Assembly: GCA_951406725.2 (NCBI GenBank)
Contig: OX597822.1
Span: forward strand, 111,104,001-111,168,000
From: Octopus vulgaris
Lineage: Eukaryota
DNA: 64,000 bases
Reading direction: 5' to 3'
A program made the position numbers and the translations under genes. Position 1 is the first letter of the stretch. Every line of letters starts with the position of its first letter. Below, one piece after another: positions 1 to 64,000 of this stretch. The notes beneath the pieces were generated by a model that ran no database searches, was not told the origin of the DNA, and saw only the letters and a list, made by a program, of their open reading frames with translations.

Positions 1-134
1 CATTCACCTCATCAATGTCTTTGTCCAACCCGCAAGCTACTCTTATCATGGCTTAAATGGCAAAAGTTTTGAAATAAAGTAGTAGGATGTTGGTGGAATC
101 CTCTTAAATGGTCAAGTGCCCTAAAAGTAATCTC

Positions 135-1859
<1,725 letters not shown>

Positions 1860-2025
1860 ACATATATATATACATCTGCCAATCTGTCTGTTTTATCTGT
1901 CTGTCTTTCTGTCTGATTCATTGTCTATGTATGTATGTATGTATGTATGTATGTATGTATGTATGTATGTATAGATGTATGTATGCATGTATTTACCTAT
2001 CTATCTATCTATCTATCTATCTATA

Positions 2026-2058
<33 letters not shown>

Positions 2059-2196
2059 GTCTGTATGTCTGTGTGTGTTTGCGTCTACATTTATGTATAT
2101 GTGTGTGTAAATATATATATTTGTATATATAAATATAGTTATTCGCTTATATGCTCCACCCCAGAGGTTGCGGCCATGCCGGATATATACATATAT

Positions 2197-2307
<111 letters not shown>

Positions 2308-2403
2308 ATAAAACGGTAAGATAACAAAAGAAAGAAAGAGACCTCAATATTATGTAAATAGAGGAAATTTATCTATACAATATGTTACATTACTCGGTAG
2401 TCA

Positions 2404-2466
2404 AGATAAAACTCTGAGTTTCAGATGCCGAAGTGGAAATCCACAACACCATCTCTTCGGTTATCT
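2404..2466 (-). ncRNA. Minimal type I hammerhead-like motif (mirror of 3236-3298)
   Basis: Reverse complement of 3236-3298. Confidence 0.55.
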
Positions 2467-3235
2467 GGCTATTTGAAAACGTTATGAAAAAATACCGTTA
2501 AAAATGAAGGGAAATTACTCTGTTATAACTCTGCTTTGCCTGCGTACTTATACATCGCTCGCATTTTTCGTCATAAAAATTATATAAAAATACATAAAAA
2601 TATATAAAAATATATAAAAATATATAAAATCTTCTTGGGACATAACACAGAAAGCATGTTCTATCCGTTTTCTTTAGGGGACCAAAAACGTAACAGAAAT
2701 TTAGTCACATGTGGGCATGATCCGAAAAGCTCTGTCCTTGTATTTAGACATGTGGTAGGGTCTAAGCTGCTTTTCCAGATAAGCCATCTCTCCATGTCGC
2801 ATAAACCGCACCTTCCGCTGCCGTTAGTATAGGGCTTACATCTGGCCAAAATCTTCCATTGTATAAGCCCTATACTAACGGCAGCGGAAGGTGCGGTTTA
2901 TGCGACATGGAGAGATGGCTTATCTGGAAAAGCAGCTTAGACCCTACCACATGTCTAAATACAAGGACAGAGCTTTTCGGATCATGCCCACATGTGACTA
3001 AATTTCTGTTACGTTTTTGGTCCCCTAAAGAAAACGGATAGAACATGCTTTCTGTGTTATGTCCCAAGAAGATTTTATATATTTTTATATATTTTTATAT
3101 ATTTTTATGTATTTTTATATAATTTTTATGACGAAAAATGCGAGCGATGTATAAGTACGCAGGCAAAGCAGAGTTATAACAGAGTAATTTCCCTTCATTT
3201 TTAACGGTATTTTTTCATAACGTTTTCAAATAGCC

Positions 3236-3298
3236 AGATAACCGAAGAGATGGTGTTGTGGATTTCCACTTCGGCATCTGAAACTCAGAGTTTTATCT
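3236..3298 (+). ncRNA. Minimal type I hammerhead-like motif, U4C variant, in the PLE 3' UTR
   Basis: Stem I AGATAA/TTATCT; core CCGAAGA; stem II GATG/CATC; GAAA; near-palindromic stem III ACTCAGAGT; GUU site. Confidence 0.55.
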
Positions 3299-3327
3299 TG
3301 ACTACCGAGTAATGTAACATATTGTAT

Positions 3328-3369
<42 letters not shown>

Positions 3370-3424
3370 TTATAGAAGGAGTTCTACAGGACTAGAACTG
3401 TTTCATTCAAAAGAAATCATCAGG

Positions 3425-3473
3425 GCTTCCTGATGATTTCTTTTGAATGAAACAGTTCTAGTCCTGTAGAAGC
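3425..3473 (+). ncRNA. Type I hammerhead ribozyme
   Basis: Stem I GCTTC/GAAGC; CTGATGA 3430-3436; short stem II TTC-TTTT-GAA; GAAA; stem III ACAG/CTGT; GUA site, cleavage predicted after 3468. Confidence 0.75.
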
Positions 3474-3550
3474 ACCTTCTATAAAATAAATTAATTTACT
3501 CTGCTATGTATTGAGTACCTTACTTACTGTGGTTAACCCCGACTCAACCC

Positions 3551-3589
<39 letters not shown>

Positions 3590-4264
3590 ATACACACACA
3601 TACATATGCGGGACTCGAATTGGTATAATGTTTATTTATTACGCTACTGAGCTTCTGCATGTCTGTACATGTGTATATACTCATCCCATGAAGCTATATT
3701 AACATAAAAGATACATTAATGAAATCACCGAAAATATAATATTGCCTTTAATGAAAAGACCATATTATTAGGCAACAAGACAGTTTTGGGGCCTAATAAA
3801 GAGGGCATGCTCTAATGTTTATGTTCTGTTCGACTGGTTTGATGTTTTCATAGATATAAATGGTAATATAAGTCGGAATCAATCTATGACAAGCTAGCAC
3901 ATCGAAACCTGGGTTTAGTCAAGTGCAACGCGTTAGATCACACACCGTCATAGTCTACAGTCAACTTGTTCAAAGGTTAGATGTGGTTTTAGTTGTTTTG
4001 TATTCACGGAGTATAATAGTATTATTGGCTTTTACATAGTATTTAATTTCACTGTCTAATGGTTAAATTTATTGATTATATTCTATGCTAACAGATGCGA
4101 GACGGCACATGGGCTGCATGTTTAAAGAAGTATGTAACGTATATTTCTACTAAGGATTATTATTACTTCTCCCAAGAATAACTCCAGTATCGATTCTGAA
4201 AAGAACACACACACACACACACACACAGGGTCACACACGCGCGTGTGCGTGCGCGCACCACACC

Positions 4265-4312
4265 GTCTCCATTGAAGGGATATAATAAATATCCTGAAAA
4301 CAGCTGTAAGAC
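4265..4312 (+). ncRNA. Degenerate type I hammerhead motif
   Basis: Stem I GTCT/AGAC; stem II GGATAT/ATATCC; GAAA; palindromic ACAGCTGT then A; core decayed to CCATTGA. Confidence 0.5.
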
Positions 4313-5042
4313 CTATTTATAAATGCTCTAAAATCTTCACAGATTTGAGTTTTTTTATCTCATTTTGAAAACTAATTTTTTATATATAACTTATATATAT
4401 ATATGTATGCATATATATATATATATATATATTGTTGCTGTCCGAATGCGTAAAGCAATTTACTAATAAGAACTTCAAGTAGAATTTCCAAACATTTTCC
4501 TTATTCTTTTCAGCAACATATATTAAGAGTTATCTTGAAATAAACAAAAGTAAATGGATTTAACCAGATTATATACATTTGTAACTCGATTCGTGAATCA
4601 TTTATAAAGTATATTGCGTAATTTTTATATATTTCTTTCGAATTATTTCACTTGTAAAGTTTATCTATAGACTGAAGCTTCAACATTTACGAGGCCGTGT
4701 TGGAGAATTCTTGGCTTTGGTTTAGATAACTCGGAAGGTGGGACCTCCAGCCAGGCCTTTTGCCATACTCTTAAAACTTGGAACTTTTCGGCACTTCTCA
4801 TACTGTTTTATGGAATTGGAATTTTTTATTGTATGTGTAAATAGATAACATTGTAATTTTAAATAGTTCGAGTTTATGTCATACTGATTCCTTGCATTTT
4901 CTTGCATTCTAAACTGCGTAAATTCCGCCTATTCTTCCAAAATACATCTGCTAAATTTTCTACAACATACATACATACATACATATATGTGTAAGCATTT
5001 ACATATATATATATATCCACACACACAGACACAAACACAATA

Positions 5043-5610
5043 GCAGCGTGGAAGGTGTTTATAAGACATTTTAAAAACACTCAAAAAACGTTACATTCAC
5101 TTCAACATTTACATTTAATTTGCCAAAATATTTTCGTCGCTTTGTGACCGCGAGATATTCACTGATAAAATGCAGAACGGTATTTTGTCAGCGAGCTGGC
5201 AGGATCGTTAGCATGCCGGGCGAAATGCGTAGCCGTATTTCGTCTGCCGTTACGTTCTGAGTTCAAATTCCGCCGAGGTCGACTTTGCCTTTCATCCTTT
5301 CGGGGTCGATAAATTAAGTACCAGTTACGCACTGGAGTCGATGTAATCGACTTAATCCGTGTGTTTGTCCTTGTTTGTCCCCTCTATGTTTATCCCCTTG
5401 TGGGTAGTAAAGAAATAGGTATTTTGTCAGCGAACATGTCGCGGTCACAAAAGGACGAATATATTTTGGGAATTTAAATTTTGAAGTGAATCGAACGGTT
5501 TTTGAGTGTTTTTAAATGACTTATAAACACCTTACACGCTGCAATTGTTTTTGTTTCAGCACACATTATCAGATCAGGTCACTTGCTATTTAAGTACATC
5601 TCCGTAATAT
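5043..5610. mobile_element. Head-to-head inverted short element with a hammerhead-like motif in each arm, interrupted by a SINE
   Basis: 5043-5170 is the imperfect reverse complement of 5422-5542. Motifs at 5120-5168 (-) and 5424-5472 (+). Confidence 0.65.
5191..5417 (+). mobile_element. tRNA-derived SINE family B with a 16-bp target-site duplication
   Basis: GAGTTCAAATTCC B box. The central GCCTTTCATCCTTTCGGGGTCGATAAA..GTACCAG resembles the MetaSINE domain (recalled). TSD GGTATTTTGTCAGCGA at 5179-5194 and 5418-5433. Confidence 0.85.
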
Positions 5611-6176
5611 ATATATTACGCTGGACTTAGACTTACCCCATTGTTGATCATATGTGAGACTCTCGGTATTAATTTCTGTGAGTAAATTTTTCTTTAGCAC
5701 TCTACGATAATTGCTTACTTTTACTCCGTCAACATAGGTACTGATCTTTGATAATCATGTTAGTATTTTCTTATATATAGTTTCTTGAGAACTTTTTTTA
5801 AACATCCTGAACCCTCACTTCAAATTGCTACTATCCGTAAATGAATTGTTGTATTCCCTAGACCATTACTAGCTCACACTTTTATTTACCGACCCGGTAG
5901 CCTCTGAGGGTAAATTATTTACTTTTAACATATTGGGCTTCTAGAATATTTGTCTTAGCCATGTTTTCTTACCTCTTCCTTCTCCCATTTGTTTATATTG
6001 TATGCTCTTGTTTTTCACTCTGATGAAGATCCGTTGCCTTAACTTGAATGCCCTATGAAGATAAAGAACATTATTCTCGCATTTATGTATAGACTGCATC
6101 TTGGGAATATGATCACTAACAGCCGTACGTTATGTTACGTCACCTATTTTGTTATGTCATGCATTGTATTAAAAAA

Positions 6177-7248
6177 TCTAGATATATAAAACTCTAGTTG
6201 TGTGAGTGTCTGTCCCCTTCGATTTAGATTCCTAACTACTCCCACATTTTGCGGTGCAGTTTAACCAAATTCGGGTATCTTATAGTCGTGATTCATATCG
6301 AGCCCGTCTGGCTATTAGCGCGCGTCAACAATGAGTCTACGATTTTAAAAATAAACTATGTCATATGAATGATGTATTTTCAATTGGTTTGTACAATTAA
6401 TCTAAGAATAACGTCGAACAACATTCATGGATGATACAAAGGAAGAGAAATTTAAATTCGAAAATTAATATTGGTTTCAAATTTTGGCACAAGGCCATCA
6501 TTTTCGTAGAAGCTGGGTACTTGTTAGCATCGAATCCAGTGCTCATATGGTATATATTTTTTTGACCCCGAAAGAATGAAAGGCAAAGTTGACCTCGTCG
6601 GAATTTAATCTCAAAACGTAAAACGGTAAAAAAAAAAAGGACGCTAAGCTTGGTCCTCCGGCGTGCTAACAATTCCGCCAATTCGCCGCTTCAAAGAATT
6701 AATGTTGCCATTTATTTATATTCTAATACTCCTGATTTCTAGTCCGGAGAGTTAGCAAAAGAACCAGAAATGTTCTAACAAAGAATAAGAGCCTGTCATA
6801 AAAACAATCCTTTCCTACAAATCTATGGGTTCGTGATTATGAAAGGAGCTACACAATGGTATTAATTGGATACAGTTTTTGCATTTAATAAGTTGGTTCA
6901 TTATTGCTATTGAAAGTCCGCTAGCGAGGATGTTATATTTTGTTCCATCGTTAAAGTGATATTACCAAAGCTGTACCAAATATCGTTATATTTTTATGAG
7001 TGTTTAAAACGGAAGAATTATTTAAAAATAAAGCTCGATTTAAACATGCGTTAGAATTATTACTGTTGTCTGCAGTGTCTTTAGAAAATAGGTAACATAC
7101 TGACACGTGAAAAAAAACTAACACACAAATATTCTCTCTCATTCCCTCTCTCTTTCTGTCTCTCACTCTCCCTCTCTCATTCACACACACAAACACATAC
7201 ACACGTACATTCTCTCACTAGCAATATGTATATATATATATATGTATG

Positions 7249-7285
<37 letters not shown>

Positions 7286-7660
7286 TTACACACACATATA
7301 TATAGCTTGCAGGAGAGTGTAAGCCATACACATACACGTACACACACATTAAAATGCATAATTTTTCGTGTGTCGATGGCGGCGGAGTTGGCGTCCATGG
7401 TCACACCTGCACCTGTTTGCTTCTCCCCCTTCTTCCCTCCCTCGTGAAGCTGTGGGGAAGGGAGTGTAAAGAAATCAACGTCGTAATGCGTTGTCAAGGA
7501 GACCAGCGTTCTTTTAGAACAACGACTTCGTGGCTTGAAGACACCAAAACAGAAATGGCTAAGAAAGCCCGAATTGGCATCTATAAGGGAAGTAACTCTC
7601 TAAAATGCTTATATAGTTATTTCCCTTACAAACCCGAGCAACGCCGGGCGATACTGCTAG
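6177..7660 (+). mobile_element. Non-autonomous Helitron containing a 1-kb insertion
   Basis: A|TC 5' end, subterminal hairpin CCCGAGCAACGCCGGG and CTAG|T 3' end. Termini match copies at 24179-24473 and 39674-40067. Confidence 0.8.
6351..7348 (-). repeat. Inverted duplicate of 8601-9617
   Basis: Near-identical reverse complement; ORFs 6397..6681(-)/9287..9571(+) and 6951..7202(-)/8787..9017(+) mirror each other. Confidence 0.95.
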
Positions 7661-7888
7661 TAAGCTATAAATGTGGTCCAAGCGATGTGTTGGTTAATCT
7701 GTAGTTTTTTTTTCCATTTTCTAATTATAAGTATGTATATATATATACTTAATAAATAGGGTTCAGCTAATCTTTGCTGAACCCTATTTATTAAATATTA
7801 CTTATGTTTACCATGAAATGGTCCTTTTTTCATGCTGAATTCTGCTTGGTGAAATTATTGATTAATTCTTAATTAATTAATTTTACCC

Positions 7889-7966
<78 letters not shown>

Positions 7967-8663
7967 CATTGGGATGCGACTCTATTATATACTGTTTTCT
8001 CTCCCTTTTTTTCTAATTCCCTTTTTCTTCCCTTCACCATTTTATATTTGTCTCTCGCCCCCCTTTCTCCTTATCTCTCTCTCTTGTTGCTCACACGTGA
8101 TCATCGTCCATCTTTCGTTTCCTCGCGTGATCATCTTTCTTTTTCTTTAGGACTGTCATATGGATTGGAGGTATTCTATCTTTCTCTTCTACCTTTTCTC
8201 TTTTCAAAGAAAATATTCCTCCAGAGTTCGCTATTTTACCCTCGTTCTGCTCTAACGAACCTCCATGTTTGTTCTCGCTCCGTTTCCTTTTATGTTCTGT
8301 TTTTGTTTCCTAATTTCACCCTTCATAAATCCAAAATTTTATTTTGTTACTTATAGGAGCAACTGTCTTCGAAGGCTCGTATTGTCGTTGAAGGTTCGAA
8401 ATGATAAGTAGATACAAACCCGACAACTGATGAGGGGTCGTTTGTTGTGTTACTCGTTCTGTTTTCCATGTGACTCTTTCGTTGTTTGCGTATTGAACTC
8501 ATTTGTTTTCGTATTTCGTGTTGATTACTGTTTCTGACATCCTGTACCCATATACCCATATCTGCTTGTGTGTGTATATATATATGCGTTTGTGTGTGTG
8601 TGTGTGTGTACGTGTATGTGTATGGCTTACACTCTCCTGCAAGCTATATATATGTGTGTGTAA

Positions 8664-8743
<80 letters not shown>

Positions 8744-9277
8744 TGCTAGTGAGAGAATGTACGTGTGTATGTGTTTGTGTGTGTGAATGAGAGAGGGAGA
8801 GTGTGAGAGACAGAAAGAGAGAGGGAATGAGAGAGAATATTTGTGTGTTATTTTTTTTCACGTGTCAGTATGTTACCTATTTTCTAAAGACACTGCAGAC
8901 AACAGTAATAATTCTAACGCATGTTTAAATCGAGCTTTATTTTTAAATAATTCTTCCGTTTTAAACACTCATAAAAATATAACGATATTTGGTACAGCTT
9001 TGGTAATATCACTTTAACGATGGAACAAAATATAACATCCTCGCTAGCGGACTTTCAATAGCAATAATGAACCAACTTATTAAATGCAAAAACTGTATCC
9101 AATTAAGACCATTGTGTAGCTCCTTTCATAATCACGAACCCATAGATTTGTAAGAAAGGATTGTTTTTATGACAGGCTCTTATTCTTTGTTAGAACATTT
9201 CTGGTTCTTTTGCTAACTCTCCGGACTAGAAATCAGGAGTATTAAAATATAAATAAATGGCAACATTAATTCTTTGA

Positions 9278-9500
9278 AGCGGTGAATTGGCGGAATTGTT
9301 AGCACGCCGGAGGACCAAGCTTAGCGTCCTTTTTTTTTTTACCGTTTTACGTTTTGAGATTAAATTCCGACGAGGTCAACTTTGCCTTTCATCCTTTCGG
9401 GGTCAAGAAAATACATACCATATGAGCACTGGATTCGATGCTAACAAGTACCCAGCTTCTACGAAAATGATGGCCTTGTGCCAAAATTTGAAACCAATAT
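9278..9500 (+). mobile_element. Diverged SINE family B (duplicated at ~6470-6690, minus)
   Basis: GGCGGAATTGTTAGCACGCCGG head; CTTTGCCTTTCATCCTTTCGGGGTC core. Confidence 0.7.
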
Positions 9501-10999
9501 TAATTTTCGAATTTAAATTTCTCTTCCTTTGTATCATCCATGAATGTTGTTCGACGTTATTCTTAGATTAATTGTACAAACCAATTGAAAATACATCATT
9601 CATATGACATAGTTTATATGGTTTTCTACGAACGGTATTTGTTTAAGAGTAAATTCCTCAGAATACACGAGTCTATACACAGTAGAAACATTCAGCTGCT
9701 ACTTCTGTCATTTCAGTAGAAAAATGTAGCTGATACAGTAGAGAAATGTAGTTGCTATTTCTAGCATTTCATCTGCCACATAGATATCAACCCCTTGACT
9801 CGGTGTGTCTCGTTTACTCCAGTCGAAATGAATTAATATAGAATTTAAATGGTAAATTCTTTCTAAATTCAGTTCTTGCCCAGTTTCCACGTTTCACAAA
9901 TGCTTCTAATAAGCTAGAGTGGTAACATAAATGGCAAGGAATTTGGCTAACGATTTGAAACACAACATTAATTACATAAGGCAGTATAGTCTTCCTCGGT
10001 TCTAATCTTGCAAGACTCGATTTTACTTTCCATTCTTCTTGGATCGATATAGTGTAAGTAACTTAAATATATCTAAAGTCGATTGAATTCTTTCCTCCCT
10101 TAGCCAATAAATCAATAACAGCTGACGATGCGAAATAATTATCCGCTTCTGTATGCTGGACCAGTCTCTTTGTGTCGTGTTTGACAATGTTTTCACTAGG
10201 AGATGCAAGTGAACATTATATACGAATGTGTAGTGTGATTAGAGTTCAAATATAGAACCTGATGTTAAATTATCGTGGGTCTTGTTTCATTGAAACCAAA
10301 TACAATATATTTTCTTTTGTTTGTATGCGTAGGCGGCAACATACGATGTGGAACCACACGCATCCAATTTACTGCGCGGATAAAGTCATATACCTACATC
10401 TACACATGTATGTACACATTCTCATACATACACATACGCGCTCACTGGTACGTTGATATTCGAATACTCCTAAATAGAATCTAGGATAACAGATACCTTA
10501 AATTTAATTACAATTAATCAATAAATGTTGGTGCAATCCGAATAAAAAATAATTCCATTTCATTGTATTGCAGTGTATTTTATTCTATATTTACTTTAGA
10601 TAACCCACTTTTCTGGGGTTTTTTTTACAATTGCATTTATGTTAACTTATAGCGGTTCATGTTCTGTTCGTGCTACAAATTCATTGAGAACCCCCCGCCC
10701 CCATCTAAACTACAAAATAGATACGATGAAATCGAATTATCATTGATTATATACAAATATCTTTCATGCATAATCGGTTACCAAAATTCACTGATGCCTC
10801 TTCCAAATAATTACTGCCAAACTTACCAATTTTGACCAAACTAGAACTCCCTACTTGTGTTCAATGATGATATTCTTTACAACTTAAAATTTTACTACCT
10901 TTTATGAAAAGTTCTTGTATGTAGTATTCCTCCTTTTTAATCATTTAAAACATCTAAATATCGCCAAGCATTATTCAAGCCTGTAAATAAATAATAGTA

Positions 11000-12240
11000 T
11001 CAGATCATCCCATAAGTTCAGTCCGAATTTTTAATGAAGAAAACAAGTGATCAAATGTTATATTTAATTGAAATTTAATCATCAATGTACTTTCCCTGAT
11101 TATCTATGACTTCCTTCCATCTATTTACAAGCTTTCTAATCCCATCAATGTAAAACTCTTTTGGTTTCAAAGCGAAGAACTCTGAAATGTCAGTTTCGAC
11201 CTCTTCCTGGTTTGCGAAAGTTATGTCCCCCAAATGATTCTGTAAACTACGAAACAAATGGTAGTCTGAAGGAGCAAGGTAGATGAGGAAGGTTTTCCCA
11301 ACGAAGCTCTTCGATCTTCTGTGATGTAATCTTTGCAGTGTGTGGTCGCGCAGTGTCCTGATGAAACATCACAACTTTTCGATTTACTAAAGCAGTTTTT
11401 TTTTCTTCAAAGCTTGTTTCAGACGCTCTAATTCCTGACTGTAGACTGGAGCATTGATTGTTTCATTAGGTGGTAACAATTCAGAGTGAATTACTCCTCT
11501 TCAATCCCACCAGATAGAGAGAATAATCTTTTTCCAGTGAAGTTCTCTTCTCGGTTGAGGTTGAGCTTTTTCCCTTTTACCAAGCCACTGTTTACGATGT
11601 TTAACATTTCGATAGAAGATCCATTTTTCGTCACTAATCACAAGTCTATCGAAAAAGGGTGAAATGAGTTCGCGAGAATGGAGAGAAGAGCAGATGTCAA
11701 TTCGGAATATGCAGTTGTTTTCGGACAATTCATGAGGCACCCATTTTCCATGTTTAGGAACCTTTCCAAGTTGTTGAAGATAACGATGAACAGTTGTATG
11801 GTTTGAACTAAGCTTTATTGCCAATTCTTCAATTGATAATGCAGAATTTTCTTCATGTAATGCCTCAAGGAGCTTATCGTCAAACTGAACTGGACGCCCT
11901 TTTCCATCTACATCTCCAAGGCTCAAATCCCCACTTATAAATTTTGCAAACCATCCTCTGCAGGTTCTTTCATTCAAGCATTCTTTCCCGTAAACTGAGT
12001 GTATGTTTTGAGTCGCTTTGGTTGCAGAGTTTTCTTTTTTGCACTCTTAAAACATTATGTGCCTCAAATGCTCTTTGGATACTACCATGTTAGAAAGTCT
12101 GTAAAATAATATTTAATTAGTCTAAATGTACACAAATGCATAAAAATAATTTTTAAATCCATTAGACATTCTAAAATACTATTAAATTTCATTCAGTTTT
12201 AAAAAAGGTAAAATTGGACAGAACTTATGGGATAACATGA
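11000..12240 (-). mobile_element. Near full-length mariner DNA transposon
   Basis: Imperfect TIRs TCAGATCATCCCATAAGTTCAGTCC / GGACAGAACTTATGGGATAACATGA flanked by TA; about 1.24 kb. Confidence 0.9.
11075..12088 (-). pseudogene. Mariner transposase, disrupted by stops and frameshifts
   Basis: WVPHEL, SDEKW, HQDTARPH and LAPSDYHLFRSLQ motifs; ORFs 11501..11977 and 11075..11257. Confidence 0.9.
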
Positions 12241-12963
12241 TATAAAGGAATGGAATTTTAAATTCAGAGATATAATATAGTTACTTCTTCATAACATAGT
12301 ACACCTGGTTTCCAAATTTTCTCTTAATTGGGTTAATTATAGTTCTAAGTTTCAAATGATATACATTTCAATATTAAACATATCGATGCATATACACTCT
12401 GACAGTTCCATATTATTTATTTACTACCGAGAAGTACTGCGTCATGAGCTGTAATATATTATGAATGTCCTTCAAATGTACACACTACTTGTTTCTAATC
12501 TAAACAATAGTATTGTTTTATAGATGTGATTATTTGCTTACCCTAAAGCTTATGTGTGAAGACACATTAAAATATTGTACACACAGCTCTCTAAGCAAAA
12601 TAACTTGTATTGTTCAAATTGTTGCAAATACCATCTCTGCTGTGTTTGTTTAGTAGCGACAAGGTTATAAAAAAGTATTAGTAAACCTGTCACTGCTTTC
12701 ATTCGTGATGTATTGTGAATTTTATAATAATAGTTTATTACTATTAGCAAAATTAAATGCACCGTATTATTACTAGTTATGTTATCATGTAAGAAATTGC
12801 TACCTAGTCAATTTTGAATGTAAAAGACGTAAAAAGTAAACTAAATACCTGAAGGCATTTATTGGGACCGTGCAGAAGTTGGGCTAAAATTGCTGTAAAA
12901 ATTAAATGCATGGCTGTTTAGTAGATTGTGATTTGTAATTATGATAGATGTATTAAAATCAAA

Positions 12964-13135
12964 TAGGCGCAGGAGTGGCTGTGTGGTAAGTAGCTTGCTA
13001 ACCAACCACATGGTTCCGGGTTCAGTCCCACTGCGTGGCATCTTGGGCAAGTGTCTTCTGCTATAGCCCCGGGCCGACAATGCCTTGTGAGTGGATTTGG
13101 TAGACGGAAACTGAAAGAAGCCTGTCGTATATATG

Positions 13136-13172
<37 letters not shown>

Positions 13173-13382
13173 TTGTGTGTCTGTATTTGTCCCCCTAGCT
13201 TTGCTTGACAACCGATGCTGGTGTGTTTACGTCCCCGTCACTTAGCAGTTCGGCAAAAGAGACCGATAGAATAAGTACTGGGCTTACAAAGAATAAGTCC
13301 CGGGGTCGATTTGCTCGACTAAAGGTGGTGCTCCAGCATGGTCGCAGTCAAATGGCTGAAACAAGTAAAAAGAGTAAAAGAG
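12964..13382 (+). mobile_element. tRNA-derived SINE family A (CORE-like segment, internal TA/TG microsatellite)
   Basis: TGGCTGTGTGG A box, GGTTCAGTCCC B box, CTTGGGCAAGT core and GTAAAAGA tail repeats; over 10 copies in the window. Confidence 0.9.
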
Positions 13383-14209
13383 CTTCATTTCCACTCTCTT
13401 GTTATATATGTTAGAAAAGTCTATGTTTCTATGAATATCTTTAGGGTCATAACAATGTTTGAATGAGTGAAATCATGTATTGTACTGAATTTACACCATT
13501 ATTCTTGTATGTTGAATATTCACCAGTTTACACACGTTATCATCGATCCAACAGAGGATAAAGTAAATACTAGTAATATACTGAGTTGTGATTCAGTGAA
13601 CAACATCCTCTGTGCTATAAAATTGGCAGCACGCCTGCAGCGAAGAAAATCACTGCTTCACTATAGCTTTGCATAGCATCCCCTCTATTAAACAAACTTG
13701 CTGAGATGATGTTTGCAATATTTTTTGAACAATAGAAGTTACTTTGTTTAGAGCTGCGTGTAGAGCATTTTAATGCGGAGAGCAAAGGCTGTTCAATTAA
13801 TGTTTCGCAGTTTTTGAAAACGCCAGTCAGCAACCGGTTTGCTCACTTGCAGATTCGCTTGAAAAACATTGAAATACTGCTGTAAGTAATCAATGACAAT
13901 GAGGAAAATATTCATCATTGACAGAATAATGTAAATTATGGCAAATTTCTGGGGTAGAAAAGTGCATACATTTTCGTTGTGAGAGACAAGTGCTGAACAT
14001 AGATCGAGCATATTGCTTTTGTGTATTGCAATTTTAAAAGTAAAGTATAGAAGCCATCTTAACATGGCTAACCACATAGGGGAGGGGGTGTTACTGTAGC
14101 TTTATAGCCCCCAGAGATCGTCGTCTCCAGCTGGCTTTAGACACCATTTCAGTGCCCTTGAAGTATTTGCAAAGGGAGGCCATCCCTTCCTCGCAAGCCT
14201 GAGTGATAC

Positions 14210-14250
14210 GCTCGGACTAGTTTCGGGATTTTTGTCCCTTGTCAACGGGC
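14210..14250 (-). ncRNA. Minimal type I hammerhead, U3:A8 variant
   Basis: Minus strand reads GCCCG TTGACAA GGGA CAAAAA TCCC GAA ACTAGT C CGAGC. Confidence 0.6.
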
Positions 14251-15627
14251 TTCTATACTTTACATTATCGAGCGATTACTGTTTCAATCTCATTCTGAGA
14301 TTTAATAAATTTTAAAAGTGTTAACAAGTTATTGTTATTATAGGTATGCTGCTCCTTAGCCTAAGACGTATGGTAAAAGTTATTCCTATAATGAGGAACA
14401 TATCATTTTTGTATATCTGAGACATGAATTCTATGCCAGTTTGAAGGTAGTATGTTCATATTTAAGGCAATTCGGTTGCTGTTTCTAATAGGCAGAGCAC
14501 CAGAATACAAATTACTGGATTGGCTGGAGGTAATTTCTTTTGTCCTAATTCATTCTCTTTCACTACCTAAAGATGGACAAGAGCAAAGAATATTACGTGA
14601 TGATAATTATAAACCAATCACTTCGAAAGAAACTTCATATTGAGTATAATGAAAGGAAATATATATTTCATAGAAAAGGAGAGGCATGATTTGACTCTTC
14701 TATGGCAAGGAATATTGGGGGTTTAGTGAAGCTGAGTCTCCGTTAAGATCTTGGTCAAACTTGATTGAGCAGATATATGATAAAATGTATGCTAAATTTG
14801 ATAATGAAATCATATTCTTCAAAAATACTGTAATTAGAAATATATTATGCTATGTAATTTAAAGAGTTTTGGATTTTAAATTGCTGGAAGTGAAGCAATC
14901 ACATGATGACACACGTTTTCGTGACCCACTGTGTTTTTGAATTAATGACACCCCCAATTACATATTTTCCATTACCAGTATAAGGAAAATTCTGCACATG
15001 AAGTACGAGAGGCAACTATTAGAAACAATATCTCATATCGATTATATTTGAAATTATCTCACTCTTCCATCTTGACTCTTTCGTTGCTCACATGTGACCA
15101 ACGGCTGTCTACCTTCCTTTCTTCTACTTTTTTCCTAAAGACAAGACGTGCTTTTGCCTGTCTCTTCTCAGAGCTCGTTTTTGCAGCGTTCATCACTTCA
15201 CATCGTCTTGGTTTAACAGCCCTCACCGTTTGTTTTTACTGTATCGTCTTACTGTCCTGTTTTTGTTACCACTTTAACCCTCCGCAAAATGTCCCACATC
15301 TTATTTACTTTGCTTTGCGGGAAGGACTGTTTTAACGAAGTCTCGTTTTGTCCCTACATTCGAAAGGCGGAGTAGATAAAACAGGGGACTTGTTGCTTGT
15401 CTCGTTTTTATATTTGTTTCTTTTTTCATTGTTCGAAAAAAGTTCGTTTTCTATGCTTTTGCTTTTTATGCTATGGTTTCTCATTTTGTTGACACTGTTT
15501 TCATGTCCTGTACACATATGCATATATATATACGCATATATATGTAGGTATATACATATATGTATGTATACATGCATATATTTATATATTATATTATATT
15601 ATATATATATATATATGTATATATATT

Positions 15628-15688
<61 letters not shown>

Positions 15689-16015
15689 AATGAGATAACA
15701 TTGATGAAGGGTACCACTTAAAGATATGGTAAGTGCATTGATCTCAGATTGATCATATACGCGTATATACATGTTGTTATATACAGGGCATCACCTATGA
15801 CAGTGAAACTAAAACTGATAGACGTATTTCGGGGTTTACCAAGTAAACGACATATGATATTTCTCACATACTTGGCATACATTGTTGAGTGATGTACCGC
15901 AACTTACACAAGACATGCAAGGATACTCGTAAGATTACGTTAGTAACAATTTTCCCAGAAAATCTAAGTACTGATGGCGTGAATCACAAGCTTTGAACGA
16001 AGAAGCTGTTCATAG

Positions 16016-16138
16016 AGAATAAGTACTAGGTTTACAAAGAATAAGTCGTGGGGTCGATTTGCTCGACTAAAGGCGGTGCTCCAGCATGGCCACAGCCAAA
16101 TGACTGAAACAAATAAAAACGTATAAGAGTAAAAGAGT
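16016..16138 (+). mobile_element. SINE family A, 3' fragment
   Basis: Matches the 3' part of 12964-13382. Confidence 0.8.
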
Positions 16139-16190
16139 ATCCGCAGATTTTATTTCAAAAAGAAAAAACAAAACAAAACAAACAAAAACG

Positions 16191-16355
16191 GGAGTGGCCG
16201 TGGGGTAAGTAGCTTGCTAACCAGCCACATGGTTCTGGGTTCAGTCCCACTTCGTGGCATCTTGGGCAAGTGTCTTCTGCTATAGCCCCGGGCTGACCAA
16301 CGCCTTGTGAGTGAATTTGGTAGACGGAAACTGAAAGAAGCATGTCGTATATATG

Positions 16356-16392
<37 letters not shown>

Positions 16393-16606
16393 ATGTTTGA
16401 GTGTCTGTGTTTGTCCCCCTAGCGTTGCTTGACAACCGATGCTGGTGTGTTTACGTCCCCGTCACTTAGCGGTTCGGCAAAAAGAGACCGATAGAATAAG
16501 TGCTGGGCTTACAAAGAATAAGTCCCGGGGTCGATTTGCTTGACTAAAGGCGGTGCTCCAGCATGACCGCAATCAAATGACTGAAACAAGTAAAAGAGTA
16601 AAAGAG
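16191..16606 (+). mobile_element. SINE family A
   Basis: Homologous to 12964-13382. Confidence 0.9.
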
Positions 16607-17175
16607 TAGAGAGTAGAAATAAAGTAAAACAAAAATGTGTTGAATCCCTGAATGATTCCCTGATTCTAGCGAAGCACGAATGTTCTGCTGATGTTTTCAC
16701 TTGGTAATCTATATCACAAAAGTTCATTTTTATATAAAATTTTATTCGTATTATTCCACATAGAAGTCTTAGCTAACAGCTGAAAGCCGTATATGTTTAT
16801 TCAGAGTGTTTAGTCAAACGTGTCGTATTGAGTAACGTAAAATATGTTATGACGGCAAGCCTTCCTTCTCACTGTAGTCACGCAGTTTTAGTGCGGCAAA
16901 TGTTACTATAAATATGGTAAAATTGAGCAACATCCAGGTTTGAATTCAAAACTATTAATTTTCATCTGTACATTTATATATGAATACGTCAATATCAATT
17001 GTATTATATAGAACACAAACAGTAAAAGTAATAAATATAATATTACAATCTATTTGGCTAACTGCAAACATTTTCGTAATTTTGGCAAACATTTTGTATA
17101 CACCCTTACACCCCTACACAGCTACACACAAACATACGTATGTTTATATATAGCATTTTACTACATATACATACT

Positions 17176-17238
<63 letters not shown>

Positions 17239-17654
17239 ACGAACACACTTCAGCGAGTATGTGCACATTCACACATAAACAAACTTAGGAAAATATGATT
17301 GACACTATCATTTTGGAATATTCATTGAATATGATTGACAAGAGGTTTAAAATGTTATCGTAAGGTAGAAAAACTCTTATAATTGATAATATTTCGCATA
17401 GGATTTTCTAAACACTGGCCTTCGCTTGTTTCAATTTCGATGTGTGAATATATACGTATGTGTGTATGGCTGTTTGTTTGGTTTGTGTGTGTGTTCGTGC
17501 GCGTTCGTTGAGCTTCGTGCCCTGACACTGAAGATTCAGCTGTTCGATGTGTTGAAGTACAAACCAAATGATAGTTTATGATTTTATCTACATGGAAAGT
17601 GACTTTGCTTCTATAGAAATGGATACTCAGGAAAAGATTGCAAAACTATGGAAT

Positions 17655-17886
17655 ACCTATTTCTTTATTACCCACACGGGGCTAAACACAGAGTGGACAA
17701 ACAAGGGCAGACATAGATATTAAGTCGATTACATCGACCCCAGCGCGTAACTGGTACTTAATTTATCGATCCTGAAAGGATGAAAGGTAAAGTCGACCTC
17801 GGCGGAATTTGAACTCACAACGTAACGGCAGACGAAATAACACTAAGCATTTCGCCCGGCGTGCTAACGTTTCTGCCAGCTCGCCG
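17655..17886 (-). mobile_element. SINE family B
   Basis: Reverse-complement homologue of 5191-5417. Confidence 0.88.
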
Positions 17887-17889
17887 GAA

Positions 17890-18330
17890 TACCGTAGACA
17901 GACTCAGAATTATACGTAATTTCTCCCTTCTTGACAACATGGAGAGACGTTTCTTCAAAGTAATCGTTGAAGCAATACTTCAGTATGGCTCTTCAGTACT
18001 GACACTGAATAAGAGATTTGAAAAGAGGATTAACGGTACATAAACTAGAATACTTCATGAAGTTCGCAATCTTCCTTGGCAATAACAATCTATTAGGATA
18101 GCTAATAAGTCTACCTATCATCGCATCGGTAGTCAGAAAAAAACGAAAACATTATGCAGGATAACACTGGAGGTGCAAAGACGAAATATCTAGCGATCTC
18201 TTTCTCTGGAAACCCACATATAAACATTCAGGTATCAGCATACTTCTGAAAGAAACCGAGTATCAAGTTGATGATATGGAGACTCCGATGGAAAGTTAGG
18301 ACATCTGTCGTGGAAGAGTTAAATTGGTTC
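17890..18330 (+). mobile_element. Decayed RTE-group LINE fragment (post-RT region)
   Basis: FFKVIVEAILQYGSSVLTLNKRFEKRINGT*TRIL...PW resembles the LLYGSETWTL region of RTE ORFs. Confidence 0.65.
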
Positions 18331-18374
18331 GGTCAAGTCGAATACATAGTTATTCACGTATATGTATATCCAAA

Positions 18375-19135
18375 TACCATGTGGTATCAAAGATTTCCAG
18401 GACTAGTGCGCCTACAGATGGCATCACACAGTTGTGTGCGCGGTGAGAGCTAGCAGTGACCTTCAAGAGGCAGTGTGCCGGGGAACATCACTGTTTATAT
18501 TCTGCTGTTTGTGTTTTTGTCATGGACAAGAACAAAGAGACAACCTGAAATTTTGCGTTAAACTAGGGAGGTCTGCTACAGAGACATTGACCATTCTTCA
18601 GCAAAATTACGGCAAGCAATGGGCCTTATGCAATGTTTTAAGTAGGACGGGCGCTTCAAAAGCGGAAAGACATCCCTGGAAGTCGACCAGCGATCTGGAA
18701 GACCTGCCTTCCGCGGAAATGTGTTGTTTTACATCGAGAATTCTTACCCCAGGATCAGACCCTCAATCAAGAGTTCTAGTGCTACATTCTGTAACCTTGG
18801 AGGTAAAACATTCAACGACCGGATTTGTCGAGCGCGAAGAATTTGATTCTTTATTGAGCTCTTCTCACTCAGGAGATTCTCGCCGAAAAGAATATGGTAT
18901 CGCTTCTGCATCCTCCCAGCGCTATTCGAGATCCAGAGTGAATAGAAGAAAGTCCTCAACTCGCTTAAGGAAAAAAACTTCTAGGCTGGATTCCAAATGT
19001 GGCAGTGACGCTGGAACCAGTATATTGCTGCGCAAGGCCACTATTTCGAAGGAGATGGTAGTGATAAAACTTAGGTAAATAAGTTATTTTTTATAAAACA
19101 TAACGACTCCGGGAACATTATCATACCACCTCATA
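18375..19135 (+). mobile_element. Internally deleted mariner element
   Basis: Imperfect TIRs GTGGTATCAAAGATTTCCAGGA / TCCGGGAACATTATCATACCAC; N-terminal EQRDNLKFCVKLGRSATETLTILQQNYG HTH segment. Confidence 0.8.
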
Positions 19136-20347
19136 TATACATATATGCGTTTATATGTATATATGTAAAATATGAGAGAGAATGAAAATGGAATTCACGA
19201 GAATCTTTATTTATTATGATCGTTTCGACCAATCGCCCCACCAGTGCTTCGCATGTGAGATGCTGTATTGTGGTACATCATAGGTGCAAACGTTTCTCCT
19301 CGGGTGATTTGTCAAAACGTACCTAATCTTGTATTCGCCGTTTCGCATATTTGCATAATCCATTTTGCTTGTTGTATGTATGTATGTATACAAGCACAAC
19401 TGCGCGCACGCACAAATACACACTCACCCATACACTCACACATATATGAACATGGGCATTAAAATTTTAGTTTATGTCGATGAGGTAACCCGTCTCAATT
19501 GAATTGATAAATGTAAAATCATAGAAAACGAATAATATACGCATAAGAGTAGTATAGAGAGAGACTACAACCTGCGAAATTTGAAAAAATGAAGCTATAT
19601 TCGCATGTATACACGGATTTAAGTTCCACTACTACAAACCAGTTAAAATTAATACTAGATATAGATTAGCATCAAGTAATAAATAACGCATTTTCTGTGA
19701 GATCTAATTTTAAATAAGCTAACAAATAAACCAAATGCCCTAGAGAAATCTATTTTCTTATACCAACGAATTTATAATCTTGACGTAATGCACAAAGCTG
19801 CTTTGTCTATCCCTTATATGAATGTATCGTAACGTCTATGTTTGTCATATGAGACAGCTGCCTTCCACTAATCTGAATATCAAAAAATGTATCACCGTTC
19901 CATAGATGCCTGTGTGTGTGTAAATATTTTACCTCAGGCAGAGTATTCTATTACATGAATACTAAAGCTGACATTTTATACGTGGTAATTTTAAGTTTAA
20001 TAATTCTCATCTTCGGACGAAAGGTTCCGAGTGAAATATAAAACAAATATTTGCTTAGGAAAGTTCTTTGCGATTCAGATTCATTGTATAAATGTTGTGA
20101 ATAAAATAGATATGATGTACCGTGCCAAATTCCTCTCCAACGCACAGGAACACGTTTTATCCTATCAAGAAGCAGTTTTGAGTTAAAGATGAAATGGCGT
20201 GTTCCATTAAAATCGTTAATATAGCAGTTGCCAGCAAATGTTATAAAAAGACAACCGTTTGGAGTAGAAACACTGTTGTTGTAGATTCGTTTACATCTGC
20301 ACATACACATATGCATGTCAATATAAATGATCCCGTACATGCATGCG

Positions 20348-20410
<63 letters not shown>

Positions 20411-20461
20411 GTATGTGTGGGTATAATACATATGCATATATATATATGCATATATATAAAC

Positions 20462-20510
<49 letters not shown>

Positions 20511-20856
20511 GTGTGTGTGTGTGTGTGTGTGTATATACATAGATACATATATACATACGCACATATGTATATATATATATATATATATTGTTGTATTTAT
20601 GAATGGTCATGTTGCAAATGTAGCTAATAAAAACACACGCTCTATATATTTGGTGTTAATTTGCTTCAGCTTTGTTTATTACATGAATCTTAATCTTATT
20701 TCGGCCAGAGTTCTTTCGTCACACTTCTGTGACCTCATCAGTGTTCCTTTGCTTTCTTCTTTCTTATTTGTGCGTCTCTCTTTACTAACGATCAGCCATT
20801 CTGTATTTTGTTTATTTTTGGTCATGTGTTCATGCTTGCAAAACAAATATATAAAC

Positions 20857-20907
<51 letters not shown>

Positions 20908-21269
20908 GAAATAAAGCGAGATAGAGAGAGTATGTGTGTTTTTATGTGTACATATATTCAGCAATAAGTAAGGTAATCGAACGTCTCCCAATACGAAGTT
21001 AATTATATTATCATATTCATATTGCTGTTATTTGTGTATATTTTATATATGGAGTTAAAAATAAATTGTCGACAACAGAATTCGAGTATGGAAACCGTTA
21101 ACGTTATGTACAAAACAAAAATATTAATGAACTTTATTAAATACCGCATTTATCAAAAAAGTGGTCATTATCATTTATTTACTATCAGTAAAATAAAATG
21201 ACTAAGGCATAATTAGTTCACAGACCATTTCTGTTGTTAGCACTCGGATAGTAATTACATATTGTTTTC

Positions 21270-21476
21270 TACTTAGGCAGAAGGAAAGAAATTTCGGAGC
21301 AGAGGGCTTGTCGATTACATCAACCCCAGTACGTAACTGGTACTTAATTTAGCGACCCCGAAAGAATGAAAGGCAAAATCGACCTCGGTGGAATGTCAAC
21401 TCAGAACGTAACTGCAGGTGAAATACCGCTAAGCATTTCGCACGCAGTGCTAACGTTTCTTCCAGCTCACCGCCTT
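21270..21476 (-). mobile_element. SINE family B
   Basis: Homologous to 17655-17886. Confidence 0.8.
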
Positions 21477-22565
21477 ATAGTAATTTCTTATTGCCAACGA
21501 AATATAACCACGTTTATCTAGTAGAACCTCCTGATATCTCCCAATCATTTTATCATTGTCATTAAACTCGAGAATATAACAATAACGCAGTTGAATAACG
21601 CAGTTGATTTCAAAGGCCTGTAAGCCCGAATTGAAGTGATCCAGTTGTTAGATTGTTACAGATATTTTCCAGTGTTCATAGCTAATACATTCATCATTAC
21701 TCTCAAGGAAATGGCTACTAGATATTGATGTTGTTATTGTTCTTGTAGTTGATGTTCTTGTTTAACTATAGATTCAATCTGGTTGCATCTCCCTGAGCCC
21801 AGTGTCTTTGCACTTATGATCATCTCATAATTTCATTATATCTGCTTTACGACCCTGAACGTGTTCTTTATTCTGACAGCACATTGTGATTTTAAGGAAT
21901 TTGGCAGTTCCCTTTAGCTACTCGAGTGGTCTCTTGAGTTCTCATTACGAGGCACATCTTCATAACTCGACTCTTATCTATAGTATGCAGCACTCCAACA
22001 ACTTCTGCTGTGCAAAGAAATTTAGTCTCGTTCAAGAATTGTACTCATGACACTGTAATGTTGCACTGCAACCACTGAATTATTTGTACCTCGTTAGTTA
22101 TTGCCAAAATAATTTGGGGTCAATAAACGCTTTTCTGATATATTACGGATTCCTATCTGCATTTTGGAATAGCGATTCATTCTGAAAAATGTGGATTAAG
22201 CATCATTCGATACCCACTCTCGAATGTAGGAAAAATACCATTTAGTCGTGATTTTATCTGAGAGTTCTGTAAACCGATGCTAAATGTTGCAGAGGCTAAA
22301 GTAAGTTTTCTCACTTTTATCTCTCAAAAACATTTTTGTCAGTAACATCAGAAAAAAAATCGGTCTAACCTCAAATTAGGGATCTTTTTAGAAGGTATAC
22401 ACTACACCAAAAGATAGGAAGCAAAGGTAAGTTATTTGATATACTTTTGTTTACATCCCTTTAACCTAACGCACTTCTATTCAGAAAGGAAGAAAGAGAG
22501 AGAGAGAGACTAGAATTGATGAAGTAACATGTATTCCTTTCCACATAATAATAGATATTTGGTAT

Positions 22566-22909
22566 ACTCTTACTCTTTTAGTCTTTATTCTTTGTAAGCC
22601 CAGTACTTATTCTATCGGTCTCTTTTTGCCGAACCGCTAAGTAACGGGGATATAAACACACCAACATCGGTTGTCAAGCAATGCTCGGGGAACAAACACA
22701 GACACGCAAACATACACATACACATATATATATATACATATATACGACAAGCTTCTTTCAGTTTCCGTCTACCAAATCCACTCACAAGGCATTGGTCGGC
22801 CCGGGGCTATAGCAGAAGACACTTGCCCAAGATGCCGCGCAGTGGTACTGAACCCTGAACCATGTGGTTGGTTAGCAAGCTACTTACCACACAGCCACTC
22901 CTGCGCCTA
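22566..22909 (-). mobile_element. SINE family A with a deletion near its 3' end
   Basis: Reverse-complement homologue of 12964-13382. Confidence 0.88.
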
Positions 22910-23661
22910 TTATATTAGTATATAAAATTATATAACAATACTGATTTAGAAAACAAGGAACGAATAGCTTTCACTGTTGCTTGTCTATTTTTCAGCATTC
23001 CTCGTTTTCCTGACGAATTTTTTTTTGGGGTTTCTTTAGATCAGAACAAAATAGATTTACATATTAAGAAAATGAAATGGAATAGAAAACCAAAGTGATA
23101 CTTGGCATTCCCTTTCACATAATCTCCTTCTTTCTCTACGATTACGGCCACATTTAAGTAGGCAATATTTTCAATGACTTTCCAGATGTCATACTGGCAA
23201 TTTGAGTAAGTGAAGAGTGTGACAGAAAATAGCGGATAAGCAGTGTAATACTGATGAATTAATACAAATCAATGAAGGCGACTGCGTCAGGTGATTGGTT
23301 TGTAAGCAGCGAGTGTATAGAAATCGATCGTGTTTGGTAATGAATTCATTAATGTTAAATGCACAAGTAGCCGCCATGTACGGTATATGCATACATTTAC
23401 CGATATAATGAGACAATACCTCAGACAATACAAACATAGGTTTATAGCTATGCATATATGTGTATGTGTGTGTATGTGTGTGTGTGAGTGTGAGTGTGTG
23501 TGTGTATACATATATATATATATACACACATATATATGTATGCATATATATATATATATATGTTTATATATATAGATATATCATTCAAAATGTGACCGCG
23601 TGTGTACCGTTGGCGATTTTTTCCCTCTGTCTTCCCTTCTCTGGATCTTTCCTTCTCCTAT

Positions 23662-23696
23662 GTTTCCGACGAAAAGCTCCGCTCGAATCGTTAAAC
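23662..23696 (+). ncRNA. Degenerate minimal hammerhead in a ~210-bp element between (TA)n tracts
   Basis: GTTT CCGACGA A AAGC TCC GCTC GAA TCGT T AAAC; same layout as 50611-50646. Confidence 0.5.
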
Positions 23697-24178
23697 CCTC
23701 CTTCTTCCCTTCCTTCCTGAGTATCCAATAATACTATATTTGTTCCACGTCCTCGCGTTGTTGTGTTTTCTCTTTGTGTTTTCACGTTTGGATTAACTAT
23801 ATATATATATATATATATGCATACATATATATGTGTGTATATATATATATATGGTTAGAAAGATAGATAGGTAGTGAGATTGATAAATATACAGGTATAG
23901 CGAGTATATTGGGATAAATTATCCATGGCGGTACCGTAAGCCATCTCAGTTATAATTGCGCTTACGGTTAACTACATGAAGTAGAACGGAGCATCAATTA
24001 TCGCTTAGGTTCAGCAATCCTACTCCAATTCCTCTGATAGCTAAAACTGGGTACTCGTTGCTAAATTATGAATAAATTCGGGAGTATAACTATATATCCA
24101 ACATACTCAACATTTAACTCAAAAGAAAGATATGAAGCTATGCCAGTCACAATATATTTCGTAATTTGGTATATATCT

Positions 24179-24473
24179 TCTTTATATATAAAAGAGAGGT
24201 TGTGTGTCTGTCTCCTACGATTTAGATTCCTAACTACTCCCACATTTTGCGGTGCAGTTTAACCAAAACCGGGTATCTTATAGTCGTGATTCATATCGAG
24301 CCCTTCTGGGTATTAGCGCGCGTCTACAATGAGTCTACGAGTTTTTTAAAAAATTACCATCATATTTTTTCCATTTTTAATGCATTTCTTTGCTATTTTT
24401 GGCTATAACTCTCTAAAAATGCTTTATAGTTATTTCCCTTACAAACCCGGGCAACGCCGGGCGATACTGCTAG
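24179..24473 (+). mobile_element. Short non-autonomous Helitron
   Basis: 5' TC, hairpin CCCGGGCAACGCCGGG and 3' CTAG|T. Confidence 0.85.
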
Positions 24474-24540
24474 TATATATATATATAGATCTTTCTCTCT
24501 CTCTCTCTCTCTCTCTCACTCTCTCTCTCTCTCTCTCTCT

Positions 24541-24580
<40 letters not shown>

Positions 24581-24594
24581 ATCTATATGCTGTG

Positions 24595-25476
24595 AGTCAA
24601 TGGGCAGATAAAAACAAAATGTAACTGAACGAGGGAAAATTTGAGCTGTTGCATTTTAGAAGAAAGTTTATATTAAAACAGTCATACTCTCTTCTTTCAG
24701 GAGAACCGCTCACAGCCTCTAACAATATCAGAGACCTGGGTATAATTGTTGATGACGATCTCAGTTGGAGTGCACACATCAACAATAAGGTTGATATAGC
24801 TCGTAGGATGAGTTCCTGGATCTTAAGAACTTTCCGGTCCAGAGAACAAGGTGTCATCAGTCCACTTTTCTCCTCCTTTGTACGGACACACCTCGAATAC
24901 TGCTGCCCCTTGTGGTCTCTCTATACAAAACCAAAAAAACTCGAGGGCACTCACTAAACGAATTGAAGGCATCACTGATCTCGATTACTGGGACCGCCTA
25001 AAGCCTTGAAACTCTACTCTACCCAGCGCCGCCGCGAGCGGTACATCATTTGTACGATGTGGAGAATATACCGCCAGCATTGCCCAAACGACCTGAACAT
25101 TAGTTTCAAGGTTCATCCAAGGCTGCTGGGACACGGGCCATACGTCCCCTGTCCAATTCAGGATCACCACATATAGGCACACTGCGACATAATTTCTTTT
25201 CCTCAATAGACCCTGCCGTGTTTAACATTGTCCCAAAACTGATTAAAGAGGAAAAGGGTCCCATCACCTTTAAACGGATTCTGGACTGATATCGTCAAGG
25301 AATACCGGATAAGCCACCCGTACCTGGATACAACCCACTCAACAAGAATTCACTACTCGAATGGACCATAAACAAAACTTGACTTAAAATGAATTTATAA
25401 AACCCTATCAGGTGGTGCTATTAAGTTAGACATGGGGTGGACCAATCTTTGGCCGAAACATATCTAATTTTATCTA
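24595..25476 (+). mobile_element. 5'-truncated CR1-like LINE 3' end
   Basis: WADKNKM*LNEGKFELLHF...RDLGIIVDDDLSWSAHI...FVRTHLEYCCPLWS...YWDRLKALKLYSTQRRRER. Confidence 0.85.
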
Positions 25477-25606
25477 CGTGTTATATATATATATGCATGA
25501 ATATAGATACATATATATATATATATGCTTATATGTATATCTATGTATATATATATATACATGCATACATACCTACTTACATAGATACATACACACACAC
25601 ACACAC

Positions 25607-25664
<58 letters not shown>

Positions 25665-25900
25665 TTAAAAATAGGATAAAATCTTAATAAGAAATTATCA
25701 GGTAGTTAGCGTGAAAAACCTCATAAGAGAAAAAATCTGTAAATTTTTTCACTTGAAAATATTTATTTATATTATATAAAGGGCATTATTACACATAAAT
25801 GCCACACGCTAAGAGGAACTTTTAAAGTCATAACTACCAAAAATAAACAAATCGTACCGAATGCAATTCTCGAAGCGAGATATTTAAAAAACAGAATTAA

Positions 25901-25964
25901 GTTCCAGATCACCTGCGATTTCGCAATTAACGTATTATCTACGTCTCTTGCTCTTCAGTGAAAC
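25901..25964 (-). ncRNA. Canonical type I hammerhead ribozyme
   Basis: Minus strand reads GTTTCA CTGAAGA GCAA gag ACGTA gataa TACGT taa TTGC GAA ATCG cagg TGAT C TGGAAC. All core nucleotides and three stems are present; AUC site. Confidence 0.8.
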
Positions 25965-26329
25965 GAATTCAAAATATATCATGAATGAACAAAACCAACA
26001 TACCAGGCGGAACCAGACGGACAACCGCCACCTTCATCGTAGCATATATATATATATAGAAACAAGTTTTAAAGAAAAAGGACTAAACGTGGTATGAATT
26101 GGGGAAAGTAAAAGAAACAAGAAAAATGCACACTAAATATGAAATAATGGCGTTTTTACATATATAATACAAAGTTATATACATACAAATAAATGATTTG
26201 TGATGGAATTAAGAAGTATAATGATTTTTACACTTTCTATTCCACCTCAAATCATTTATTTGTATACATCTTTGTTTTTATAAAAAAAATTCCATTACTT
26301 TTATACCTAGTGTGCCTTTCTTTGTTTCT

Positions 26330-27957
26330 TTCTAACTTTCCCAGAAATCCTGTCCTTTACCTGTTATTTCTAGCATGACCGAGGTGACATTTGTGTTCCA
26401 CCCATGATTGTTTTCCTAAATGTTTTCCGATTCCTATGTTTTCAATACAGGAGATTAGGATTTCGCCCAAAAAGCACGTGCGTGTGTATGTGAGAGTGTG
26501 TGTGCGTGTGCGTGTGGATTGTGGCTGGTAACCTTGACGTGTAGATGTGTGCATTTGTAGGTGTGAGTGCTGGGAAGCGGTCAGTGCTAGTGTGTACGGG
26601 GTGGTGTGATGTAGTGTGGTGTGGCATGATGTAGTGTGAGTGCATTGTAGTGTGGTGGTTTGTAGTGTGGTTGATTTACCGAAATCAACGAACGATCATA
26701 TGATCCCGTATAATCGACCATATGTTTGACTTCGTAACTTTCCTACTTCAAGCGAAAGAATAGCATAAAATAACATCATTTAACACACACACACACATAC
26801 GCACACACTCTCTGGCTACAACTTCTGAATGAATTATGCTATTTATTGCTATGTGCAGGCGCAAAATTACTGCTAAATTCCAATTGAAATCACCTTTTTC
26901 CATTCTGTAATTCATGTTTGTGACGTGTGTATTTAAAAATCTAATGGTCGATATAAATTTAAAAGGAAGTTCTCCCAGAAATCCTTTCCTTTACCTGTTA
27001 TTTCTAGCATGACCGAGGTGACATTTGTGTTCCACCCTTGATTTTTTTTCCTAAATTTCTTCCGATTCCTATGTTTTAAATACACGAGATTAGGTTTTCG
27101 CCCAAAAAGCACGTTCTCAATGTTTGGATTTTCTTCCTCCTCATCCCCATCCCAATTTCGAAATTCTTTACTCTTTTCAAACGTTTTTCTTGGAAATCCA
27201 TGAAGAAATAACAGTATGAAGCTTTAAGAATTTTCTGCTTTTTTCTTAAAGAAACACTAAAATCTCCTTCCCAAACATTCACCCATCACATCACCTTTTT
27301 GAAAAAGCTACAAACTCACAATGTTTTACTTTTAGGTTTCTGGAAAGCGGGGAATTTCTTCAGAAGTAACAGCGCTTACCTGTTGTTTCTAGCATGTCGG
27401 GGTTTTTTTCTGGTGGTGCTCTAATATTTTTTACATTTGCTATTTCAGTACATGAAACATCAGACGAAAGTGATACATAGGGTGTTCTTAGCTTTTTGAA
27501 AGCGGGTATGTGACTTGGAAGGGCCATTGAGTGTTTCTTGAAGAACAATTTAACTTAAAAACGTGATATATAATATTTCCCAGCTTCGTAATCTCTTGCT
27601 TTTTTTTCCAAAATGGAGGAAAAAAAATTCGTAAAATAAGTTAGAAACGAAGAAATTGCGGTGGGGACAGTAGGAAAATAAAATTTTGAAAACGTGATTT
27701 CTGGGCAAAATAGTATTGGCCCCTTTTATACGATGAAGCAATACATAGTTTGTGACCCTTCTTAAGCACAGAAAGCACTTTCATGCAAACCCATGCAAAT
27801 TGTACACTCCTCTTTCACTTTTAAACAAACAATAATTTCCATTACGCTAGTAATCCGGTTCACTATTTATCAGCTGTGCTGATTCTGCTCAAAATGAAGG
27901 AACAAATAATACAATATGGCGCTATAACACCCGGGCAACACCGGGATCCACTGCTAG
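26330..27957 (+). mobile_element. Probable longer Helitron-derived element (5' limit uncertain)
   Basis: 3' hairpin CCCGGGCAACACCGGG and CTAG at 27954-27957; internal ~140-bp direct repeat 26340-26480 / 26973-27113. Confidence 0.5.
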
Positions 27958-28019
<62 letters not shown>

Positions 28020-28420
28020 TGTGTATATATATATATATGCGTGTGTATGTATAAAAGAAATAGTACTTCTTTAATGGGCTGGTGCGATGTTCCCTCATCG
28101 TTGTATACTTATTTGGACTAAACATACGCATTTCTAAATATTTCTTGCGTTTTCTTCAAGAGATACCAGATAAGTTGCATGTAACCGAATACATCGCAGT
28201 CAACGAATCTCTTCTTGACTAGGCTACGATACTACGAGGCTTGATTTTAAAATGCCTTAACAGATCCTATGAGGTGGAGCTAAATGTATGTATCATATAT
28301 TTTAATACAGGACATCTTTGACAAACAGGCTGAAATATGTAAATACTTCCCAATATTTTTTTTAGATTATGTCAACACTGTTTTTATGAATAATAGTGAA
28401 ACAGTCATTTGCAACATAAT

Positions 28421-28916
28421 GATAATAATGTTCGTCCTTCGGGTTCGAAGATGACCACTGACATCATCTGGTGGAACTTCCGCTATGAGACCGGAGGTGG
28501 CTGGTGAGGCCAATCCGGGCAAGGAAGCCCCTCCCACAGGTGGGGCAGAAGTGGGTAGGGGCTGTGCTACTGGTGCAGGCGGCTCTGGCTTTCCGCATCT
28601 GGCGTTTCTGCTCTGCTGACCGAATCCGTCCCTCCTCGGCTGTCCCTGCTCCTGTGGTGATTGCGCTGCGCCAGGATGAGCGGTCGGCAGCAATTGTCTC
28701 CCAGGTCTCTGTGCCGATGGAGAAGTCTTTGAGCGAGACCTTGAGACTGTCCTTGAAGCGCTTCTTCTGCCCTCCGACTTTGCGTTTGCCCCCCCCCCCC
28801 CCAGGTGCCGACAACCACGAGCTGGCTGTTCCCCCTGCAGTCGAGGAAGTGAGCAGAGCCATCAAAAAAATGTCCACTAGCAAAGCTCCAGGCTCTGACA
28901 CCATCCCCTTTGAAAC
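28421..28916 (-). mobile_element. RTE (BovB-like) LINE 3' end with an inverted upstream ORF fragment
   Basis: Minus: GGQKKRFKDSLK...WETIAADRSSWR...CPTCGRGFLARIGLTSHLRSH, a short 3' UTR and an (ATT)-like tail. Plus 28801-28916: PPAVEEVSRAIKKMSTSKAPGSDTIP. Confidence 0.88.
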
Positions 28917-30738
28917 ATAATTTATAAGTGAATGTTCGAACATATTTACTTGTTATCTCTCTCATATTAATACCACCACGAAAAGCTTATTTTCTGTAAT
29001 GAGATCATCAGTGTTATATATGCATTATATATGCATTTATATTGGATTTAAATCACAATAAATATTCTAACATTACACTAAATATATATCACATCAAGTA
29101 AGGATATTCATAGTGTTACATTAGTTTATTATTAAACTCTTACAATTGAATGAATTCGGTTTGATGTATTTAATATTAAAGTAATGTGTAGAAAAATGTA
29201 AGTAGAAAGAGACAAAGCGGAAAATGAATGAATGAGCGAACATTAGGAATCATATTTTCAGTCTATTTACTAATGCATTTCATATGCATTATATATATAT
29301 ATAGCATTAATTAATTGAAAGCAAATGTTCCCCATTTCAAGGAAAGTGCGACACAATATTTTTCAAGCTGGAGACAAGATTGTGCATTTTGCCGCTTATA
29401 TTTTACATCAGCCAGTAGTTTATAATTCATAGTAAGCTCTCAATAATTGTCCTAGTTATATCACTTCTCTTTTCCTTACCACTTTTAGATATGTCACCTC
29501 TCTTACATCAGCGCGGTACTACATAAAAGTATCAGCTCCTTACAATTATATTATTGAAGCTTGCTTTTCGCACGCAACGAAAAATCATTCTTGCTTGGAA
29601 CATATAAAATTAGACATCTAGGAAAGATATTCTAGATTCAAAGACGCCCATGCGAACCTGAACCATATAGTCATTGCATATATGCTTTCAGTGAAATGTA
29701 CTAATCATATACTTCTCTATCTCAAACATATATTTCAGTACTATTTATCATAAAGACTTGGTGCATATGTTGAAATTAAACGTGTTAATGCTCTACGTGA
29801 AATGCATGAGGAGGTTGGCCAGTCCAGACCCAATCTAGAAACAACCTATCATACTAGAAACACGAAATATCGAAGACTTTATTATTTACTATTGTTTAAA
29901 TTGAATGAAATTTGAAATGCATTCAAAATGTCAGCAAATTATGAATAAGTTATAACTTAGATATGTTGAGAAGAATGTGCAAACGCTTGGCATTCCCCAG
30001 TTTAAACATCTAATGTGGATTCCTATCTGCATAAAAAACAGGCAAAACTACACAATAGAATATTTTGCTATCAGATAGTAGAATTATTTTGGATATTATA
30101 CAAAACGACTCAAACGTGAACAGTTAAAATGTGGTCTATAAAAAATATTCATCCGTCGAATTCAAGAGAAAATATATTCGGACGATGGGAAATAAAGTTG
30201 AACAAGCCAGGCCACTCATTTACTAACTATAATTAACGGTGTTGAATTGGGGAAAATGAATAGAGAACTAAAGTGCATATTCATTTACATATCTCTTGTA
30301 TATATACTGGAGCTCGTGCGAACTTTATAAGGGGATAGTAGTAACGCTCAGCTTTTATGTATTCGTTTTCTTGCAGCTTATTCTAAAATCGATAGGGTAA
30401 CTTTCTTTGTTAGGATGTTGAATGAAATTCAGTGATCGATAAATCCCTCCAATATTGATTTTCAGTGTACGAATGAAATGATCTGGCGATTGATTACCAA
30501 ACCGTGGTTTACATATATCGTATTATTCTTTATGTATTCAAACAATTTCAAGGGTATTGTTCATTATTCCGAAACAATAGTCAAGGCTCTCTCCCTCTCT
30601 CTATTTGCCTATCTGCATGTATGTGTGCATGTATGTATATACATATACATACACACACGATACAGACTCACCTACTTACATATATATATATATAGATAGA
30701 TAGATAGACACACTCATACATGTATACATACATACATG

Positions 30739-30817
<79 letters not shown>

Positions 30818-30834
30818 GTGCATATATACATACA

Positions 30835-30868
<34 letters not shown>

Positions 30869-31829
30869 ACTGAAATCAACTCAGAATCGTCGTTTGATTT
30901 ATCATCTTTACTTAGAAGCTAATAAGTTAAGTTGACCATGTAACGTTAGTCGTATTTATCCAATTATTCTAATAAAGGATTTATTATATTGCTAATAAGC
31001 GTAGGCGCTATGGCAACTCTTAATGTGTTAAGTGAAGTGATGTTCATCAGGCACAAATAAATTCATGCTGGAGTGCGAATGCGTTCGTAGTCAAATAAAT
31101 TATGCATGCCTGAGTCATTTTAATTTCTATAAAGGGTGCAGATGCTAGTGATAAAATTTAAACAAATATGACGCTCTTTGGATGTAGAATGGCAAAGTAA
31201 ATCTTTTGAAATGTGTGTTAGCTGATATAATCATTTCGGAAATATACTCTACATAGGCAAAAATCCATCCCAATAGCTCATCATATTGATTTCCTTTCAC
31301 CTGGCACCAGCAAAATATTTATAGCAAAGAAATAAGTAAATCGATCCAATTTATTCCCGCTATTTATTTCATCGACCAGGAAGTATTAAAGAAAGAGTCG
31401 ATTCTAGAGAGATTTGTACTTAGAATATTGCTGTAATGGATTGAATCAAATATTCCAGAGACTCCAATATCTTCTATATCTAGAATCATCATTTACTTTA
31501 AATAGACACTAGGAAAATATTGGACTGTAAATATGCGCTAGAGTGGCTATTTACTGCATTGTATTTACATATTTGTTCGAGAATAGAAACTACGTTTCAT
31601 TATGGTTGGACGCTTCATACATGTTCTATAGCATATGTATTAAAAATGATGGTTTGTTTAGCTATAGTGCTTATTTTTCAGTATTAAGAGAACATGGATA
31701 GTATGTTTGTGTGGTTGTTCTAAGAAAAATCACTAGCCTCACACATGCATCGGTCATATTTTCTCCAAACACTTATGCCATATCTCGGTGGTAACCGACT
31801 AGAGGTTTCTTTAAACCCTTATAGTGCTT

Positions 31830-32051
31830 ACAGTTCTATATTTAAGAGATGAGGACTTATGTACATTATTTACATTATTTACTTTTGACGGATATTTATC
31901 CTCATCCTGTTTGTTGTTAACACAAAGTTTCGGCTGAAAAACCCTCCAGCCTTCATCAGTTGTCTTGGGGAAATTTCGAACCTGGGTTCTCATTCCTAAG
32001 GTATTTTTCGATATTATTATTACTATTATTATTATTATTATTATTATTATT
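31830..32051 (-). mobile_element. 5'-truncated copy of hammerhead-bearing SINE family D
   Basis: Reverse complement of 32138-32331; hammerhead at 31920-31963 with intact CTGATGA. Confidence 0.8.
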
Positions 32052-32058
32052 ACATATA

Positions 32059-32133
32059 CCCGTGGACATATGGAGTAGTGGTTAATAGGCGGGCTACTAA
32101 CCCCAAGATTCCGAGTTCGATTCCTGGCAGTGA

Positions 32134-32207
<74 letters not shown>

Positions 32208-32331
32208 TCGAAAAATACCTAGGTTCTAAATTTTCCCAAGACACCTAATGAAGGCTGGAGGGTATATCAGCCGAAACGTTGTGTTAACAACAAACAAGAT
32301 GGCAAATATCCGTCAAATGTAAATAATGTAC
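32059..32331 (+). mobile_element. SINE family D: tRNA-like Pol III head, (AAT)n, then a hammerhead-containing body
   Basis: A box TGGAGTAGTGG 32071-32081; anticodon-like arm GGG-CTACTAA-CCC; B box GAGTTCGATTCC 32113-32124; hammerhead at 32241-32284. Confidence 0.8.
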
Positions 32332-32708
32332 TTCATAGTGCTTGTCTAACAAATCTAGGATTAGAATTACGTAAATCTGAATATGAACGGGTAATAATTC
32401 TATAGATTAACACACAGAGTCGTTAAACTTAGTCGCATTCATATTTTAATCCATACCACTTGGGTATTTAGTGTTTTGGAGTCCTTCAATATTTCTGTTA
32501 CCTTTAAGTTAAATATAAAATAGATCCAAATGCAATTAGCCGAAGTGTTTATTTCAATATCATAAGAAATGTGATTAAGGGTTTAACGGACACAATACAT
32601 TAATGAAATCCATACTGTTGTAGTAGAATTTAGTAAATTGTCAGACACATTATATATAGAAATAGAAAATATCAATTAGTTTTGGGAATATAAATTGATT
32701 TCATTAAT

Positions 32709-32864
32709 GATAGACCAAGATAATATATAATTATATTCTGTAATTTTAAGTCGTGTATATATCTAGCTAGCGCCATTAAGCTTCTATATTTTAACTTTGC
32801 GCTGGCGAGATATATACACGACTTAAAATTACAGAATATTAAATATACATTATCTTGGTCTATT
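32709..32864. repeat. Imperfect palindrome (MITE-like)
   Basis: ATAGACCAAGATAAT...ATTCTGTAATTTTAAGTCGTGTATAT mirrored by ATATACACGACTTAAAATTACAGAAT...ATTATCTTGGTCTAT. Confidence 0.75.
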
Positions 32865-33099
32865 ATGGATGATCTCCACCATACAATACGACTATGGGCA
32901 GATGTGGAATGTGCATAAAAGAATCACACATTATCCTTCGTATGTATATTTCCACTGTTTTAAATAGGTTTTCTGACGCTATTCATTCGTGCGACCATAG
33001 ATACTACTCAACTTTCATGAAACGATTTAAATCTGTATCCACTTAGCAATAAACCTAGTAATTTCTGTTGCGCAACTGAACATCCTACAGCGTATAACA

Positions 33100-33670
33100 A
33101 TATATCGTCAATACAAATATAAATTTTAAGAAGGTCAGAAAATTTCGTCGAAGACCCTGCGCTGTAGAGAGAGGTAAAGGCCTCGGTGTACCAAAAGTTC
33201 TCTCCATATACTGCTACTGGCTTTGACTCTCCGTGTACTGTTTCTGGCTCGGGCTCTTTTGATCTATTAGAAGATCTTGGTAGGACTGGTAGGGCAACCC
33301 AGTTTTTGAAGTGTTGATTTTGGGACCAAACATATCTGCTGCGCAAGAAAACCGGTCCACAAGTGTTGCACGTGCTCAATGTTTCTGGCGACGAGCGCTG
33401 AATCGTCTTCGTAGAGCAGCTGCAGGATACACATTTCGTTGATTTAGGTGGATGCAGGAAGACGGACCAAGTCGGAGAGTTTCCCATCTATTCTGGAGTT
33501 TATGAAGGCCTCTTTGTGCAGATTGACCCTCATGGGATCAATACATCTGCGAGGTAAAGAGAGAGGAGTACAGTGGCAAGTACGCACTCCTGCTTCTCAC
33601 CATGGTTGACTGCTAGTACTTCACTAAATTCTCCGTATTTTTCGTCAATGAAGGCGGGCCTTTTTGTAAT
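33100..33670 (-). mobile_element. Decayed RTE-like reverse transcriptase fragment
   Basis: LLYEDDSALVARNIEHVQHL / DRFSCAADMFGPKINTSKT (YADD-box region) across frameshifts. Confidence 0.75.
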
Positions 33671-33975
33671 GCAAATATCTTGAAATTACCGTCTTCCACG
33701 TTGCTATTTTAGAATTGCAGATCATTTAAAGTGAAGAGCAGAAAAACACCAGCAGGTAAATATTCAATGTCTCTTGATTATCCATAACGGCGACCATGGG
33801 TAACTTTATCTGACAACTGGCGTTCAATATGTATTGTCCCGCACTGCTCAGTCGTATAGTCAAAGCTTTAGTGAGTATCACTTGTTTCCTAGAATTACAT
33901 TTTCAAAATCAGGTGGCGTCATCAACGATGCATCGTCTACCAAGCTTCACAATGCGGCATTTTCTTTCACAGACA

Positions 33976-34051
<76 letters not shown>

Positions 34052-34121
34052 TACACACACACACACACCACTATGTAAACGTAGCCATGCAAATTAATCT
34101 CATCAAGAATCAACACATCAC

Positions 34122-34350
34122 TACCTATTTCTTTACTACCCACAAGGGGCTAAACACAGAGAGGACAAACAAGGACAGACAAACGGATTAAGTCGATTAA
34201 ATCGACCCCAGTGCGTAACTGGTACTTATTTAATCCACCCCGAAAGGATGAAAGGCAAAGTCGACCTCGGCGGAATTTGAACTCTGTACGTAGCGGCAGA
34301 CGAAATACTGCTAAGCATTTCGCCCGGCGTGCTAACGGCTCTGCCAGTTC
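34122..34350 (-). mobile_element. SINE family B
   Basis: Homologous to 5191-5417. Confidence 0.88.
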
Positions 34351-35653
34351 ACTACAGTAAATAATCTCTAACTTTTTGTGACAATCGATTATAATCATTC
34401 TCAAGAGTTGTGACCTTCGGGTTAAGAAATTTATATCTACTCTTTTGCCACACATTTGTTGGTTGTAAACATTGACAACAGACACGCTGGCACTTCAACT
34501 TATACTTTATGAAAGTTCATCTAAAAACTATAAGATGTATGAAGTAAGGTAGTAGCTACAAAACTGAATTAAAAGTGGACACAGGATTTTAGAACAAAAT
34601 AATATCATAAGACTGATTTTAGAGAGAAAGAGAAAAATCTTTGTTAAAAACTTCATCAATTATTTCATACTGATGGAGATAGAATGTGTAGGTAAACAGC
34701 AGAAAAGTATGAAATGAGCTTCCACGAAGAATATGAAATGAGATAAATATGATTATGCAGAGAAAAAAGAGAATAACATTTAATGAATTTTCACAGTTAA
34801 AAGTACGTAGAGATAATGTACTTATAAACAGAAATAGTACTTGTAGTATTAGCCATCCTGTATGAATGTCTAAAATCAAAATAAACTTCGTTATTTATAT
34901 CTAATGAATGTCTAAATCCAAAATAAACTTCGTTATTTGAATCTATTGAATTGATGATTTAGAATTTTTCGTGAACGCATAGTTGATATATGCAATTAGA
35001 TTTATAGTACCAACGGGTAGGGGAAGAAAATTCTAGAAGCAATATTTGATCGAATATTGCTACATTTTCCCATAATTTCTTGGTCTTTAACACAGTTGAT
35101 ATCTCTAACAAGTTGACCAGAATTCTAGAGTCTTTCTTTGACACAGATTCATGATTTTTCGGATAATTTTGTACATTAAAAAACATGAACTACGATATTC
35201 CAACTCAGGTCGCCCCATGTTTCTTTTGTGCATAACATTATACAATTGGTTTTATCAATTTATTTCTTTATTCTTAAGAGTATGGTTTGATGTGAAAGCG
35301 ATCTGGTTTTTAACTCTTAATAATAGCAGGTAACGTGCGTAGATAGAAGTTTGGCTGCTTAATATTTCTGACAGTTTAATATGTAGATGTTTATTCGAGT
35401 GGAAGTAAATAGCCCGCCCAAATATTTTCTCCCAATAAAACTATCTTGAAAGGCGAAAGCAAAATATGTACCTTAACAGAATTGCATTAATCGAAACGTA
35501 GGCTCCATCAAAATATGAAGCTGCCACTGAAAGATGCAGTAAACATATATCAGTACTAAAAGTTAAGAAATTAAATAAAATAACACAATGATGACTGAAA
35601 TATTAAGACTACATGGCATCCGATACTTACATACATAGATACATACATGCATA

Positions 35654-35725
<72 letters not shown>

Positions 35726-35753
35726 TATACATATATCTATATATACATATATG

Positions 35754-35784
<31 letters not shown>

Positions 35785-36093
35785 GTATATGTATATATAT
35801 GCCTGTGTATGTGAGTGCGTGTATATATATGTATGTCAATGTGTGTGAACGTGTGTGTGTGTGTGTGTGTGTGGGAGGCTGCTGTAGTTGTATATATCAA
35901 TATTTTGGATGAATGAAGAGTGGATTACCCAGTGACAACGCGTAAAAGGAAAAAAAGAAAAACAGATTATTTTTAGAATTTTCTAAGGATGCATTCCACT
36001 GCATGGAATAGGTTGAGCATTATTTACCGATAATTGAATGAATGCATACGCCGCATACATGTATACATATATATACATAAATATATTTACATA

Positions 36094-36160
<67 letters not shown>

Positions 36161-36205
36161 GATTCAGATGAATATGGTACTTAAGTTAAAGGCACCAGAA
36201 TTTGG

Positions 36206-36261
<56 letters not shown>

Positions 36262-36310
36262 CTCAATCTGTGTACATACACATATACATTTATGAATACA
36301 TATGTGTTTG

Positions 36311-36342
<32 letters not shown>

Positions 36343-36768
36343 CGTCCGTGTGTGCCTGCTCGTGAATGAGTAAATGTGTGTTTATACTCATGAGTGCATG
36401 AGAGATATATACTAAGAAATAATGCATTGAGGAACTGAGAGCTTTGTCAATTTGAAATATATTTTCACGTTTCTTTCTAATGCTTTCGAAATCACCATTG
36501 TCGCTCTCTTACTGCGCATCCAATCCGAGTTCTTTTCTTTATTGAATGAACATTCGTGGACTGTATTATTAAGAGTGAATATACCTACTGGGTATGCAAT
36601 TTACATAGATATGTAAATTGCCAAGCGATATAATTAGTAAATTCATCACTATATTCTAAAATTCATATATATATTCTTGTAAACAACAGAACAACTTCCA
36701 TACCTCAAATTGTTTCACGCTCATAACTATAGTCAACAGAATATGATAACCTTGGATAAATAGTGCAT

Positions 36769-37178
36769 ACTCTCTTTTACTCTTTTACTTGTTTCAGTCA
36801 TTTTAACTGCGGCCATGCTGGAGCACCGCCTTTAGTCGAGCAAATCGACCCCGGGACTTATTCTTTGTAAGCCCAGTACTTATTCTATCGACCTCTTTTT
36901 CCGGACCGCTAAGTGACGGGGACGTAAACACACCAGCATCGGCTGTCAAGCAATGCTAGGGGTACAAACACAGACACACAAACATACATATATATATACA
37001 TATACATATATACGACAGGCTTCTTTTCAGTTTCCGTCTACCAAATCCACTCACAAGGCATTGGTCGGGCCGGGGCTATAGTAGAAGACACTTGCCCAAG
37101 ATGCCACGCAGTGGGACTGAACCCGGAACCATGTGGTTGGTTAGCAAGCTACTTATCACACAGCCACTCCTGCGCCTA
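36769..37178 (-). mobile_element. SINE family A
   Basis: Homologous to 12964-13382. Confidence 0.9.
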
Positions 37179-37623
37179 TAATTTTATTAATTAGTAACAA
37201 AACGTAAAAATTTCGAGGAAATATATAATTATTTAATAGTTCGCATATAATTAGACGAGTCTAATTTAGAGCGTTAACCTGTAACACGATACAGCAGCAA
37301 GGTTAAGCATCGTATCCTTTAAATCAATTCCACGTAATGAATCCCTACAAGAATGCAAAGGCATCTCTTATGCATACGTGATATTTCATGCATATTTTCT
37401 GCGTACAAAATTTTATAGGCTTTACGAAACCATTTGCACACTCATGCGTGCGGATGCAGGCTTTCAGCACAAGCATCAAAGAGTTATATGAGTAGAATAA
37501 GTTCTTCAAACAAATTATTATTAGAAGGTAGGCTTTCAATATAACACTTTGCATAGAAAGGCATATGAACTATCTCTTTCCCGCTCAATGGACTGACGCT
37601 TTGCTTTCAAAAGATTTAATTCA

Positions 37624-38038
37624 TAGGCGCAGGAGTGGCTGTGTGGTAAGTAGCTTGCTAACCAGCCACATGGTTCCGGGTTAGTCCCACTGCGGGGCAT
37701 CTTGGGCAAGTTTCTTCTGCTATTGCCCCGGGCCGACCAAAGCCGTGTGAGTGGATTTGGTAGACGGAAACTGAAAGAAGCCTGTCGTATATATATATAT
37801 ATGTATGTGTGTGTATGTGTTTGTGTGTCTGTGTTTGTCTCCCTAGCATTGCTTGACAACCGATGCTGGTGTGTTTATGTCCCCGTCACTTAGCGGTTCG
37901 GCAAAAGAGACCGATTGAATAAGTACTGGGCTTACAAAAGAATAAATGCCGAGGTCGATTTGCTCGACTAAAGGCGGTGCTCCAGCATGGCCGCAGTCAA
38001 ATGACTGAAACAAGTAAAAGAGTAAAAAGAGTAAAGAG
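37624..38038 (+). mobile_element. SINE family A
   Basis: Homologous to 12964-13382. Confidence 0.9.
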
Positions 38039-38444
38039 TATATTCATATATCAGAGTATCGCAGTAGAGACCAGAGTTTCAGAGGCTGTTGTAAACAACC
38101 GGTTGCAATGCACCTTCGATTCTGTCCCGATTGCGCCATTAATTACCAAAAATTGTTTATCATAGTCGTCTTCTCATCACTGAGCAGTGTCTTCCGATAT
38201 TTCGGATGCCACTCGTCAGATGCCCTGGCCTTCCTGTCGCCTGTGAACCTTGCGACATGTTCGACTCAGGAGAATTCGTGACTTTTTTGATACACTCAGA
38301 TTACGTCATTCATTTCGCTTCTTTCTCGAATGATCTCATTTCAAATATGCTCTCGAAATGATGTACCTAACATGCAGACTCACATACAAACAAATGTGTG
38401 CGTGCGTGTGGGTGTATGGGTGTACATGCGTGTATGTATATATG

Positions 38445-39014
<570 letters not shown>

Positions 39015-39673
39015 TTAGGGGGTATAACTCCAAACTTACGGGGAAAAATTCAATTTCGTATCAAATCAAATTTCACAGTATAAATATATAAAATATGAAT
39101 TAGAGATAAAACCACTATTATGCAAATCAAACAGTGATAGACATAATATATATAGTATTTGTTATTTATGTATTAGTTTATGTCTATCACTGTTTGAGTT
39201 GCATAATAGTGGTTTTATCTCTAATTCATATTGTATATATATATATATATATAATATGGCTGACTAATTCGCAGTTTTACAGGCAGAAATACATGCGTCA
39301 CTAATGTAAACAAGGGCTCTAATCAGCCCCAGTATTGCTAGAAATAAGAGTCAAAATAACTCAGTACTCACAAAAGAACCATCTTAATGAGCTGACAAGG
39401 TACATTGCGAATTGGCCACCCATATTATTTCTAATTCTCCATTTACCGTTCATAAAATTGGCGTATCCTTTCAATGAAAAGCTTATAAGCTGACAAGGCG
39501 AGATGAGCTTATCCCTAGGCGCAGTGAGAGCTACTAATGATCGTTAAGATGCGTTAAGCATCAAAATGGGAAATCGTGGATGTTCTCGCTTTATCTACGT
39601 TTGTAAGGAGCATGTCTCCCTTGTCTACTCATTAAGATAGTACTTTTGTTGCATTCGAATTGTTTATATATTA

Positions 39674-40067
39674 CTAGCAGTATCGCCCGGCGTTGCTCGG
39701 GTTTATAAGGGAAATAACTATAAAGCATTTTTAGAGAGTTATACCCAAAAGATAGCAAAAAAATGCATTAAAAATGGAAAAAGTATGATGGTAATTTTTT
39801 TTTAAATCGTTGACTCATCGTAGACATTTGTAGAGAGTTACTTCCCTTATATTTAAAAAATATGCATTAAAATGGAAAAAAAATGGTGGTAAATTATTTT
39901 TAAAATCGTAGACTCATCGTAGACGCGCGCTAATACCCAGAAGGGCTCGATATGAATCATGACTATAAGATACCCGCTTTTGGTTAAACTGCACCGCAAA
40001 ATGTGGGAGTAGTTAGGAATCTAAATCGGAGTAGACAGACACACAACCTTACTTTTATATATAAAGA
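39674..40067 (-). mobile_element. Short non-autonomous Helitron
   Basis: Minus strand A|TC...CCCGAGCAACGCCGGG...CTAG|T; homologous to 24179-24473. Confidence 0.88.
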
Positions 40068-40398
40068 TATGTGTGTGTGTGTGTGGTGTTGGGGTTCAAA
40101 TAGATATTTATATATCTTTGTGTTCGGATGAAGCGACTATGACTGCTCACGGTTTTGGTATTACTTGATAAGTTTCCTGGTCGGATTTTCGCTTGGTTTT
40201 GACACTTATTATAATAAATTCCTTTCTACTTCATATTTCTTTTTGAAGTATCTTTGAATGTTAGTCTATGTCCTCTGTGGTTTCTTTTCTCCTTGTATTG
40301 TCTCAGATAATGCGCGATTGAACCAGGCTGCGACAAATCATGAATACCATTCTCTTTGACGAAATCAGGAATGAAGAAATCGTTCGTATATGTGTGTG

Positions 40399-40567
40399 TA
40401 GGAGTGGCTGTGTGGTAAGTAGCTTGCTTACGAGCCACGTGGTGCCGGGTTCAGTTCCACTACGTGGCACCTTGGACAAGTGTCTTCTACTATAGCCTTG
40501 GGCCAACCAAAAAGCCTTCTGTGTGGAGTTGGAAGACAGAAACTGAAAGAAGCCCGTCGTATATATG

Positions 40568-40618
<51 letters not shown>

Positions 40619-40862
40619 ATGTGTGTGTGTGTATGTGTGTGTATATGTTTGTTTTTCTATGTTTGTCCCCACAACATCGCTTGACAACCGATGCTGGTGT
40701 GTTTATGTCCCCGTAACTTAGCGGTTCGGCAAAAGAGACCGATAGAATAAGTACTAGGCTTACAAAGAATAGGTCCTGGGGTCGATTTGCTCGACTAAAA
40801 GGCGGTGCTCCAACATGACCACAGTCAAATGACTGAAACAAGTAAAAGAGAGTAAATGAGTA
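40399..40862 (+). mobile_element. SINE family A
   Basis: Homologous to 12964-13382. Confidence 0.88.
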
Positions 40863-41289
40863 AAGTGATTATATATAACAAGCGTATATATTCTTAGATT
40901 TGTTTTGGTCACTTAACAGGTTTCGCTATTGAATGCTAACAGATGTAATTTTCTCTCTGCTTGTACAAAGAACCAGACATATGCTACTCGAAATTCAGAG
41001 TCATAAGACTCTTAACATTTAACATACATCAGTTGAGAACTAAGATTAACCGACAGCGAAATATGTAAAGTGATCATCCGAAATTCTCTTTCTCTCAATA
41101 GATATGTTGTATGCATCCCATTACATATTCTTTATATATATTCACACGACCGCACACATTCACAGACACACACACGCACGCACACAAATACATCAATATA
41201 CACATTTACAAAAGAGCTACTAATTGCTGGATATACGTGATTCGACGGAAAATTCCATAGGCTTACCAATAAACTCTCATGGAATGTGA

Positions 41290-41600
41290 CCAAATCAGGT
41301 TTATTTTTCAATATAATTCCCTTTGCGCTCCGTACACTTCTTCCATCGGTGTTGTAAGCATAGAATCCCACTGTTTGGTAAAAAAAAAATATGTCATATA
41401 GAATAGATATGGCTTCATCATCACTGCATTACTTGTTCTCAACCAGGTTTTTTTTTATGTTGGGGAACGGATGATAGTCCGATGGGGTCAAATCAGGAGA
41501 AAAGGTGATCAATCAGTTCAAAGCCAGAGTCACGAACAACAGCTATTGAAATCATGGACTCGTGTACTAACATGCCATGTGTCTCCAAGCAGTGTGTCAT
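41290..41600 (-). mobile_element. Highly decayed mariner 3' fragment
   Basis: Minus strand near 41470-41500 encodes PDLTPSDYH. Confidence 0.55.
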
Positions 41601-41864
41601 GCTAAGTTCATAACGCTAAATGTATTCAAATATCAGGACGATGGAGAACGCGAAAAACGTGAGAAATACGGGACGAAAATTTAAACTAACAGTAAAATAC
41701 GCCCGGAAGGTTGATGCTAAAAGTGTAACGAGAGGAAAGAAAGATAAGCAAACCAATATCTTGATCCTCTTTGACTGCAAAATCAATCATTGATCTTGAT
41801 ACACCAGAATATATAACAAAAAGGAGGCGAACGTCTTGCCAGTCAATCAGGAGCGGGTGGTCTT

Positions 41865-42240
41865 CCTCACTTTGACAAAAGAAATTTGCCCATGTGTTTG
41901 CATTTGCTAAAATTTCAGATACGCACTTAGGTAGTGTGGCGGAATTTTTGGACCTAAAAAGGATGTCCGATGTCTCAGCTACGCACAACTTGCATTTCTT
42001 TATCTATTTACACATAGCATAGATTTATCCATGATTCTCCACTTGATTGCATGTGATGTGCAATTCGCGTTTACATCCCATACATGACTAATCAACTTAT
42101 GTTTATCAACAGGGCGGAAGGCGGATTGGTGGTTTGCATAACGGCTTTTAAATTTTCCATCGCATAAATGGATGTAATTTTTCTTCTCGATTATGTTGCC
42201 TTGGAACATTGCTGTAACTTCGACATCATAAATGTATGGG
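41865..42240 (-). mobile_element. Decayed Penelope-like GIY-YIG endonuclease fragment
   Basis: NYIHLCDGKFKSRYANHQSAFR...SHVWDV...IKWRIMDK...CKLCVAE...SKCKHMGKFLL; same motif order as the PLE peptide at 2661-2861. Confidence 0.75.
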
Positions 42241-45200
42241 AACAGGTAGATAACTCCTCAAACGTGTTCCTACCTTGATCGGCGTCATAAGCACTACAGC
42301 GGCTTTATCAACTATCGACTATAAAGGAAATAAACCACTGTCTCTTTATTTTGGTTAATACAAATACATTTATATAATCATGCATGTTTCTTCCTGTTTA
42401 TATAAACCTATGTTCGTTTTATTAGTTGAGATAATCTTCTATTCTATATTTTAAGATCTTTCAAAACCTAGCATCAAAACTAATTGGATATCGTGAATGA
42501 GAGCTATAGATTTTCCACTCGTTTCATTTTCTGAAGACATCAAATATGATTTGTTTGTTGTTCGTTTTCACCAATAATTCAAAATGGTGTACAATATAAA
42601 TTATTACAGTTAATGATATTAGTTTCTATTCAATAAATTCTATTGATTTTTCTAGATATTCACATACAAGTTTGCTGTATTTTCATCCTTAATTACCGCA
42701 TTAGATGAAATATTTGCAGTATGTTATTAACAAAACCGAACATCTATTAACTATATGCACAAAAAAAGTTTCAAAATATTGATATTAACGTTCATAATTT
42801 AATATAATATAATGAATTGTTATTTTTAACAGGACTGCTTGTTTTAACACTATCGCATGAAATTGTAGGCTGTGGAAATAATATTTATTCTGTAAATAAC
42901 AGATGGTTTTGCACATAATTAAAATATGTTTGAATATAAGATAATGACATATACAAGCACTCAGATAAACTTCCATACATAAACGTACATGTGTGTGCCT
43001 CTGTGTGTATGCGCGTTTTCGTGTGTATGTGTTTGTGAGAGTGTGAGTATATGTGTGAGTGTGTGTATGCATGTGAGTGAGTCTCTGTGTAACAGGCTTG
43101 ATAACTACTTCTGTAAATTCAGACCATTTTATCATGTTAGTTGACAAACGACGTTAGCATATGTGTGACAATATTTCAAGTTCAAAATACACTTTAAAAG
43201 ACTTTTATATTGATATTCTACAAAAGAATTTGTCTGAAATTTTGACTAAGTAATATGTATAAACAAAGGAACTGCAATAGTAACTACAGTGGCCGCAAAG
43301 TACGCAAGGTAGAAGTATATGAAAGATCCAGGTAGAAATACGAAAAATGTTTTCATAATCAGCTGAAGTAGACTTGGAAAAGATATCTACACCACTGTTT
43401 CATCCAATGAGAAGAAGGTTTGGTTAGAATTTCTGAATTTAAAATTCTCATAAATAGTACCATTAGGAAATACAACAAACAGAAATTAATTTTGTCAGAT
43501 ATATTAGTCATAAAACAAGAATTTATGATTTACACAAAACTGTATTATGTACCGACAGACAGGAGACATTATTTTTTTTTAGATCATGCAGCACACAAAG
43601 AGAAACAACGAGTATCAATATCCTGTACGATATAGATAAAAGATTATGCGACATTGTGTCAAATCCGAACATGTGAAAGGAAAGAACAAAAGAACGAAAG
43701 AGCAAAAGCAAAATAATCCGGATTGGAAGACGGTATCCACCATCCATCATTATTTAGCAATGTGAAGCGTAGAGACAATCGATGTCAGTGAATTAAGAAA
43801 TGGGACCCTAGCAGAAACAAATGTTTCAGCATGCATCCAAGTCCATTGACACGTAAATATTGAGGCCTTTACAGTAATTAATCAAACCTCATCACTCATA
43901 AAACCTGAATATATAAAATAAATAAGTTCTTATGACTTTCTCAACACTTAAGTTATGTCATAATATACTGTGCGTATGGTGAGAATTATATTGGCCAGAC
44001 AGGCATGCTTCCTAGACTAAGAATAATGGTTCGTCGACTACAAATCCGAACACTAGAAAACTTCGACTTAGTGGGAATTTAAATAGCATAAGTTGTTGGC
44101 TATCAATTTTTTCCATTATAACAATGTGCAGAAAATATGACACTAACAAAGAATAAATAGGGAAATATTTATTTCTTAATATATAACTAAAGTTTAAATG
44201 GTAAATGAAATACTGATAAATATGTTTTTAATATATCCATTAACATTCATAAAAAATATTTACCTGCACATTTTCTAATAACTAAGATATAAAAAATTAC
44301 ATACCTACTCAAAGCGGATCTATTAATACAAAATATTGCCTCACTTAGTATCTAGTGAATCTAAGACTAGGCAATCTCCAAAGGAAACCCTATATATTAA
44401 CTGAGGAATAGTAGCCAAACATGAAACACGTGCATTGAAATGAATATTTTTTAATGAGAAGTGAAACAGGTTTGTAATAATGTACGTTGGAATATTTGAT
44501 TATGTAATTTTGTCATTATGCACTTTGGAGTGTCTAGTGGGAATTTTAAAATAATTTAAATGTGAAAATATACATCGAAATTAATTAACTGTAGTAGGAA
44601 AGGAATAGTGTATTTTCGTTTTTATTATTACTTTTCAATATACGCACAAACACAAACATATATAAATTCGTTTTCAGGATAATTAACTGATACATACATA
44701 CATGCATGCATTCATAATACATATATTTAATTAGATACTGTGATACATACGTAGAGAAGAAAACCTTTAAAATATTCAGCCGATGAACATGTGTGTATTA
44801 CCATATATATATATATTTGTGTGTGTGTGTGCGTTGTGTGTGTATGTGTGTGCGCGTATGTGTATGTGTGTGTGCGTGCGTGTGTGTATGTGTGTATGTT
44901 TACAGAACAAAATTACAAGAAGTACAAGATATGTGGTCGGTATTCTGGAATCGAGTAGGGTCTCTAAAGATTGTATTATTGCTAAGAGATGGGTTGATGT
45001 GGAGTTCAGTTGAATATATCATAGGGTCGACTGTCAGAGGATCACCCTAAACTCCACCCCGATTCAGTAATACCAATCATAATGTAACCAGCATGATCAC
45101 ATATAACAGCAGTGACAACCCCTCCCCCTTAGTCCAACACAGTGATGATAAAACGTACGGTACTTCTTAACAGGTAAGCGATCATACATTCTCCGTCATG

Positions 45201-47255
45201 ACAATGCCTCAGATGTAATCCTTTCTTGTAAGCACTAATTTTTTTCATCGTTTGCCCATTGCGTCTAGTCTATATATTTTCCCTAATTACAATTCATCCT
45301 TACATTACAACTTAACCATGTTAGCAGCATAACCCTCATACTTATACTTCTCCCTATATATATATATATATATATATATAACGTATTTTATCAACACATC
45401 AACACGCCCAGCAACAGCGCCACTCTACTCATTCCAATCCTTCCCACTCAAGGCAACGAGGTTCCAGCAGTTGAAATTCTGTGTTAGAGCTATTAAACTA
45501 TCATTAAGTATATACTCGAACGTTATTTTTTGCTTTAGATATAGTGTGGTGTAGAATGCCACCATAAACCTCTCATTACTATTTACGACATCAAGGCGAT
45601 GAACAGGCAGGGGGGTTGGTGCTATTTCTACGGGTAATTCATTTTTCAAGTTCAAATACCATGTAGTTCCACTTTCACTGTCATCCATTGTAGGTCGATT
45701 AAACATAGTACCAATCAAGTACTGGAATCAATGTCATCGATTTCTCCTACCTCTATATCGAAGGCCTTGCGCCTAGATTAGTAAGAATTATTTTTCATGC
45801 ATTCCATATTAGTAGAATTGGCTGCTATTTGTAGCAAATTGTGTAACGCCTAAATTATTTGCTTTTGGTCCCCTGAAGTCCTAGTTTTTACCTAACTACA
45901 TCGAAACATGCAACACTACATATCGTTAAAAAAATAAACTGCTCTGATCTTGAATAAAGTACTTGAAAAATACAGTATTGTGAAAATTAATGTATATTGA
46001 TATTACTTTAAGAAATTCTCTTCATGTTCTATCTTTCATATATATCACACAGCCAACAGCAAAATCAATCCTTGTTAATCAGACCTTTATAAATCATCTA
46101 TGATTATAATTATTATTTCGGTTACAGATGAATTTACAAGCTAAATATATTTAATATCAAAAATTATATTACGAGCAGTCTAAAACTTGTAATTGAAGGA
46201 AGATTAATTTCTTTGGTTTGAAGGTAGCAATTTGATGTGCATAGATAGTGTAATAATATATACAGAGGAAATGGAAAGGGGGAGGGATGGAAGGGAAACG
46301 TACATTGTGTAACGATGCGATTAATGTTCTTGATATGGGCAATTGCCAACACTTATACATTAAAATATATACATCGATACACACGTACAAACCTACACAG
46401 GATAATTACATATCTATATATATGTGTGTGTGTGTGTGCATACTTCTGTACCTTTATACATAAGTACGTACATATAATATATAACACTTTTTAAATGCAT
46501 CACCACAGATTTCTATAGAAACTAGAGCCGAGCCAGCACTGAAAGTTACAATGTTTCGTATGCGAATACGTCTATGTAAACAAAGTGATTGAAGATACAA
46601 AATAAGCATATCCAACCCATTAACCATTTTCGAACTTATTGCTTTAATTGCCAACAAACGGAGCGGTGTAACACAGTTGGGTAAACCAATTTACATATTA
46701 AACACATTCCTGACAACTGGTACGTATATATTAATTACTGGTAGAGACACCCTACTCCGTTATGCAGCCTTAATATACTATCAAGAATATTAAATGCTAC
46801 CCCCGTGTTAGCATTGTTATTCAATGAATTTTGAAGTAACCTCTACAGATTTTCTTTGCACTACATCCAACCCATTAAACTTCAACAAACACATTGGTTA
46901 GATAACCATCAAATTTAGCGTGTAACAGAATTGGATATAAGAATTTTACGTATTAAGCACATTCCTGCCAAATGGTACGTGCATATTAATTGCTGATACA
47001 CGCATAGACACGTGCTCATATATATTGCTTTCAATAGAATCCAACGATATTGGGGAGGATATAATTTCTGGGATATTTGTTCAGGTTTTCTGCGTTCTTA
47101 CATCATTTCCTGTAATAGTGGGTCTTGTAGTGAATCGGTTCAATGATCCGGTGTTGAACAAATGATTACAATGTCGGAATGGATCTGTGCACTTTCAAGT
47201 GCAATTAACCGCTCCTGCCAATAACATAAATATTCTGTTTTTTCTTTTCCTTTTT

Positions 47256-47595
47256 TTATTTGTTTCAGTCATTTGACTGCGGCGATGCTGGAGCACCGCT
47301 TTTAGTCGAACAAATCGACCCTAGGACTTATTCTTTGTAAGCCTAGTACTTATTCTATCGGCACTCTTTTGCCGAAGAGCTAAGTTACGGAGCCGTAGAC
47401 ACGCCACCATCGGTTGTCAAAGGATGATGTGGGGACAAACACACACACACACATCTACCAAATCTACTCACAAGGCGTTGGCTGGCCCGCGGCTATAGTA
47501 GAAAACACTTGCTCAAGGTGCCAAGCAATGGGACTGAACCCGGAACCATGTGGTTGGTAAGCAAGCTACTTACCACACAGCCACTCCTGCGCCTA
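47256..47595 (-). mobile_element. SINE family A with an internal deletion
   Basis: Homology to other copies. Confidence 0.85.
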
Positions 47596-49132
47596 TGATA
47601 TCAACGATTTTTGTGTAAAAATCCTTATGATAAATGTGTATATATATATATGTGTATATATATATAATTATATATACATACATATATAAAAGAATACAAA
47701 AAAATGGGACAAGAACGCAACAGGCGACACAAAAGCATCCAGACAGTTAGATGATGCAAAAAGGGACAAGAAAAAATAAGGACGGGTCATTCGGAGTTTT
47801 CTTTAGTCAGTAGAGATCCAGATTATCTTTGCAGTTTCACCTGGTTATGCTCGAGATTGCTCCAATCCGGCCAGCCCCAATGGAAATTTCAGCTAAGAGC
47901 AAAAGATTCCTTGGAAGAAAGCAGCGAATATATACAAAGACAAGGACGGAAAATAAACGGAGACATGGTACATGCATACAAATGCAAACAACAGGACATA
48001 ACAACAGGTGTCTTTCGACTAAGGACGAATTCAATTAAGCTGGCGTGTGTGGAAGCGAAGCCTTACAACAGGGACATAAGAGATGACAGGCATGAAAAGG
48101 ATTATAGATGTTGCACGGATGGTAGTCGAACCAAGAAAGAAAGGTCAGGCTTGACCAAACACCGGTCACGTGGAACTAGGGGAGAGAGGTAGAGGCAGAG
48201 GGATAGAAGAATTAGGGAGGGACGAGAAAAAAAGAAAAGGGACAGAGTGAAGTGAAAGGAGGGAAGGTGAGAATGAAGGGAAGGCCAGGAAATGTGAGAG
48301 AGGGGGAGAAGCTTTAATCTTATATCTGTGAATTGTTGCAATCATTAGAATGCAGCGAATGTTAGGCACGATCTTGTGGGATTTTGGTCTAAAGGTTCGA
48401 CCTCAGTATTTATTTAATCCAGGTCCGTTTTCTATAGGCTTCTTTTGCAGAACCGAGCAAACACACACACATACTCACACGCACACACACGCACACACAC
48501 GCACGCACACACGCACACACACAAACACATACGCACATGCACACAGATATATACGATTGGTTTCAATCAGCTTCCGTCTACCAAATTCACTCTACAAGAA
48601 ATTGGTTAGCCCAAGGCTATAGAAGCAGACACATGCTGACAACGCTGTAGAGCCACTTAATATCACAAGAAACTGAGAAATATAATTTTCCAATTTCAGA
48701 TTGATTCAGATTAAAATTTAGATTATTTCGTGACATACTAAAATTATTGTAGTACGACTGTACCTGGTCACTAATGGTGCACATGCAACCTGCCACTTCT
48801 TATAGGTCCAACATTTACTTTATTTATTCGTTATGTGTTATCTTTCGTTTGTCTTGACTTTCATTCTTCTACTGACTTCAGTTACGCGTTTTTGCATTAA
48901 TAATACGTACTGGCTTTGAACAGCAAGCTATCATGTTCGCTGTCCCATCCCGAATCGTTTTCTTTTCACATCGACCGATTTGCTTTCTCACAACTATTAT
49001 CCCTCCAAACCAATTTTATTAGTTTTCAAATTCAAAATTGTATATAAAATGTTTTTATGTGGTTTAATGTCAGAAATCAGATTTCTGCACAATATTTTAA
49101 CGACTACAAAGATTAAAAAGTAAAAATAATAT

Positions 49133-49539
49133 ACTCTTTTTTTACTTGTTTCAGTCATTTGACTGCGGCCATGCTGGAGCACCGCCTTTAGTCGAGCAAA
49201 TCGACCCCGGGACTTATTCTTTGTAAGCCCAGTACTTATTCTATCGGTCTCTTTTGCCGAACCGCTAAGTTACGGGGACGTAAACACACCAGCATCGGTT
49301 GTCAAGCAATGCTAGGGGAACAAACACAGACACAGAAACATATTCACACACACTTATATATATATACATATATACGACAGGCTTCTTTCAGTTTCCGTCT
49401 ACCAAATCCACTCACAAGGCATTGGTCGGCCCGGGGCTATAGCAGAAGACACGTGCCCAAGATGCCACGCAGTGGGACTGAACCCGGAACTATGTGGTTG
49501 GTTAGCAAGCTACTTACCAAACAGCCACTCCTGCGCCTA
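49133..49539 (-). mobile_element. SINE family A
   Basis: Homology to other copies. Confidence 0.9.
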
Positions 49540-49657
49540 TGATTGACAAACAAACAATGTTGAGAAATTTAAAAGTGACTAATTGTTCTTACTTCTCTGA
49601 TAAACATAATCATATATTATTTTTATACTAATATATGTAAGCATACACGCACTCATA

Positions 49658-49769
49658 CCTATTTCTTTGCTAACCAGAAGGGGCTAAACACAGAGAGGAC
49701 ATCGACCCCAGTGCGTAACTTGTACTTAATTTATCGACCCCGAAAGGATGAAAGGCAAAGTCAACCTCG
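49658..49769 (-). mobile_element. SINE family B fragment
   Basis: ATCGACCCCGAAAGGATGAAAGGCAAAGTC segment. Confidence 0.75.
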
Positions 49770-50369
49770 CACACATAGATGTGTGTGTGTGCCTCTGTGT
49801 GTGTGTGTGTGTTTGTGCATGTTTGTGTATTAAGGCTACCATTGTTTCATGTTACGGAATACTTCAACAATTATCAAGCCTGCCACATGCTACATCTGTG
49901 TTCATCTCCATTTTGGATCGTTGACTTATTCCTTAACATGAAACAGATATTAACCTTAACAAACAGAGAATACCTATCCATCAATGCGGTGTTGATCACT
50001 AGTTCTCATCGTTCGATATTTACGTATCTCTCTCTTTATATTCTCGTGGCGTCTCTTATATTCCCCTCTGAGCTAGTGACGTGCATTAGCTGGTAATATG
50101 CCATACGGTTTCACCATTTTGTCCACAGATTCTGCACTCATCACTTTCTGCTGTGTTGTCTATTCTGTATTTTATGTAGTTTGTTCTTACTGCTTGCTCT
50201 TGGGCAGCACAGATTAGAGCCTCCGTTTCCGGTTTAAATTACTTTAGTCATCCACAGGTGTGTGCACTTGTGTATGCATATATATTTTTATGTATTTATT
50301 TAATTATTGCAGCAGTTCACACACACAAACGCACACAAGCACGCACATAGTTTAACTAACCTAAAGTTC

Positions 50370-50411
<42 letters not shown>

Positions 50412-50480
50412 ATATAAACGGCAGTTTGTCTGTGCGTGTTTCTGTGTGTCTGTTTGTTGTATACCCGTCCACGGCTTTCA

Positions 50481-50549
<69 letters not shown>

Positions 50550-50610
50550 CGCCATGATCGATCGTTAGCCACTACACACATTTTTTTCTCTCCTTGTTTT
50601 TTCTGTGTCC

Positions 50611-50646
50611 CTTTCTGTAGAAGAGCGTAGGCTCGAAACGTAAAAG
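50611..50646 (+). ncRNA. Minimal hammerhead-like motif (A6U) in a ~190-bp element between (TA)n tracts
   Basis: CTTT CTGTAGA A GAGC GTAG GCTC GAA ACGT A AAAG. Confidence 0.55.
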
Positions 50647-50733
50647 ACTTTTCTATTCCTGAGCGTTATACTAATACGTCTGTTTGTTTTGTACACCACC
50701 TGTCTTCGTCTTTTTGGTTTTTTCGTAAACTCT

Positions 50734-50771
<38 letters not shown>

Positions 50772-50799
50772 TAATAATAATAATAATAATAATAATAAT

Positions 50800-51258
50800 A
50801 TTCTGTGAGACTTTCCAGTACATACAGACCGAACCATCAAAGCCAATGAACCGGATATTGTTGTGAAAGACCAAAACAATAAAGTTTGCTTATTGATCGA
50901 CATGGCCATCCCCTGTGATCATAATATCTCGGCGAAAGAGTGTGACAAGCTCAGAAAATATAAAAACCTGCTGATGGGAACCGAAAATTATATGAGAATG
51001 ATCCCTGGCTCACCATTCCTGCAAGAAGTGCAACAGATTGCCTTAACTGGTACATCACACGTATTGAGAAGAGCTTTGTCGATGTGAGAACTATTACTAC
51101 CCATGTATTTTAATTTAACTTAAAAAAAAAAAATTAACGAACTAATGAGTTTAGTTAAATGGCCTACCAATGTATACTATGAGTTTCTTTGCCCTAGGAG
51201 TCGGGAAGACACTCGGCAATAAATGGAAGCAAATTTGAAAGAAGAAGAAAAAAAGATA
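50800..51258 (+). mobile_element. R4/Dong-like LINE 3' end (restriction-like endonuclease) inside (TAA)n
   Basis: DFPVHTDRTIKANEPDIVVKDQNNKVCLLIDMAIP...KLRKY (PD..D..K RLE motif), flanked by (TAA)n on both sides. Confidence 0.85.
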
Positions 51259-51272
51259 ACAACAACAACAAC

Positions 51273-51314
<42 letters not shown>

Positions 51315-51315
<1 letters not shown>

Positions 51316-52760
51316 TCATACCCACAAAGATGCAGCATTTAATTTATTAATAAGCATGCCAGAATCAACACTAAACTGGTTGCTGGAAAGACAGACCAGC
51401 CTAATTCCCAAAAACAAAGACACTTTACAACCACAAAATTATAGGCGAATCAACATTCTAAAAAAAAAACTCTCTCATCATTCTTGCATAACCAGGTTAT
51501 AATACATTCAAAGAACAAAAGGGGTGCCGGAGAGAGATATATGGTTGTAACGAGCAACGTCTAGTAAACCGAGCCATTATAGAGGATTGTAAAAGGAGAA
51601 AAAGAAACAAACCCGAACATGACTTGGATTGGTTACCAAAAAGCATTCAAGCGAATTCTACACTCGTGGATACTGGAATCTCTCTGCACAAATAAAGTAG
51701 ATCCAACACATCGAGCATGCAATCATGTAATGAAAAACTTGAAAAACTGGTACAACGTTGAAAAATTAAACACATGTCATTAAAACCTGCCCTATAACCA
51801 TGAGAAGGGAGATTTTCTAGGGGGACTTGTTGTAACCCTTGGTTTTCTGTATTTCCCTGTCCCCGCTAAAAGAAAATTGGGCTATAGATGCTATGAGCAG
51901 GCAATAAGCTATCTTTACATGGTTGATTTCAAAATTTTCACTAAATATACTATGGAACTAAGAAACCTAAAATGTTTCTATAGTTTCAGGCGAATAACAT
52001 GCCTATCAGCAAATATGTCAACGTGACCCTAAGAAGAAGGAAATTAATCAGAATTAAAAACACTGCACGCGACATAGACACAGAAATCAAAGAATTAGAC
52101 CACAATTATTCATACAAATATCTATGGATAGACGAAATCGCTAAAATACAACTCAGAAATGAAAGAGAAAACTAGGAGAGAGTATTACAGATGAGTTAGA
52201 CTAATATTAAAACTGAACTCAGTGCTAAAATTAACATAATAGGGATAAACATGCTAGCCATATCAGTCATAAGCTACAACGTCAAGATAATAAACTATAA
52301 GATAAGTGAATTGGGAAAATCAGATAAAAAAAAAACAGAAGACTATTAAGCGATGTCACCATCAAAAAGTAGACGCAGACAAAATATGTCTAAACCGCTC
52401 AGAAGCAGGCCGTGGCCTGAGAAAGATAGAGAACTATCATAAAATAACAACAGTTGAATTTGAAAAGTACTGACCACTACATGTAATAAAGCAACATGAG
52501 AAAGAGAAAACGCTTTTCTCTATACTCTAGGAAGCGACAAAATACAAAGCAGAAACAAACTACACTGATACACTGATCTCAGATGACAACACAGCAGATA
52601 AAAAAAGAGGAACATGAAAACATAACTACAAAACGTGCTAAAGAAATCTAGATAAAAATCACTCTATGAACAATACCCTGAGACTTAAGAGAGAGGAAGT
52701 GAGCCTACGTAAATCCAACAATGGCTCAAAGGCTGGAACGGAGGGATTGATTCTGGCTCA
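51315..52760 (+). mobile_element. Decayed R4/Dong-like reverse transcriptase fragment
   Basis: NMTWIGYQKAFKRILHSWILESL; IF*GDLL*PLVFCISLSPL; LYMVDFKIF; RSEAGRGL. Confidence 0.75.
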
Positions 52761-53741
52761 ATACTTCCACTTGTAACTTTAACATGCGTGATAAATGCCC
52801 ACTCCAAGTCGATTGTAGAAGAGTTACCGTACTTTATCTGTGTTCAGTACCAGACAAATATCAAAAACAAAAAAGCATACACTATGACTTGGTTCGTTAT
52901 TAAGTCGGGTCAGCTATAACAGGACCAAATTTCTCAATGCTGGTTATGCTTGAAAGCTTCTATACAAATACTGTCACCTGATCCAAAACAATTATTAATC
53001 AAACAGCATGACACATTCTCTTGCGTTTATAAATTCTTTAAGATATTTCGATTTTACCACAGATCTATATGCAGTAAGACGAATCCCTCTATTTCTCTTT
53101 TACACATTACTTTCACTGAAACATAGAAGAGATATGGCATAAGTTACTTAATTAAATTAGCATAATTACTTTATCACTATTCTCTTTTATTCTTGTTTTT
53201 ATTCATCATACAAGATTTAATTCCCATAGCAACCACTCACTGTATTTTTACTCTTCATCTAGACAATAATTTATATATTACCTATTCAAGGTAAACGCTA
53301 GTTGAATAAGATTTATTTGCTTTCTTTATTCAAGCTCTTCATTTACAGCAGTTTTTTCTTCGTTCTTGTTTTATCTTATTTTACTCGTTATACTGCAATT
53401 TAATTCGAAGCTAGAGATAACTTAATGCTATTCACTTTCACTGAGCTTACACTTTCAAAACTATTTTTATATTTTTATAGCTGACACCATTATAACTCGT
53501 TGAAGTCAACGCCTGATCCTCTTTACACGTCTACCGTATAGCTTACTTTCTATTACTTAGTATAACTCCTTCCACACCGTTCACCATGTTGGAATCATTA
53601 AGCTTAACTACTATTGCCTGAACACATTTTCTTCTTTGCTTACAACCCTCAAAATCTGCCTCACCTCTTTAGGCTGTCTGATAGCTGCAACCCATACTGG
53701 ACGTCACTACTGCTATTGTGTTGTATATATATTTGGTATAT

Positions 53742-53969
53742 ACTCTTACTCTCTTTACTCTTTTACTTGTTTCAGTCATTCGACTGCGGCTATTCTGGAG
53801 CACCGCCTTTAATCGAGCAACTCGATCCCGGGACTTATTCTTTTGTTAGCCCAGTACTTATTCTATCGGTCTCTTTTTGCCGAACCGCTAAGTGACGGGG
53901 ACATAAACACACCAGCATCGGTTGTCAAGCAATGCTAGAAGGACAAGCACAGACACACAAACATACACG

Positions 53970-54023
<54 letters not shown>

Positions 54024-54194
54024 TATATACGACGGGCTTCTTTCAGTTTCCGTCTACCAAACCCACTCACAAGGCTTTGGTCGGCCCGAGGCTATAGTAG
54101 AAGACACTTGCCAAAGATGCCACGCAGTGGGACTGAACCCGGAACCATGTGTTTGGTAAACAAGCTACTTACCACTCAGCCACTCCTGCGCCTA
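53742..54194 (-). mobile_element. SINE family A
   Basis: Homology to other copies. Confidence 0.9.
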
Positions 54195-54332
54195 TATATA
54201 CGTTTTATTTATTATTTTGCACATTACTTAATCAGCGGTATATTTTTTCTTATATTTCTGTTATATGTCATTTTCTAGATGGTGTAATTTATTTTTCCTT
54301 TTGAATTGATAAAAGGTGTTTTCTTACTAATT

Positions 54333-54367
<35 letters not shown>

Positions 54368-54773
54368 ATACAATACTAGTTCTACTTCTAATTAATATTT
54401 GAATTCATTCTTACGTATACATCGTCGAGGAATACCAGCAAATGCTTTTTACTCTATTTGTCTCCAGTTCTGTCCATGTAGGTGATGTTGATAAGCAACA
54501 AAAATGGCAAAACATCGATGTCCTTTACTCCCCAATGGAATTTGGGGAGAGCTGGCTCGCTTGTCTATGACTTTCGGGTTCTGTGACACTCGGCGCTTTG
54601 AGTGTGTGATCACCCATCGCACATAATCGCAGTCTATCGACAAACATGGTCGCCGCCCGTATTGAATATGTGTGTCCGATAATGTTTACAATACTAATGC
54701 TACTTCTAATTAATATATATATATAAATATATATATACATATATATATGTGTGTGTGTGTGTGTGTGTATATG

Positions 54774-54825
<52 letters not shown>

Positions 54826-55522
54826 TTTTTCGTGTAAGCATATCAATATTAGTAACCTAATTTTGAAATTCATTATTCATATACTTCAGAATAAATTGTC
54901 ATTTGCATACAGAACACAATACATAGTTACTTGAATGACACGTCAAAAGGAAATTGTGCAATTAAATTTATTAGCTTTCGGTTGTTTCTGCCAGAAGATG
55001 TAGTGCACACAGAGATGAGTGCACAGGCATTAACTTATAGTTTCCTAGGAGTTTCTAAAATGCACCTAGAAACTCTTCTGAATTAATTCCTAAGGTTGGC
55101 GTTTCTCTTCGAAAATAACGTCTCAATTTATAAATTTGTTTTCTGTTTTTATCAGATTTTCACACTCTCCCATTCTAGACTTGTATGCATCTGCGACAGA
55201 CAATGTAATAAACGTTTAACTATCTTAATTAAATATACAGAGGTTTCATAAATAATTTTAGTCTTGATGGGAGCATGATTTGCAATTTATATCAAATAGT
55301 GAGACAATATAATATTGCTACAATGTAGGAGAGTGTTATTCTTTATATTATGTAAAGTTTGGCAGTATACTTTTGCTGCAATAAGTACTATAGTGAATCA
55401 TTTCAATAAACTATAAACTATAATTTCAGTTTTATCAAATTTTGAGTTTTATACAAAATAGTGAATTGAATTCTAATTCTCAAAATTAAAATATTTGCTA
55501 CGTTGATCTTGAATAACACTAT

Positions 55523-55720
55523 GGCGACGAGCCGCCAGAATCATTAACTCACTGGGCAAGAAGATTAGCAGCATTCCGTACGTCTTTACTGTTGAGGTTG
55601 ACTTTGCTTTTCGACCTTACGGGATCAATAAAATAAATACCATTTGAACACTCAGGTCGATGTAATCGAAACCTCCCCTTCCCTAGAATTGCTTGACATC
55701 TGCCAAATTTTTGAAAGAAA
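55523..55720 (+). mobile_element. Old SINE family B-related copy
   Basis: GGCGACGAGCCGCCAGAATCATTA head; GAGGTTGACTTTGCTTTTC core. Confidence 0.6.
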
Positions 55721-56464
55721 TATCAAATAATAGAAATCCCCTTTTGTATATCTCAAGTTAACTTTTCATGTATCGCATCTCCTTCTATTACCATCAATTC
55801 TATTATGATCACTAAACCTGCTCCGTTTTATGCTAACTCTCTCTCTCTTTTTCTCCTTTACAACCTTCCTCGCTCTCTATACGACATAAATCATAGCTAG
55901 ATAATTCAACCGACCTACCAACCCACCAAACCACCAACCAACCAACCAACATTTATGTCGGGTATTATTATATGGAGATTACAAGTTGTTAAAATCCATG
56001 GCCTAACGCACGGGAAATATATTCAAATCGTGTATGGAAATTGAATATATAATATAACCTTTTGGATACATATACATAATAAATATATTCCAATTTAATT
56101 TCTTCTTAATGAGTATTTAATATCCACCAAATAGATTTACGCAATGAACAGAAACGAAGAGAATGAAGAAGAAATCAATACTTCACAGTTTTGAATCTAC
56201 CAGTGCTAAACAGTAGAAGCAATCAAATAGAATGCTCAGATGTATACGTTGTAAAATATGCAAACACATTTTCATGGATTTCCAATAATTAATAAGCCAA
56301 TATAGTTGTAAGGTACCAAGGTTACTCTAATTGCTTTGAAATGTAACTTGCATGTTAGTGCCTCGACTACTGTAAGACAGTGCATAGTCATTGATTTCTA
56401 AGAAAGAATATCAATCTAAAACAAAAGCAAAATCACAACTAAAGGGATCGCTGAAACTGTGTGG

Positions 56465-56503
<39 letters not shown>

Positions 56504-56687
56504 CATATATTCAGTTGACAATCAGGAGTCCAGTGGTGGTTGCGACTTCACGTCAGGAGTATGTTATATTGCTGACCTAACCCGCGGGCGTGGCATCATT
56601 AGAAAGCTACAACAATGGGAGAAAAGTCATCGTGACCAGCGGTACGCAAACAGTATGGTATAGTTTGGTCGATTCAGCGAGACACTG

Positions 56688-56754
<67 letters not shown>

Positions 56755-56928
56755 TATTGTTTATATTTATATGTATCTCTCTCCCCACCTCTCTCTCTAT
56801 CTCTTTCTCTACGTATATATATATATATATATATACTGTTGTGTCTGGGGAGAGTAATTTTCTTTTTGTGCCTTATAATGTAACACACTCACCGGTAAAA
56901 TTTCCACTTATTTCTTATTTTTATTTTC

Positions 56929-56965
56929 CTAACATTTTCGTTGCGTCTTGCAACCTTTTCAATAG
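56929..56965 (-). ncRNA. Degenerate minimal hammerhead, U3:A8 variant, in an element between (TA)n tracts
   Basis: Minus strand reads CTA TTGAAAA G GTTGC AAGAC GCAAC GAA AATG T TAG. Confidence 0.4.
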
Positions 56966-57038
56966 TCTTGACTCTCTTCAGAATATGCTTCAACACACAA
57001 GCTCATATAAAGAATCTTGCAAACCAAATCCCAAAACG

Positions 57039-57085
<47 letters not shown>

Positions 57086-57822
57086 ATTAAAAACGTGTAG
57101 TAAATGCACAAGCGAACGAAGACAGATACAAAATGGCAAGTTGAGAAACATAGCAAATGCACAGACGAAAGGAAATTAGACACAGAAGATTTTCGGCCAG
57201 AGGTTCAAATGCAATTTCGTGCCTTTAACGATAATATTGAGTCCCTTCTAGTGGCAACATAACGAAACATAACAGAATGAGAACAGACAAATCATAAATA
57301 AATAAGCAAGCAATATAGAAGTAGACATACGAAAATGAATAAATGTAATTCAAGACGAGCTAGTCAGTGGACAGACGAGGGACATAAGTCAAATAAATGA
57401 ACAAAAAATGTAGCCTTATGGCTACTTCAAGACAAGTACAGGTAACGATAATAGAAAAAATCTTAATGGATTGCAAACAGAAGGGCGACAGAAAGCGAAA
57501 CAGGCTGAAGTGGAAAAAGGAGACAGAGAAAGAGAGAGAAAAAAGGATGATTACGGGTCACATATCAGTAGTAGCAACGAGAAAAGTGGTAGTGGACAGA
57601 AGGAGACGCAGAAGGCAGAGCGGGAAGGGGAGAATAAGAGAGCGAGCGTGAGAGAGAGAGTGAGAGAGAGAGAGAGAAAGGACGACACAGAGAAAGAAAA
57701 AGGAGAAAAAAGAAAGGCTAGAAAATGATAGACAGTTAAATACATACATGCACGCGCTCCTGGACACTGAGTTACCTTGGCTATAAATGAGTTATATTCT
57801 TTGTGAAATATATTTACGTAGA

Positions 57823-57989
57823 TAGGCGTAGGAGTGGCTGTGTGGTAAGTAGCTTGCTTACCAACCACATGGTTCCGGATTCAGTCCCACTGCGTGGCAC
57901 CTTGGGTAAGTGTCTTCTGCTATAGCCTCGGGCCGACCAAAGCCTTGTGAGTGGATTTGGTAGACTGAAACTGAAAGAAGCCCGTCGTA

Positions 57990-58055
<66 letters not shown>

Positions 58056-58272
58056 CATATTTGTGTGTCTGTGTTTATCCCCCCAACATCTCTTGACAAC
58101 CGATGCTGGTGTGTTTACGTCCCCGTAACTTAGCGGTTCGGCAAAAAAGAGAACGATAAAATAAGTACTAGGCTTACAAAGGAAAAGTCCTGGGGTCGAT
58201 TTGATCGACTAAAGGCGGTGCTCCAGCATGGCTACAGTCACATGACTGAAACAAGTAAAAGAGTAAAAGAGA
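57823..58272 (+). mobile_element. SINE family A
   Basis: Homology to other copies. Confidence 0.9.
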
Positions 58273-58585
58273 GTGAGATATACTTAGACATTTTTCCCAA
58301 AGTCTAAGTACCTTGACTACTAGCGGTAAAGTGAGCCTGGTGAGCTGGTGATTGCACTGCGTGACAAAAAAAGACACGTAATAATGACTTACTTTCCAGA
58401 TAATAAAAAGATAGTTTTCTGTGATGGCTTCTAGACTTTGGGGAATCCTTGTTTCTTGCAATATTTCCCCTGCCCTCATGGAGTTAGATTTCACTCTCAT
58501 TTGTAACCGTGACACAAAGTGTGGAGGCGGAGATACTTTTAATAAATGAAGAAGCACTGCTGCTGGATGTTATTACATACATATA

Positions 58586-58893
58586 TCACGTCATCACCAT
58601 CACGTGACCGACCAGTCCCTCAGATGTAGTTACACATCGCTGGTCACAATGCGTTCGCATTGTTTTAGCCTTCGAATGTGCCACCCCGCTGCCTAAACGA
58701 GCAGGCCAAGAAAGAATGGGAGAAAGAGTGGTGAAAGAGTACAGCAGGGATCACCACCCCCTGCCGGAGCCTCGTGGAGCTGTTTTAGGTGTTTTCGCTC
58801 AATAAACACTCACAACGCTCGGTCTAGGAATCGAAACCGCGATCTTACGACCGCGAGTCCGCTGCCCTAACCACTGGGCCATTGCGCCTCCAC
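58586..58893 (-). mobile_element. SINE family C
   Basis: Homologous to 1497-1859. Confidence 0.85.
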
Positions 58894-58962
58894 ACATACA
58901 TATATATGTGTGTGCGTATATATGTATGAATATATAGGTGTACGTAAAATTGCATCTACACG

Positions 58963-59017
<55 letters not shown>

Positions 59018-59086
59018 GTCAAATAAAATAAAATAACAAGGCTAAGACGATTTGATATTCCTAGGACATTTTTAAATAGAAAGGTG

Positions 59087-59134
59087 GTCTTACAGCCGTT
59101 TCAGGTATATAAATGATATCCCATCATCAAACAC
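59087..59134 (-). ncRNA. Degenerate hammerhead, related to 4265-4312
   Basis: Minus strand reads GTGT TTGATGA TGGGATAT...ACCT GAA ACGGCTGT A AGAC. Confidence 0.45.
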
Positions 59135-60032
59135 GAGTTAAAAGAGCTTCAATGGTAGGATTTAGGAGAGTTAATCTTTTTTAGAAGTTATTCTGGAGAG
59201 GGAGAGATATACAAGAAATTAAATATAATACAGGCACTGTAACAGGAAAATATGAAAATAAAGATACATGTTGGATGTTAAGGTTACTGTTCCGTTATCC
59301 AAGAAATGTGTTGTTTTCAATGAGTAAAGAGGCTTCTTGTCCATTATCTGTAAAGTTCAATAAGAATTCATATGTTGTTATTTCACAAATGGTATTAATG
59401 GCGTGTGTTGTTCATTCAAAAAGATCTTCCAGTATAAATGAATGTTAAGATTTATAGTGTTAAGGGGAAGTAGATAAAGAGAGAAATGAATAGATAAGAA
59501 TGTGAGAAGGAAGAAGTATGTATGGGAGACGGTGGTGTTTTATAACGGCTAGAGTGGAGGAAGGGGAGGGAAAAGAAGAAAAAAAGATAAAAGAAAAGAT
59601 GAGTGCTGGTCAAGATATTATAAGGGAGAAGGGAGAGGAGAGCTATCGATAGATAAAAGGAATAGAGGGAGGGGTAGACAGAAGAGATACGAAAGTAAGA
59701 AAAGAGTATGTATGAAAAGTTGGGGTGGGGGATAAGTTTGAACAGGCATTAAGGTGGAGGAATAGATAAAGAAGGAGTACTAAATGTGAGTAGTTAACCT
59801 GAAGAAGGAGGGAAAGGGGTGAAATAATGAGGGGGAGTGCTCGGAATTAAGAGGTAAATGTGGACATATAATGGTCAAGTTTCTAAAAATAGATGTAGAT
59901 TTTACAAGTTAGAGTATGTACTAGCTAAAGTGAAGGGCGAAAATTATAGTGGGAACTGATACAGCAGTGAGAGAAAGAAAACTAATGTATATATATTTTT
60001 ATTTCTCTCACTGATTTATCAATCGCAACTAA

Positions 60033-60082
<50 letters not shown>

Positions 60083-60113
60083 TTTAGAATAATAAGGTAG
60101 TTAAAATGTTGGA

Positions 60114-60157
<44 letters not shown>

Positions 60158-60332
60158 AGTAGGTGAATGAATTATCCTATGTTTATCGTCAGCATGGAAA
60201 ATTCGTTTAACCGAAACCTGACGTCAATTCTTCTAACGGATTTTTAAAAAAAAACACTTATTATCGCTTTGTTTACCATGTAGGCAATCATCGAAATTTT
60301 TGTTTGTCTTGTTGTCGAGAGAGGCTCCCTTT

Positions 60333-60396
60333 CTTTCCTGATGAGAAGATTACATAATGCACCCTTTATTCCTTTGGAATGAAAATATGTCGAGAG
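60333..60396 (+). ncRNA. Possible degenerate hammerhead
   Basis: CTTTC CTGATGA ... ATTCC TTT GGAAT GAA AATATGT C GAGAG; stems II and III are imperfect. Confidence 0.35.
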
Positions 60397-60441
60397 TAAA
60401 GGAATTTTGTTAACATCTTCGTTCGACTCCATTCTTTCATT

Positions 60442-60528
<87 letters not shown>

Positions 60529-61072
60529 CATAATAAATGAAATAAAACATAGCGTGCGTGTTGCGAAGCCTTCGGTGCAGAAGCTGGAGAGGAAAATGAT
60601 CAAGCCCGTTGACGAGGCGAGAATAGTTATTTATATTTTATTTACATTTTATCGCTTTCTTCCGTTATCGATTTAGATTTCTTGGCCTTTTTATTAAGAA
60701 TTTTATGGGGTTTGCCAGGTAAGGGAAAAGAAAGATGAGCAAATTTTTTTTAGAAGGAGCGGGTAAAGAAGCGTGGCTTTTGTATAGTCAGTCTTGTTTG
60801 TTTAACACTTAGTGGCCTTTTCAGGAGGGGAAGGAAAAAAAATTTCTGAATTTGAAATGGTCAAGGTTTTAATTGAAAAACCAGATGTTTTTCATTTTCT
60901 TCAGTAAAAATTATAATTACATTTACAGGACTTGCTTTTTTATGTTCGTTAAAGAATAGTAGTATAGATATGGTCAAGATTTTCTGATTGAAATTGCAGA
61001 TGATGTCGAAAGAGTGATTCTTTGAGTTCACTATACGCCCGCACATCAATATATATACACACGCACACGCAT

Positions 61073-61114
<42 letters not shown>

Positions 61115-61389
61115 AAAGACGTCTATGTACATACATGTTCATAGCTGTGCAAACATAAACACACCATACATACATAAGTACACATTATGAGTTTAAAAAA
61201 ATAATATACTTAAAGATTCATCTTTTTGGTTAAATAGATTTGGATAGCTTTGTAATTTTAGCCACTACTGTTGATTTTTTCCCGAGTATTTGTCCTGCAG
61301 ACTGCAAAAAGGAATCTAAAAAAAATAGCAATACACAATGATGTTACCAATTATATTTGCAAATTCCTCTATTTTTGGTTAGCTCTCTC

Positions 61390-61598
61390 TCTCTTATCTC
61401 TTTTACTTTTTTCAGTCATTTAACTGCGGCCATGCTGGAGCACCGCCTCTAGTCGAGCAAATCGACCCGGGGAATTATTCTTTGTAAGCCCAGTACTTAT
61501 TCTATCGGTCTCTTATGCCGAACCGCTAAGTGACGGGGACGTAAACACACCAGCATCGGTTGTCAAGCAATGCTAGGGGGACAAACACATACACACAA

Positions 61599-61663
<65 letters not shown>

Positions 61664-61808
61664 TACGACAAGCTTCTTTCAGTTTCCGTCTACCAAATGC
61701 ACTCACAAGGCATTGGTCGGCCCGGGGCTATAGCAGAAGACACTTGCCCAAGATGCCACGCAGCAAGTGTCTTCTGCTATAGCCCCGGGCCGACCAATGT
61801 CTTGTGAG
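61390..61808 (-). mobile_element. 5'-truncated SINE family A with a terminal fold-back inversion
   Basis: 61763-61808 is the reverse complement of 61702-61747. Confidence 0.85.
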
Positions 61809-62515
61809 CTGTTTTATTTTGAATATATTTTAAAGCTCCAGCCTCGAATTTTCTAAGGGAGAAAGAGATCCACGTTCACAAGAGGGAAATCAGCTGTTCT
61901 TATAGAATTTCGAAATCTGGAGTGTTTAGCAAGGTCCAACAACAAAGTTGTAAAAAGATTTTAGCGATGGCTTGAGATGATCTTTAACATATATACAATC
62001 AAATTCGTATACAATTCTCGTAGGCGGAATTTCAAAAAAATATATAGTTATGTTAATTCTTGTTGAGGACTATTTTTATGAATTATAGGCCCTTTATCTC
62101 GCGGAGCTATGAATTTTTCTTCACATATTTTCAAATGTTTCCTTTTTTTTTCAAGCGTTTAATTTTGGTACGAACTTCTTTATGAAGTGCAACTCCATTG
62201 CTTTCGGAAGTTTGGGTCGTTCCTCGAGCGTTTGACCATACTTAGTGATGTGCTGAAATGTAAGATCAGATTTTATTGCAATTACAGCTCAACCTTCGAA
62301 ACACATTAATCTCCCATTTTTTGATAATGTGGTTTATGTTTCCATATCCTCCTCAGATAAGATCGTTGGCTCCCTGTAGACCACCTGATGGCATGGAAGT
62401 ATCCTTTAACCACGAAACTTCAAGTCATGTGGGGCTGATTGAAACTGTTATTTCATAAATGTAATTCCAACCAAAGTTTTGAGTACTTCTACCTTTTGTT
62501 CGCTCTTTCACTCGG

Positions 62516-62719
<204 letters not shown>

Positions 62720-63573
62720 TCTATTTATTCATTTATTTATCTACCTATCTGTCTCTATACATGTATGTATGTATGTATGTATGTGCACAAACATATACAT
62801 GAGTTCAGGATTCAATTGAATTAGGTACTTAAACAGTAAAACACCGGCTCGGGTTAAATGAAGGGAATTGTGTATATGAAGAATGTATAAGAGCAAATAT
62901 CCACACACCGATGTATAGACAGATTATTATTCCGGTTGTAAATGCGATTAATTGCACCCGACTGAGTATGAGTTTCATGGTTGTATTTAGGAACGCACAC
63001 TGCACCAATTGAACTGCACTTAATAGTCTATCGATCCACACTAACAGTAGTTTCCGAATATAAATTTAAATAAAATAAATTAATAATAAACTAAATTAAA
63101 CTCATCTTCGATGTCAGAATATGATATCAAATTTTCATCCTCTAATTTATATCCCCTACTCAACTCCCTCGTTATCTTTTAAGGTCTTTTGTCTAGATCT
63201 CTGTCCTCCAGTCTTTTAAAGGTTATGAATTAAACATGGCTTTGTATTATAGATATTGTACCGAATATTATTATACCCTTTCCTCTATTCTTCCTACGGT
63301 TATAAATATTCCCCTTCTTCCTTACTGTCAACGAAATATTTTTTTCTATATTAACTACTAACCTGAGCATGTCAATTATTTCTCTTGATTATTACTGGTC
63401 AGAGGATCATGAAGTGGTACAAACTTTTGACTTTTGGAATGTTTTAAATCTGTAATTCGAGTGCATTTACCTGATTAAAAATGGGTTTTTTTTCACATGA
63501 TATATCTCTGTTTATCAATTGAAAATTTCGTTTGAAACAACTGTACTGAATGACCCATTATCCGTCTGCTGTC

Positions 63574-63911
<338 letters not shown>

Positions 63912-64000
63912 CTTTGTGTGTGTGCGTGAGTGTTACTGTAAATGTATGAATACGTAAATCTGTACACCATGTAGATACATTCAATTGTATCTTCCATTTT

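What the first reader, a model, noticed from the sequence alone, without database searches (positions are those of the whole stretch)
6177..9617. Helitron containing a 1-kb inverted copy of DNA located 1-2 kb downstream
Seen: the Helitron 5' part (6177-6354) and 3' part (7347-7660) are separated by the reverse complement of 8601-9617, which replaces roughly 20 bp found in the sister copy at 39674-40067. The junctions show microhomology (ATAA left, CA right), and the two copies differ by a few substitutions and in (TA)n length. Inference: templated filler-DNA repair of a break inside the element, one proposed route of Helitron sequence capture, seen here with the donor still adjacent. It also creates a 1-kb inverted repeat.
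Basis: partly seen in the sequence, partly recalled or inferred. Interest (0 to 1): 0.7.

Follow-up and report, generated by a model that had tools for sequence, protein, structure and literature searches.

The report
Repair scar inside a jumping element
One of thousands of copies of a small rolling-circle jumping element carries a backwards 1-kb copy of neighbouring non-coding DNA, likely a one-off replication or repair accident of a kind already described inside other transposons, and no moved copy of the hybrid was found.

Summary
A 513-bp non-autonomous Helitron (at least 3,699 copies) has lost 20 internal bases and carries in their place a 992-bp inverted copy of DNA lying 1.25 kb to its right. 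Junction microhomologies are 4 and 2 bp. A 10-bp in-place inversion at the right junction is unique in the genome, which hints at a third template switch. Public read contigs show both copies in two runs of one organism and a single copy in a sister lineage, so misassembly is unlikely. The copies diverged symmetrically (4 vs 3 substitutions in 778 bp). The insert is not a dispersed element, has no recognisable gene, and the hybrid has no moved copy. None of 100 other copies carries such an insert, while similar local duplications sit outside Helitrons in about 8 of 92 loci. Best reading: host template switching (gap filling) that happened to fall in a Helitron, the counterpart of single-copy Pack-TIRs. 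It is the founder stage of filler-DNA capture, not a completed capture. The scan's notes report similar local templated insertions elsewhere in this genome. Real, tidy, ordinary.

The parts
6177..6354 (+). 5' part (positions 1-178) of a 513-bp non-autonomous Helitron; starts TC; position 5 is G where the family has T
6351..6354 (+). left junction microhomology ATAA, shared by the Helitron and the donor end
   Evidence: chance of 4 bp or more is 0.02-0.04 in simulation
6355..7346 (-). 992-bp inverted copy of the donor, replacing 20 bp of the element (consensus 179-198)
   Evidence: only two near-identical copies in the genome
6463..6688 (.). old dispersed repeat (SINE-like by recall, not tested) carried inside the insert; the only part of the searched stretch 6400-7100 with matches elsewhere, at 70-80%
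7347..7356 (-). 10 bases that read as the reverse complement of the family's positions 199-208 (seen as TT>AA at 7351-7352); begin with the right microhomology CA; likely a further short template switch
7347..7660 (+). 3' part (positions 199-513) of the Helitron, with hairpin at 7633-7648 and terminal CTAG at 7657-7660
8601..9617 (+). donor: non-coding DNA from a (TG)n tract through (TA)n and unique sequence; in its ancestral place, continuous with the right flank in four read sets
   Evidence: contigs of 1558-1589 bp run from unique flank into the duplicated part
5880..6176 (+). left half of an older dispersed repeat that the Helitron split at an A|T step without target duplication; continues at 7661-7728
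   Evidence: 14 of 14 paralogues continue directly into sequence matching 7661 or 7662 onwards
7661..8600 (.). spacer between the element and the donor (old repeat fragments, microsatellites); with the Helitron 3' part it forms the 1,252-bp loop of the inverted repeat

Best explanation
A young non-autonomous Helitron copy lost 20 bases and gained a 992-bp inverted copy of DNA 1.25 kb away, likely through host microhomology-mediated template switching during replication or break repair (gap filling), likely without any role for the Helitron transposase. Shown: the anatomy, the two microhomologies, the unique 10-bp inversion, two copies only, presence in read data, symmetric divergence. Inferred: a strand copying leftwards through the element stalled near position 205; switched to the opposite strand for about 10 bases at the CATT/AATG quasi-palindrome; jumped on CA/TG into the (TG)n tract 1.25 kb behind it; copied about 1 kb; and rejoined at TTAT/ATAA 20 bases beyond the stall. 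The leftward direction is preferred only because it puts the donor in already replicated DNA. The event likely happened once in the germ line after the split from the sister lineages and has since aged neutrally.
For: Collinear halves with a 20-bp loss. Empty A|T site in 14 of 14 paralogues of the host repeat, so no inversion of the flanks. Microhomology 4 and 2 bp. Junction variant 1 vs 3,699. Only two near-identical copies of the insert. Collapsed contig over the duplicated part at depth 104.3 vs 62.9 for the 1,573-bp donor-flank contig in X1, and 27.4 vs 18.7 in X2, but 28.9 vs 48.1 in X4 and 40 vs 31.8 in X5. A 61-bp X1 contig with the insert's own letters has depth 55.9. Against X4/X8, 4 substitutions are insert-derived, 3 plus one deletion are donor-derived, and 3 are shared by both copies only. 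Candidate local non-repeat duplications in 8 of 92 loci, 6 with an inverted arm. Same features as single-copy Pack-TIRs: cis donor, microhomology median 2 bp, gap median 4.6% of the element (here 3.9%) (PMC8277862, passages).
Against: No contig spanning either junction could be examined, so the join itself rests on the assembly. The right microhomology (2 bp) is weak: P of 2 bp or more is 0.17. The Helitron copy is about as young as the duplication (7 substitutions in 487 bp from its nearest sampled relative, vs 7 in 778 bp between the arms), so coupling to integration is not excluded. TT>AA could be a tandem substitution rather than a switch. The background duplications were judged non-repeat only against 0.95 Mb and were not polarised.
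Confidence: 0.78

Rival explanations
1. Integration-coupled capture: the insert was made while the Helitron was being integrated or first replicated at this site (a single-stranded element loop or transposase nick stalls the fork), so the template is the DNA beside the target site.
For: Ages overlap. Outside the junction only one letter of the element is near-private among 51 copies, and its nearest sampled relative differs at 7 of 487 bases, similar to the arm divergence. A young autonomous family (about 6.15 kb, 99% identical copies, ORFs up to 1,744 aa) shares 32 of 36 terminal 3' bases and a similar 5' end.
Against: 0 of 100 position-ordered copies carry a foreign insert. Both termini and the target site are clean, and the break is internal. 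Similar duplications are frequent away from Helitrons. A 69-bp stretch of the 3' part with three variant letters is unique in the genome, so the copy has private changes.
Confidence: 0.12
2. Assembly artefact: two haplotypes of the donor were both placed, one inverted.
For: The arms differ by about 0.9%, a level that alleles could show.
Against: Alleles would give half-depth bubble arms and single depth overall. X1 shows 1.66-fold depth, and the insert's letters occur at near-full single-copy depth. X2, a different sample and study, shows 1.47-fold depth and an insert-derived letter (6723). The junctions fall precisely inside a collinear element with a 20-bp loss and a unique micro-inversion.
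Confidence: 0.03
3. Classical two-ended break repair (abortive synthesis-dependent annealing or end joining with filler DNA) outside a replication fork, with TT>AA an independent or polymerase-made tandem substitution.
For: It gives the same product apart from the 10-bp inversion. The resected right end could fold back on its own tail and copy downstream DNA in inverted orientation (inference). The filler model predicts short junction homology (PMC6544945, passages).
Against: The 10-bp inversion needs a template strand that neither trimmed end would keep (inference from the sequence). The change lies 4-5 bases from the junction and is absent from all other exact matches (1 vs 3,699).
Confidence: 0.07

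Closest known systems
Single-copy Pack-TIRs formed by transposition-independent gap filling (Tan et al. 2021, PMC8277862; passages read)
   Same: One copy; donor in cis within 5 kb; microhomology at both breakpoints; small internal gap (3.9% vs median 4.6%); intact termini.
   Different: The host element is a Helitron, not a TIR transposon. The captured DNA has no recognisable exon. Whether the element predates the capture at this site was not established.
Filler-DNA model of Helitron sequence acquisition (as described and applied to Spodoptera Hel1 in PMC6544945; passages)
   Same: Internal host sequence with short junction homology (2-13 bp there, 2-4 bp here).
   Different: There the hybrids amplified into subfamilies and the sources were other loci. 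Here the hybrid is single, and the source is 1.25 kb away and inverted.
Microhomology-mediated templated insertions, MMB-TI, classical and complex classes (PMC8421209; abstract and first part of section 10)
   Same: Germ-line insertion copied from a nearby template in reverse, with microhomology and several switches.
   Different: Those calls come from short reads and were filtered at 25 bp or more; this one is 992 bp.
Four-point template switch, type 1-4-3-2 / 3-2-1-4 (PMC7954356; passages)
   Same: Switch-point order 1-4-3-2, the pattern that yields one inverted repeat, reported there among the majority types.
   Different: That study treats short-range events; this one is kilobase-scale with an added in-place micro-inversion.

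Membership tests
Non-autonomous Helitron | 5' TC and 3' CTRR termini | tested here: met
   TC at 6177, CTAG at 7657-7660, same in most fetched copies
Non-autonomous Helitron | Short hairpin just inside the 3' end | tested here: met
   7633-7648, folds at -4.5 kcal/mol with DNA parameters
Non-autonomous Helitron | Insertion between A and T without target duplication | tested here: met
   14 of 14 paralogues of the host repeat are uninterrupted at this site
Non-autonomous Helitron | Autonomous RepHel partner with related ends | tested here: met
   PF14214 matches with long open frames; 9 of 14 fetched loci end 20-90 bp (or, in one with a shorter frame, about 1.9 kb) behind the frame in a terminus 88-89% like the element's. 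That it mobilises this family is inferred.
Gap-filling capture (single-copy Pack-type element) | Donor in cis, nearby | tested here: met
   1,252 bp away; no other near-identical source
Gap-filling capture (single-copy Pack-type element) | Microhomology at breakpoints | tested here: met
   4 bp (P about 0.02-0.04) and 2 bp (P about 0.17)
Gap-filling capture (single-copy Pack-type element) | Intact element at the orthologous site before capture (transposition-independent) | tested here: inconclusive
   Read contigs cannot assign Helitron or empty-site joints to this locus because the flanks are repeats; age estimates overlap
Completed Helitron capture (amplified hybrid) | Further transposed copies of the hybrid | tested here: not met
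   Two near-identical copies of the insert only; right-junction 24-mer occurs once
Completed Helitron capture (amplified hybrid) | Captured gene fragment | tested here: not met
   Only stop-to-stop frames of 97-140 aa over repeats and microsatellites; Rfam hits only on (TA)n, all below gathering score. No protein search was run on them.
End-bypass (3' transduction) capture | Captured DNA lies downstream of the original 3' end, in direct orientation, with a new terminus | tested here: not met
   The insert is internal and inverted; the original 3' end is intact
Dispersed transposon nested in the Helitron | Other copies with the same ends; target duplication | tested here: not met
   No other full copy; a 20-bp deletion instead of a duplication

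The most novel reading that the evidence does not exclude
This is a frozen first step of Helitron capture that is coupled to integration: a freshly inserted Helitron stalls the replication fork at an internal quasi-palindrome, and the fork fills the element with target-site DNA by three template switches. Helitrons would then routinely sample the neighbourhood of their landing site, and the donors of captured fragments would be former insertion sites.
Probability: 0.1. Interest if true: 0.55.

Novelty: new member of a known kind. Interest (0 to 1): 0.27.

Why it matters
How Helitrons take up internal host DNA is still described as unclear (PMC6544945, passages). A case with donor, break points and switch order all readable is a clean teaching example of the filler-DNA route, and it extends the single-copy Pack-TIR picture to a Helitron. 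It also shows that this genome, with thousands of young copies and an intact autonomous family, could be used to test whether Helitrons acquire local DNA more often than other repeats. As a single non-coding, unamplified event it changes nothing on its own.

Tried and rejected
Junction-spanning contigs: none was among the pieces listed. The listings are cut and the right junction lay in a skipped repeat, so this is no evidence either way. Expression: no RNA holder listed, so the idea of a double-stranded RNA hairpin from the inverted repeat was not tested. Empty-site joints 6176->7661 in all four runs cannot be assigned to this locus because the flank is a repeat; I used paralogues instead. 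Inversion with staggered breaks: rejected, since both halves and both flanks are collinear. Error-prone copying at birth (asymmetric changes on the insert): looked possible (3 of 3 letters insert-derived) but vanished with the full list (4 vs 3). 5' and 3' halves from two different elements: not supported, since the family's variant letters are mosaic across copies generally. The exact parent subfamily was not identified, which leaves the age of the Helitron insertion open. Rfam: only microsatellite-driven matches below threshold. PMC12001565 (passages) had nothing on cis donors. Paper searches listed no paper whose title or abstract start describes a Helitron with an adjacent inverted donor; the library lacks most subscription papers, and no supplements were read.

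Full report
1. Observation. Self-comparison of the window and a direct alignment show that 6351-7348 is the reverse complement of 8601-9617. Outside the microsatellites the arms differ at 7 substitutions (window 6554, 6561, 6575, 6685, 6723, 6815, 6861), one base at 7118 and a 2-bp indel. The (TA)n tract differs in length and purity. A genome search with 6400-7100 found only the two arms at 99-100%; all other matches were 70-80% hits to an old repeat inside it (40 of 3,968 candidates scored, best first). The window is G000:C9:111104001-111168000 of a 2.8-Gb assembly. That the animal is an octopus is my inference from genome size and repeat landscape; no call named it.

2. The host element. Searches with the two flanking pieces gave 96-99% matches across many contigs. 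In 58 loci other than the window, the two pieces are parts of one element of about 513 bp: 51 have exactly 20 bases between them, and the other 7 are alignment-end offsets, an internal deletion, a tandem pair and a head-to-head pair. The element starts TC, ends with a hairpin and CTAG, and sits between A and T. It split an older repeat, and 14 of 14 paralogues of that repeat run straight through the site with no duplication. An exact 24-mer of the family occurs 3,699 times. The genome holds many Helitron transposase frames (PF14214, 150 of 1,172 candidates scored). Nine of 14 fetched loci end behind the frame in a terminus 88-89% identical to the small element's, and the 8 compared in full form a 6.15-kb family with 99% identical copies and a similar 5' start. 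So it is a non-autonomous Helitron with a plausible partner.

3. Junctions. Left: ATAA is shared by Helitron position 175-178 and the donor end. A simulated random switch gives 4 bp or more in 1.9% of cases, or 4.3% with the Helitron position fixed. Right: CA, inside the donor's (CA)n; 2 bp or more arises in 17%. The 10 bases after the right junction read as the reverse complement of the family's positions 199-208, a CATT-TT-AATG quasi-palindrome. This form occurs once in the genome, here, against 3,699 for the normal form. I read this as a further short template switch; a tandem substitution is the alternative.

4. Is it real? Twenty of the 24 listed runs hold the stretch or part of it. I laid five runs, all as assembled contigs. 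The contig over the duplicated part has depth 104.3 in X1 against 62.9 for the 1,573-bp contig entering from the donor's unique flank (other single-copy pieces 49-81). In X2 it is 27.4 against 18.7 (16-19). In X4 it is 28.9 against 48.1, and in X5 40 against 31.8 (32-38). The X1 and X2 contigs mix insert and donor letters. X1 also has a 61-bp contig with the insert's letters at 6554, 6561 and 6575 at depth 55.9, close to full single-copy depth. That fits two real copies, probably on both chromosomes, and not two alleles. Caveats: contig depth is a mean over the contig, and X1 may be the assembly's own sample. X2 is a different sample and study. X4 (organism B) and X5 (labelled A, but sharing X4's variants) look single-copy. 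X8 gave no baseline for depth.

5. Age. With X4 and X8 as outgroups (6554, 6561 and 6575 rest on X4 alone), four substitutions are derived in the insert (6554, 6723, 6815, 6861). Three substitutions and the deletion at 7118 are derived in the donor (6561, 6575, 6685). Three further letters (6617, 6790, 7088) are shared by both arms but not by X4 or X8. The duplication therefore followed the split from those lineages, and both arms aged alike: 7 of 778 bases, 0.9% (95% interval 0.36-1.85%). With the scale quoted in PMC13282606 (JC 0.09 = 25 My; passages) that is roughly 1 My (0.5-2.6; my arithmetic, valid only if the taxon guess holds). The Helitron copy differs from its nearest relative among 122 comparable copies (of 151 held) at 7 of 487 bases, so it is at most modestly older. 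The data cannot say whether capture came at or after integration.

6. Is it Helitron-specific? I took the first 100 exact-motif copies on contig C1 with about 3 kb of flank. Sixty-five are full length, 7 have indels under 50 bp, 24 belong to a longer subfamily with duplications of the element's own sequence, and 4 are truncated. None has foreign DNA between collinear halves. The selection needs positions 199-222 intact, so copies broken there are excluded. In the same 92 loci (597 kb), self-comparison found local duplications of 100 bp or more, at 93% or more, of sequence mostly absent from the other 0.95 Mb held, in 8 loci: L140, L147, L149, L152, L174, L179, L181, L182. Six of them have an inverted arm. 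I dropped one row in L117 as part of a repeat cluster. In 4 of the 6 loci viewed in detail, one copy abuts a (TA)n tract. These are candidates only, since low-copy transposons are not excluded. Taking the three inverted cases at 98% or more gives about 5 per Mb, and the family covers about 1.9 Mb, so of the order of ten such hits are expected by chance (my arithmetic). Unchecked scan notes describe similar local templated insertions elsewhere in this genome.

7. Mechanism. Shown: a 20-bp loss, an inverted local copy, microhomologies, one junction-adjacent inversion, a single event. Inferred: template switching by the host. The switch-point order is 1-4-3-2, whose mirror case allows the template to lie behind the fork (PMC7954356, passages). 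Read leftwards, the strand stalls near position 205, copies 10 bases of the opposite strand, jumps on CA/TG to the (TG)n tract 1.25 kb behind, copies about 1 kb and rejoins at ATAA 20 bases ahead (confidence 0.78 for host template switching independent of transposition). Rivals: coupling to integration (0.12), two-ended break repair with an unrelated tandem substitution (0.07), artefact (0.03).

8. Comparison. The closest described class is the single-copy Pack-TIR made by transposition-independent gap filling: cis donors mostly within 5 kb among the proximal cases, microhomology median 2 bp, gap median 4.6% of the element (PMC8277862, passages). The filler-DNA model for Helitrons predicts the same junctions (PMC6544945, passages). 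Germ-line templated insertions with several switches are catalogued in humans (PMC8421209, abstract and first part of section 10). The case works like these. It fails the test for a completed Helitron capture: no moved copy and no recognisable gene fragment. Searches listed no report of a Helitron with an adjacent inverted donor, judged from titles and abstract starts, but the library is partial and no supplements were read.

9. Verdict. Real and well resolved, a new member of a known kind, interest 0.27. The bolder reading, capture coupled to integration, has probability about 0.1 and could be settled by one allele carrying the intact element at this site.

Noticed in passing
window 2367-3335: A 970-bp near-perfect palindrome (98%) beside (TA)n. 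It is a dispersed foldback element: one arm matches L139 at 99.6% and L059 at 95%. A second 125-bp palindrome follows at 3365-3489.
   Followed up: partly
L213-L217, L221, L222, L226 (e.g. G000:C2:110861700-110871699): A young autonomous Helitron family of about 6.15 kb, copies 99% identical, open frames up to 1,744 aa, with clean termini; a candidate active element.
   Followed up: partly
L131 2721-4737; L112 2528-4857; L052/L060; L070: Helitron copies in tandem arrays, some with a 5'-truncated inverted copy set head-to-head with a full copy. In L131 the inverted copy stops at consensus position 175, next to the left break point of the window's copy.
   Followed up: no
L149 2316-2757; L181 1176-2597; L147 483-1532; L174 3662-4284: Local duplications of 110-360 bp in which one copy abuts a (TA)n tract, suggesting that (TA)n tracts are break sites filled from neighbouring DNA in this genome.
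   Followed up: partly
L140 1-1888; L182 1-1146; L179 759-6401: Complex local rearrangements of non-repeat DNA with several direct and inverted pieces at 95-100% identity.
   Followed up: no
24 of 100 surveyed copies (e.g. L095, L100-L104): A longer subfamily of about 640-675 bp built from internal duplications of positions 146-220 of the element; another variant changes the letters at the quasi-palindrome near position 210. The region around the window's break is structurally labile across the family.
   Followed up: partly
window 24179-24473 (+) and 39674-40067 (-): Two shorter related Helitron subfamilies (about 295 and 394 bp) sharing termini with the 513-bp family.
   Followed up: no
window 26339-26479 and 26973-27114: A 142-bp direct duplication (94%) of non-repeat sequence, 493 bp apart.
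   Followed up: no
run X5: Labelled organism A but shares indels and substitutions with X4 (organism B) at this locus and lacks the depth signal of the duplication; possibly a sister lineage under the same label.
   Followed up: no
window 11078-12046 and 18407-19075: Frames that look like mariner-type transposase fragments by recall only; not searched.
   Followed up: no
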